Source: Ginglymostoma cirratum
Lineage: Eukaryota
NCBI GenBank assembly: GCA_024137785.1
Contig: JAHRHZ010000032.1
Location: 124,001 to 188,000 of the forward strand
Direction of reading: 5' to 3'
DNA: 64,000 nt
The translations under genes were made by a program, and so were the position numbers. Position 1 is the first letter of the stretch; each line of letters starts with the position of its first letter. Below are positions 1 through 64,000 of this stretch, piece after piece. Below the pieces are notes generated by a model. It did no database searches and had not been told where the DNA came from. It was given only the letters and a program-made list of their open reading frames with translations.

Positions 1-89
1 TTAGTACAGTAAAGTGGCGGTGAGAAGAGGCTTAATACTAAGTCGTAATTAAATATTTAAAACAAAAGATTAGATTGCGGGTGACGTGA

Positions 90-3000
90 TAGAAGAATGT
101 GGGAGCTCTTGGATTCCAGTGTGATCCAGGGTAAACATGTTGTAAATTTTTGCAGCTTAAGCAGCATTGGTTCAGAGCTTATGAGCTGGAATCTAAGTTA
201 TCAACACTGCAATACATTAGGGAAGAAGTTACCTGGATGCTTTATTCCAGGAGGCTATAATGCCCATCAGAATAGGGTCTTCTGATTTGGTCACTGATCA
301 GGAAACGGAGTGTTTGATTGCAATTGTCCAACAGGTTTGAGGTTCTGTCGGCTTGTTTTGATCGGAGTTAAGTGCTGCAGGGTGAATGAGCTAATCGCCC
401 ATGGCACCGTGATACGCAATGAATGTTTTAACAGGCACCTGTATAATGAGGGAGATTGACAATGCAAAATACATTTGACGAGAGGCTGCGTTAGTTGCTC
501 AGTGCCAGAATTTGGCACATCCACTCAAGGTTGGAGTGGGAGAGGGAGGATCCAGCTGTCATAGTCCATGAAGGTGCCAACATCATAAGCAAGACAAAGA
601 AGGAGGCTCTCCACAGTCAGTTTGAGGATCCAGATATTAAAAAGCTGAATCTCAAAGTTTCTGTCACATGAAATCAGCATAGGTTAACTAATGAATACAC
701 AGCTGAAAGTCCACTGTAGAAAAAATGAGTTCTATATCTTGGAGCATGAAACCAGTGCTGGAAATGTAGCTACCGTACCAGTTGTATGATCTACAGCAGA
801 CTGTGCAGAGACCAGTCCTCTACCCAGCTACATAACTAGAGAAGTAGAGGTGGTTTTTAAACCAATGCAGGCAAGGGATCAAATTTGGAAAGATGTGGCA
901 AATCAGTGAATGGACCGTAAGACATAGGAGCAGAAATTAGGCCATTCCACCCATCGAGTCTGTTCCACCATTCAATCATGGCTGATAAGTTCCTCAACCC
1001 CATTCTCCTGCTTTCTCCCCGTAACCCTTGATAATCAAGAACCTATCTATCTCAGTCTTAAATGTACTCAATGACCTGGCCTCCACAGCCTTCTGTGGCA
1101 GTAAATTCCATAGATTCACCACTCTCTGGCTGAAGAAGTTTCTCCTTATCTCCATTCTAAAAGGTCTTCCCTTTACTCTAAGGCTGTGCCCTCGGGTTCT
1201 AGTCTCTCCTACAAATAAAAACATCTTCCCAACATCCACTCAGTCCAGGCCATTCAGTATTCTGTAAGTTTCAATTAGATCCCCCCTCATCCTTCTAAAC
1301 TCCAATGAGTATAGTCCCAGAGTCCTCAAATGTTCCTCATATGTTAAGCTTTTCATTCCTGGGACCATTCTTGTGAACCTCCTCTGAACACCTTCCAGGG
1401 CCAATACATCCTTCCTGAGATATGGGGCCCAAAACTGCACATAATACTCCAAATGTGGCCTGACCAGAGCCTTATAAAGCCTCAGTAGTACATCCCTACT
1501 TTTATATTCAAGTCCTCTCAAAATAAACACCAACATTGCATTTGCCTTCTTGACTACTGACTCAACCTGCAAGTTTACCTTGAGAGAATCCTGGACTAGA
1601 ACTCCCAAGTCTGTTTGCACTTTAGACTTCTGAATTTTCTCCCCGTTTAGAAAATAGTCCATGCTTTTATTCTTCTTTCCAAAGTGCATGACCTCACACT
1701 TTCCCACGTTGTACTCCATCTGCCACTTCTTTGCCCACTCTCCTAACCTGTCCAAATCCTTCTGCAGCCTCCCCGCCTCCTCAATACTACCTGTCCCTCC
1801 ACCTACCTTTGTATCATCTGCAAACTTAGGCAGAATGCCCTTAGTTCCTTCATCTAGATCATTAATGTATAAAACAAAACGTTGTGGTCCCAGCACTGAC
1901 CCTTGTGGAACACCACTTGTCACTGGCTGCCATCCTGAGAAAGACCCTTTTATCCTCAATCTCTGCTTTCTGCCAGACAGCCAATCTTCGATCCATGCCA
2001 GCACCTTGCCTCTAACACCATGGGCCCTTATCTTACTCAACAGCCTCCTGTACAGCACCTTGTCAAAGGCCTTCTTGAAGTCCAGGTAGATAACATCCAT
2101 TGGCTCTCCTTGGTCTACCCTGCTCATTACTTCCTTAAAGAATTCTAGCAGATTTGTCAGGCATGGCCTCCCCTTGACGAAACCAGGCAGACTTTGCCCT
2201 ATTTTACCATGCACTTCCAAGTATTCTGAAACCTCATTCTTCACATTGGACTCTAAGATCTTAGCCATGACTGAGGTTAGGCTAGTCGGCCTGTAATTTT
2301 CAGTCTTTTGCCTTACTCCCTTTTTAAACGGGGGTGTCACATTAGCAATTTTCCAGTCCTCTGGGGCCTTCCCTGACTCTAGTGATTCCTGGAAGATCAT
2401 CACTATTGCTTCCAATATTTGTTCAGCTATCTCCTTTAGAACTCTGGGGTGTAGTCCATCTGGTCCAGGTTATTTGTCCACCTTCAGGCCAATCAGTTTT
2501 ACTAGCACCTTCTCCTTGGTGATGGCCACTATATTCAGCTCTGTCCTGTGACTCTCTTGAATTTTTGGGAGATTACTCGTGTCTTCCACTGTGAAGACTG
2601 ACACAAAGTAATTATTCAGTTCCTCAGCCATTTCCTTGTTCCCCATTACTATCTCTCCACCATCATTTTCCAGTGCTCCAATGCCCCCTTTTGCCTCTCT
2701 TTTGCCCTTTATGTATCTGAAGAAACTCTTACAGTCTTGGTTTATATTACTGGCTAGCTCACCCTCATATTTAATCTCCTTCCTCCTTATTTTTTTTTTG
2801 TTGCCCTCTGTCGGTTTTTGTAAGTTTCCCAGTCCTCTGGTTTCCCACTGCCATTTGCCACATTACATGCTTTCTCTTTTGCTAATATGCCATCCCCAAC
2901 TTCCTTAGTCAGCCATGGTTGCCTCATCCTCCCTGTACCATGCTTCTTTTTCCTAGGGATGAATTTTTGCTGTGTCTCCTGAATTACTCCCAGAAACTCA

Positions 3001-5700
3001 TGCCATTGCTGTTCCACTTTCTTTCCTGCTAGGCTCCTCTTCCAGTCAATTCTGCCCAGCTCCTCCCTCATATCTGGAGTAAAGGTGGAAAACAAATGAA
3101 GTATTCTGTAAAATGAAAAACAAATTATGATAGGAATGGACAGAGATACAGAGTCAATCAACAAAAATAAGACTTGAGGTTACAAAAGTAGTAAAAGTAC
3201 AAAACTAAAGGACCTATATATATGAATACATATAGCGTGGGGAACAAACCAGGTGGAAGTGATGGCACAAAAAGGAAATGTCAAAATCATAGCTGTAGAT
3301 CTGACGCAGATCTGGGACCTGAATATCAAAAGATGAAACAATGGGGCCTTGCCAGAAATATCTGCTGATAACCTAGGGAGATTTTAATGTGCACATAGAC
3401 TGGAAAAATAAGATAGACAGAGATAATGTAGATGAGTTGTTAGGATGCTTTAGAGATGGTTGTTTAGAGAAGCATGTTCTGGAGCCAACCAGAGAGCAGG
3501 GTATACCAGAATTAGTTTGTGGATTGTGATAAGATTAATTAAATATCTCCATAGTGAAGGCATGTTTAAATAAAAGTGACCATAATATGATTGAATTTTA
3601 GATTGAGCTGGAGGGAGAGAAGACTGGGTGAACCAGTAAATTAGATTTAAATATGAGGAATTATGAGGGTGTGAATGTGAAACTGGCTAATTAGGTTAAA
3701 GGACAGGTCATTAGAGATGCAGTGGCAGAAATTTGACAGGATATTTCATGAATTACAATAGATATGTTCCAATGAGTGAGAAAAAATCTAAGGGATGGGC
3801 CCACTATCTGTGGTTAATTAAAATGGTTAAAGATAGTATCAAACTTTTTAAAAAATGTATAGTTACCATACACAAAGATGGGTAGCAGGTCAGAAGACTG
3901 GGCAGAATATAAAAGACAGCAAACAGTGACTGAAAGATTAATAGGGAGAAAATGGAGTCTGAGAGAAAGCTAGCTTGACATATCAAAATAAATTGTAAGA
4001 ATTCCTGTAAGTACATAAAGAAGAAAAGAGTTAACAAAGATATGTGTTGGTGCTGTAGAAAGTGAGTCTGTTTAATTAATAATGGAAAATAAGGAGATGG
4101 CAAATGAATTTAGCAGATATTTTGCAGTCATGTTGACTATAGAGGATACAACTTATATCCCAGAATCAACTGTAAACCAAGAAATGGAAGGGAGGGAGGA
4201 ACTCAAAAGTACAATTAGGAGCGAAGCAGTACTCAGCAAATTCTTGGAGCTGTGGGTTGACAGGTCCCGACCCACTGATGAACTTTATCCTAGGGCCTTA
4301 AATGAAGTGATCAGCGAGATAATTGATGCAATGATTTTTATTTTCCTGAATTCTGTAGATTCAGGGAAGGTTCCATGAGAATGGAAAATAACAAATGTTT
4401 TTTTTCACAAAGGGAGGGGGACAGTAGCAAACTAGAGGCCCAGTGGATTAAAATATGTCATAGGAAAGATATTAGAAACTATTATGAAAGACATTATAGT
4501 AGGAAACTTAGAAAAAGCCATGGTAATGAGGTAAACTCAACATTGTTTTGTGGAGGCAAATCATGTTTTGTGAATCTATTAAAGTTCTCTAAGGAAGTAA
4601 TGTCTTGTGGATAAAAGGAACCAATGCATTTGCTTTGCTGACATTTCCAGAAGTCACTTGATAAAGTGCTAAAGTTTATTATAGAAAATAAAAGCTCATG
4701 ATGTAGATGGTTGACATATTGGCATAGACAGATGATTATTTCCTATTAGCTGGCGAGAGAGCAGGTGTAATAATTTATTGTCTGGATTGTGAGATGAAAT
4801 GAGTGGTATGCCACAGGGATCAAGGCTACGGCCTCAACTTCTTGCTGTATAAATAAATAGCTTGGATGGAGGGATGAAGGTATTGTTCTAAATTTGCGGA
4901 TGACACATAGGTGGCAAATTCTGTTGTGAAAAGGAAATAAGGAGGCTGCAAGAAGTTAATTTAAATGAATGAACAAAGATCTGGCAAAGGAGCATAATGT
5001 GGAAAAGTATAACATTTTGGCAGGCAGAATAAAGAGGATACATGTTATCTAAATTGAGATATCACAGACCTCTAACACGCAGAAGGATCTGAGTGGCAGA
5101 ATGCGTGGATTTGCCAAAGGTTAATGTGCAGGTACAGCTAGTAATTGAGAACATTAATAGAATGTTATTGTTTGTGAGAAGGTGCATTGAATGCAAAAAC
5201 ACATGTTATGCTTAAATGCAGGGCATTTGTGAGACCATATCTGCAATACTGTGTACAGTATTAATTATTTTATTTAACAAAGTATGTGAATGTGTTGGAG
5301 GCAGTTCAGAGAAGACTTGCAAGACTAATACCTGTAATAAATGGGTTATCTTAGATGGAAAGTTTGAGCAGGCTAGGCTTGTATGGTGACTTGATTGAAA
5401 CATCAAAAGACTTGTGTCTTAACAGGTCTTGACAGGGTGAAAAGGATGTTTCTGCTTTGAGGAGAATCTAGAACTGCAGGTTACCATGGGAAAGATCAGG
5501 AATTGACCATTTATAATAGATAAATTTGATAAAGAGAATCTTCAATGATGTTTGAGGGTCTTTGGAGCGCTCTCCCTATAAAGGCAGTGGAAACAGAGTC
5601 TTTGAATGTTTTTGTGGTGGATAGCTTCTTAATGAGCAAGGACATGCAAGGTGATCTTATTAAATGGTGGAACAGGCTTGCAAAACTGAATAACATATGT
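90..5700 (+). mobile_element. Old degenerate CR1 LINE (ORF1 esterase, endonuclease and RT remnants), interrupted by a younger CR1 at ~915-3072
   Basis: ORF1-like remnants near 500-800. Endonuclease remnants (GDFN-, SDH-like) at 3370-3600. ORF2 fragment 4082-4378 and a decayed FADD near 4895. Confidence 0.75.
915..3072 (-). mobile_element. Younger 5'-truncated CR1 LINE (RT domain, premature stops)
   Basis: ORF 1240-2415 has YLDFKKAFDKV, GVPQGSVLGP and KFADD. The C-terminus continues in 994-1239 (RRNFFSQRVVNLWN). Confidence 0.95.
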
Positions 5701-5719
5701 TCTTATGCTGACCAAATGC

Positions 5720-6200
5720 CCAATTGGAATTAATGAATGGCTCATGACTATATGCCTTCAGCCTGATGGCAACCTGTGGGTCACAATTATCATTGCTTAT
5801 CCTTCACCCTCAATTCTACTGACAAGTTCTTCTACATCTGTATTGATAGCCATCCCAAACAAGACTAACTGATTCCACTGGAAAATTTTAACGCTAGAAT
5901 TGAACACAATTCCTGTCTGGGAATACATCTTCAGGAAAGGAGTCTGGACATCAAATATTAGTAATCTTTGCGTCCTCTGCAATAATCATGGAGTTACCAT
6001 CAGAAACACTCACTTCTATCATTAAGGTAAATACAACATGGAAGCATTGCTGATCCAAGCGCTGGCACCTCCAGGATTGTATCATTGTCCATATCAGTGA
6101 TTGGAATCACCTGTTGCTCCAGGATTGGCCTACTGCATTTCCCTGAAGGGACAATTCATGAAGTCTAGCGAACGCCATTCTGACTTCAAGGAGCTGACAA
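5720..6200 (+). mobile_element. RTE-clade LINE endonuclease remnant
   Basis: Hand translation gives PIGINExLMT, NFNARI and TWKHxxSKRWHLQDCIIV-like motifs. Confidence 0.7.
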
Positions 6201-6299
6201 TTTGATAATGGCAACAGCAAATAACAACACTCTTCCACAATGAATTAGCTACATCTGTGACTCCCTTTATAAAAGTTTTCTCAGTATTACCTCCACTAT

Positions 6300-7630
6300 T
6301 GAAGGTGATTAGTCTGAAAGTAATATATCACAAAAATAAAGAAATACATTTTAATAAAACTTGGAACACGGATGAAACTGGGTACGCAAATACAGTTTGA
6401 CCAAGGAAAGACTGATTAGTTTAGGCAAAGATAGAGGTGCAGATCCTGGAACTTTTTTTGAAGGATCCAAACTTTAATATTGGGAGATAAGGTAAATTGT
6501 TTTTATTTTGGTCACAGCTATTAAAATGTGAGCAGCATTCAGAGCAGTTTGTTGCATGTGGATTGATCAGAAGCTTCCACAGTAAGAATTGGCCCACGAA
6601 CAAGAAGCAGAGATTGTTGTAAATTGGTGTTTTTCGTGCTGGCATGATGTAATTAATGGAGCACTACAGGGATTGGTGCTGGGACCTCAACTGTTTATAA
6701 TTTATAGAAATGAATTAGATGGAGTGATGAAGGTATAGTTGCCAAATTTGCTGAAAGGTAGGAAAGTAATTTGTGAAGAGGACACAAGGAGGTAACAAAA
6801 AGATAAAAGGTAGGTTAAGTAAACAGGTAAAGATGTGGCAAATTGATTATAATGTGGGAAATGTGAAATTGTCCATTTTGGCTGTAAATATATGAACTAA
6901 ATTGTGAGAGATTGCAGAGCTCTGGATGGAAAGGGATCTAGGTCTCCTCATGTACAAATGACGCTTGCAGGTATAACAAGTAATTAGGAAACCTATTAGA
7001 ATCTTATCACTTATCCCAAGGGGAATTGAGTACACAATTAGGGAGGTAATGCTTCAGTTATAAGGGGCTCTACTGAGGCTGCATCTGGAGTACTGTGCAC
7101 AGTATTGGTCACCTTATTCAAAGGAATGATGTAAATGCATCGGAGGCAATTCAAAAATAGTTTATGACACTAATAGACTAGACTGGAATGGGCAGGCTAT
7201 GTTGTGAGGAAGGTTTGTACAGGCTGGGCTTGAATCCACTGGAATTTAGAAGAGTAAGAGATGGCTTGATTGAAACATAAATCCTAAAGGGTCTTGACAG
7301 CAGAAAGGATGTTTCCTCTTTATAGAGAATTAGGAACAAGGGTACACTTTAAATATCAGGCTTGTCCATTTATAATGAAGATTGAGCAAAGTATTTTTGG
7401 AGCGTCAGGACTCTTTGAAACTTCCTTCCTGAAAAGATGGCCGAAGCAGAATCCTTGAATAATTTTAACATAGACATGCATAGGTTCTTGCTAAGCAAGG
7501 GGTTGAAAGATTATCAGGGATCAATGGGAATGTGGATATGAAGTTACAATCAGAGTAGTCACCTCAATGAATGAAGAGTACTGTCAAGGGTTTGAATGGC
7601 CTACTCATGCTCTTGGTTCATATGTATGTT
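6300..7630 (+). mobile_element. Degenerate CR1 3' half
   Basis: Decayed QGxVLGP, KFA and LEYCAQYWSP motifs plus a CR1 3' UTR. Confidence 0.8.
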
Positions 7631-8899
7631 TGTCATGGAGCTCTTAGTGAAAAGATTTATTGTTTCTAGCTTTGTAATTACAGCATCAGCCTGGCAGGAA
7701 GAGTCTCAAGGACAAGCTGCTTAATTCACAGGTATGTGCTGAATTGAATGCCCTCTTGTCTTCATTTGTAATTTACAATAATAACTTAAAGGCTTGGTGC
7801 TCCATCTTATTTCATGTTTGTATTTTATACTGTTATCTGATAATCAACTTGCCGCATCACTTGAAAGAACAAATGAACTAGTCAGCTTTGGTGCATCACA
7901 AGCAGGGATTATTTATGACATCTAACTAACTATTTCCTTTCTCATTCTTACAGAAGATTAAGATGAAAACTGAAATTGTGCCTTTTCAAGGCTGTCAAGA
8001 TTATCTTGTCTATTTCAGAATTTAAGCTATTCAGTGTAAATGTATCCATTTATAACACATCCTCTTGAGATAATGCTTTCTTAGCTCATGATTAATTTAC
8101 CATAAAGCATCCTTTTGTTGCTCTAACTGTTCTCAAAATGATATCAATTTTGATGTGGTTATGACAGCTGATGGAAAAGCCACTGGACTTCACAAAAAAT
8201 AGGATTCTCCTTAAGGGTAAAGAATCAAAGGATTATTAACCAATCTAGATAGCTACTCCTTTAATACAGAAAAATAGACAGGTGTCACGGACAACATTAC
8301 GTCTTAAATACATGAAATTGTAAAATGAACAATGATTAAAATTTCCTTTAAACAACCATAAAACAAAGCAAAAAAAAAATCATATCTCATCAATTAGGCC
8401 CACATTCAAAATAAGTTAACAAATTGCCTCCTGGATTATTTGTTCAAATTTTAAAAATCGAACAGGGTGTTACATTTCTTGAGAATGAAGATTATCTGTT
8501 CATTCCTTTTTATGATCTTCAGGTAATGCATTAATTTCAAAACTAGAAACTAATTGCACAGCCTATGAATAATATTTAGTTTTTTCATGGATATATTACT
8601 TTATAACAAACTTTTTTTACTGTGCATTCAAAACACAATTAAGATTATGGTGAATTTGGTGCAATTATTAGAAAACAAAGGAAGATACTTTACTAAGCAA
8701 ATAGGATGGCAAACAAAACAATGTTTGGTAAGGCACATTAAGGTGATTAGTAGTAGGTGTCGTTGAGTTAGTTAGTTCTTATGGAAATGTTACCCAGAAG
8801 CAGAAACTGAAGCTGGATTACTAACATCATTTTGATCTTTAATTTAACCACAATAATAGTTGAATTATTCATTGAATTATTCCATCAAAGCATGTTTGT

Positions 8900-9480
8900 A
8901 AGAAATATTGGAAATTTACAGCACATTAGGCCCATCATGTCGATACTGCCAGAAAAAAAGACTCAGTTGGCCTAATCTCACTTTCCAGCTCTTGGTCCAT
9001 TAACCTGTAATCTATGGCATTTCAAGTGCATATTGAAGAATTATTTAAGTTCAATAAGGATTTCTGCATTGTTTACTCTTTCATACAGTGGGTTCCAGAC
9101 TCCCATGTCCCTTTGGGTGAAAAGCATTCTCCTCTACCCTCCTTTAATGCTTTTGCTAATTACTTTAAGTCAATGCTATTCATTATTGACCTCTCTCCTG
9201 GGAAAAATAAGTCTTTCTTTCCACTCTATCTGGGACCCTCATCATTTCATACACCTCAAATAAATCTCTATCAACCCTGTCAATTACAAGGAAAATAACC
9301 CCGGTCTATTTGAAAGAGGTATCCAATTAGTCCTGATTCACCACTCTTGCCCAGTAACACTGCTATATTTCCCTTTCAAGTAAATATTTTTGGAAGTCAT
9401 TATTGGCTCTGCTTTCATAACCTTTTCAGGCAATGTATTTCGGATCCTGATAGCTCATGTAAAAAAAATGTGACTCTCAC
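8900..9480 (-). mobile_element. CR1 3'-end fragments
   Basis: Resembles the CR1 3' ends seen elsewhere in the window. Confidence 0.6.
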
Positions 9481-9783
9481 ATGAGCTAGGTAGCCATTGC
9501 ATTTTCTGTATTAAATACAAAATTTGGCCGAAGACTGTGTAAGTAACAGAAAAACCTAATACTGTATAAAGGGACACAACCCTGAGAACCTTGGGTGACC
9601 TCAAATGGTTGTTAATTTTCTTTTCCTTCATGTTTAGAGTATGCCTGATCATCTAATTTTAAATAAATGTATTTTCATTAAAATGTATGTTTGTGTTGCT
9701 TGGTAACCTAAGATCAAAGCCTAAATATTGAAATAACGGAGGGAATTAAAATTAACTCTAAAATTTCTAGCCAAACTGAAATC

Positions 9784-10649
9784 TTTATTAGGAAGTTTAG
9801 CGACAAACGGATGCCTAGATGTGCTGAAAATCATTTGCTGAGAACTAATCGCGATTTTTTTTATTTGACTATGTTAAAGTCTAGAGGACGCTGGGTAAAT
9901 TGTTTTGCTTCTCAATTGGAGAGCTTTGCTTTTATCGCAACAAGAAAAGTGAGACTAGATAACTGCCAGGCAACATCTGAAAACCTAATTTCAGACAATA
10001 TCACTACATCTTCTACAATCTCATTGAAGTGCAAGAATTCAGTGGACAGCTAAAAAAATGTTTACAATTAAAAACATCTTGTTACTTTGCATTTCTAATA
10101 GTATTTACATGGCTTCTTATCTGTAGTTGTTTTCATACAAAAGTAATCCAAATAAGACTGTTCAGATTAAATTTTAATTCGTTTTCAGAGAAGGACTGAA
10201 AACCCTACTTCAATTTTGAAACCATCTCTTTACATTAGAGGCTGGTTATCTTTCAAAATGCCTATTTCCATTTGTTATGTTCGCTTCCTTTACTTTTAAA
10301 TACTTTCAGTATTGGAAAGATTTAAGTATGACATATGCAAAAATGCAACAAAAAAACTTTCAAAGATGCGTGTAAACTTAATCTATTCCATGTTACCTGA
10401 AAAACATCAACCAACACAACATGATCCATAGAAGGAAAATAAGGTTTCAGGCATTAAAACTGTCACTCAGAGTGCTGCTATTATAGTGATATTTTTAAAT
10501 CATGCAAATTGTAAAAAAACTGGGTTTTTCAAGTAAATAACTTTGTTGGGAACAATTTCTGAAATAACTTTGGTGCATGTAAAATGGAATTAATCCTCAA
10601 GGTTTTTCACTTTCTGTCATCATGGTGTTCCAATATCAATCACAGAATC
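9784..10649 (-). other. CD247: Candidate CD247 3' UTR
   Basis: Unique AT-rich sequence after the stop. Minus-strand ATTAAA at 10173-10178 and AATAAA at 9860-9865 and 9784-9789. The true 3' end is not determinable. Confidence 0.4.
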
Positions 10650-10733
10650 TCAGCGACGAGGGGCTGAAGGGACAGCTGGTAATGGCTGCATTTGCAGTTG
10701 GTCATATGTGTCTTGCGTAGCTGTACTCAGTCC
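10650..10733 (-). CDS. CD247: CD3-zeta exon 8 (last coding exon): GLSTATQDTYDQLQMQPLPAVPSAPRR*
   Basis: Minus strand reads ttttgcag|GGACTGAGTACAGCTACG...CGTCGCTGA. It matches the human last exon [21 protein letters not shown]. Phase 0 acceptor; completes ITAM3 (YQGL-x7-YDQL). Confidence 0.96.
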   Translation of the reverse strand, partial: GLSTATQDTYDQLQMQPLPAVPSAPRR

Positions 10734-11789
10734 CTGCAAAATAGTTCCATAAGATTGTTAGCTCATTGAGTATATCAAAAGGGAATACATTTCTCTCAAT
10801 ACATTTTGCTCTGCAGAGATAATTTTCTTGCAGGAAATGTGGGCTTGCACAGAGCAATCATCAAGGATTCCTGCTCAGCTTCCTGATTTTTCAGCAGATA
10901 ATTCCAACGCATATAACAATCTGCCATGAGCATAGGATTACAGAAAATTGCTTTAAGTTGTTTCTATTTTCGATTTTCCTTAATAAAAGGACAGATTAAA
11001 AGCTCTCACATGAGAATCACTGTTGAACAGTGGTGCCTCAGGGTGAAAAAGTCAGAAATATAGTATGGAGAGGCAAGAAAATGCTGTTTTATTACCTTTA
11101 TAACTATTGATACATGCAGCTTCGGTTATTAGTATTTCAAGATTTTGAACAAGATGAGTACTTAATGCATGTTAATGAACAGATTTAACAACCTGTAAAG
11201 TGGACATAAATAACAGACGAAGGAATGGTTAAGCAGGTTGTGTGTCTGAAGGATGATGTGTTTGACTTTGTGGATGACAATACTAAAACTGAACATGCCT
11301 ATGATAAATGTTTCCATCTCGAATCTCTGGCTTATGATTCATTGAACTGAACTGCAAGTTGACATAAGGAAGGGGAGCAGTACCTAGGCAGTTTACTCAA
11401 GACATCAGACGTATTTCATGGAGAGGTGCAGGTTTTGAATAGAGTTGGTACAAAAATAATATGCTGAGTAATGGGAGGGAGGGGAATCTTTGGAGAGTGA
11501 AGAATCATAGAAACTAATCCTATCCAACAACATTGATGTACTTGCTACATTTGAAGGTGGGGATAAAGACAGTTGGAAGGATGCCTGAAATGTGAACCAA
11601 ATGTCAATTATTTAGATCCCACTTTCTGGCATTCAAGAGCAGGATTTTGCAGACTGAAACTCTGAGCCACATGAAAATTGGCAAAGGGAAAAGCAGGTTA
11701 GGAAGGTGAAGGAAGGTGAACACATGACTTAAGGAGTGAGAAAGATGGATCCTATTTCATGGGTACTGGACACAGTACTGGGCTAGAAA

Positions 11790-12595
11790 AACACCCTTGA
11801 CCACAAGTCCATCACACAGTTCTCAGCATGTAGTGTCCCCAAGACCCCTCCAGAAAAGGACAAAGTGGACCTTGACCCATGATTTCCTGAGCAGACTGTC
11901 AAAGTCATTTGGCAGAATGCCTCATCGCCAAAACTTTCCAACAAGCACCCAGCTGCCCTTGAACTGGCTCTGGTAGGTGGGTGAGACTGTCACACATCTC
12001 CTTCTGGAATGTGCCTTTGCAAAGGAAGTTTGGAGAGAGATGCAACGGGTTGATGTTTGTTTGAGGTTCATCCTGAGCAGCTCTGTGACGCAGGACGTGC
12101 TATACAGTCTGTTCTCTGGGATGTACACGGAGAAAAACATTGACTTCACCTGGAAGACCATCATCTCGGTGAAAGATGCTCTTTGATCTGCCCGAATCCT
12201 GCTGGTCTTCCAGTTGAAAGAGATGACCCTGACTGAGTGTTGCAGACTGGCACATTCCAAGGTCCAGGACTCTGTGCTGAGGGAGGCAGTAAAGCATGGG
12301 GCAGCTGCTGCCAAGGCACAGTGGGGAAAGACCACTGTCTGAGGGCTTTTTGCTAAAGTACTATGGGGCTTCATTTAGTTATCGGACACCCCCAATGCCT
12401 CAGATACATAAATACTTCCTAGTACCTAGTGTAATTAAGAAAAGCTTTTAGATTAGCTGTAATTATCGAGAAAGTTAAACCCCAACGTTTGTTCTCTTCT
12501 CTGTATGCAAAAACTGTACAGATCGGAACTGTTTTAGTAACTGTGTATGTACATAAAGATTTTCTTTTTTATGAATAAAATGTATTTTTGCAAAA
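11790..12595 (+). mobile_element. Tx1/L1-group LINE 3' end (partial zf-RVT knuckle, 3' UTR, polyA signal)
   Basis: ETVTHLLLECAFAKEVW...WKTIISVKDAL...AAAKAQWGKTTV*; AATAAA at 12574-12579. Confidence 0.85.
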
Positions 12596-13475
12596 GAAAT
12601 TATAATACAGAACCAGTTTATGCACCCTCTAAAAACAAAACATGGAAAACTCTAGTGAAAAGAGACAACATAAAACTAAAAGGAAAAGCACACAAAAATA
12701 TAAAAAATCCTGGCCATTCGAAAAAATACAAGTAAAAGCAAAGCACGACAAAATGTATACAGCTACAGAAAGGGAAAGTGAAAAAAATGTATTAGATATC
12801 CAAGATCAACACAGAAATGTTCAATAATCGTTAGGATAAAGCAAGTGGCTGCCAGCAATGTGGATCCCTTGGAAAGTGATGACAGTGATAAACAGTAGGA
12901 ATATGGAAATAGTGAACGAACTGAATAATCTATTTGTATCATAAGAACTGACAGTCGAACAGCAGATGAATCTACCAGACAGTGTAAGGAAAATAAGATT
13001 GAATCAGAGATTAAAAAAGTAAAATAGCAATAGTGAAGACTATAATGACATTAAAATAGTCACAGACACCAGGACCAGATGATTCTATCCCAGGGTTTCA
13101 AAATAAGTTGAAAATTGAAGGTGTCCTATCATTACCAAAGTTCTATCAATTTGGAGACTGTGAATTTAGATTGAAAATTGTGTCGCTCCTTAAGAAATGA
13201 GACAGTGGAAAACCAGTTAGTCTAACACCTGACCTATTTGAAATTTTCAACTGATCAGAGAGAGTCAGCATGGATTGAAACAGTAAGAGATGCCTGATGA
13301 ATCTGAGTAAATGTTATGAAGAGGTGACCGAAGTAATACACGGGAGAATGTCTAAGGTTTTTAGTTATTTTGCTTCCTGAAGCAATTTGATAAAATGCCT
13401 CATGGAAATGTCGCTACAATTGAAGTTTATAGAATTGGAGTGCTGGTTAGATGATGCGGTAGTGGTAATGCCACT

Positions 13476-14575
13476 AGAACATAGAACATAGAACAGTACA
13501 GGCCCTTCAGCCAACGATGTTGTGCCAACCTATTATTCTACTGAGATCAATCTACCCTGCATACCCAACATACCCTACGTTTTACTATCATCCATGTGCC
13601 TATCCAAGAGTCGCTTAAAAGTCTCTCATGTATCTGACTCCACTACCACTGCCGGCAGCGCATTCCACTCGCCCACCACTCTCTGTGTGAAGAACCTACC
13701 ACTGACATTCCTCTATACCTTCCTCCAATCACCGTAAAATTATGCCCCCTCATAATAGTAATTTCCGCCCTGGGAAAAAGTCTCTGACTATCCACTCTAT
13801 CTATGCCTCTCATCATCTTTTACACCTCTGTCAAGTCACCTCTCAACCTTCTTCGCTCCAATGAAAAAAACCCTAGCTCCCTCAACCTTTCCTCGTAAGA
13901 CCTGCTCTCCTGTCCAGGCAGCGTCCTGGTAAATCTCCTCTGCACCCTCTCTAAAGCTTCCACATCTTTCCTATAATGAGGTGACCAGAACTGAATGCAA
14001 TATTCCAAGTGTGGTCTAACCAGAGTTTTATACAGCTGCAGCATAGCCTCATAGCTCTTAAACTCAATTCACCTGCCAATGAAAGCCAACACACCATACG
14101 CCTTCTTTACAACCCTATCAACTTTGATGGTTTTGTGGACGTGGAGCCCAAGATCCCTCTGTTCCTCCACACTGCCAAGTATCCTGCCATTAACCCTGTA
14201 TTCTGCATTCAAATTCAACCTTCCAAACTGAATCACTTCACACTTTTCTGAGTTGAATTCCATCTGCCACTTCTTTGCCCAACTCTGCATCCCGTCAATG
14301 TCCCATTTCAAACTACAACAGCCCTCCACGCTGTCCACAACTCCACCAACCTTGTCATTGGCAAACTTACTAACCCAGCCTTCCACTTCCTCATCCAAGT
14401 CATTTATAAAGATCACAAAGAGCAGAGGTCCCAGAACAGATCCCTGCGGAATACCACTGGTCACCGAGCTCCAGGCTGAATACTTTCCATCTATTACCAC
14501 CCTCTGTCTTCTATTGGACAGCTAGTTTTGAATCCTGACAGCCGAATTTCCCTGAATCCCATGCCCCCTTAACTT
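13476..14575 (-). mobile_element. CR1 3' fragment inserted in a SINE head
   Basis: RT ORFs at 14069-14500 and 13820-14044, an (AGAACAT)n tail, and a duplicated ATGCCACT at 13468-13475 and 14581-14588. Confidence 0.93.
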
Positions 14576-14840
14576 GTAATATGCCACTGAACTCGTAAAT
14601 CAAAGGGCCCAGACTCTGTGGTCGAGGGTTCAAACCCATGATGGAAGCTGCTGGAATTTAAGTTAATATATCTGGGACTGAAATCTAGTGTCAGCAATGG
14701 CAACCATGAAACTTTCAATTGTTATAAGGCCCCATTTGGTTCACCAATGCCTTCTAGGGAGGTACAACGGTCAGCCTTAGCTAGTCTGGCCTACATGTGA
14801 CTGTAGACCCACAGGAATGAGTTTGATTCTTAACTACCTG

Positions 14841-14874
14841 AACCCTACTAACCCTAACCTTAACCCTAACCCTA
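14841..14874 (-). repeat. Short interstitial telomeric repeat (TTAGGG)~5, degenerate
   Basis: aaccctactaaccctaaccttaaccctaacccta. Confidence 0.8.
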
Positions 14875-16323
14875 GCCTCTGAAATAATTTAACAAGCATC
14901 TCTGTTCAAGGGCAATCACGGATAGACAACAAATGATGGCGTTGCCAGTGACATCCATATCCCGGATGTAAAGGAACTGATGGGTAGCTGCTAGTTGGAT
15001 GTCTGGATCAAGGGCACATTATCTAAAAATTAGAGTTGGACTTCTCAGGAGTGAAATTAGAAATCAGTTCTAAAACAAAGAATGGTAGAAGTTTGAAACT
15101 CTCTTCTGCAAAGACGGTTGGTGCTGGATTTATAGTTCAATCTATCAATATTAGTTTTAAAATTTTGTTAGCCAATGGGTACCAGGGAAAATAAAGGAAT
15201 CAATTCCAAGGCCAGCCATATCGCTCAAAAAGTGAAAGAACTGTTTGGGGACTAAACGGTCTAACAGAACAGGTTTCCATTAAAGGTTCCTACATAACCA
15301 ATCATTTACAGAGGTGGAAACATTTGCCAGGATTTGTGTACATGATTTGTATATGCTATCCACAACAGCAACAATTTGCAGTGGTAATACTGCTTTCAAC
15401 ATAGTCTAATGTTCTCAGGCAGTTCACTAGAACATTATTAACTAGAATTTGGTACATCATTTAGGGAGACATTGGCCATGAAATTCTAATCAGAGCTGGA
15501 AACCAGGCGAGTAGGATGCCAGGAAAGTGGATAAGTGCTTAGAATAGGTCAAAGTATTTGTTGGGGTAGAAGGGGTCAGTGGTGTTGGTGGATGGGATTG
15601 GGAGGTAGCTATCAGGCTGACTCAGAGGGTTGTGAGATGGACACTCAGTTCGATAGTTACCCTAGAGTAGGATTTAAAATCCTTTCACCTTTCCTTGGTA
15701 AACATTAAGTTCAACTGAGTAGGAATCCTTAAGTCTTTGATATAAGGGCTTTTCAGAGGGTTCTAGATGGAAGGGAATTGCCCATCGAAAGTTTCAATTT
15801 CTCAGGCAGTTTCCATGGAATCAGCTGCACCAGAGATTCCACATGGTTTTTATGCGCAATTTCAGTCTACACTGCTCCAGAGATTGTCTGGCCTTCAGAA
15901 TATCCCAGCCATTGTCTGCCATTTACAGTCATAAAATTAAAAAATTTTAAATGCTGGTTTGAAGAACGCTCTAAAAAAGAAAATTTGCAGAGGTTTATGA
16001 ATTTCCACAACTTAGGGACTCAGTAATTGAAGGAAGGACTGGGATACAAAGGTTTATGGAAGTTGTAGAGTCATATGAGGTTAAAGAGTTTGGGAGTTAT
16101 GAGCTTAAGGAGAAATTTGAAATTGTGGATTAGAATTTTATTACTGAAGTGCAGCTTAACTAACAGCCTTATCATCAGAAAGCACTTGGACTGTGTGTGA
16201 ATGGGACATGATGCAAGTTAGGACAAGTTGATATATAGCGGAAGGCGGGAGGGGAGGCTTACTAGTTTACATCATACATACTTCATCTTCAAAAGATAAC
16301 AACACCCCTCATCTCCTTCTTAC

Positions 16324-16362
16324 CTGGTAAATGTCATTCCCTCCCTTTCCTCTTCGCTTGGG
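16324..16362 (-). CDS. CD247: CD3-zeta exon 7: PKRRGKGGNDIYQ
   Basis: cttccccag|CCCAAG...TACCAG|gtaaga, 39 nt, phase 0/0. Homologous to human RRRGKGHDGLYQ. Confidence 0.95.
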
Positions 16363-16770
16363 CTGGGGAAGATAAACATACATGTTGATTCATTCCAAAA
16401 ACACATATTTATTAGGTACATGGCTAAATGTCTGTGCTAAATTTCAGTTGAACACATTTAATGATAGATTTTCCAAGGCCTTACTTGTATGAGCATATAC
16501 TAAATAATCAGGCTGAAGGACAGGCAAAGTCTTTGGATAACTTAATTATCTTATTGAGCTGGCATCCCACAGTGCAACTCTAGGATGTTTCTAATTCAGA
16601 TTACTTTGCATGTGTGCATGTATAAAACCTATACACCATCTGCACTGGATACAATGATCTGTGTAGCGTTTGTACTGGAAATGTAGATCATTTAGTTTGC
16701 AATTTTTATCCAGTTACCAGACAAATTAAAACTGCCTTCTTTGTCACTAAAATAATTTATTCTCTCCAAA

Positions 16771-17083
16771 AGGGCAGTGGCTCAGTGGTTAGCACTGCTG
16801 CCTCACAGCACCAGGGACCCAGGTTCAATTTCACCCTCGGGCAACTGTCTATGTGGAGTTTGCACATTCTCCCTGTGTCTGCGTTGGTTTCCACCGGGTG
16901 CTCCAGTTTCCTCCCACAGTACAAAGATGTGCATGTTAAGTGGATTGGCTATGCCAAATTGCCCGTAGTATTCAGGGGTGTGTAGATTAGGTGGGTTATA
17001 GGGGAATGGGTCTGGGTGGGATGCTCCAAGGGTCGCTGTGGACTCGTTGGGCCGAAGTTTCCACACTGTAGGCATTCTATGAT
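16771..17083 (+). mobile_element. HE1-like V-SINE
   Basis: tRNA head TGGCTCAGTGGTTAGCACTGCTGCCTCACAGC, V-core TGTGGAGTTTGCACATTCTCC and a CR1-like tail. Confidence 0.9.
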
Positions 17084-17302
17084 ACAACAAATGTCGCCCT
17101 TCTGTTCAGCTTACTCAGTTTGTAACATTTACCCAAAGACATTCAGCATCAGACCTGATAACCACCAACTTTTACAGTAGTGAACAATTGATCGAGTATT
17201 TCAAATATGTAATACAAGCGAAAGTAAACATTTATAATTGGACATGATTATTTACAGCGGTTACAGAAATCTGTGGATAGATCATTTCATCCATTATCAT
17301 AC

Positions 17303-17359
17303 CTGCTGAGTCGGTTTGAGTTCACCATAAGGCTCACTTCTGTTCTTAGGATTCAGTTT
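17303..17359 (-). CDS. CD247: CD3-zeta exon 6: KLNPKNRSEPYGELKPTQQ
   Basis: ttgattgcag|AAACTG...CAGCAG|gtatga, 57 nt, the same length as human exon 6. Completes ITAM2 (YSKL-x8-YGEL). Confidence 0.92.
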
Positions 17360-18649
17360 CTGCAATCAAAATAAATTTTGACCTTCAGTTGAAATACTGT
17401 TTAATTACAAATTAATGTACCAGTCGATGTGGTTCTCTATCCAGCAATTAAAGGATGTGCAAAAAATGTGCAAGCTGGGTTTTGTTCCACAAAACTTAAT
17501 CTTCTTGGTTCAGCATGTCCCTCTAATATGATCACAAATCACTGTGTAGACAAGCAGTGGTAGATGCTGTACTCATCCATGACATCTCCTGGATGCTGCA
17601 CACAACTGACTGACTAGAAGTTAATAAGGGATATTGCTACAAGTGTCATTAGAGTTAATGGGTTTTTTCCAGCAAGTTGGATGGAGGGCTATAGTTATAT
17701 GTTCAAACATCTACCCAATTCTATCCTGCCTCAAATCAACCCACTTCCAGGTTCAGTGACAAAGGTCTGGGACACATGCATTAATCTCACAGGAGAAGTT
17801 CATTTATTCAGACATGCCCATCGGAATGAATGCTTCAATTTCAACATATAAACATTGAATGGCTACTGGATGAATTTCCCAGAATCCTGCAGCTGAAGAG
17901 CACAGTGAGTTAACAGATCCAGAGATAAGTATCTCTCCAGCACTTGAGTATACAGCTGCCTGCAACCCAACCTAATCTCCCCACAATCGCCCACATTCTG
18001 CACTCTCTTCAACCATCATGAGATCTCCCCATGGCTCATGCTGTCTTCAACATGTTCATAAACCTTTCTCTACAATCTCCACAAACAACAAACTTTTAAA
18101 ATCATCCTCCCCCATTACAAACCCATCAATTTTCTCCACTCCCCAAATGCTCCTACCCTTCCCACACACGCCTTCCTATCCATGAGCTAGCTAATCTCTC
18201 AACTTGACTGGTTGCTGGGTGGAAAACATTGACAATAAATTTAGTAGGACCAATGCATTATCCACAGCCTCTGTCTTACACTATAGTTATCAGAATGACA
18301 TTGGTGTTAAGTTCCACAAGGTGCAATATCTACACTCTCCTCAGGAGGCTATATGGTGGTGAATAGTTTTTACACCAAAGCCAAACCACACTCCATTTAG
18401 CCAAATTATAAACACGTCTACCATTACATGGGATCAGGTGTATACTATCCACAGATATTAGATGTTGCTGCCTGTCATATTATTCACAATTCAAGAGAAC
18501 ATGGTCATTAGATGTCCAAAAATTCCAGGGCACATGATTCAATTGTCCCTAAACACATTGTGCCAATGAAATACAGTTATGTTTTAAAATTGTGTGCTAT
18601 CATTCTTAGTCCTTAACAGGGGTGAAAAGAAAAAGAATAACTATACAGT

Positions 18650-20357
18650 TTATAATACAATACAACACAGGAACAGGCCTTTCAGCTCAACAAGCCTGTG
18701 CCGATTCCTACTCCTTATTTAGACCTGCTACTTATTGTCCATACGTGGTTTCTAGTCCTCTATTCACCTCTCATTCATGTGCCTATCAAGATATACCTTC
18801 AGTGTTGCTAACGTGCCTGTTTCCACCACCTCCACTGGCAATGTGCCCACTACCCTCTGTGTGAAATATTTGCCCTGCACTTCTCCCCTAAACTTTCCCC
18901 CATTCACCTTGAACCTGTGCCCTTTTGTAGTTGATCTTTGCATCCTGGGAAAAAGCCTCTGACTAAGCATCCTATCTGCACATCTCATAATTTTGGAGGT
19001 CTCTATCAGGTCACCCTTCAGCCTCCATCTTTCCATTGGAAAATGATCTGAGATAGCCAACATCTCCTCGTAACTAAAACCTTCCAGACCAGGCAAAATC
19101 CTGGTAAACATCCTCTCCAAAGCATCCACGTCCTTCTGGTATTATGGCGACCAGAACTGCATGCAATATTCCAAAAGTGGCCTAACTAAAGTTTTTTACA
19201 GCTGTAACGTAACTTGCTAATTTTTATATTTGCTGTCCTGGCCGATGAAGACAAGCATGCTGTATGCCTTCTTGACCACCTTATCCAACTGTGTTGCCAC
19301 TTTCAAGGACCTGTCAATCTGTACTTTCGGAGCCCTCTGTATGCCAATGCTTCTGAGGGTTCTGCCATTTATTATTTCATTCGCACCTGAATTTGACCCT
19401 CCAAAATGCATCACCTTGCATTTGTCTGGACTAAACTCCATCTGCCATTTCTCTGCCCAAATCTGCAATCTGTCTATATCCTACTATGTCCTTTGACAAT
19501 CCTCCTCACTATCTGCAACTCCTCCAATTTTGGTGTCATCTGCAAACTTACTAATCAGACCACCAACATTTTCCTCCAGATCTTCTCTACATGCTACAAA
19601 CAACAAAGGTCCCAGCACTGATCCCAGCAGAACACCACTAGTTACTAATCTCCATTCTGAAACCTCCCTTCCACTGCTACTCTCTGTCTTCTATGACCAA
19701 GCCAGTTTTGTATCTATCTAGCTAGATCACCCTGGATCACATGAGACTCTACCTTTTGTATCAATCTGTCATGAAGTACCTTATCAAATGCCTTACTAAA
19801 GGTCATATAGACAACAGCCCTTCCATCATCAATCATTCTTGTCACCTCCTCAAAAGACTCAATCAAGTTGATGAAACATGACCTTCCCTGTGAAAACCCA
19901 TGCTGCCTATCACTAACAAGTCCATTTGCTTCCAAATGTGTTTAAATACTGCCTCTCAGTATCTTCTCCAATGGCTTTCCCACCACTGACATCAGGCTCA
20001 CTGGCCTGTAATTACCTGGATTACCTCTGTTTCCCTTATTAAACACAGGAACAACATTAGCAATTCTCCAGTCCTCTGGAACGTTGACTGAGGCCAAAGA
20101 GGATGCAAAGCTATCTGTAAAGGCCCCAGCTATTTCCTCCCTTGCCTCCCATAGTATCCTGGAATGGATCCCATCTGGCCCTGGGGTCTTGTCTACCTTC
20201 ACGCATCTCAAGACACCCAACACTTCCTCCATCATTATGCTGACCTGTCCGAGAGGATTCACGCACCTTTCCCTAACCTCAGCTTCCCTCACATCCCTCT
20301 TTTTGGTGAAAACTGATGTAAAGTACCTTTTTAAGGATCTCACCCATTTCCTCTGGC
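18650..20357 (-). mobile_element. 5'-truncated CR1 LINE, frameshifted
   Basis: ORF fragments 19942-20343 (PGNYRPVSL), 19714-19935, 19217-19468 and 18764-19129. Its 5' end lies ~45 nt from the CD247 exon 5 donor. Confidence 0.93.
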
Positions 20358-20402
20358 TAATTGAACAATCACATTAATTTGCTAGAGCGATATAGTACTT
20401 AC

Positions 20403-20435
20403 GGAATAGGTGTCATTGTGAGCAGCACCGTCTCT
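20403..20435 (-). CDS. CD247: CD3-zeta exon 5: RDGAAHNDTYS
   Basis: ccaacag|AGAGAC...TATTCC|gtaagt, 33 nt, phase 0/0. Ends in Y-x as ITAM-splitting exons do; perfect donor. Confidence 0.9.
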
Positions 20436-21517
20436 CTGTTGGTTTTGATAAGAAAAAGAGCAATGAATGTTGTATATTTGATAACACATTTTAAAAACAA
20501 AGTTAATGTTTTTCAAGTATCAGGTGAGGCTTTCAACTTCCTGGCAACCATAATGAGAACTTCTGTAATTGCATGTTTCACGTGGTAAACTTTTTATTAT
20601 GTGTTTCAGAATTCCAATTTGCTATTTTTGTTTAAAAATGATTGTAGGTCATGTCCTACTTCTAACATTATAAGCATCTTTTTATCCTTGCCTGCTTCTC
20701 GTTTTTGTCTTGCTTAAACCTAATTACATTAGCAATCCTACCTAAATAATTACAGGAGTAGTGTTGCAATAAAATAACCTTTGTTCTGTTTAAGTCTAAA
20801 GATTCACTGCTGTTATTTTTAAATGGAATGATTCGCTACTCATACACACACATTCTTATCTCATGGGGCCCTTTAAAGAAACACCTTTTGTATGGCCATA
20901 AAAATGAAAATAAATATTATACAATAACATGTTGCAACTTCATGGAAATAATGCAGTTGCATTTTGAAAATATTGAACACTTACAAATCACCTAATAACT
21001 AGCTGTGCATGTATTGTAGGAATTTCACACTGAACACTAATGCTCTTCTGTCACCCAATGAGTACTGTTTGTGGTGGCAGTGGTATTACAGTTCACTTAC
21101 ATGCACTTTGAGACAAATGTACTCTGGAGATATGGACGGTGATGGGTAGTGACACTTATATTCTTTGTATCACATGGCAGAAATGTTTCTTACTCTTACC
21201 GCCCACCATTAACTTGAGTTGGAAGGACTTGCAGACTGATATACAACCTGTTTGATTATGCAATCATCACACTTTCCTTCGCCATCAAGTGCTGGGATGG
21301 GCCCCGAGCCTGGGGTTCTGATTCAGGGGGTGGAAGAGCACCACAGGGCTCCTGCAGTAAGGTGCACCGTCTTGTGCAAATGACAATTGAGATTAGCCTA
21401 AACATCCCAGAAATTGTAACCTCAACATTTAAAAGGTTCATTCTGAATTTCCTGTTTTAAAATAGTCTGTGTTTGGAATCGGTTCTTATTTTATAAAATA
21501 TAAGTTAAAAAAAATAC

Positions 21518-21607
21518 ATGTTTTGTTCCAAATCCAGCCTCTGTGTCCTGGTTCCTTTTGTTAAAACCAAGGTGGGAATATGCATCTTGATCTCTCTTCT
21601 GCAAAGG
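21518..21607 (-). CDS. CD247: CD3-zeta exon 4: PLQKRDQDAYSHLGFNKRNQDTEAGFGTKH
   Basis: tatctttgcag|CCTTTG...AAACAT|gtattt, 90 nt, phase 0/0. Completes ITAM1 (YQPL-x7-YSHL). The donor is weak, so the 3' boundary is less certain. Confidence 0.88.
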
Positions 21608-24559
21608 CTGCAAAGATAATAAAAATTCTGATTACTCTGACAAATATCTCAAATATAATATAATCTATTTTCTTAGTGGTTCAGATCAATCACATAGATC
21701 ATTTAAATATTATCATTAGTGCCATGTTACTCTAGTGAATATTTCTAATGCAATAAAAGACTGAAGTAGCCGGCTGAGAAAGTTGAATAAGTCTTAAGAC
21801 ATGTTTTCAAAGTGATCAATAACTGTAAAAAGTTGACTTCTGATACTAATGTTGTGTCAAAATTGATACGCAAAATTTTTGCCAGATCACTTGGATCTCC
21901 TGCAGAAAAGTTTTTGTCAAATGACTGGCATTAGAAGCTGTCTTCTTCCAATCATTGCTTTTCAGCTGATTGTTTGAATCTCTGAATTTGAGGGATTTAC
22001 ACTGCATGCTGTTATGTGTTTAGTGCAATACATGATCCATTACCACTGGCTAGCTTACTGGGAAGACAAAGCGTGCAAGTTCTCTCCTGTCAGTACACTG
22101 CATCTGCATCACCAAGAACTGCAAAGTACCTCTTTGCAGTGACACATATCAACGAGTCACCATTCAGCCCTAGGTTGACCTGCATAGGATCTCAGAGAAA
22201 TCTTGGTCCACAGGAGTAAGGTATGAAGTCCCTCCAGCAAGTGGACACACCCTGATGTCCTTCCATCAGGTCTATGGGACCAATAGTACCCACTGCCTTG
22301 TGTGCCTGCCTTGGAAAAGTCAGAACCACTGGAGTGGAATCATATAGACAGCTGGTGATCAATTCAAACAAGCCGCTCCTTACAACTGAATGGGCTGAAG
22401 AAGGATGAGTTTCTGTCCTTCCTCTGGATTTAATCCATTTGGCCAAGAGAGAGATGTAGATACTGTGTAAGTCTCTCCCTGGATCCTGCTATGACTATGC
22501 AGCCAAAACAAATAGAAAGGACATCTCATCCTTAGTTTTATCTAGGTGGGGTGATGTCGGAGGAAAACACTTGAGATAGTAGTTTATAGCCCAGCTTGAT
22601 TGATTGATGTAACGGAGGTTGTCTCTAATGGACAGCATTGGCATTCTATTGGCCAACCACTACAAACGCCAGTCAATACAATACTAACCCACCAACATCT
22701 GCTTTCCTAAATGAGTGCATGAGGGTTGGGATTATGTTCCGACAAGCAGATGGCAAATGGGAACCCCTCAAATAAGACATGCAGATCCTCCAGCTTGAGG
22801 ACTGGAACTTCAAGTATGTGTGTCTTGGCATGAGGACTTGCAGTTCACAAATGGTATTCATAAGGCAGCACTGATCTGCCATGAGCTACATAACTGCAAA
22901 GTTGAAATTGCTGCTCTCAAAGAGACTAGATTGGTCAATAATGGAACACTATGTGAAGCCCATTACATAATCGACTACCCACTGGCATGGCAAAAGTTCA
23001 GCTGACCACCTGTGAACATGGAGTAAGTTTCATTGTCAAAAAAAAATGATAATTGAGGTATTTGTTGTGACTGCTGAACACCTTCAATCTCTTCATCCGG
23101 ACTTACGGAGCAACCTTGTATCCATTGCTGAAAACAAAGATCACCTATATGTTGGTCTTGAATGATATTCTGAAGCATCGGCAATACGAGGATGTTAATG
23201 CAAGAGTTAGATCAGATTTATTTTTGTCAAATATGCCTTAGTCATCTTGGCATTGGCAAGATGAATAATAATAGACAGCGACTATTAGAATGTTGTGCAC
23301 AGTGTGGTCTTTGTGTTCCTAACATCATCTTCCAGGGCAGACATCAGCACCCAGCACTATCCAGGATCTGGCCACTGGCACCAACCCTACCTGATAAACA
23401 GCGTTCCACATAACTCTGCATCTATCACAGTCCAGAGTGATACCGGTCACTCTCTAGTCACTGACAGGGGAATGGTGCAACAATGGAAAATATGCAAATC
23501 CAAATACAATGGCATGCCACACATCAATATTCCATGTAAAATGGATGAGAAGTTTCAGAAATTCTCAGAAGGTTTTTAAGACCCAGCATGCAGAAATTAT
23601 TTCTGTCACTGAAGCAAAAATGCAGCTCACCTGACTTCCAACCTGTCTCTTATACCTAAAGCACATTTCAATCTCAAGCAACCAATGAGGTGTGTGGATC
23701 AGCAAGTTACTTTTATTAACCTCTTCCATGGGATATAGGTGTTGCTGGCTAGGTCTGCATTAATTGTCTATCCCTAATTACCCTGGATGGGGTTAGATGC
23801 TACTGTCAAAGAGGCTATTGACCCTGTAGCAGCAAGGGAAATCCCTGGAATAGATGGACTACCAGCTGAGCTGCTCAAATATAAAAACCTCCTGCTGCGG
23901 CTCTTTCTCTGTGACCTCTTCTTCCTCTGCTGGAGAAAAAAACTGTTCAACCAATGTGTGTAACACAAGCATCAAGTTATGCAAGAACAAAGGCAATTGA
24001 AGAGATTATAGCAACAACCACAGCATCTCACTCCTCAGCATCATAGAAAGTTCTTTGCTATTGTTGTGCTTAAGGAAGCTGTAATGACTAGCCTTGAGAT
24101 TATTCCTGATGTACAATGTGGTTGCAGAATGGGTAGATCCAAAGCAGATATGATCTGCTTAGAGAAAATAGGTGCTCCTTCCTTGATAACATGTCCAGCA
24201 ACATTCAGTTTGATAGTTCCACCTCTGCTAGTTTTGTGATCAAGAATGGAATCAATTAGGGCTGTGCTGTAGTCCCTACTATTTTTTTTTTGGTCCATCA
24301 CCTGTCATACGGCAAGATATAAGCGTGGTGAGACGGGAACTTCCTGAACCTATCAAGACTGAAAACCAAGTCAAACGTGTAGAACGTTACGATCAGAAAA
24401 CTTCTGTACACAGGTGGTGCTGCACCCATTGCCCAGAGAGATCAGCAGCTCCCAAGGCTCATGGTGTCACGCCTGTGTTGTGTTTACACCCACCTACAGT
24501 GTCAAGAAAACTAATTCTAGTACAGAATATTGTGCCTCCACCAATGATCAGACACAATC

Positions 24560-24904
24560 GGGAGGCGGTGGCCTAGTGGTATTATCACTGGACTATTGAG
24601 CCAGAGAGTGTTCTGGGGACCTGGGTTTGAACCCTGCCATGGCAGATGGTAGAATGTGAATTCAATAAAATATCTGGAATTAGGAATCTAAGGATGACCA
24701 TGAATCCATTGTCGATTGTTGGAAAAATCCATTTGGTTCACTAATGTCCTTTAGGGAAGGAAACTGCCATCCTTACCTGGTCTGGCCTACATGTGACTGC
24801 AGACCCACAGCAATGTGGTCGATTCTCAACTGCCCTCTGTGTAATTAGGGATGGGCAATAAATGCTGCCTGGCTAGTGACGCCCTCATCCCATGAATGAA
24901 TAAA
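24560..24904 (+). mobile_element. tRNA-derived SINE (family 2) with L2/CR1-group LINE tail
   Basis: Head GGTGGCCTAGTGGTATT; tail ATTAGGGATGGGCAATAAATGCTG...CATCCCATGAATGAATAAA. Near-identical to 32055-32412. Confidence 0.88.
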
Positions 24905-25317
24905 GGGAAAAATAAATCACACACTTCTGAAAACATTCAAGCAATTCTGCCACCTTGGATCTATGGCTAGAGAACCTCCCTATTGTTGAAGTGCTCAGTA
25001 CATGCATTGGAATGATAGTTACCAATATTAAGCTGACTAACTAAACAGCCATGGGATAACTACAAACTGACCTGAAGGATCAAGGTGTTTATCTACAAAT
25101 CGTTTATCCTCACTGTATTGGTGTATAGCAGTAAAGCCTGGATAAACTATACTTACCATAAGAAGAAGCTCAATATTCTCCATCTTTGATTTCTAACTCA
25201 CATCCTGACACTCACAGAAACATGAATAACCAAGTCCTTATTTGGGCAAGCCTTGCAAACATGCTAACACTGATCAAGATGGCTTCACTGGTTTGGGCAT
25301 GCGTGCAGGATAGAAGA

Positions 25318-28300
25318 TAGAACATAGAACATTACAGAGCAGCACAGGCCCTTCGGCCCTCAATGTTGCACCGACCTGTGAAACCAATCTGAAGCCCATC
25401 TAACCTACACTATTCCATTATCATCCATATGTTTATCCAACGACCATTTAAATGCCCTTAAAGTTGGCGAGTCTACTACTGTTGCAGGCAGGGCATTCCA
25501 TGCCCTTACTACTCTCTGAGTGAAGAACCTACCTCTGACATCTGTCCTATATCTATCACCCCTCAATTTAAAGCTATGTCCCCTCGTGCTAGCCATCACC
25601 ATCTGAGGAAAAAGGCTCTCACTGTCCACCGTATCTAATCCCCTGATCATCTTGTATGTCTCTATTAAGTTACCTCTTAACCTTCTTCTCTCTAACGAAA
25701 CAGCCTCAAGTCCCTCAGCCTTTCCTCATAAGACCTTCCCTCCATACCAGGCAACATCTTGGTAAATCTCCTCTGCACCCTTTCCAATGCTTCCACATCC
25801 TTCCTATAATGCGGCGACCAGAACTGTATGCAATACTCCAAGTGCGACCACACCAGAGTTTTGTACAGCTGCAACATAACCTCATGGCTCCGAAACTCAA
25901 TCCCTCTACCAATAAAACCTAACACACCGTACGCCTTCTTAACAACCCTATCAACCTGGGTGGCAACTTTCAGGGATCTATGCACATGGACACTGAGATC
26001 TCTCTGCTCGTCCACACTACCAAGAATCTTACCATTAGCCAAGTACTCTGTATTTCTGTTACTCCTTCCAAAGTGAATCACCTCACACTTTTCCACATTA
26101 AACTCCATTTGCCACCTCTCAGCCCAGCTCTGCAGCTTATCTATGTCTCTCTGTAAGCTGCAACATCCTTCCGCACTATCCACAACTCCACTGACTTTAG
26201 TGTCGTCCGCAAATTTACTAACCCATCCTTCTACGCCCTCATCCAGGTCATTTATAAAAATGACAAACAGCAGTGGCCCCAAAACAGATCCTTGCGGTAC
26301 ACCACTAGTATGTGAAGTCCAGGATGAACATTTCCCATCAACCACCACCCTCTGTCTTCTTACAGCTAGCCGATTTCTTATCCAAACCGGTAAATCACCC
26401 TCAATCCCATGCCTCCGTATTTTCTGCAATAGCCTATCGTGGGGAACCTTATCAAACGCTTTACTGAAATCCATATACACCACATCAACCGCTTTACCCT
26501 CATCCACCTGTTTGGTCACCTTCTCAAAGAACTTAATAAGGTTTGTGAGGCACAACCTACCCTTCACAAAACCGTGTTGACTATCCCTAATCAAATTATT
26601 CCTTTCTGGATGATTATAAATCCTATCTCTTATAATCCTTTCCAACACTTTACCCACAACCGAAGTAAGGCTCACTGGTCTATAATTACCAGGGTTGTCT
26701 CTACTCCCCTTCTTGAACAAGGGGGCAACATTTGCTATCCTCCAGTCTTCTGGCACTATTCCTATAGACAATGATGACATAAAGATCAAAGCCAAAGGCT
26801 CTGCAATCTCCTCCCTAGCTTCCCAGAGAATCCTAGGATAAATCCCATCCGGCCCAGGGAACTTATCTATTTTCACACTTTCCAGAATTGCTAACACCTC
26901 CTCCTTACGAAACTCAATCCCATTTAGTCTAATAGCCTGTATCTCAGTATTCTCCTCGACAACATTGTCTTTTTCCTGTGTGAATACTGATGAAAAATAT
27001 TTATTTCGCGCTTCTCCTATCTCTTCTGACTCCACGCACAACTTCCCACTACTGTCCTTGACTGGCCCTAATCTTACTCTAGTCATTCTTTTATTCCTGA
27101 CATACCTATAGAAAGCTTTAGGGTTTTCCTTGATCCTACCTGCCAAAGACTTCTCATGTCCCCTCCTGGCTCTTCTTAGCTCTCTCTTTAAGTCCTTCCT
27201 GGCTAACCTGTAACTCTCAAGCGCCCTAACTGAGCCTTCACGCCTCATCTTTACATGAGCCTCCTTCTTCCTCTTGACAAGAGATTCAACTTCTTTAGTA
27301 AACCACGGTTCCCTCACTCGACCACCTCCTCCCTGCCTGACAGGGACATACTTATCAAGGACACGCAGTAGCTGTTCCTTGAACAAGCTCCACATTTCAA
27401 TTGTGCCTAGCCCCTGCAGTTTCCTTCCCCATCCTAAATCTTGCCTAATTGCCTTTTCCCCAGCTATAACTCTTGCCCTATGATATATACCTATCCCTTT
27501 CCATCGCTAATGTAACTGAATTGTGGTCACTATCACTAACGTGCTCACCTATCTCCAAATCTAACACGTGGCCTGGTTCATTACCCAGTACCAAATCCAA
27601 TGTGGCCTTGCCTCTTGTTGGCCTATCCACATACTGTGTCAGGAAACCTTCCTGCACACATTGGACAAAAACTGACCCATCTAAAGTACTCAAACTATGG
27701 CGTTTCCAGTCAATATTTGGAAAGTTAAAGACCGCATAACAACTCCCTGTTACTTTCGCTCCTATCCAGAATCATCTTTGCAATCCTTTCCTCTACATCT
27801 CTGGAACTTTTCGGAGGCCTATAGAAAACTCCCAACAAGGTGACCTCTCCTTTCCTGTTTCTAACCTCAGCCCATACTATCTCAGTAGACGAGTCCTCAT
27901 CAAACGTCCTTTCTGCCACCGTAATACTGTCCTTGACTAACAATGCCACACCTTCTTTTTACCACCTTCCCTGATCTTACTGAAACGTCTAAACCCCGGA
28001 ACCTGCAACAACCATTCCTGTCCCTGCTCTATCCATGTCTCCGAAATGGCCACAACATCGAAGTCCCAGGTACCAACCCATGCTGCAAGTTCACCCGCCC
28101 TATTCCGAATGCTCCTGACGTTGAAGTAGACACACTTCAAACCACCTTTCTGCCTGCCAGTACACTCCTGCAACCTTGAAACCTTATTCATGACCTCACT
28201 ACTCTCAACCTCCTGTACACTGGACCTACAATTCAGGTTCCTATTCCCCTGCTGAATTAGTTTAAACCCTCCCGAACAGCATTAGCAAACATCCCCCCCA

Positions 28301-28735
28301 GGATATTGGCACCCCTTTGGTTCAGGTATAGACCATCCCGTTTGTAGAGGTCCCACCTACCCCAGAATGAGCCCCAATTATCCAGGTATTTGAATCCCTC
28401 CATCCTGCACCATCCTTGTAGCCACGTGTTGAACTGCTCTCGCTCCCTATTCCTCGCCTCGCTAGCATGTGGCACGGGTAACAAACCGGAGATAACAACT
28501 CTGCTTGTTCTAGCTCTAAGCTTCCACCCTAGCTCCTTGAATTTCTGCCCTACGTCCCCTTTCCTTTTCCTACCTATGTCGTTGGTGCCTATGTGGACCA
28601 CGACTTGGGGCTGCTCCCCCCATCCCACCTTTAAGGATCCCAAAAACACGATCCAAGACATCACGGACCCTGGCACCTGGGAGGCAACACACCAACCGCG
28701 AGTCTCTCTCGTTTCCACAGAACCTCCTATCTGTC
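25318..28735 (-). mobile_element. Long young CR1 LINE: 3' part of ORF1 (SGNH esterase), endonuclease and RT; frameshifted
   Basis: ORF1 motifs PGARV, HIGTND and DGLYLN (28257-28718). Endonuclease fragments at 27478-28191. A 567-aa RT ORF at 25692-27395 with FADD, and an (AGAACAT)n tail. Confidence 0.97.
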
Positions 28736-28804
28736 CACATCCTCAAAGGTATGCAATATGGGAAGGTAACCTGCAAGGTGCCCAACATTCTGGTTAAAGA
28801 ACAA

Positions 28805-29445
28805 TTGAATTGTTGTTGCCACATGTACTGAGATACAGTGAAAAGTGTTGTTTGTGTCCTATTCAGGTAGATTGTCCCATACAAATTGCATCAGGGTAGC
28901 AGAACAGAGTGTAGACTATAGTGTTACAGCCACAGAGAAGGTGCAGAGTGAGAGATCAGAATTAACATTTAAGATGTCCATACAAAACTCTAATAAAAGC
29001 GAGGAAGAAGCTGTTCTTGAGTCTATACGTGTATTCTAACATTTATATCTTCTGCCTGATGGGAGAGGGTAGCAGACAGCGTAACTGGGGGTGGGAGAGG
29101 TCTTTGATTATGTTGGTTGCTTTCCTGAAGTGGGAAATATAGATGGAGTCAATGGATGGGAGGCTGGTCTGCGTGATGGATTGGGCTGCATTCACAACTC
29201 TCTGTAGTTTCTTGTGTCTTAGGAAGAGCAGTTGCCATACCACGCTGTGATGCATCCAGATCTATAAAAATTGTTAAGAGACATTGGGGACATGCCAAAT
29301 TTCCTTAGTCTCCTGAGGAAGGAGAGATGTTATTGTGCTTTCTTGACTGTTGCGTTGATGTGGGAGGATCAGGACGGGTTGTTGGTGATCATTACTCCCA
29401 GGAACTTGGTGCTCTCAGCCATCTCCATCTCAGCATCATTGAGGT
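28805..29445 (-). mobile_element. Rex1/Babar-like LINE 3' fragment
   Basis: KKLQRVVNAAQSITQTSLPSIDSIY..RKATNIIKDLSHP..LLPS is typical of the Rex1/Babar ORF C-terminus. Confidence 0.8.
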
Positions 29446-30834
29446 TAAAAGAGACATAAATGTCCTTAGCACCAATCACAGGGTGTTAGTGAGCAGAAAT
29501 GATAATCAATGTGAATGGCAACACCAGCTGTACACAGCAGTTTGCCACCACACAACAGCACGTAGTTTCTGAAGCTCCAAAACAGGTGCCAGGCGTGCAA
29601 ACAAAGTGTGAGTAAAAATCATCCCTTGGATCTTTAAAGACCTAACCCAACTCCAAGTAACTTTTAGTCGGGCAGAACACTCCAGCATAAACTTTTAAAA
29701 CTTTTAATCTGTAATGCCTGTGATAGAATTCCCACACATGTGAGCCGTCAGGATGGTTTACTGATTTAAAGGTGCTATATACATGCAGTTTTTTGATTAT
29801 TGCCTGATAGGAAAAAAATGCTTTATCTTAATATTTTATCGCCTGATCACCAACTATCCTGTTATATTGTATTATAAAGTAATGTAAAAGCTGTATTTAT
29901 TTCATTGTCTCTATTTCTGAACATAGAGACCCTGGAGTACCACTGCTAGAAAAGGATCGATCCATGAGTGAGCACTCTAGTGTTCAGTTACCAATATGCA
30001 ACACATGTCAGGAACACAGAAGACTGAGACAATCTTATTGGCTGGTTTTACCTAGGGCTTAATATGAAGATGTTTGCTCATATGCTGAAGTGCAAACAGT
30101 AATTGGGTTGTACATAGATTTCAACTACTACCTCAGCTCTTGAGAGTTACCTGTCGGAACCAGCATTCAAAATGCTTTTCAATGGGGAATGGTCTGTGCC
30201 AATGCACTGACGAATGGGCACAAACCATATGTACAGTTTACAGTCAGTTGTGCTGCACTTGACAGTAGAACCTGCTTATCTCGCAGTGGCTTGTCAACTA
30301 TGTAATTACTTTCCGCATTAACAGTTGGAGCAGAGACTCCTCAGGGTTGGATTGACTCCAATGTGATTCAGCTCGCCATGACAGATTAGAATTGAATGAA
30401 CTTGTCAACAAATTGGCTTGGACATGTAAGTGTTACTACAGAAAGCTGTATCAGCCACCTAGCTAACCAAAAGGAAGTGAAATCAGTTTGGTCAGCCACA
30501 AGTCACTTCGTGGATACAAGTCCAGAACACAGAATTGTTTCAGTTAACACTGATTGGTACCAAAGTGCTTGTATCACTCAGAACAGCTTCAGTAGGAAAC
30601 AGAAGTCTCATAAGGGTGCGAGATGTTCCCCTATATCACAACATGTATTGGAGAAGTGGAGATTTAATAGAATGTTTTAAAGTTATGAAATGTACTGTCG
30701 TAGTGAGTTGAGAAGGACAGATTTAGCTGTTTGTGAATCAACAGTTAATTGCTGTCTTGATGTCAATGGCAGTCACCCCAGCATTCCTTCTGGAGTTCAG
30801 TTCCCTTGTCCCTCTTCAGATCAAGGTTGCAACA

Positions 30835-31110
30835 TTGATTGATTGATTGTCACATGTACCAAAGTAGAGTGAAAAGCTTTTTTTACGAGTAGTACAAGTA
30901 GATCATAGCAAGCAAAGATGTATAGATCAAAAAGACTTAGAGGTATACAAGTTACATTGCACTGGGCGCGCGCTAGTTGAGATCAATGTTAGCAAGACCA
31001 GCATCATTTGAGGCTAGAGAGTCCATTCATCAGTCTAATAATGGCTGGGAAGAAGCTGTTCCTGGACCTGATAGTGTGTGTGTGTGTTCAAGCTTCTGTA
31101 TCTTATGCCT
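30835..31110 (-). mobile_element. Rex1/Babar-like 3' UTR fragment
   Basis: Homologous to 28805-29060 (CACATGTAC..AGTGAAAAG, GAAGAAGCTGTTC). Confidence 0.65.
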
Positions 31111-31199
31111 GCCTGCATGGTCTTGGCAGAACCCAAGCTGAGGATCAATGAGCAGGTTATTATTGTGCTTGATAGCACTTAATTCCTTCCAAACACATG

Positions 31200-32953
31200 A
31201 CATTTGATCATCTCTGATATACCTAGATGTTTTCCAATACTAATGCATGGGGAACACATATAACAAACCTCTGTGAAATCTAAAAGGAATCAAACTGTTG
31301 GACAATCCAGTATCAGCATAGGCACTGGAGATGATAACAGCAAAGTGCTCCCTACTAACATTTAGGGACTCATGCCAAAATAGGGTTAGTTAAGCAAAAG
31401 CCTGACATAGTCATACTCATGGAATCATCTTACTGAAAAATTCCCTAAGCAACACCATCACCATCCCTGGGTATATCTTGTCCCACCAGCAAGACAGACC
31501 ATCCAGTTGTATGAAGTGAGGGGTTGGGGAGGGGGTGATGCCCTGGGTATTCTCAACATTAATTTCAGATCTCATAACATCCTATGGATTCAAGTCAAAC
31601 ATGGGCAAGGGAATCTCCTGCTGATCACCACCTACAACCTCCCACTCCCCAGCTGATGAATCAGTGTGTCTCTATGTTGAACAACACTTGGAAGAAGCAC
31701 TGAGGAGGACAAGGGGATAGAATATACTCTGGAGGGTGACTTGAGTGTCCATCACCAAGAGTAACTTGGCAATGCCGATACTGACCAAGCTGGCCCAGTC
31801 CTAAAGGATATACCTGCTGGACGGAGTATGCACAGATACTGAGGAAACCAACAAGAGGAAAACTATTTGACCTAATCCTCACCTGTTGCATACATATCAG
31901 TCCATGACATTATTAGGAAGAGTAACCATTGCACAATCCTTGTGGAAACGCAATCCTGTCTTCACATTGAGAATATCTTCCATTGTTTTATGCTAAATGG
32001 GGTCAACTTGAAACTTATCGTACAACTCAAAACTAGGAATCCATGTGGCTATATGGCGACGTGATGGCCTAGTGGTGTTATCACCGGACTGTTAATCCAG
32101 AGAGCCAGGTAACATTCTAGAGGCCAGGGTTTGAATCATGCCACAGATGACGGTGGAATTTGAATTCAATAAAAAAAAAATCTGGAATTAGGAATCCAAT
32201 GATGACCCCAAAGCCATTGTCGATTGTCAATCTGGTTCACTAACGTCCTTTAAGGAAGGAAACTGCCATCCTTACCTGGTCTGGCCTACATGTGACTCCA
32301 GACCCACAGCAATGTGGTTGACTCTGAACTGCCCTCTGGGCAATTAGGGATGGGCAATAAATGCTGCCTAGCTAGTGACGCCCTCATCCCGTTAAATGAA
32401 TTTTAAAAAAAAGTTCTGGGCCATCAACAGCAGCAGATTGTATTCAATCACAGATTGTAATTTCATTTTCCCCACTGTACTATTATCAACAGGCCAAAGG
32501 ATCAACACAGGACAGCATACCAAGAGAAGCACCAGGCATACCTACAAAGGAACTGTCAGCCTGTCAAGCATCCACTCCTTCCACCACCAACACTCAGTAA
32601 CAGCCATGTGTACTATCTACAAAAGCACTGCAGAAATTCACCAAAAATCTTTAGGCAGCACTTTCCAAACCCACAACCTCTTCCATCCTGAAGGACAAGG
32701 GCACCAGATACATGGGAACACCGCCACCTTCAAGTTTCCCTCCAAGCCACTCACCACCCTGACTTGGAAATATATCACCATTCCTTCAAAATCCTGGAAT
32801 TCCCTCCCTAAGGGCATTGTCAGTCATCCCACAGCAGCTGGACTGCAGTGCTTCAAGAAGGCAGCTCACAACCATCTTCTCAAGGACAACTAGGGATGGG
32901 CAAAAATGCTGACCAGCCAGCGATGCCCACATCCCACAAATGAATAAAAAAAA
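31200..32953 (+). mobile_element. Internally deleted L2/CR1-group LINE (endonuclease + 3' end) with nested SINE
   Basis: KQKPDIVIL, TITIPGYILSHQQDRP and QVKHGQGNLLLITTY endonuclease motifs. C-terminus SIHSFHHQHSVTAMCTIYK; tail ...CACATCCCACAAATGAATAAAAAA. Confidence 0.75.
32055..32412 (+). mobile_element. tRNA-derived SINE (family 2)
   Basis: Colinear with 24560-24904. Confidence 0.88.
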
Positions 32954-33170
32954 ACCTGGTGAAGCTACAACATAGGATAAGTTGCACGCCAAACCACATA
33001 AGCATAAAGCAATCCCACAACCATCTCATTAGATGCATGTTCTGCAGTCTTGAACATCTAATTGTGAATGGTGGTGGGCAATTACACAACTGACAGGAGG
33101 AAAAAGTCAGTTTCAGTTTGCTATTACTTCATTCTTGACAAAGCACTTCAGTCATTTCATTTTGAAACAA

Positions 33171-33329
33171 AAAGGCTGACGTTTTGGGTCTGGACCCTTT
33201 TCTGAAGAAGGGTCCAGAACCAAAACGTCGGCTTTCCTGCCCGTCTGATGCTGCTTGGCCTGCTGTGTTCATCCAGCTCCACACCTTGTTATCTCAGATT
33301 CTCCAGCATCTGCAGTTCCTACTATCTCT
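33171..33329 (+). mobile_element. Penelope-like pLTR remnant with short inverted 5' segment and degenerate hammerhead
   Basis: CTGAAGA-AGGGTCCAGAACC-AAAACGTC followed by the same tail as 37335-37430. 33171-33199 is an inverted copy of 33208-33235. Confidence 0.85.
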
Positions 33330-33448
33330 GAATTCAATCATTGTTGCTGTGTTATCCATTTTATTAGACCTGTCCCAAATCAGGATGCTATTGTCCCTGT
33401 GATATACAAAGAATAGCCAATTTAAAGAAAATGTAAACCGTTACTTAC

Positions 33449-33517
33449 TTGATATTGGTCTTCTGTATTTGGTTGGTTTGCAGGAATATCTTCATGTTTT
33501 CCTTTTGCTTTGGTCAG
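33449..33517 (-). CDS. CD247: CD3-zeta exon 3: LTKAKGKHEDIPANQPNTEDQYQ
   Basis: ttgttttcaaag|CTGACC...TATCAA|gtaagt, 69 nt, phase 0/0. Juxtamembrane basic residues; ends Y-x. Confidence 0.92.
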
Positions 33518-34733
33518 CTTTGAAAACAAAATGTAAAGGACATATTGCACAAAATAAATTTCATTTACTAATCCTGCTGTATATCACTAATATCGCTCAT
33601 TAAAATAACCAGCAATATACTCATGCTACAAACTAATTTGTTTGTTATGTAATGAGAAACTAGTTCATATGTAGTCAGTAGAGTGCCCTGAAAGCACAAA
33701 AGAAAAGAGTGACCATTCACAGAATATCCTGCACCCACAAGGCTGTGTACAGGGGAGAAAATGTAACATAAAATTAGCAAAATCTCCAATGATTTGTTTG
33801 TGAGTATGGTAATAGCAAACAAATACCATGTTAAGATATGCAAGGAAGTAAATGTATATGGAACAAAACACTAAATATCCTTTGAACTGACACCAGTACT
33901 ACTTTTGTAGCAGAATTTAATCAGAAGTCTGCTAAAATTAATATGCTAATTGTTGTTGACTGATCATAAACTCCCCGCTGTGCAAGCTTATGATCTGTAC
34001 CAGGAAGGAAACAAAATATTCCCACAGATGAATAGACAACCATCTCACTTTTTCTTTTTTTAAAATAAATGTCATTTTCATCCATGTGGTTTCATTAATT
34101 TAATGCTTGGTAAAGAGATGAAGCATTGAAACATCCAAATAAATGTGTTTTCTATGCTGGTAATTGCCACAGATCCCACAGGGCAAAGAGAAATCAGCTC
34201 CAATAAATCATGCTGTGATAAAGCAGAAAAATGTATCTAATTAAAAATATAATGCTTTATGTGCTTACAGCCACATTCACATTGTTTGAAGGATCTATAC
34301 AATTGGAGGAGTTGGGGGGTGGGGGTGTGCAGGGCAGTTTACTATTCCACTTCAAAAAAACAGTCACAACAAAAACATTTGAAGTTAGATTACCGAGTTT
34401 AACATTAGCAAAATAAATGGAGACTGTCGCCCTAGTTTAGCCAAACCAGGAAATTCCTGGCATGGGAAATAATTGATGCCGTAATGTATCATTCAACGCT
34501 GCAGCACATTGATACATCAAAGTGTACATTGTGGCACTCACTAGAACTGTTCATGTATCACAGCACTAATGTTGATTGATTGTACAGGTTCAACTAGTGC
34601 ATTATCTGTATGTTTAAGAAAAATTACATTTAATGCTACAAAATGACCTATGTACTGTTCTTCATTTATAACCAATATTTAATTTCTAGTTCATCTGATG
34701 CTCAACAATAACAGATAATGGTAAATGACTTAC

Positions 34734-34837
34734 CCTCAGCTTAAGGTAGAGACCAGTGACTACAATCCCATAGACAAAGAGAATTCCGTCGAGAATATAA
34801 CACAACTTGGGGTCATCCAGGTTCATAACGTCAGCAT
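34734..34837 (-). CDS. CD247: CD3-zeta exon 2 (ectodomain + TM): xADVMNLDDPKLCYILDGILFVYGIVVTGLYLKLR
   Basis: cattttgacag|ATGCTG...CTGAGG|gtaagt, 104 nt, phase 1/0, as in human exon 2. Has the diagnostic DPKLCYxLDGILFxYG with the dimer Cys, TM Asp, Tyr and Thr. Confidence 0.98.
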
Positions 34838-37061
34838 CTGTCAAAATGGCAAACAAAAAATGCCTCCTCAGTCATTGGTCCAAATGTATTTTCTAATGTT
34901 AATTTATTTCTGAATTCTTCACTAAATATCCCAAGGTATTTTGTCATAAGCTTGCAGTTGATCACAATACTTTGCATTTCACTTGAATACTTAAAGCTAA
35001 TTTGGTGAATGTGATGATTCTCCACTCAGTTCAATGTTATCAATTGGTCACAGTCATAGTGTTGGTGATCCTTGAGGAATACAATGTATACAGTAAGATA
35101 CAAAATAGACTAAGTTAAGGTTAAAAGAAGGAGGAGTATTTATTAGGGGACCGCACTTGAAAATGTTCTTCATCATGACATGGGTCAGGCCTGATGGACC
35201 AACTAGTCCATTCTTGCTCATTTATTTTGTCCATATGTATGTATTTCAAAGTTTGTAATTCATCTGTGTATTCCTTTGCATTATTCCAGCTGCTGTTGAA
35301 ACCTTCATTCATGCTGAAATCACCTCCAGATCACGTCACCCATTTTTCATAAACGTACACTAACCCACCTGTATCCTATTCTGCAGGAATCACATTGGCC
35401 CATTAATTCTATCCCGCCATGGCCATTAGACACCAGTTCCCCAGTGCCTCAGTTTAAAAGTTTCATTCTCCCGTTTAAATCCATTCATGGTCTTACCCAT
35501 CCCTAACTCTGTAACCTCCTCTGGATTCTTTATTCTTCTGATCCTGGCCTCAAATGTCTTCAAATAAAACAAAGAACTGCTGATGCTGAAGGTCCGAAAG
35601 TGCTCAGAAACTCTCACACCTTCCACCCCACTTCACCTTAATGTCAGCAGTCACGTCTTCAGCCAACTCGGTCGTGTCTTCTGTGATTCACTCCCTAAAT
35701 CTCACAAACACTCCCATTCATTCAACTCAATCCTTAAAACCCTCTGCACTCATGTCACATTTCATCACCTCACTTCATATTTCCTTCTTTGGTGTGACGT
35801 TCATTTTTATGATTGTGTCATTATTTTATTATTCCTGGGATGTTACCGCTGTTGGCAGGACTAGTATTTACTGCCCATCGCTAATTGCCCTTCAGAATTA
35901 AAGTGGTGGTGAGCTGGCTCCTTGAACAACTACATTCCACGTGGTGTAGGTACACCCACAAGTGCTGTTTGGAAGGGAATTCCAGGATTTTGTCCCAGCA
36001 ACTCTGAGGGAATGATGACACTTTTCCAAGTCATGATGGTGAGTAGCTTAGAGGGGAACTTGCAGGTGATGGTGTTCTTATGTATCTGCTGCCCTTGTCC
36101 TTAGAGATTGTCATGGCTACAGGCTGGGAAGGTCCTGTTGAGGCAACTTCATGAAACATTTTGCATTTGAAGTGCCTACGTGTAAACTGCACATTACGGT
36201 TGCAAAGTTATTTGGGCCGATATTTCCTTGAGGTGACAGGGTCTTGGCAGCCAGCTGGAGAGCTGGCAAAAGCCCTGGGTTGCCTCCTGTGGAAGGCCTG
36301 CCTAGTTAGGTGCCACTCTGCATTCTTCTACCTTATTAAATGCCCATTGGCACAAAGCTTGCTATGGAGCAGATGTGAAATTCTGCCCCTGGTTTGTTCA
36401 TCGAGATGTTTGCTGATCTTCTCAATTATTAACATTTTCATGTTCAAACCTGCATAAAGAAATTAGATTTCGGAGAGGAGCTGCCTGTGAATAGTGAATT
36501 CGGATTTGTTACATCCATCTGAGAGGGCAGACAGTGAGCCAGACCGCGAGAATGTTCTAATTTAGATCCCAAGTAGCTCGCAACTCCCGATTCCTGCTTT
36601 TCTTACCAATCATAATGTCACTCCTGTCAATTTAATTGAGGAGTGAAACCTGAACAATCCAATGAACAGAAACTGAACTCACGACATAAATGTAATGGCT
36701 ACAAGACCTTCAGCAAGTAACTCACCTCCTGCCTCCCCAGTGGCTGCCCACGATCTACAAGGGACATGACAAGAGTGTGATGGAATACTCTCCAATTACT
36801 TGAGGAGTATAAATCTAATTACATTCAGGAAGCCTACACCATCCAAGACAACGCAGCCTGCTTGATTCTCAGTTCGCAACAAACAACTGCACCTCCCAGT
36901 CGCGAACCATTTCAACTCCCCCTCCCATTCCTCAGATGACATGTCCATCCTTGGCCTCCTACAATGCCACAGTGATGCCACCCGAAGGCTGCAGGAACAG
37001 CAAATCATATTCAGCCTGGGAACCCTGCAGCCCAATGGCATCAATGTGGATTTCACAAGCT

Positions 37062-37161
37062 NNNNNNNNNNNNNNNNNNNNNNNNNNNNNNNNNNNNNNN
37101 NNNNNNNNNNNNNNNNNNNNNNNNNNNNNNNNNNNNNNNNNNNNNNNNNNNNNNNNNNNNN
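37062..37161. other. Assembly gap (100 N)
   Basis: Run of N. Confidence 1.
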
Positions 37162-37300
37162 ACCTACACTCACCTTTACTGGCTCCATCCCCGCCTCTTC
37201 GACTTGTCTGCCTCCTCTCCACCTATCCTCTCCTCTATCCATCCTCTATCCGCCTCCCCCTCTCTCCCTATTTATTTCAGAACCCTCTTCCCCTCCCCCA

Positions 37301-37334
37301 TTTCTGATGAAGGGTTTAGGCCCGAAACGTCAAG
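37301..37334 (+). ncRNA. Minimal type I hammerhead ribozyme (PLE-type), intact core
   Basis: ttt-CTGATGA-a-gggtttaggccc-GAAAC-GTC-aag: conserved boxes, stem II ggg/ccc, GUC cleavage triplet. Confidence 0.8.
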
Positions 37335-37644
37335 TTTTCCTGCTCCTACGATGCTGCTTGACCTGCTGTGTTCATCCAGCCCCATGCTTGTTATCTCGGA
37401 TTCTCCAGCATCTGCAGTACCTTTTATCTCTGATTCATACCCCACCTGCCTCCCTAACCATTGACTCCCTTCATTACAAGCACCAATGATAGCAGCATTA
37501 CCAGCCACAAGATTCACTACAGCGACTTCTGAAACTATGATTTCACAACCTAAAAGAAAAGGAGCAGCAAATATTTGGGAATACTATCACCATCAAGTTC
37601 CCTCCAGATCACACAACATCCTGATAGGAATATATTTTGTTTCC

Positions 37645-37983
37645 TTAATTCATAGGATGAAGGGATCATTGGCTAGGCAGCACTTATTGCCCATCCCTTT
37701 AACTGCCCAGAAAGTCAACCACATTGCTGTGGGTCTGGAGTCACATGTAGTCCAGACCAGGTAAGGACGGCAGTTTCCTTCCCTAAAGGACATTAATGAA
37801 CCAGGTGAGTTTTTCTGACAATTGACGATGGATTCTTGATCATCATTAGACTCTTAATTCCAGATTTGTTTTTATTAAATTCAAATTCAAATTCAACCCA
37901 GGATTTGAACCCAGGTCCACAGAACATTACCTGCGTTCCTGGATTAACAATCCAGTGATCGTATTACTGGGCTGTCACCTCCC
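37645..37983 (-). mobile_element. tRNA-derived SINE (family 2)
   Basis: Reverse complement of the 24560-24904 family. Confidence 0.85.
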
Positions 37984-38670
37984 ATAAATATATACATTAT
38001 ATAATTATTAACAAAAATAGAATATGTAGCTATGAGCACATTTCTGGATTGAAGAGTGTTTTTCATTAGATCACCTGAGTGTCTGGGGGGAAGCCAAAAT
38101 AGTAAAAGATAACAATTGATTATTTGTTGTTAACTTGCAAAGGAAATAGCTTTGCAAAAAAGTCCATAAAGCTCTTAAAAAGAGATGATGAGGTAGATTT
38201 AATGGCTGCTAATCGCTGGGAAAACTGTGAAAAAAACCTAAGATCTGTGCTGTATGTTGCCCAGCAACAGTCTTGAGACTGAAGTTGCTGTGTATTTTCA
38301 CAGACCTAGGTATGGGCAGTTGGAGAGGCTTGCAGGGAGAAACCAGAGTGTTCTCTTTGTCTCATTAACAGAAGCAGTAAAACTAACAATGTGAAGTATT
38401 TGTGCAACCTACTGAAGTTTCAATATCAGGGTTCCTAACAGTTTCTGATCTGAATTTGAAATGCAACCTGAGGCTCTTCCATCATTCTGCCACGAACAAC
38501 AATTTGATTTTGTCAACAGGGAATTAAAGGAACTATGAGACATCAACCAATCACATTTTCTCAGTTTGGACCCTTGATCTACAGATGTGTTATTAATTTT
38601 TACCTTTTCTTTCAAATCCTGAAATATCTCTGCAGAGCTGTATTGTCTTATCTTGACTGTGTGAATGGGT

Positions 38671-39014
38671 ATCATAGGATCCCTACAGAGTGTAAGCAGG
38701 CCATTCGGCCCATCAGGTCCACACCAACCCTCTGAAAAGTATCCCACTCAGACTTACCCCCCATGTAACTCTACATTTCCCATGGCTAACTCACTTAACC
38801 TATGCATCGCTAGTCACCGTGGGCAATTTAGCATGGCCAATCCATGTAACCTGCATATCTTTGGAGTGGGAGGAAACTGGAGCACCCAGAGGAAACCCAC
38901 ACAGACACGGGAAGAACGTGCAAACTCCACACAGTCAGCAGCAAGGGAGGAATCAAACCCAGGTCCCTAGCACTGTGAGGCAGCAGTGCTAACCACTGAG
39001 CTATCATGCCACCC
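38671..39014 (-). mobile_element. HE1-like V-SINE
   Basis: Reverse complement of the 16771-17083 family. Confidence 0.9.
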
Positions 39015-41659
39015 TATGTTGGGATTAAGGGAATATACTTTATTTCTGAATTGTTTAAGGAATAAATTTTGCTTATTAATAAATGAGTTCTTATTGGGTC
39101 CACTAAAGAAGCCTGATTGATTTCGTTTTGCTCTGGATGGTAGTACAGAAAGGGAAACAAATTGACCATTTTGGGGTTGAATAAAACATTTATTTTTTGG
39201 TACAGCTTGTGGAAAAGTGGCCCTTGATTATCAGCGCTTTCCTGCCATCAGAGTCATAACTATCCAACCCAGAACCTCCTAATGGTACTATCTAGACCTG
39301 ATGGACTGCAGCAGTTCAAGAAAGCATCTCACCGCCGGCTTCTCAAAAGCTACTTGGAACGGAGGATTAATGTTAGCCTAACTTGTAATGCTCACATCCC
39401 AAGAAAATGTTTAAAAAGATAGATTTAAAATGGCCGTGTCCTCATGTTGAGTAGTCCACGGGGAAACCTCAACCCATCCCTAATCCCATAAGCACTGACC
39501 TCCGCAAATCACCCTGATTTTTAACTCCTGGTGTATCATTTCCAACCTTCTTTTGCATCCAAAAAATTAAATGCAATGTTAACCATCTCCAATTCTAACT
39601 TCTGGTTACTGCCTGAATATTGTGGGAATGTGGAAGATGTAAATGGGAACCATTAGACAAACATATGGAACACCAACTGCAAGTTTGAGTCACCAGAAAA
39701 ATGCAGCAGAGATGGAACTGAATGGGGTTGAACCACTGAAGAGGAGAGAGTGGGTCACCTGAACCTCAGAAAGGGAGGAAATGTGTGGTGGAGTCGACAT
39801 TAAAAAATTATATCAAAATGTGTGTGGGTGATGACTGATGGGAGAGGTTCACTGTGAGCTATGGCCAAATGACAAAGGACTGCTGCAGTATCGGCAATAT
39901 TCAAATTAATAATTTATTTTTAGATCATTTATTCCGATCCTTCCAGCCTGTGACCGTGCTCTCTCCGTCATGTGCTTTTTGGGCCAACTGAGTGAGATGC
40001 AATGTTCGACAAGCATTGCAATTAGGGTGTTCACTTGAAATTTCTTTTATCCACAACTAATCTTTCTTTTCCTCTCTTAAACTGAAGGCAACTCTGAGCA
40101 ATCATCCTCCTGTATGTCACCAAACGACCATTATTCACGCATGGTGACTATTCAACTGCAGAGTCATTACAGCCTTAGTGCAAATAAAACTCACAAGAAC
40201 TGCAGCGCGAGGAGAAAAAATATGTTCATGCATTTGAATTCCAGCTGGAAATCACCAAATATTGCTACGAACATCACCCAATTTTCCTGGCTCTAACCAG
40301 GTGTTTGGAAACTAATTGTAGCATCAGCTGGGAACAGTTAACTCAAATCAGGAATTCACTAGATAAGAGCATTAAAACAGAAATATCTCTCTGTTGTCTG
40401 AATCTGTCCTTAAGTAACGTACTGAAGGATACAGGGTGGTGGTATAATTATTCTTTTCAGAGGTCTCTGAGCTTGTTGAACCACAATAACAACACCTACA
40501 AGAACAGCAGTGCTAAATTTCTGTACATTGCTCCTGATCCCTCACTTTAACTTCAATAGAAATTCTGCCAAAACCTCATCAACAGCCATTTTTCCCACTA
40601 TTTCTCTCGGGAGAGGTCCCCAGATTTCCTGCTGGAGAATTCCTGCGGAAATTCCGAACTTCTGAAGCTTAAGGCTCAGAAATCACAGATCATCCTTTTA
40701 GTCAAAAGATATGAATGAACCAAATTGAATGCATAAGAGAATCAGAAGAAGGAATAGGCCAGATTTTCATAAGACTATATGACACAGAGACTAAACTGGA
40801 TGCATTAATTCTTTGGAACCTATTCTAAGGGAAATTGTTGTTCAGAGAGATTTTTACCTTAGTTTTGTATGACTGAACTTGAGAACATTCCATGCCTGGA
40901 CAGATGATTACTGTCAGTTTTCATCAGATGTACCCCAATTAATAGTTTATGTTTTTTATTCAAAGAAGCAGGCTTAAATTAGCTTCAAATGTAAATGGCT
41001 GTGCTGAGTTTGCTGACATTCGTGTAATGCTGTAGGATATCACTGAACGGCTAGCTCCTGTCTGAGCATTGTTATTATTTCACTAGAGCCAATCTGACCT
41101 TTAGCCTTCTTCCAGATGAGTGTTTGAGTAAGTTCATCCTCGACAGAACCATTTTATTAAAGCAAAGGCTGAATTTCCAAACTTGTAATCCAGTTAGTGT
41201 TGGAATAGGATTGAGCTTCTCTCCTACAGTTTATATCATTAAAATCCCTCCATTACATGAGGTCTGAAAAACTGTCAGATATTTATTGGATGTAGAATCT
41301 TGGCATATATTTATTTTGAATACAGACAATGTAAATATAGGGTAACTGACACTGCACAAATACATATATCTAGTGTTTGTATGGTCAGAGAACAAATGCT
41401 TTCAAAGCTGTTCCGGAAATCTGAACAATGGTCTTTTTTTCAGACACAACCAACCACATCCTTTTACAAAATAAAAGTGTTATTTCTTTGGCTCCTCACT
41501 GCTAGTCTTTTTAATTTGTGGTCCTTTATGTAAACCTGTCCAGTAAAATGTGTGGAAATACAGAGTCAATATGTTTAGCTGATGTTGCTTTCTTCAACAG
41601 ATAGATGATGTTAGGGATAGCTTTCATCTGCTCATGTTTATACTTCGAGTCATACTGCC

Positions 41660-43680
41660 CAGAAAGGGGTCATTTGGTTCACTGCACCTTTGGAACTGCT
41701 GTCCAATTAATCCCATTTAGTTGCCCTTTCCCTGCAGCTCTGCAAATTCCTCCCCTTTACATAGTAATTCAGTTTCTTTTTGAAAATACTAGTGAATCTA
41801 CTCCCACCACCCTTTGGAGGCAGGGCTTTCCAGATCACAATAAACTATTAAAAAGTCTTTGCAATCTTCCATCTGGTTCGTGTGGCAAAAGCCTTCAATT
41901 TGTGACCTTTGGTTACCAACATTCCTGCCTGTGCAAACAATTTCTCTGAATGTATTCTACCAAGACTCCTCAACATTTTGAACACTTTTATTAAGTTTCT
42001 TCCTAGCCTTCTCTGTTCCATGCAGGACAATCCCAACTTCTGTCATTTTTCCACATAACTTTAGTTCTTCATCTCTGGGAGAATTCTAATAAATCTCCTC
42101 TGCATCTTTCCAAAGGCCTTAGCATTCTTCACTAAGTGTAGTGCCTAGAATTGGATACTATTCTATCTGAGGACACTAAAACACAGAAACTAGGTACAGG
42201 AGTAGGCTATTCGGCCCTTCAAGCCTGCTCCACTATGTGATCACTGATTGTTCTTCCATCTCAATGCCATGTTCCCTCTTTCTCCCCTAAACTTCAATGC
42301 CTTTAGAATAAAAAACAAATCTCTCTTTCTCAAATATATTCAGTGTTTTGCCTTTGCAGTTTTCTATGATAGCGAATGCCATACCTTTTGAGTAAAGAAT
42401 TCTTTCCTCATCTTAGTCCTAAATGGTCAACCCATATCCTGAGACGACGTACTCATGTTGTAGACTCCCCAAACAAGGAAATCATCTTCACCACATCTAG
42501 TCGGGCCAGTCCTCTCACCCTTCCAAACTCTAGTGAATACAGGCCCAGTCGAACCAAGTTTTCCTCATAGGACAGTAATGATATCCTGGTATCAGTTTAG
42601 TGAACTTCTGCTGCAGTCCCTCTATGGCAAGTACATCCTGCCAAGTTTCTGCCCTCTGCTTACCTTTTTCTCCAGTCTACCTACATCCTTCTGAAATCTG
42701 TTTACTACAATTTTTAGCTTTGTGTCATCTGAAGGTTTGATCAAATTATGTGCAGCTTGCCCAGCTGGACAAGTTAACCCATGTGGAAAAGGGTGGCAGT
42801 CCCAACACCAACCCATGCAGGATATGACAGTATCCCTTCAGTCTGAAAAGTATTGTTTATTCACTACTGACTATTTTGTGATGCTTAAATAAGTTTCCTC
42901 TCATACTGTTATTACTACTTTAATTACATGGACGATAATGTTTCTAACAACTTTATAATGCGGGTATCAAAGTTTCTGAAAGACCAGATATACAACATCA
43001 AGTGCACTTTCCTCACCAGACCTTTACATTACTTCATCATAGAGCTCAATCTTGCTTGTCAAAAACAATTTACCCCTTCAAAAGATCCATGTTAGCTGTC
43101 ATTTATAAAATCATGACTTTTTAAGTAATAATGAATTTTATTCCATACTACTTTTGTGATAGTTTCTCCACAATTGAAGGGTGGCACGGTGGCACAGTGG
43201 TTAGCACTGCAGCCTCACAGCACCAGGGACCCGGGTTTGGTTCCACCCTCAGGCGACTGTCTGTGTGGAGCTTGCACATTCTCCCTGTGTCTGTGTGGGT
43301 CCCCTCTGGCTGCTCCGGTTTCCTCCCACAGTCCAAAGATGTGCATGGTAGGTGGATTAGCCATGCTAAATTGCCTGTAGTGTTCAGGGATATAGAGCTG
43401 AAGTGGGTTATAGGGAGGATGGGTCAGTATGGACTTGTTGGGCCAATGGGCCTATTTCCACACTGTAGGGATCCTATGATTATACACAACTGATGTAAGG
43501 TTAGTTAGTCTGTGCTCTGAGTTTATTTCTGTTTTTGATTTGCAGGGTGCAACATTTGCAAGTCTTCCTCAGTCCTCTGGCACCACTCCTCCATTGAAGC
43601 AGGGATTGTAGCTACACCCTACACAATTTCTGACCTTAACTCCTTCAGTAACCTAAGATGCATCACATCTGGACAAAAGG
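41660..43680 (-). mobile_element. Cluster of nested degenerate CR1 fragments
   Basis: ORF 41848-42036 (EQRRLGRNLIKVFKML) and decayed RT motifs (SDDTKL). Confidence 0.7.
43178..43484 (+). mobile_element. HE1-like V-SINE
   Basis: Head and V-core as above. Probable target-site duplication (TSD) CACAA(T/C)TGA at 43169-43177 and 43485-43493. Confidence 0.9.
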
Positions 43681-44399
43681 ACACCAATTTAACATTATTT
43701 GCAAAAGAAGTAAATGCAATATGACAGAGAAAAAAACTTCACACAACACAGTAGTCAGGGCCTGGAATGCATTGCCTGGAAGAACGATGGAAGCAGATTC
43801 AATCAAAGCATTTTAGGCAGCTTTGGTGATTATTTGAATAGAAACAATGTATTTGGTTATGGAGAAAAGGCAGGAGAATGGAATCAAGTCATAACGGTTA
43901 TTTGCAAACCAATGCAGACTATTGGCCCCCTCCTGCACTGTAACAATTTTGTGATTCTCAGTTGAAAGCTCTCTGGCCTCCAAGCCATACAAGCTGGATT
44001 TTCAAAGCAAGCTCGGAAACCTGGCACTTAGAGAGTAATTGCAGATCCCAATCTTCCACCTGACGCGTGGCTCTTATCCTGTCGTTTTTTTTAAAAATAT
44101 AAATGAGATGATTGAACGGAAGAGCTTGACACACAATTACTAACTTTAAGTGCCAGTCAGCTGAAAAACAAGTAGTAGCTTTGTGAGGAGCTGTTGCTAC
44201 CTTTCTGGGGAGAGAATGCAGCTCATGAAAAGATTTGGAGAATAAGGATGCCACAAAGTAGCCATGATGCTGAGTCAAGGTACAACACATTACTCAGCAC
44301 TAGGTAACCCTCCAAATTACACAAAAAGCACAGATGGAAATAAGCTTCCCTTTATCCTGCAGCAGCCCCAAAAGCAGGAGGTGCTAATTTGAAGAAAAG

Positions 44400-44617
44400 C
44401 AAGGAACTTAGACTTAGCTAATATTTATTCCTCAATGTACATCAGAAAAAAACAGCTAACTTGATCATTCTTACACTGCAGTTTATGGAAGCATGCAGTA
44501 TGTAAATTGATTCCTGCATTATGATGGTGATTATACTTCAAAAGTACTTCATTAGTTGTAAAACACTTTGGGGTATCCTCTGGTCATGAAAGGTGCTATG
44601 TAAAGTATCTTTCTTTC
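44400..44617 (+). mobile_element. Deu-SINE-like 3' fragment
   Basis: AATATTTATTCCTCAA...ACTTCAAAAGTACTTCATT...GAAAGGTGCTATGTAAA tail. Confidence 0.6.
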
Positions 44618-45610
44618 CCTTTTATTCTATCCACAAATCTACGCTTTCTGTATTCTTCTTGATTCTCTACTTTATAATGCATCTGATATTTATCATCAGC
44701 ATTGTTTTCCTGTTTCATTTTAATTTCCTAATTGTACATTGTTCAAGGTACTTCCTTAACCCCTCATAGGAATGTATCTAATTTGAGCACAAGTGATCAT
44801 CTCTTTGAAGATCTCTCAAAGTTCCGTTACTGTTTCATCAGCAACTCTGCATTGAGTCCCTTTACAGTTCACTGAAACTAAACCTCCACCAGTTTAGCAT
44901 CTCCCCAAAACAGTGGATTTTTTTTTGTTCTGCCACACAATTTTCACTGGTTATAGTTATTGCTAACAATAATCCTAATATTTTCAAATTGTTGTTTCTC
45001 AGTCATAATTGAGCATACTGCTGATCATTCAAATGATCTTATTTGTTTATCCTGGTCAGAAGACAATATCCTGAAGACATTGGAAAAGTTATGGCAAAGA
45101 GCTCAAAATTTATGGTTTGAATTCCACTTTTTGACAAGGTGGCATTAAAAGCATTAGGAAAATGAGGCAAAAGGTCCTTCAGTCATTTTTCTACACCAAC
45201 CTTGATTGCTCTAACTTTACTGCCACCAGGACCAATGGGGCACTGCACCCAGACTAATCTATTTTCATTCTGCTCACCTCTATTACAGAATCTCAGAATG
45301 ATTACAGTGCAAGAGGATGTGGCGCATTGTGCCCGCACCAGTTCTATTACCCGGTGCCAATCCCTTGCCTTTTCCCCATATCCGTGTATGTCATTTCCAT
45401 CCTAATAATCGTCCAATGCTCTTCTGAATGTCCCAACTGAACCTATCTCCATTACTTCCAGACAGTGCATTCTACACCCTAACTATACACTGTGCGAAAA
45501 AGTTTTTTCTCATCACCCTTGCTTCATTCACACATCACTTTAAATGTATGCCCTCTAATTTTTTTTTTCTGAGCTTGTTGACTTACTTGCCGAACTGACT
45601 TGTTTTTGTT

Positions 45611-45649
45611 CAGACGTTTCATCACCATGCTAGGTAACATCATCAGTGG
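45611..45649 (-). ncRNA. Minimal hammerhead ribozyme, intact core, sense to CD247 pre-mRNA
   Basis: Minus strand cca-CTGATGA-t-gttacc-tagcat-ggtgat-GAAAC-GTC-tg. Confidence 0.8.
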
Positions 45650-46100
45650 AGCCTCCGATGAAGCGATGTTATTCTACTCCACTCGGAATTTATACTGTCT
45701 GGCCTGTTATAGTGAGTTGTGTCATTTCCGGTTTTGATCTGTATGCTTTTGTATATAGGGCCCAATTCTATATGTTTGTTGATTCCATTACTGGTGGAGA
45801 ACCATACCTCTAGGAATTCCTGCGCATGTCTATGTTTGGGCTATGACAGTTATGTTGTCCCAGTTAAACTGATGGTCTTTAACTGGGCTATGTAACTATA
45901 ATAGCCCAAGCCAAACATAGACACGCACAGGAATTCCTAGAGGCATGGTTCTCCACACATAATGCAATCAACAAACATAGAGAATTGGACCCCATATACA
46001 AACCCAAACAGAACAAAACCGGAAATGACACTACTCACCATAACGGACCAGACAATATAAATTCCAAGTGGAGTAGAATAACATCGCTTCATCGGAGGCT

Positions 46101-46139
46101 CCACTGATGATATTACCTAGCATGGGGACGAAACGTCTG
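46101..46139 (+). ncRNA. Minimal hammerhead ribozyme, intact core, weakened stem II
   Basis: cca-CTGATGA-t-attacc-tagcat-ggggac-GAAAC-GTC-tg. Confidence 0.7.
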
Positions 46140-48409
46140 AACGAAACAAGCCAGCTCGGTGAGCAAGTCAACAACCTCACCCGCAACCCAAGCGACAATT
46201 CTTTGCTAAAACTTTAAATTCTTTTATCATTGATGACCAGGGACAGCTTCTCCCTATCCACTCTATACAGACTCCTCATGATTTGGAAAGTCGCTATCAA
46301 ATCTCCCTTCAGCCTTCTTCCCTCTAAAGAGAACAGTCCCAACTTCTTCAATTCATCCTCATAACTGAAGTTTCCTATTCCTGCAACCATTATTGGAAAT
46401 CACTTGCTCACTCTTTCCAATATATTCACATCCTTCCCATATTGTGGGCCCCACAACTGTACACAACACTCCAGCTGATGTCTAACAAGTGTCTTGTAAG
46501 AATTCAACATCACATCCTTACTCTTGTACTCTATGCCACTATTAATAAAACTGCCAACACTGTATGCTTTATGCACTGCTCTCTCCACCTACCCTTCTAC
46601 CTTCATTGATCTGTGCAAATATATACCCAGGTTTCTCTGCTCCTATTTTGTCTTTCAATGGTCTTCTTACCAAAGTGCATCACCTCAGACTTCTCTGCAT
46701 TGAACCTCAGCTGCCACCTCTCCACTTACTCCGCCAACTTATAGAGTTCTGGAATTATACAGCATGGAGGCAGACCCTTCGGTCTAACTCATCATGACAA
46801 TGAGATATCGTCAACTGATCTAGTCCCATTTGCCAGCACTTGGCCCACATCCCTCTAAACCCTTCCTATTCATATACCCATCCAGATGGCTTTTAAATTT
46901 TGTAATTGTACAGGACTCCACCACTTCCTCTGGCAGCTCATTGCATACACACACCACCCTCTGCATGAAAAAGTTGTCCATCAGATCCCCTTTAAATCAC
47001 TTTAAACCTATGCCCTCTAGTTTTGAACCACTCCACCCTGGGAAAAAGACCTTGCCTATTCACCCTACCCATGCCCCTCATGATTTTATAAACTTCTATA
47101 ATGTCACTCCTCAGTTTCCAATGCTCCAGGAAAAAAAATCCCAGCCTATTCAGCCTCTTTCCTTTAGTTCAAACCCTCCAAACCTGGCCACATCCTTGTA
47201 AGTTTTTTTCTGAACCCTTTCAAGTTTAACAACATCTTTCCTATGGTAGAGAGACCAGAACTAATTACAGTATTCCAAAACTGGCCTCAGCAATGTCCTG
47301 TACAGCTGCAACTTGACGTCCCAATTCCTATACTCAATGCACTGACCAATGAAGGCAAATGTCTTCTTCACTACCTTATCTACCTGCAACCTTACTTTCA
47401 AGGAACTATACATCTGCATCCCTAGGTCTCTTCATTCAGCAACCCTCCCCCCAGAGCCTTACCACTAACTGGATAAATCCTGCCCTGGTTTGCCTTACCA
47501 AAATGCAACACTTCACATTTATCTAAATTAAACTCCATCTGCCATTTCTCAGCCCGTTTGATCAAGGTTCCATTGTATTCTTTAACGTCATTTGGAGCTC
47601 CACACTGTCCTCCTCACATTTACAATTTTTTCAGGTTTAGTGTCATCTACAAACTTTGAAAGTGTCCCTTACAAACAAATGTCCAAACTATTCCTATATA
47701 TCAGGAAAAGCAAGGGTCCCACTACTGACACCTGGAAAATTCGACTCCAATCTTCCTCCAGCCCAGAAGATATCCATTGACCAATACTCTCTGTGTCCTA
47801 TCATTCAGCCAATTTTGTATCCAAGTTGCAACTGACCCTTTTATTCCATGACCTACCACTACCCTCATATGTCTGTTGCTTGGCAGTGTATTAAATGCCT
47901 TCTGGAAATTCATATTTAAAACATTAACAAAGTTACCCTCATCAACGTTTTCTGTTACTTCTTCAAAAAACTCCAGAAAGTTCATCAAACATGATTTTCC
48001 CTTTAAACATCCACGCTGACTATTCTGAGTCAACTCATCTTTACCTTAATGAAAATGTTTTTTGATCTTGATGAAAATGTTTTCCCCTGATTTTTCCGTG
48101 ATTTCTATCCCAGAAAGGTAGTAGTGAGTCTAGTTATCAACAGAAACGGCCCAAATTTATTACAGAGAGAACTTGTTTAGTATCTTCTATAGCATTATTT
48201 GCATCTATTTACCTCAGTTTTCATTTACTCGTCCATTTGGATAGCAGCCAAGAGTGTGTACCCACTCCCTTCTATCTTAAGCAGCCATCCTGCCAATTTA
48301 CGTACCAAAACATTTATGACTGCTTGATTTTCCATCATCACTGTAGTAGTTGTCCTTTTCCAAAAATAATTTCCCAAATTATCTGTTCGTAAACATTTAT
48401 TTTCCTCTC

Positions 48410-48553
48410 AACTTCCCAGTTCTGAGGAAGGGTCACCGGACCCGAAACATTAACTCTGTTTTTGCCTTCACAGATGCTGCCAGACTTGCTGAGCTTTTCC
48501 AGCAACTTTGTTTTTGTTCCTGATTTACAGCATCTGCAGTTCTTTTGGTTTTT
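48410..48553 (+). mobile_element. 144-bp hammerhead-headed PLE mini-element
   Basis: agtt-CTGAGGA-a-gggtc-accg-gaccc-GAAAC-att-aact plus a PLE tail. 15-bp TSD ATTTATTTTC(C/T)TCTC at 48395-48409 and 48554-48568. Confidence 0.85.
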
Positions 48554-49229
48554 ATTTATTTTCTTCTCTAGGTTTACAGCTCTAAATGATGGAGTGAGCT
48601 GTTAATGTCCTTCCAATAAATGGAGTAATTCTAGGAAACATTTCTGAACTAGAAATTAAAGTGGGAAAGGCAATCACTCCAAAACTGGTGCCTTGCAAGA
48701 TCGGTATTTCATATGATATGCATTGCTGTGTCTACTCATTACAATTACGTAACAAATAATATGCTTAATTTTTCAGATTTAATAATACAGAACTGAAATC
48801 AGATACAATAATGCTTGAAAAGCAAACGTTCTTGATTTATTTAAATATAGATGAATTTTCCCAAGAATCATGTACATATCCACTTTACAAAGGTCCCAGT
48901 AGATCTAGAAACTGTTAGGTAACTTGGACAATTTCTCATTCTTAGCATTTAAGAAGGAGTAACAGACTCAAATGGAGTGTTCAGCAGGAATAGAATTATA
49001 ATAGTGTCGCCCTGTATGCCTGAACTCTATCTCCTTAAAGCACAGCTCAACATGGGGGTCATGAGTTCATTGAATTTACCCTGTACTTTGTAAAAACAGA
49101 AGGTGGATTGAATAGAACAGTACAGTCTACTAACATCATCTTCGAGAAGTGTATCTTTCTTATCAATTTGGCAGACAGATATTTTGGTGCAAAATTATTT
49201 AAGCACCTGATAATTGGATCTCCAAAATA

Positions 49230-50520
49230 GTTTCCCTTTGTGTGCTTCAAAAGCAACTAAGTTGACAAGATATAAATTATTCAAAACCTGAATGAATCAT
49301 AATTTTAAAAGATTCTTGAGAGGGATTCGAGATCAAAAGAGATCCTACAGAAATGAATTCTGTGGCCCTCCTTTAGACTATGTGCATGAAAGTATCGGAA
49401 TGGAAGATTTATTTAGGTCATTAATGTCACTTCTCCTTCTGGATACTTTAAATAAGGTCATGCAAATCCTATGGGATCACAAAAATTTTGTGACATTTAT
49501 TAAAGGTTTGATTGAGATAATTGTTGAAGCAATAGAGGGTGAAAGGTAATATGGTTGATGTTGTGCACTTAAACTTTTAAAAGCTATTTGATAATCTACA
49601 ACATACAAACTTGGCAGTAAAATTAATGCTGTTGGGATTTTAAGGACGATAGATTGTCAATAAAAGTAGTGGGGACCTGCTGTTTTCAGACTAGATGAAC
49701 GTGTTCAGTGGAATTGCTCTGCTGAGGGTCAGCAGCACTCTTTAAAGAGATTCAGACACTTACAGTACATTTGGAGGCTAATCGGCTCATTGTGTCTAGG
49801 CCGACTGACAAAGATCTGACCAAGCCAATCCCATTTTTCAGCTTTTGGCCCATAACAGTGGAGGATGTGGCAATGTAAGTAAATAACAAAATCCTGCTTA
49901 AACATTACAAGAGTTTCTGGCTCAACCACACTTTCAAATAGTGAGTTCCAAACTCCCACCACTCCCCGAGTGGAAAAAAACATCTCCCTAAGTCTCTCCA
50001 GAGCTGTCTACATTTTGCGTTATAACTACGACCCCCCCCCAATTATTGACCCCTTTACTAATGCAACAAGTGCTTTCCTATCCACTCTATCTATGCCCTT
50101 CATAATCTTATTCACCTCTATCAGATTACCTCTCAAGGAACTGCTCCAAAGAAAACAAATCCAATCTATCAAATCTTTCCTCAGAGCTCAGACCTTCTGG
50201 CCTAGACAGCATCCTGGTAAATCTGCTCTGCACTCTCTCTAGTACAATCCCATCCTTCCTATAAATGCAATGACTAGAACTGTACACAGTACTCCATACA
50301 GTTTCAGATAACCTCCTTGTTCTTCTATTCTATATCGCAGCAAATAAAAGCAAGTATTCCACATGCATTTTTAGCCATCTTACCTACGTGCCCTGCCACC
50401 TTCAGGGGTACGTGGATATGCATACCAATGTCCCTGTGATCTTCAATACTTTCCAGGGTCCTACTATTCATAGTGTAATCCCTTGTCTTGCTAGCCTTCC
50501 CCAAATGCATGATCTCTCAC
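49230..50520. mobile_element. Degenerate CR1 fragments (+ 49230-49740; - 49750-50520)
   Basis: ORFs 49729-49983 and 50325-50510 are CR1 C-terminal fragments. Confidence 0.75.
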
Positions 50521-50892
50521 TTTTCCATAACTATACTAATGGCTTGTATATGCATGGTCAATAACACCAAATGCAGAACATATGTCATGAGGAAGTGTTA
50601 TAACTGTGATGGGAGCAATGTGCTGCTAATTCAAGCCGATTGCACCCTTTGTTGAATGATTCAATTACCAAAATGGCTAGTTGCTTCTCTTTAATACTAT
50701 AATCAAAAATAAAAGAAACATACACCAGGCTTCTTGAATGAACTCAAAATAATCTGCTTCTTGTGAACAAAACTTATTCTTAAAGCAAGTGACAAACTTT
50801 GGTTAACACCGATCCAGAACTAAACTATAATCCCCTTCATCGCACACACAGACACTCACACCACTCAGAGACAAGTCTCTGCAGAGATGATG

Positions 50893-51955
50893 CTTTGACT
50901 GGCTTTCTGAAAGAAGCCAAAGAGTGGTGGTTGATGAAAAATATTCAGCCTGGAGTCCGGTTACTAGTGGTGTGCCACAAGGATCTGTTTTGGGACCACT
51001 GCTGTTTGTCATTTTTATAAATGACTTGGACGCAGACATAGGTGGATGGGTTAGTAAGTTTGCAGATGACACTAAAGTCGGTGGAGTGGTGGACAGTGTG
51101 GAAGAATGTTGCAGGTTGCAGGGAGACTTGGATAAACTGCAGGATTGGGCTGAAAGGTGGCAAATGGAGTTCAATGCAGATAAATGTGAGGTGATGCACT
51201 TTGGGAAGAATAATAGGAAGGCAGAATACTGGGTCAATGGAAAGATTCTTGGTAGTGTGGATGTGCAGAGGGATCTTGGTGTCCAGGTACATAGATCCCT
51301 GAAAGTTGCCACCCAGGTTGATAGTGCTGTTAAGAAGGCATACGGTGTGTTTGGTTTCATTGGTAGAGGGATTGAGTTCCAGAGCCGTGATGTCATGCTG
51401 CAACTGTACAAAACGCTAGTGCGGCCTCACTTGGAATATTGCGTGCAGTTCTGGTCGCCCCATTACAGGAAGGATGTGGAAGCATTGGAAAAGGTGCAGA
51501 GGAGATTTACCAGGATGTTGCCTGGTCTGGAGCGAAGGTCTTATGAGGAAAGGCTGAGGGACTTGGGTCTGTTCTCATTGGAGAGAAGGCGGCTAAGAGG
51601 GGATTTAATGGAGACCTACAAAATGATCAGAGGATTAGATAGGGTGGACAGCGAGAGTCTTTTTCCTAGGATGATGACGTCGGCTAGTACGAGGGGGCAT
51701 AGCTGGAAATTGAGGGGCGATAGATTTAAGACAGATGTCAGAGGCAGGTTCTTTACTCAGAGAGTGGTAAGGGCGTGGAATGCCCTGCCTGCCAATGTAG
51801 TTAACTCAGCCACATTAGGGGCATTTAAACAGTCCTTGGATAAGCATATGGATGATGATGGGATAGTGTAGGGGGATGGGCTTAGATTAGTTCACAGGTT
51901 GGTGCAACATCGAGGGCCGAAGGGCCTGTTCTGCGCTGTATTGTTCTATGTTCTA
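50893..51955 (+). mobile_element. Young 5'-truncated CR1 with uninterrupted 315-aa RT/C-terminal frame
   Basis: GVPQGSVLGP and FADD, running to the natural stop (DDDGIV*), then a TTCTATGTTCTA tail. Same family as 25318-28735. Confidence 0.97.
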
Positions 51956-52716
51956 AATGAAAAAGGCAAAACAAGGAAGCAACTCTATATGAGCCAAGGG
52001 TCTGAAAACAAAGGATACAATATCATGACTTCTCATATCCCCTGAAGTTTTTGTTGATGAAGCTGAAATTCTCACACTTTGTCAATATCAAAACTGATAA
52101 ACATCCTACTCTGATTCCATTCAATTTGACTCATCCAGAATTGGACACAGTCAACTCCTTCAGGTTTTACCAAGTAGACAGATATACTGGCATGTGAAAC
52201 TCTAGCATTTTCCCAGAAATTTCTACGGAGAACAGGATTTCAGGAGAAAGCCTGCAGCTTCTGGAGTGTCTTCCTTACTTAGAGCTCTGTTCTACATACC
52301 CAGAGATCAAAGTCCAGAGAATGTTGCTAGGCAAACATTAGCATGGGGCCCCTAGTCTGTTAAAGCTAAAAGTAATTACGCAAAAAAAGACTCCATCTCT
52401 TCTTCTGAAAAGTTCTGCTTAGCAACTGCTCCAAAGTCACTTGATTTCTAGTAAAACGGTAAACAGCTTACAGGAAACATTAAACTGTTGCTTTATTTAC
52501 AATAAATCATATGGTACTCTTGCTCAATTCAGAGAATTTCCAAGTAATCCAAAGTCTTCCAGTATTTCCCAAATATTCTTTAAATACAAATATATATTGC
52601 CATTAGAAGATAGAAAACAGACTTTAGAAGCATAGTGACTGAAATTTAGCAGAAGTCTTAAGTAATTAGTCACTTTAGCAGTAAAACTGAGAGGGAAGGT
52701 AACACAAATTAAATGA

Positions 52717-53423
52717 GATAACACAGTGTAGAGCTGGAGGAACACAGCAGGACAAGCAGCATCAGAGGAGCAGGAAAACTGACATTTCCAGTCAGGATCC
52801 TTCTTCAGAAATTGGGGAGGGAGAAAGGAGCTCTGAAATAAATAGAGAGGAGGGGTGGGGCTGGGGAAGGTAGGTGGGATGGTGATAGGTGAGTGCAGGC
52901 AGGGAATGGTGGGGATTGGTCAGTGAGGTGGAGGAGTGGATAGGTGGGAGAGAAGACAGACAGGCCAAGGAGACAGGGATGAGAAGGAGGGCTGGTCATG
53001 GGATGAGGCCGTGGGTGGGGAGATTTTGAAACTAGTAAAGTCCACATTGGTCTCAATATGGATGTACTAGTTTCAAAATCTCCCCACCCCCGGCCTTTTC
53101 CCATGACCAACCCTCCCCCTCATCCCCACCTCCTTTTCCTGTCCGTCTTCTCTCCCATCTATCTGCTCCTCCCACCTTACTGACCAATCCCCACCACTGC
53201 CTACCCGCACTCACCTATCACCATCCCACCTATCTTCCCCAGCTCCACCCTTGCTCTCTATTTATTTCAGAGCTCCCTTCCCCCCTCCCCCGTTTCTGAA
53301 GAAGGGTCCTGACTTGAAATGTCAGCTTTCCTGCTCCTCTGATGCTGCCTGGCCTGCTGCGTTCCTCCAGCTCCACACTGTTGTCTCTGACTCCAGCATC
53401 GGCAGTTCTTACTATCTCTGAAT
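52717..53423. mobile_element. Fold-back Penelope-like pLTR element with 11-bp TSD
   Basis: ~335-bp inverted arms meeting near 53050. Degenerate hammerheads at 52780-52811 (-) and 53293-53324 (+). AAATTAAATGA at 52706-52716 and 53424-53434. Confidence 0.9.
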
Positions 53424-54299
53424 AAATTAAATGATACAGTTTAACTGGGGTGCAAGAATGAGATGCCTAGGGATGTTTATACAAATCACTGAAGATGGGG
53501 AAACAAGTGGGGAAGTCTGATCAAAAAGCATGAGTGATCTCAGGGCTTATAAATGCAAATGCAAGGAAGTTATAATTCTTCACAAGGTCAAAGTCTTGGA
53601 TAGGCTGCGGAATTATTGTAAGGTATTTGGGTCTTCAGTTAGATAGAGTGATTAGAAAAACTTCTTTACAAGAGGTGAGGTTATAATTAACTAAATTCCT
53701 AATTGAAATACAATTTTTAAGTAAGGAACCAGTTAACCATCAAGGATGATTGAACCGGCTGGGACATTTCTGTTCTGGAAGGGATTAGGCCAAAAGGTGA
53801 CATGGTAATAACCTTGGAGTGTCACATAGGAATTTCACTCTTCTACGCTTTTGCAGGAGGAGTGGGCTGTAATGTTTGGGTCTTGCCACGCTATTTCTGA
53901 GAATGGTCAATGTTGTGGGTTATTGGTTTTACAAACTGTGTTGCTTTAAGAGTTGAATATGATAATGATCGAGGGATCAGGTTGAAACTGCATGACCACT
54001 ACTCTGGCAGTCCAGCAGAAGCGTACTAAGTGGATGTGTAAGTTATCTATCATGGCAAGTCATTGTCTGAACTGTTATATAAACCAGTGTCAGATTTTCA
54101 ACTGAATCCACACAACATAATTTGCATTACCTTCCAAAAACACTGGAACACTGGAAGTACGGTAATCAGTACTTGTAATTGGGTGCCCAACCATTGGAAG
54201 TGAAGTTCTAAGTGGATGGATGGATTCTATTTGTAATAATGTCCCAATTCAAGAATTGATGAAGTAAAAAGCATTTAATGCTCAAACTGCGTTATATCC

Positions 54300-56130
54300 G
54301 AACATACAGATGTAGGCCATTTCACTGCTCTCTTTGCCATTTAAAAAGATCATGGCTGATCCTGACCTCAAATCCCCATTCCTGCCTAACCTGATAACCC
54401 TTCACTCCCTTTCTTACCAAGGATCTATCCACCTCCACTATGAAACTATTCAAAGACTCTGCTCCCACTGTATTTTGAGGAAGTGAGTTCCAAAGACTAG
54501 TGTCTGTTTCAAATGGGTGACCTCTTATTTTTGAACAGTAACCCTAAAATTTCAGATTCTCTCAAACAGGAAACATCCTCTCCAAACCTATCCCTTTTAA
54601 GACACCTTAGGATCTTACATGATTCAATAGTCACCTCTTTTCTTTAAAGCTGCAGTGGTACAAGTCTATCCTGTCCATTCTAGGTATTGGTCTGGTAAAC
54701 CTTAGACTGACAGACACAGAAGGAGGCCATTTGGCCCATTATATCCACATCAGTAGACAAAGATCTAACAACACTAATTTCATTTTCCAGTTCTTAGCTC
54801 ATAGTCCTGGAGTCTATGACAAGGGAATATCTAAATACTGCTTAAACGTTATCAGAGATCATAATTCAACATCCCTTTCAAAAAGTGAATTTCACCCTCT
54901 GAGTGAAAAAACATTTTCCTTTTAGCCTTCTATCTCTTACTTTAAATCTATGCCATAGTGGTTGTTTACCTCTCCAGTAACTGTAAACAATGCCTTCCTA
55001 TCCACCCTATCTATGCCCCTCAGTCTTAAAAACTCTAAGAGGTCCCCTTTGTTGCTCTCTGAATGTCTTGATCATACTCTCTATATTTAAGTCCAAATCA
55101 TTAATGTACATCACAAAGAGCAAGGGCCCAGCACTGAGCTCTGCAGAACCCCACTGGAAACAGACACCTAGCTACAGAAACATCTCTTTCTCATTACTGT
55201 CTGCTTCCTGCCTCTCAGCCAATTTAGCATCCAATGTGACAGTTTGCCTTGGATCCTATGGGTCCTTATTTCTTGACCAGTCTGCCATGAGAGACTTTAT
55301 CAAAAGCTTTGCTAACGACCATGAGGACTACATAAAATCCATCATTCTTGTCAATGCTCCCACTGACCTCCTCAAAAAATTCTATCAAATTTTCCAAACA
55401 CAATTTCCTCATTACAATCCATGCTGACTATCTTTGTTTAATCTTTATCACTCCAACTGCAGATATAGTCTGTTAGAATTATTTCTAATAATTTCCCCAC
55501 CACCGAGGTTAGACTGACTAGCTTGTAAGTTCCTGGTCTATCCCCTCCTCCTTTTCTTTATTAATGAGGCAACATTAGCAGTCTTCCAGTCCTCTAGATT
55601 TGAAAACTGCTGTGAGAATCCCTGATGTCTCCTTCCTCAAAAGCCTAGGATAAACCTCATCTAGACCTGCGGATTTAGTCACTTTAAAGGTTGCTGAATC
55701 TGTTAGTATCTTCTCTCTCTCTCTTTGTGTCTCTATTAATTGCTTCTAATATCTCACGGTCCTCTAGGCTAATATCAATACCTACATTGTCCTCTTCCAC
55801 TGTCTGAACTAATTCCAATGTAGTTACATTCCTTCCTTGAATAAGGTGACCAATATGGCACACCAGACTTCAAATGTGGTCTCACATGTATAACTGAATA
55901 ATCTCTTTCTTTTCTATTCAATTCCATTTGCAATATTTGAGAACATTCTAATGGCTCTCACAATTACTTACGCTGCTTTTGCAGCTCATACAAGAGGACA
56001 CCGGATGCCTCTGCATCTCAGAACTTTACAATCTTTCACTATCTTGATAACATATTTTATTATTCTTCCTCTCAAAATGGATGATTTCACAGTTTCCCAC
56101 ATTATGCTTTTTCTAAGTAAGTTGTCCATG
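54300..56130 (-). mobile_element. Nested degenerate CR1 fragments
   Basis: CR1 3' UTRs and antisense RT remnants. Confidence 0.7.
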
Positions 56131-56515
56131 GAATGAGGGCATTGTTGGCTTGCACTTATAGCTCATCCCTAATTACCCAGAGGGCAATTAAGAATCAACT
56201 ATATTTCTGTGGCTGTGCTGAAACCATTTCCACATCCTAGTTTCCTGAACTTAGGTTATCCCTTGCTATTGTGCCAATGCCATCATTAACTGACAGAGTC
56301 AGCCCTCTACTTTTTCCTAGCTTTATGTCCTATATTCTATAACTTTCAATATTCAAACCTCAATCCAAGTCATCTTGCAGCCTCACTGTTGCAAATGTTG
56401 ACCAAGAGACTTAGAAAATGACAAACACAACTATTCAAAGTTTTACCTTTAGTCCTTCCTATAGCTAGTTGTAATGGGAGATTGATAGGAATATAAACCA
56501 ACATTTTCCTAGCTA

Positions 56516-56622
56516 CCATCAGTTCTGAGGAAGGGTCACCGGACCCAATATGTTAACTCTGATTTTTCTTCACAGATGCTGCCAGACCTGCTGAGCTTTT
56601 CCAGCAACTTCTGTTTTTGTTG
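56516..56622 (+). mobile_element. Hammerhead-headed PLE mini-element (degenerate)
   Basis: CAGTTCTGAGGAAGGGTCACCGGACCC is identical to 48417-48443; the GAAAC box is mutated. Confidence 0.8.
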
Positions 56623-56956
56623 AGTTGTTTATTGATAGAACTATAATGTTATTGTACATGACTCAATCTTAAAACATTTGCACGATCCCAGATACTCTCT
56701 AAATGGAGACACCTCATCATTCAAAAGATTAACATTCAGAAAGAAGGCTGCCTCTGAAAATGTCTTCCTCCAAAATACAAGGGTATATACAGAATTGTAA
56801 AACAACGGAAAATGCCAATGATATTGTGAAATTTAGTTGCTTTGAAAGAAAAATCCATCCAAGAAATGACTTAACACATAACACGTGATGTGTCCCAAGT
56901 CAAATGAGCACTTGATTGAATATAAGAACATCAGAAATAGGAACTGTAGTAACCTG

Positions 56957-57182
56957 AGGCGGCACAGTGGTTAGCACTGCTGCCTCACAGCACTAGGGAC
57001 CCAGGTTCAATTCCAGCCTCAGGCGACTGTCTGTGTGGGTTTCCTCCCACAGTCCAAAGATGTACAGGTTAGGTGGATTGGCCATGCTAAATTGCCCATA
57101 GTGTTCAGGGGTGTGGGATGCTCCGAGGTTTGATGTGGACTTGTTGGGCTGAAGGCCCTGTTTCCACACTGTAGGGATTCTA
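56957..57182 (+). mobile_element. HE1-like V-SINE with internal deletions
   Basis: Head and tail match the other HE1-like copies. Confidence 0.85.
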
Positions 57183-57184
57183 AG

Positions 57185-59480
57185 TGGCCCCTCAATGCTA
57201 CTCACCATTCAATATGATCATGTTGATCTTTTGTCTTAATTCCACTTTCTGGCCTTGTTCCCCTTATTGCTCGATTTTCTGAGAGATCAAAAGTTTCTCT
57301 CTATCAGCTTTGATCATTTTTATTTATTCTTTCATAGACATAAGTATCACTGACAATGCCAGTATTTATTGTTTTTGGAGTGAGATTGTACCCCCAGGTT
57401 CTAGATTTCCCAGCAAGGGGTAACCCTGTGTTTACCCTGTCAAGCCCCTCAGTATCTTATATGTTCTAATGACATCACCTCTCATTCTTCTAAACTCCAG
57501 AGAATATGGAGCCAATTTACTCAGATACCAGCGTCTTACCATTTGTTACTTTGCTGTTCACTCACGTCATGTTCTCTCTCTCTTTGTGGCCTGCTCACTG
57601 CTTGCATTCTCACTCAACTTTGTATCGTCAATAAATTTGAATACATATTCTTTGGCATCTTTGCCTGGGTCATGAATATGGAATATGAATAACTGTGTCC
57701 CCAGCACTGATTCATGGAGCCTGCCAACATGAAAATGCCTCATTTATCCCTTCCCTCAGTTTTTGTCCATTTACTAATCCTGTCTCCAAAGCTAACTTAT
57801 CACCTCAACTCTAGGAGCCTTATCTTGCATATTGCCCTTTTGTGTGACACCTTATCCAACAACGTTCTGAATGTCCAAAAGTAGCACATCCACTAATACC
57901 ATCCTCAAAAAACACTATATGGTACAATTATTCAAGGGAACAAGAGATAGACCAGAAAACTGCAGGCCAGTCAGTCTAACGTCGGTAGTGAGGAAACAAT
58001 GGAAGCAATTCTGAGGGACAGAATTAATCTGCACTTGGTGACGTAAGGATTAATCAAGAACCGACAGCAGGGTTTTGTTAAGAGGAAGTTATGTTTGATC
58101 AACGTGATTTTAATTCTACGAAAAGGTAACAAATAATAAAAAAAAATGTAGATGAAGGTAATACATTTGATGTAATCTACTTGGATTCAGCAAGGCTTTT
58201 GGTAAGGTCCTGAGTAGACATTGGCAGCGAGGGTAGGAGCCCATGGAATCTAGAGAAGTTTAGTAAATTGAATCCAGAATTGACCGAGTGGCAGGAAGCA
58301 GAGGGTGATGGCCGAGGGGTGTTTTTGTGACTGTGTCCATGGGGTTCCAATAAGGATCAATGTTTGAATCCTTGATTTTGTGGCACGTATTAGACTTGAA
58401 TGTCAGAGAATTGATCAATAAGTTGATGATATGAAAATTGACGGGGTGGTTGGTAGGAAGGAGGATAACCTTAGATTACAGGAAGTTATAGACGAGCTGG
58501 TCAGATGAGGTGGTCAGTGGCAAATGGAATTCAATTTAGATAAGTATGAGATGTTATACTTGGGCAGGACAAACAAAGTAGGAGAACACATGATGAATAG
58601 ACCCTGAAACATTGAGGATCATCGAGGCCTTGATGCTCGTGTCTACTAGTCCCTTAAGGTAGCAGGACAACTTGCATTTATTAGGCAAGGCATAAAGTTT
58701 AAAAGCAGGAAGGTTATGCTGCAACTGTATAAAATGTTGGTTAGGCCACAGCTATTGTTTGCAGTTCTGGAATCCACATGAAAGGAAGAATGTAATAGCA
58801 CTGGAGAGGGTGCAAAGAAAATTCACCAGAATGTTGCCTGGGCTGGAGAGTTGTAAACAAAGATTGTACAGACTGGGGTTGTTTTTCTTGAAGCAGAGGC
58901 GACTGTCGGGGAATGGGATTGAGATGTGTAAAATGATAAGAGGTATAGACAGGGTTGACAGGATGAAATTTTTCCCCTTGCTGGAGAGATCAATGACCAG
59001 GAGACACAGATTTAAGATAAGGGGCAGAAAGTTCAGAGAGGATGTGAGGAAAGATTTTTTCACCCAGAGGGTGGTGGGAATCTAGAACTCACAGTCTGTA
59101 AGGGAGATAGAGGCACAATCCTCATAATATTTAGTAAGTATTTAGCTGTACACTTGTGATGCCAAAGCGGACAATTCCATGGGCCAAGTGCTGGAAAATG
59201 GGATTTGAATAGTTAGGTGCTTGTTTTTGACCAATGCAGGCTCAATGGGCCAAAGGGCCTTTTTCTGAACCACAGATCTCCACGTGTTTAACAAATTTAT
59301 CAGAGTCAATGTCCACTTCATAAAACCATATTGGTTCTGTCTGATATTTTTTAGGTGCATTGTTAAAATTTCCTTAACAATTAACATTCCAGCAATTTCT
59401 CGATAAAGAGATGTCAGGCTAACTGGCCTGCAGTTCCCAGGTTTCTCTTTCTATCCTTTCTTGAACAACATTGCTCCATT
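57185..59480. mobile_element. Minus-strand CR1 remnant interrupted by a plus-strand CR1 (~57920-59280)
   Basis: ORF 58759-59085 (ALERVQRKFTRMLPGL...KDFFTQRVV) and decayed RT motifs. Confidence 0.8.
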
Positions 59481-59644
59481 TGCCATTTTAGGATTTAGCC
59501 GTTACAATGACCGGCAATTGCCATGACCAGATGAAAAGGGGTGAACAAACTCCTCTTTGTTCAGTTTCATCCACTGATCATGATAAAGGTTCAAGTTTTT
59601 TTTGCGGAAGACAATATCTCTCTCCAGCTAAAATGTAGTTAATT

Positions 59645-59780
59645 GCGTTCTGAAGAAAGGTCACTGGACCTCAAATGTTAACTCTGCTTTCTGTCCACAG
59701 ATACTGCCAGACCTGCTGAGTTTTTCCAGCAATTTCTGGTTTTGTTTCTGATTTCCAGCATTCACTGTTCTGTGGGTTTT
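59645..59780 (+). mobile_element. Hammerhead-headed PLE mini-element (degenerate)
   Basis: gttCTGAAGAaaggtcactggacctcaaatgttaac plus the same tail as 48410-48553. Confidence 0.75.
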
Positions 59781-62299
59781 TTCTTAATTTTTTTTCTGGG
59801 AGCTATTAGAAGCCAATAAGCGATGTTTTCTTGAGTCATAGGACAGAATAAATTTATTAACTGTTAACCTAAAGGAAAATAATAAAAACATCAAGTATAT
59901 GGTCCTTAAATCCACACTCACATAGGAGGTATGAAGTTAAAGAAAAATAATGACAATAGAAATAGGAGTTGAAAGAAAATACAGTTCAGTTTCTTTTGAT
60001 TGTCTTTAAATGCAAGTTTTTAACCCGGGGTTAATGTTGATTAGTTGCTTCGCTGGCTGCATTCAGACCTAACAAATGTGCAGTTAATAAAAATTTGCAG
60101 TTCCTTGATTGTTTTTCTCTGATTGTTTCTGTGGTAACCAGGTGCTAACTTCTTCATAATCTGCCAGAATACACTTGGATCCTTTCCTGAAATATTGGCT
60201 CCAGTATGTATTGCCTGGAAGTTCTTTGAGTAGCTTTGAGTCAGTGTGTTAATGCCCAGTAAAAATAAAATCGTCGTAGTCCCAGAGGATCTCAGGGCTG
60301 CTCTTTCATTCGAGAGAGATGAGTAGTAGTGGTTTGACCTGAGAGTCACCACACATCAGGAGAGGCAAGAGTTTGCAAAGGAAAGTCCTTCCCACATTTG
60401 CTGAGGTTTCATGAAGGTTCAACTGTTTTAGAAAGAAGTTATCTCCAAAAACCTTCTGATATATCCTACTCTACTCCACGGCCATTTTTCAAGGGCCTGG
60501 GCAAATTAAAGACTTACCACCTTCTCAAATCCCTCACCCTGTACAACTCCACTTCAACTCCAGTACCAAGTTTAAAGTAGATTTCTTAATTTTAAAAAAT
60601 GAGACCAACTTTGTAGCCACTTCCCTCACTTTGACGATCCATCCCTCTCTTCCGAATCAGCCTGATTCTCTGCCTCTAATGGCCCAACCTCCCCTCTCTT
60701 CCTAACCTTTGTATTTCTATGAAACCCATGACTTAATCCCTTGGTTCTGGTCCAATTCAGTTGGTGACACTTCAATTCCCCATCCTGGTCCCAATGCTAA
60801 TTACATTGTTACGGATTCCCCTTTACATAGGCAAGAGCCTGGGTTACCTGAAAACTGCAGTCATCAACCACTTTCTTAATCATGCACCTTGTCAACTCCC
60901 ATCCCATTGCTAATATTTTCTCCATTTCTAATGTAGTTTTCAGCTTAATTTTTTAATTGTGACCTAAATTTAATCTTTTATTAGGCAAATTCAGTTCTTA
61001 AAGACTGTTAATGGTAGATGCTTTTCAATTCTACCTTCTTTCAATCCACATTTTAACAGAGCCAAAGAGTCATCTTATCAACATTCTAGTTCCAGTTTCT
61101 ATAACTACCTATCCCATCTGAATTTCACTCAATTTTATCATGAAATGCTTTGAAACAGTGTGAACTTCATCTTCCTTGTGGCATAATGCACCGCTCACTG
61201 TTTGCAGTATGTTTTCAGTGTGGTCTAAAAGAAATTTCAAAAGCATCTCATTGCGGCAAGTATATATGAGTGGAACTACCTCTGAGTTTGTGGATTTCCT
61301 GTGTAATAATGTTGTTCTGCACCTTATCATAGTTTCATCTACCGCCTAAGTGCAGAGCTGGTTGAAAGACTGAGACACCCACCTAGTTTGCAAAGCAACC
61401 ATTCCACGCATCTGCTTTTTCAGCAGTGCATACATCTTGACCCTCAACAATGGTGTTGTGGTGACCAAGCTTTAAAATGGACATAATCCATTTTCGGTTA
61501 CAAATTTGATTCTCACTTAGAGTTGTGGTGCATATAATTGAAAACTGGAGCAAGCACAATCATAAAAAGGCTACTATTTACTGTTTTCTTAACAAAAATT
61601 ACAATGGTTGATTAGAAGTTGGAGCCAATCAAAATGTCTTTATATCAAACAAACAACCTTTGATAGCAGAGTAGTATATATGAATTTGACCTGTATTCTT
61701 AAATTTGTAATCTGTTGCTCAGATATTTTCTACAGAGGAAATAGAATATTTATTTACACAACTACAACATGTGTTGAGACACTATGGAAAACGGACAAAA
61801 ATAGCCCCCAAAAACAGCGTCCTCAATGCTTCTACAAAATAAAACACTCCATATTAAAATAACCAGCGAGTAAAGAACAAGATATTGTTCTCTTTTTCAC
61901 TTTAATCTTAAAACACACACTTGTAGTTTTTGAAAGCAAATTTGAACCTAGGCATACACCCTGGTAGAAAATAAATAATTTGGCCGATGGATTCTGTTGC
62001 CGTGTCAACAATTTTACTTGATCACTATTAATAACATTCCAATTAGCCCACAGAAAATGTGACTGTCGTATGGTATCAAGAGTTTCTGTACCGTCTTACA
62101 TTAGATCCTTGTCAGGAAAACACTCTGCAGTGAAAAGAACATCCAAACCGATTCATCTTCAGAAATTGAACCGCAGTCATCCCAACTGGGACACTTTCCT
62201 TTGGTTTCCCACGGGAACCTTTTTCAGCAGAATGTCTCGAATCTGGAGCCTAGACTAATCATATTGCCAGGAGTGTAGTAGGATAGGATTTCTGCTCAT

Positions 62300-62760
62300 C
62301 ATTATGGCTCCACGGCGCGTCAGCTCCAATGCCAGGAATAGGATCTTTTCAACGGGAAGAGCCGGAGTCATGCATCACTATGGTGCAGCTGGAGGAACTC
62401 AATGTGTTTCCCTGTTTTCCCAAGAGGAAGAATCAGAGGCCGCGGGCAAGCGGAAGCAAAATATTTTAGTATTTATTTTCTGGATTGACAGGGTCTTTCA
62501 GTAACCCAGCATCAATTGCCATTGGACTTTGCAATTTTTGTTCTTTCACTAAGCCCAGAGCCGGACAGCTACAGCTCTTCTTAGCTTGGTGTTGAGTGGA
62601 GCAGACAGAACATGTTCTTTCTCGTCAACCTCTATCCTTCAGCCCCGCACTCCCTGTCCACCCAGTGGATGGAGTGAAAACTTGCTGCAGCCAAATTAAG
62701 ATCCTTCACCAGAGATTCAACCAAAGTCCGCCCTTTCCCAACCACAGGCAGAATTCTGAG
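62300..62760. promoter_or_regulatory. Candidate intronic lymphoid enhancer or promoter-like island
   Basis: Unique sequence retaining CpGs. E-box CAGCTG at 62386, ETS-like GAGGAAG at 62424 and CGGAAG at 62451, GC box at 62728, RUNX AACCACA at 62740. Confidence 0.3.
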
Positions 62761-62979
62761 CACTGGATATTTGTCTATTTTAGATTTACATCTTGCACTT
62801 TTCCACTACAGCCCAGGTCTGCTCACATTTCTAAAGAAAAGAATTGGTGTGAGAATTCTCAATTTGTCGCCAGGTTAGAAGTAACTGGTGGTTTAAGTAA
62901 ATACATTGCAGGTCCAAGTTTAAACATTGCATTCACTGAAACAAATTTTATCTTTTAGTTGGATTTCTTGACGTAGAAA

Positions 62980-63377
62980 TAATGACCTGCATTTATGTAG
63001 GGAATTCACCAGCGACTAAGGGACATCCTAAAGCATGCAGTCACTGTTGGAATGTACGAAATACAATAAACAAGTTGAGCACAGGAAGGTGATATCTGTG
63101 GTATTGATTATGAGTTAAATATTTGCTAGGACACCAAGGATAAACTCCCTGCTCTCTTTCAAAGTAGTGTCATAACATCCTTTGGTTCTACCCGAGAGGC
63201 AAACAGGATTTCAGTTTAACACCTCGGCCAAAACATGACACCTTTAATAAAGTGGCACTTCCTCAATATTACACCAAAGTAACAGCCTTGACTTTCATGA
63301 TCTTGGGTGGATTTGGACTTAAATCCACAACATTCTGACTTGGGAGCAAAAGTGCTGCCAACCGAGTCACAGCTGAT
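62980..63377 (-). mobile_element. Deu-domain SINE (SacSINE1/AmnSINE-like), old
   Basis: Minus-strand head GTGACTCGGTTGGCAGCACTTTTGCT, Deu-core-like GTTAAAC..GAGCAGGGAGTT..GGTGTCCT, and a tail ending TAAATGCAGGT. Confidence 0.7.
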
Positions 63378-64000
63378 ATGGTCAAGTGACTTCTGGAAGC
63401 TTCATTTCACTTCACTTAAAAGCCTGATGTTGTCCATCCTGCACTCAGTGTGAATGGAGCATCGTTGCGAGCGGAGACAGTAGCATTGATTCGAATTTAC
63501 TTCTTTGGAGCAGGAATCATTCTGATACCGTCTCCTTTCCATTTCCTCGGTATTTTGTCAACCGTTTATAAAAATCATTGACATCTTAAATTCATCAATT
63601 GAAGCAATTTAAACAAATCCAGAACTGAGCTTCGAATCCCAGGCCTTGTGTTTTAGAGCACAGGGCTAGTGTTAATGGACTACTTCAAAATTTTATCAAT
63701 TTTCTGAAGAAGGATAAATTACATTTAGATATTTACCTGTAGCTGAATTCTTTTTAAGGATATACTATTTCTGACAAAAGGTTTAATTTGATAAATTATA
63801 ACATACAATATATTCAACAAACTCTAAACCACCCTACATTTGGGATAAAATTTCAGTAATTTTCAAATTTTAATGTCACTACATCCTAAAACAAATACTT
63901 GTTGGGTAAGAAAAAATATCACATACCTGAGGTGACTAAACAATATCTTTTACAAGATTGTTCTATATAACAAATGCTGGCTTTAATTCGGCTGCTCAAT

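Follow-up and report, generated by a model that had tools for sequence, protein, structure and literature searches.

The first ITAM (ITAM1) encoded by CD247, the gene for the TCR zeta chain, in the shark Ginglymostoma cirratum looks more like the ITAM of CD3-gamma/delta than like its human zeta counterpart, which raises the question of how a zeta chain came by such a sequence. The gene lies in the 64-kb stretch of DNA that was analyzed (hereafter, the window) and is in itself known and ordinary, i.e., an intact, spliced shark CD247 with three ITAMs. In the spliced-frame reading of the window, exons 2–8 are in frame, on the minus strand throughout and separated by GT-AG introns (Table 1). Human CD247 has eight exons; exon 1 was searched for within the 64-kb window and not found, and it probably lies beyond the window end. 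Exon 2 has human CD3 zeta as its best PDB match (E = 1.3e-10), with FcR-gamma behind (E = 4e-8), and its region shares 95% identity with the zeta of the whale shark. A PF11628 score of 57 bits (cut-off 25) indicates a zeta-type transmembrane region, with the dimer Cys and the acidic Asp present, and exon 4 has a PF02189 match over the cut-off. Three YxxL-x7/8-YxxL motifs occur in the spliced frame and were aligned with 15 cartilaginous-fish and 21 bony-vertebrate zeta chains. Exon 3 closes with its Tyr-Gln codons followed by GTAAGT, and exon 4, directly preceded by TTTGCAG, opens with PLQKRDQDAYSHLGFN; its end, earlier placed at 21554, is corrected here to 21518. The longer form of exon 7 is the one used in whale-shark and bamboo-shark proteins.

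Table 1 Exons of CD247 in the window and the intron that interrupts ITAM1.
Feature	Position	Strand	Length	Content
Exon 2	34734..34837	-	104 nt	Short ectodomain and transmembrane helix, Cys and Asp of zeta dimer
Exon 3	33449..33517	-	69 nt	Juxtamembrane; Tyr-Gln of ITAM1 at its end (33454-33449)
Intron 3	21608..33448	-	11,841 nt	Phase 0, GT-AG; interrupts ITAM1; LINE-like remnants inside
Exon 4	21518..21607	-	90 nt	Remainder of ITAM1 (second tyrosine module 21580-21569) and zeta-type D-x-E linker
Exon 5	20403..20435	-	33 nt	Tyr-Ser of ITAM2 at its end
Exon 6	17303..17359	-	57 nt	Remainder of ITAM2, 8-residue spacer
Exon 7	16324..16362	-	39 nt, or 33 nt via predicted second acceptor 16356	Basic stretch; Tyr-Gln of ITAM3 at end
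Exon 8, coding part	10650..10733	-	84 nt including stop	Remainder of ITAM3 and C-terminus

ITAM1 is encoded across the junction of exons 3 and 4, as the preliminary description had it, and transcripts do join the two: the end of exon 3 was matched by the loose end at 21607 in three of four runs, namely the three contig runs. The exon 4/5 joint (21518-20435) was present in all four runs, and in all four the loose end at 20403 matched the start of exon 6. None of the listed datasets with the 3' stretch is recorded as RNA, yet the runs show spliced joints; the tissue of the runs is not given. Expression of shark CD3Z is high in thymus (PMC10768021), and the part shown of a shark CD3Z transcript (GenBank GIWU01168378; supplement file 3 of the same paper) matches exons 2 and 3 and the start of exon 4 by eye. 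CD247 is linked to CREG1 (PMC4536121).

The human CD3-delta, CD3-gamma and zeta ITAM1 sequences given in the preliminary description were right on comparison. Hand counts reproduced the identity of 12/18 between this ITAM1 and human CD3-delta (PDB 6jxr_d) and of only 4/18 with human zeta ITAM1 (P0052); for human CD3-gamma (6jxr_g) the count is 11/18. Its 15-residue core is identical at 10 positions to CD3-gamma and likewise at 10 to CD3-delta. PDB matches to CD3 chains were weak (E 0.045–1.2), and exon 4 alone gave no PDB match at E ≤ 10. On a diagnostic set of nine non-consensus positions common to human and mouse CD3-gamma/delta, which is a mammalian signature only, this ITAM1 scores 6/9. 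Among 218 distinct bony-vertebrate zeta/FcR-gamma ITAMs, one reaches 5/9 and six reach 3/9; the likeness exceeds the family background. By sequence, human zeta is a poor comparator (4/15 of the core), because the core agrees at 9/15 positions with cyprinid and at 8/15 with lungfish zeta ITAM1. No title or abstract opening in a literature search reported the resemblance; an earlier description may exist. Catshark TCR/CD3 is reportedly the subject of a study by Pettinello et al. in 2017.

How widely the motif occurs could be read from 16 cartilaginous fishes. The type is not confined to G. cirratum: 14 of the 15 other zeta ITAM1s read Y[QE]..+YS... The extra matches are probably recent. Diagnostic scores run from 1 to 6 (mean 3.4), with G. 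cirratum at the extreme and four species at only 1/9. Eight species score at least 5/9, as against one of 218 bony-vertebrate ITAMs, and the chimaera, with 5/9, has CD3-gamma as its sole PDB match; these observations run counter to a purely recent likeness. Gln+1, Pro+2, Asp+7 and Ser are majority states (9 to 15 of 16 species, Pro+2 being absent in six). Among the eight non-consensus identities to CD3-delta, Arg+6, His and Gly each occur in only three species. Arg+6 and Gly are restricted to three carpet sharks; the His of YSHL is missing from the two closest relatives of this gene, and in 13 species altogether. The best-kept spacer residues, Lys+5 (15/16), Gln+8 (15/16) and Gln+4 (13/16), are none of them gamma/delta residues, and the gamma/delta spacer residues Asp+5 and Gln-1 are found in none and one of the 16, respectively. 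ITAM1 is the least conserved zeta ITAM both in cartilaginous fishes (mean identity 0.67 vs 0.88 and 0.83 for the other two; 16 species) and in bony vertebrates (0.45 vs 0.58 and 0.87; 21 species). Xenopus zeta paralogues also differ in ITAM1 (PMC4536121).

Searches of PDB with eight ITAM queries led to CD3-gamma/delta for three, to DAP12 for one and to nothing for four. All five matches of catshark ITAM1 and seven of the eight of whale-shark ITAM1 were CD3-gamma/delta chains, not zeta; cod, sawfish and sevengill ITAMs gave no match at E ≤ 10. The likeness is not specific to gamma/delta, because skate ITAM1 matched only DAP12, at the same E-value level, and a cod zeta ITAM scores 5/9 on the gamma/delta positions. 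Cyprinid zeta ITAM1 and one zeta ITAM of cod likewise carry YQP[LI]. Taking the commonest shark residue at each position, hand counts gave 9/15 for DAP12, 8/15 for CD3-gamma, 8/15 for CD3-delta and 7/15 for CD3-epsilon; the G. cirratum core itself agrees at 8/15 with DAP12 and at 7/15 with CD3-epsilon. The CD3 and DAP12 comparators were human and mouse only, those for the DAP12 and CD3-epsilon counts human. An ESM Atlas search returned one generic ITAM cluster (0.77).

Within the zeta/FcR-gamma family, bony-vertebrate ITAM1 resembles zeta ITAM3 (z 3.0–3.4; 0–1 of 300 shuffles). Shark and bony-vertebrate ITAM1 show no measurable likeness at non-consensus positions (z 0.5), so it is exon order and flanks that support their orthology by position. 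FcR-gamma (FCER1G), a zeta paralogue of the same transmembrane family, has one or two ITAMs, and its terminal ITAM matches zeta ITAM3 (z 3.4–4.0). In a ray, two catsharks and amphibians an extra membrane-proximal ITAM sits at the place of zeta ITAM1, aligns with it and always starts with YE; it is weakly similar to shark zeta ITAM1 (z 1.9, 8/300 shuffles, one of 15 comparisons).

The gene shares with CD247 of other jawed vertebrates (PF11628 plus PF02189) the transmembrane CYxLD, three ITAMs with spacers of 7/8/7 residues and the split of each after Tyr+1, and differs in the second module of ITAM1, which is YSxL in 15/16 cartilaginous fishes and YDxL in 18/21 bony vertebrates. With CD3-gamma/delta (human 6jxr_g and 6jxr_d; mouse peptides in PMC10681901) it has in common a YQPL first and a YS[HR]L second module. 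Unlike them it lacks an Ig domain, a CxxC stalk and a di-leucine motif; close shark orthologues give only PF11628 and PF02189 in Pfam, and the ectodomain is a few residues long. CD3-gamma/delta have a single ITAM near the C-terminus on a terminal exon, whereas the ITAM1 exon of CD247 is internal and followed by four further coding exons and two ITAMs. DAP12/TYROBP (PDB 7q5w) and CD3-epsilon (peptide, bioRxiv 10.1101/524447) share the Y[QE]x[LI]..D.YSxL type with shark ITAM1; they are separate genes with one ITAM each.

CD3-gamma/delta and CD3-epsilon of this species were not found in readable genome DNA. CD3 genes are expected beside UBE4 by synteny; scans around both UBE4 genes found no CD3 in readable DNA, and a large part of the flank expected to hold CD3 reads N. 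Loci with Pfam Ig_4 (8 of 13 examined, 8 translated) and Ig_5 (4 of 4 examined, 3 translated) proved to be unrelated Ig exons, and 17 matches to a degenerate CD3 stalk pattern included none with a transmembrane exon. An ITAM family search of the genome returned this CD247 gene only. A profile search started from fragments of shark ITAM1 returned, among 129 candidates, only 8 cartilaginous-fish zeta chains and no non-mammalian CD3-gamma/delta, and no CD3gd ITAM was found in the supplements of PMC3964593, PMC10768021, PMC4536121 and PMC7775753.

The preliminary description had considered an ancestral module, a shuffled ITAM exon and convergence, and had taken the phase-0 intron after Tyr-Gln as a mark of CD3D. 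The intron argument is void, because the split after Tyr+1 is found in each of the three ITAMs here and classical ITAMs are reportedly always split in the first tyrosine module (PMC4536121); ITAM1 has this classical layout, YxxL/I-x6-8-YxxL/I on two exons. As a source of exon 4, exon shuffling appears unlikely, because exon 4 lies inside the zeta gene, keeps the frame at either end and resembles bony-vertebrate zeta in its 3' half. Copying of ITAM sequence to CD247 from a CD3-gamma/delta gene, by shuffling or gene conversion in an early cartilaginous fish, would accord with the 10/15 core identities and with compatible ITAM exon phases, and is nonetheless highly improbable. The motif straddles the 11.8-kb intron, so that two exons would need changing; exon 4 runs on into the zeta-type linker, with D-x-E in 16/16 cartilaginous and 19/21 bony-vertebrate zeta chains, whereas human CD3-delta, 171 aa long, stops five residues past the aligned part, which reaches residue 166. 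In its number of exons the gene is like any normal zeta gene. A strict genome search with exon 4 gave one candidate, exon 4 itself, although none of the CD3 genes of this species was found either. Exons 4 and 8 of this gene are identical at 18/39 nt.

Deep homology, in which shark zeta ITAM1 and the CD3-gamma/delta ITAM would both keep a sequence that predates the split of zeta/FcR-gamma and CD3, agrees with the proposed common origin of ITAM subunits from paralogous regions (PMC4536121), the four majority states, the gamma-like chimaera ITAM1 and the alignable proximal ITAM of FcR-gamma. We consider it rather unlikely: ITAM1 changes fastest among the ITAMs and is a poor site for the retention of so old a sequence, DAP12 is matched equally well, the likeness to the FcR-gamma proximal ITAM is weak, and four species score only 1/9. 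Still less probable is that selection drove ITAM1 to the gamma/delta sequence because it had acquired a role like that of gamma/delta, for instance in recruiting a phosphatase or as a tyrosine-based sorting signal. PMC4584282 lists YQPL among T-cell receptor internalization signals, and in PMC10681901 SHP-1 is bound by the C-terminal tyrosine of mouse CD3-delta in its singly phosphorylated form. In the latter paper, however, CD3-gamma has YSHL without SHP-1 binding and mouse CD3-delta has YSRL, so YSHL is not the SHP-1 determinant, and the absence of Pro+2 in 6/16 species and of His in 13/16 is unlike a selected motif. Mouse gamma and delta ITAMs are, moreover, reported not to be required for thymocytes to mature (PMC12058738).

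Given the observed gene structure and splicing, the way residues are distributed among living species and a likeness to DAP12 and CD3-epsilon that is comparable, we favor as reasonably probable that an ITAM1 type shared by cartilaginous fishes plus a few recent, independent substitutions, not transfer from a CD3 gene, explain the extra likeness to CD3-delta. Of the three options considered earlier, convergence fits the species-specific part best. An ITAM1 of the type Y[QE]xL-x7-YSxL is common to cartilaginous fishes, and chance substitutions at this fast-evolving site would add CD3-delta-like residues in this lineage. In line with known zeta-chain biology (PMC12058738), the chain would form dimers within the membrane; in each ITAM both tyrosines would be phosphorylated by Lck and serve as docking sites for the tandem SH2 domains of ZAP-70. 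Strong fixation in ITAMs is confined to the tyrosines, the Leu/Ile at +3 and the spacing; with so few fixed positions, the others take their residues from a small common pool, polar and acidic, and unrelated ITAMs end up resembling one another. The clade-wide Y[QE]xL..YSxL type is possibly old, and in bony vertebrates ITAM1 may have drifted away until its second half, YDxL, resembled that of ITAM3.

A bolder and distinctly doubtful possibility is that in zeta ITAM1 the cartilaginous fishes have kept the membrane-proximal ITAM (Y[QE]xL..D.YSxL) that was ancestral to all antigen-receptor signaling chains. If so, this type would still be visible in CD3-gamma/delta, CD3-epsilon, DAP12 and the proximal ITAM of shark and amphibian FcR-gamma, and the zeta/FcR-gamma ancestor would have carried two or more ITAMs that differed in type; mammals and teleosts would have lost the proximal ITAM of FcR-gamma, and bony vertebrates would have rewritten that of zeta. 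The origin of the signaling chains from one module has so far been argued from chromosome position. Since 11 positions are free and homoplasy is strong, the ITAM1 motif by itself is unlikely to settle it. Should the clade-wide type prove ancestral, it would be a sequence trace of TCR, Fc-receptor and DAP12 chains arising from one module, and in these fishes nature would provide a zeta chain whose first ITAM differs, a testbed for whether ITAM sequence diversity matters.

The zeta-chain gene CD247 occupies the minus strand of the window with every intron GT-AG and the frame kept. Its transmembrane exon matched PF11628, with no second match to that family reported from the genome, and had human CD3 zeta as its best PDB match; the nearest proteins were zeta chains of carpet sharks. 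Exon 1 was looked for within the window and not found. PMC10768021 (supplement file 3) contains a shark CD3Z transcript, the displayed part of which agrees by eye with exons 2 to 4; CD247 is therefore a known gene, already on record.

Features of the window
Feature	Position	Strand	Basis
CD247 exon 2, transmembrane	34837-34734	-	six-frame and splice-site scans
CD247 exon 3	33517-33449	-	six-frame and splice-site scans
CD247 exon 4	21607-21518	-	six-frame and splice-site scans
CD247 exon 5	20435-20403	-	six-frame and splice-site scans
CD247 exon 6	17359-17303	-	six-frame and splice-site scans
CD247 exon 7	16362/16356-16324	-	six-frame and splice-site scans
CD247 exon 8	10733-10650	-	six-frame and splice-site scans
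Putative LINE reverse-transcriptase remnant, 604 codons	27506-25695	-	open frame, by eye
Putative LINE reverse-transcriptase remnant, 326 codons	50891-51868	+	open frame, by eye
Putative LINE reverse-transcriptase remnant, 409 codons	2469-1243	-	open frame, by eye
N gap, 100 bases	37062-37161		

Transcript contigs joined the end of exon 3 to exon 4 in three of four runs, and joints 4/5 and 5/6 were present in all four. The exon 4 donor looks weak (CAT/GTATTT). Intron 4 (20436-21517) was wholly covered by a contig in one run (depth 318 vs 1077 for the spliced form) and partly in the other three, which may represent unspliced pre-mRNA; read-through would meet a stop after 8 intronic codons and yield a short chain with ITAM1 as sole ITAM. 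The two AG acceptors of exon 7, 6 nt apart, would include or skip Pro-Lys before the basic stretch; the longer form appears in the models of both whale shark and bamboo shark.

The preliminary description held that ITAM1 resembles the CD3-gamma/delta ITAM, and this resemblance is real. Hand counts reproduced its 12/18 identity to CD3-delta and the low identity to human zeta ITAM1 (4/18), with 11/18 to CD3-gamma. On nine non-consensus positions common to human and mouse gamma and delta, ITAM1 scored 6, a level reached by none of 218 distinct ITAMs from bony-vertebrate zeta and FcR-gamma chains (one at 5, six at 3). Catshark and whale-shark ITAM1 fragments retrieved CD3-gamma/delta chains and no zeta among 177,635 PDB sequences, at weak E values (0.045 to 1.2). 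A literature search of titles and abstract openings found no earlier report of this resemblance.

The proposed interpretation, an ancestral module, a shuffled exon or convergence, was partly supported. Across 16 cartilaginous fishes the score ranged from 1 to 6 (mean 3.4; at least 5 in eight, 1 in four), making G. cirratum the extreme case. The Y[QE]..+YS.. type occurs in 14 of the 15 other cartilaginous-fish ITAM1s vs 3/218 bony-vertebrate family ITAMs, and the chimaera resembles gamma through residues that differ in part; it follows that the type spans the clade and is not restricted to this species. Of eight non-consensus identities to CD3-delta, five are frequent (Gln+1 11/16, Pro+2 10/16, Asp+7 9/16, Ser 15/16, Asn 10/16), whereas Arg+6, His and Gly occur in 3/16 each. 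Arg and Gly are confined to three carpet sharks, which also lack 3-4 residues (NQR) that the remaining sharks have at the exon 4/5 boundary (20403-20435; zeta chain alignment A1). His likely arose more than once, because it is present in G. cirratum, white shark and catshark and absent from whale shark and bamboo shark. We thus prefer a clade-wide type with a few recent independent substitutions over transfer from a CD3 gene.

The phase-0 intron after YQ had been taken to match the CD3D structure, but this argument fails: each of the three CD247 ITAMs is split by a phase-0 intron after residue +1 of the first tyrosine, and PMC4536121 describes a split within the first tyrosine module as constant in classical ITAMs. 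Exon shuffling is unlikely: exon 4 is internal, and an 11.8-kb intron divides the motif. The 3' half of exon 4 also carries the zeta D-x-E linker (16/16 cartilaginous and 19/21 bony-vertebrate zeta chains, 37 stored rows hand-picked for coverage of the tree). The species' own CD3gd was searched for in the readable DNA of the genome and not found.

Judged by sequence comparison, the likeness is not specific to gamma/delta. With CD3 and DAP12 comparators all mammalian, the commonest shark residue per position agreed by hand count with DAP12 at 9/15, gamma and delta at 8/15 each and CD3-epsilon (peptide from bioRxiv 10.1101/524447) at 7/15, and the best-kept spacer residues (Lys+5, Gln+8, Gln+4) are unlike gamma/delta. 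The skate fragment matched only human DAP12 in the PDB (E 0.48), a level equalled by the chimaera match to CD3-gamma (E 0.51). YQP[LI] also occurs in cyprinid zeta ITAM1 and one cod zeta ITAM. In identity to the G. cirratum ITAM1 core, Sinocyclocheilus (9/15) and lungfish (8/15) zeta ITAM1 come almost as close as CD3-delta (10/15); a comparison with human zeta therefore makes the case look stronger than it is. Within cartilaginous fishes and within bony vertebrates alike, ITAM1 is less conserved than the other two ITAMs, and the lost second Leu in Erpetoichthys (P0098, YDEP), Acipenser (P0111, YDQA) and Albula (P0139, YDPP) is another sign of weak constraint.

Lck phosphorylates zeta ITAMs and ZAP-70 binds them (PMC12058738), and shark ITAM1 would be phosphorylated and bound in the manner usual for zeta ITAMs. 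A role of its own, akin to that of gamma/delta, is possible but has little support: PMC4584282 tabulates YQPL as a sorting signal, yet its Pro is absent in 6/16 cartilaginous-fish ITAM1s, and in PMC10681901 SHP-1 binds the mouse CD3-delta tail, which has YSRL, but fails to bind the gamma tail, which has YSHL.

Shark and bony-vertebrate ITAM1 showed no measurable likeness at free positions (z 0.5), and bony-vertebrate ITAM1 resembled ITAM3 (z 3.0-3.4). Two-ITAM FcR-gamma-like chains, found in Narcine (P0183), two Scyliorhinus species (P0221, P0281) and amphibians (P0166, P0282, P0270), suggest an ancestor with two ITAMs; PMC4536121 describes the second ITAM as unique to Xenopus laevis FcR-gamma. 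Chimaera (P0173) and lungfish (P0255) FcR-gamma chains carry a degenerate proximal motif, and rattlesnake FcR-gamma (P0213) seems to retain the proximal ITAM alone. The proximal ITAM is weakly like shark zeta ITAM1 (z 1.9; 8/300 shuffles, uncorrected among 15 comparisons). It starts with YE and aligns with zeta ITAM1, which hints that the ITAM1 type may predate the zeta/FcR-gamma split.
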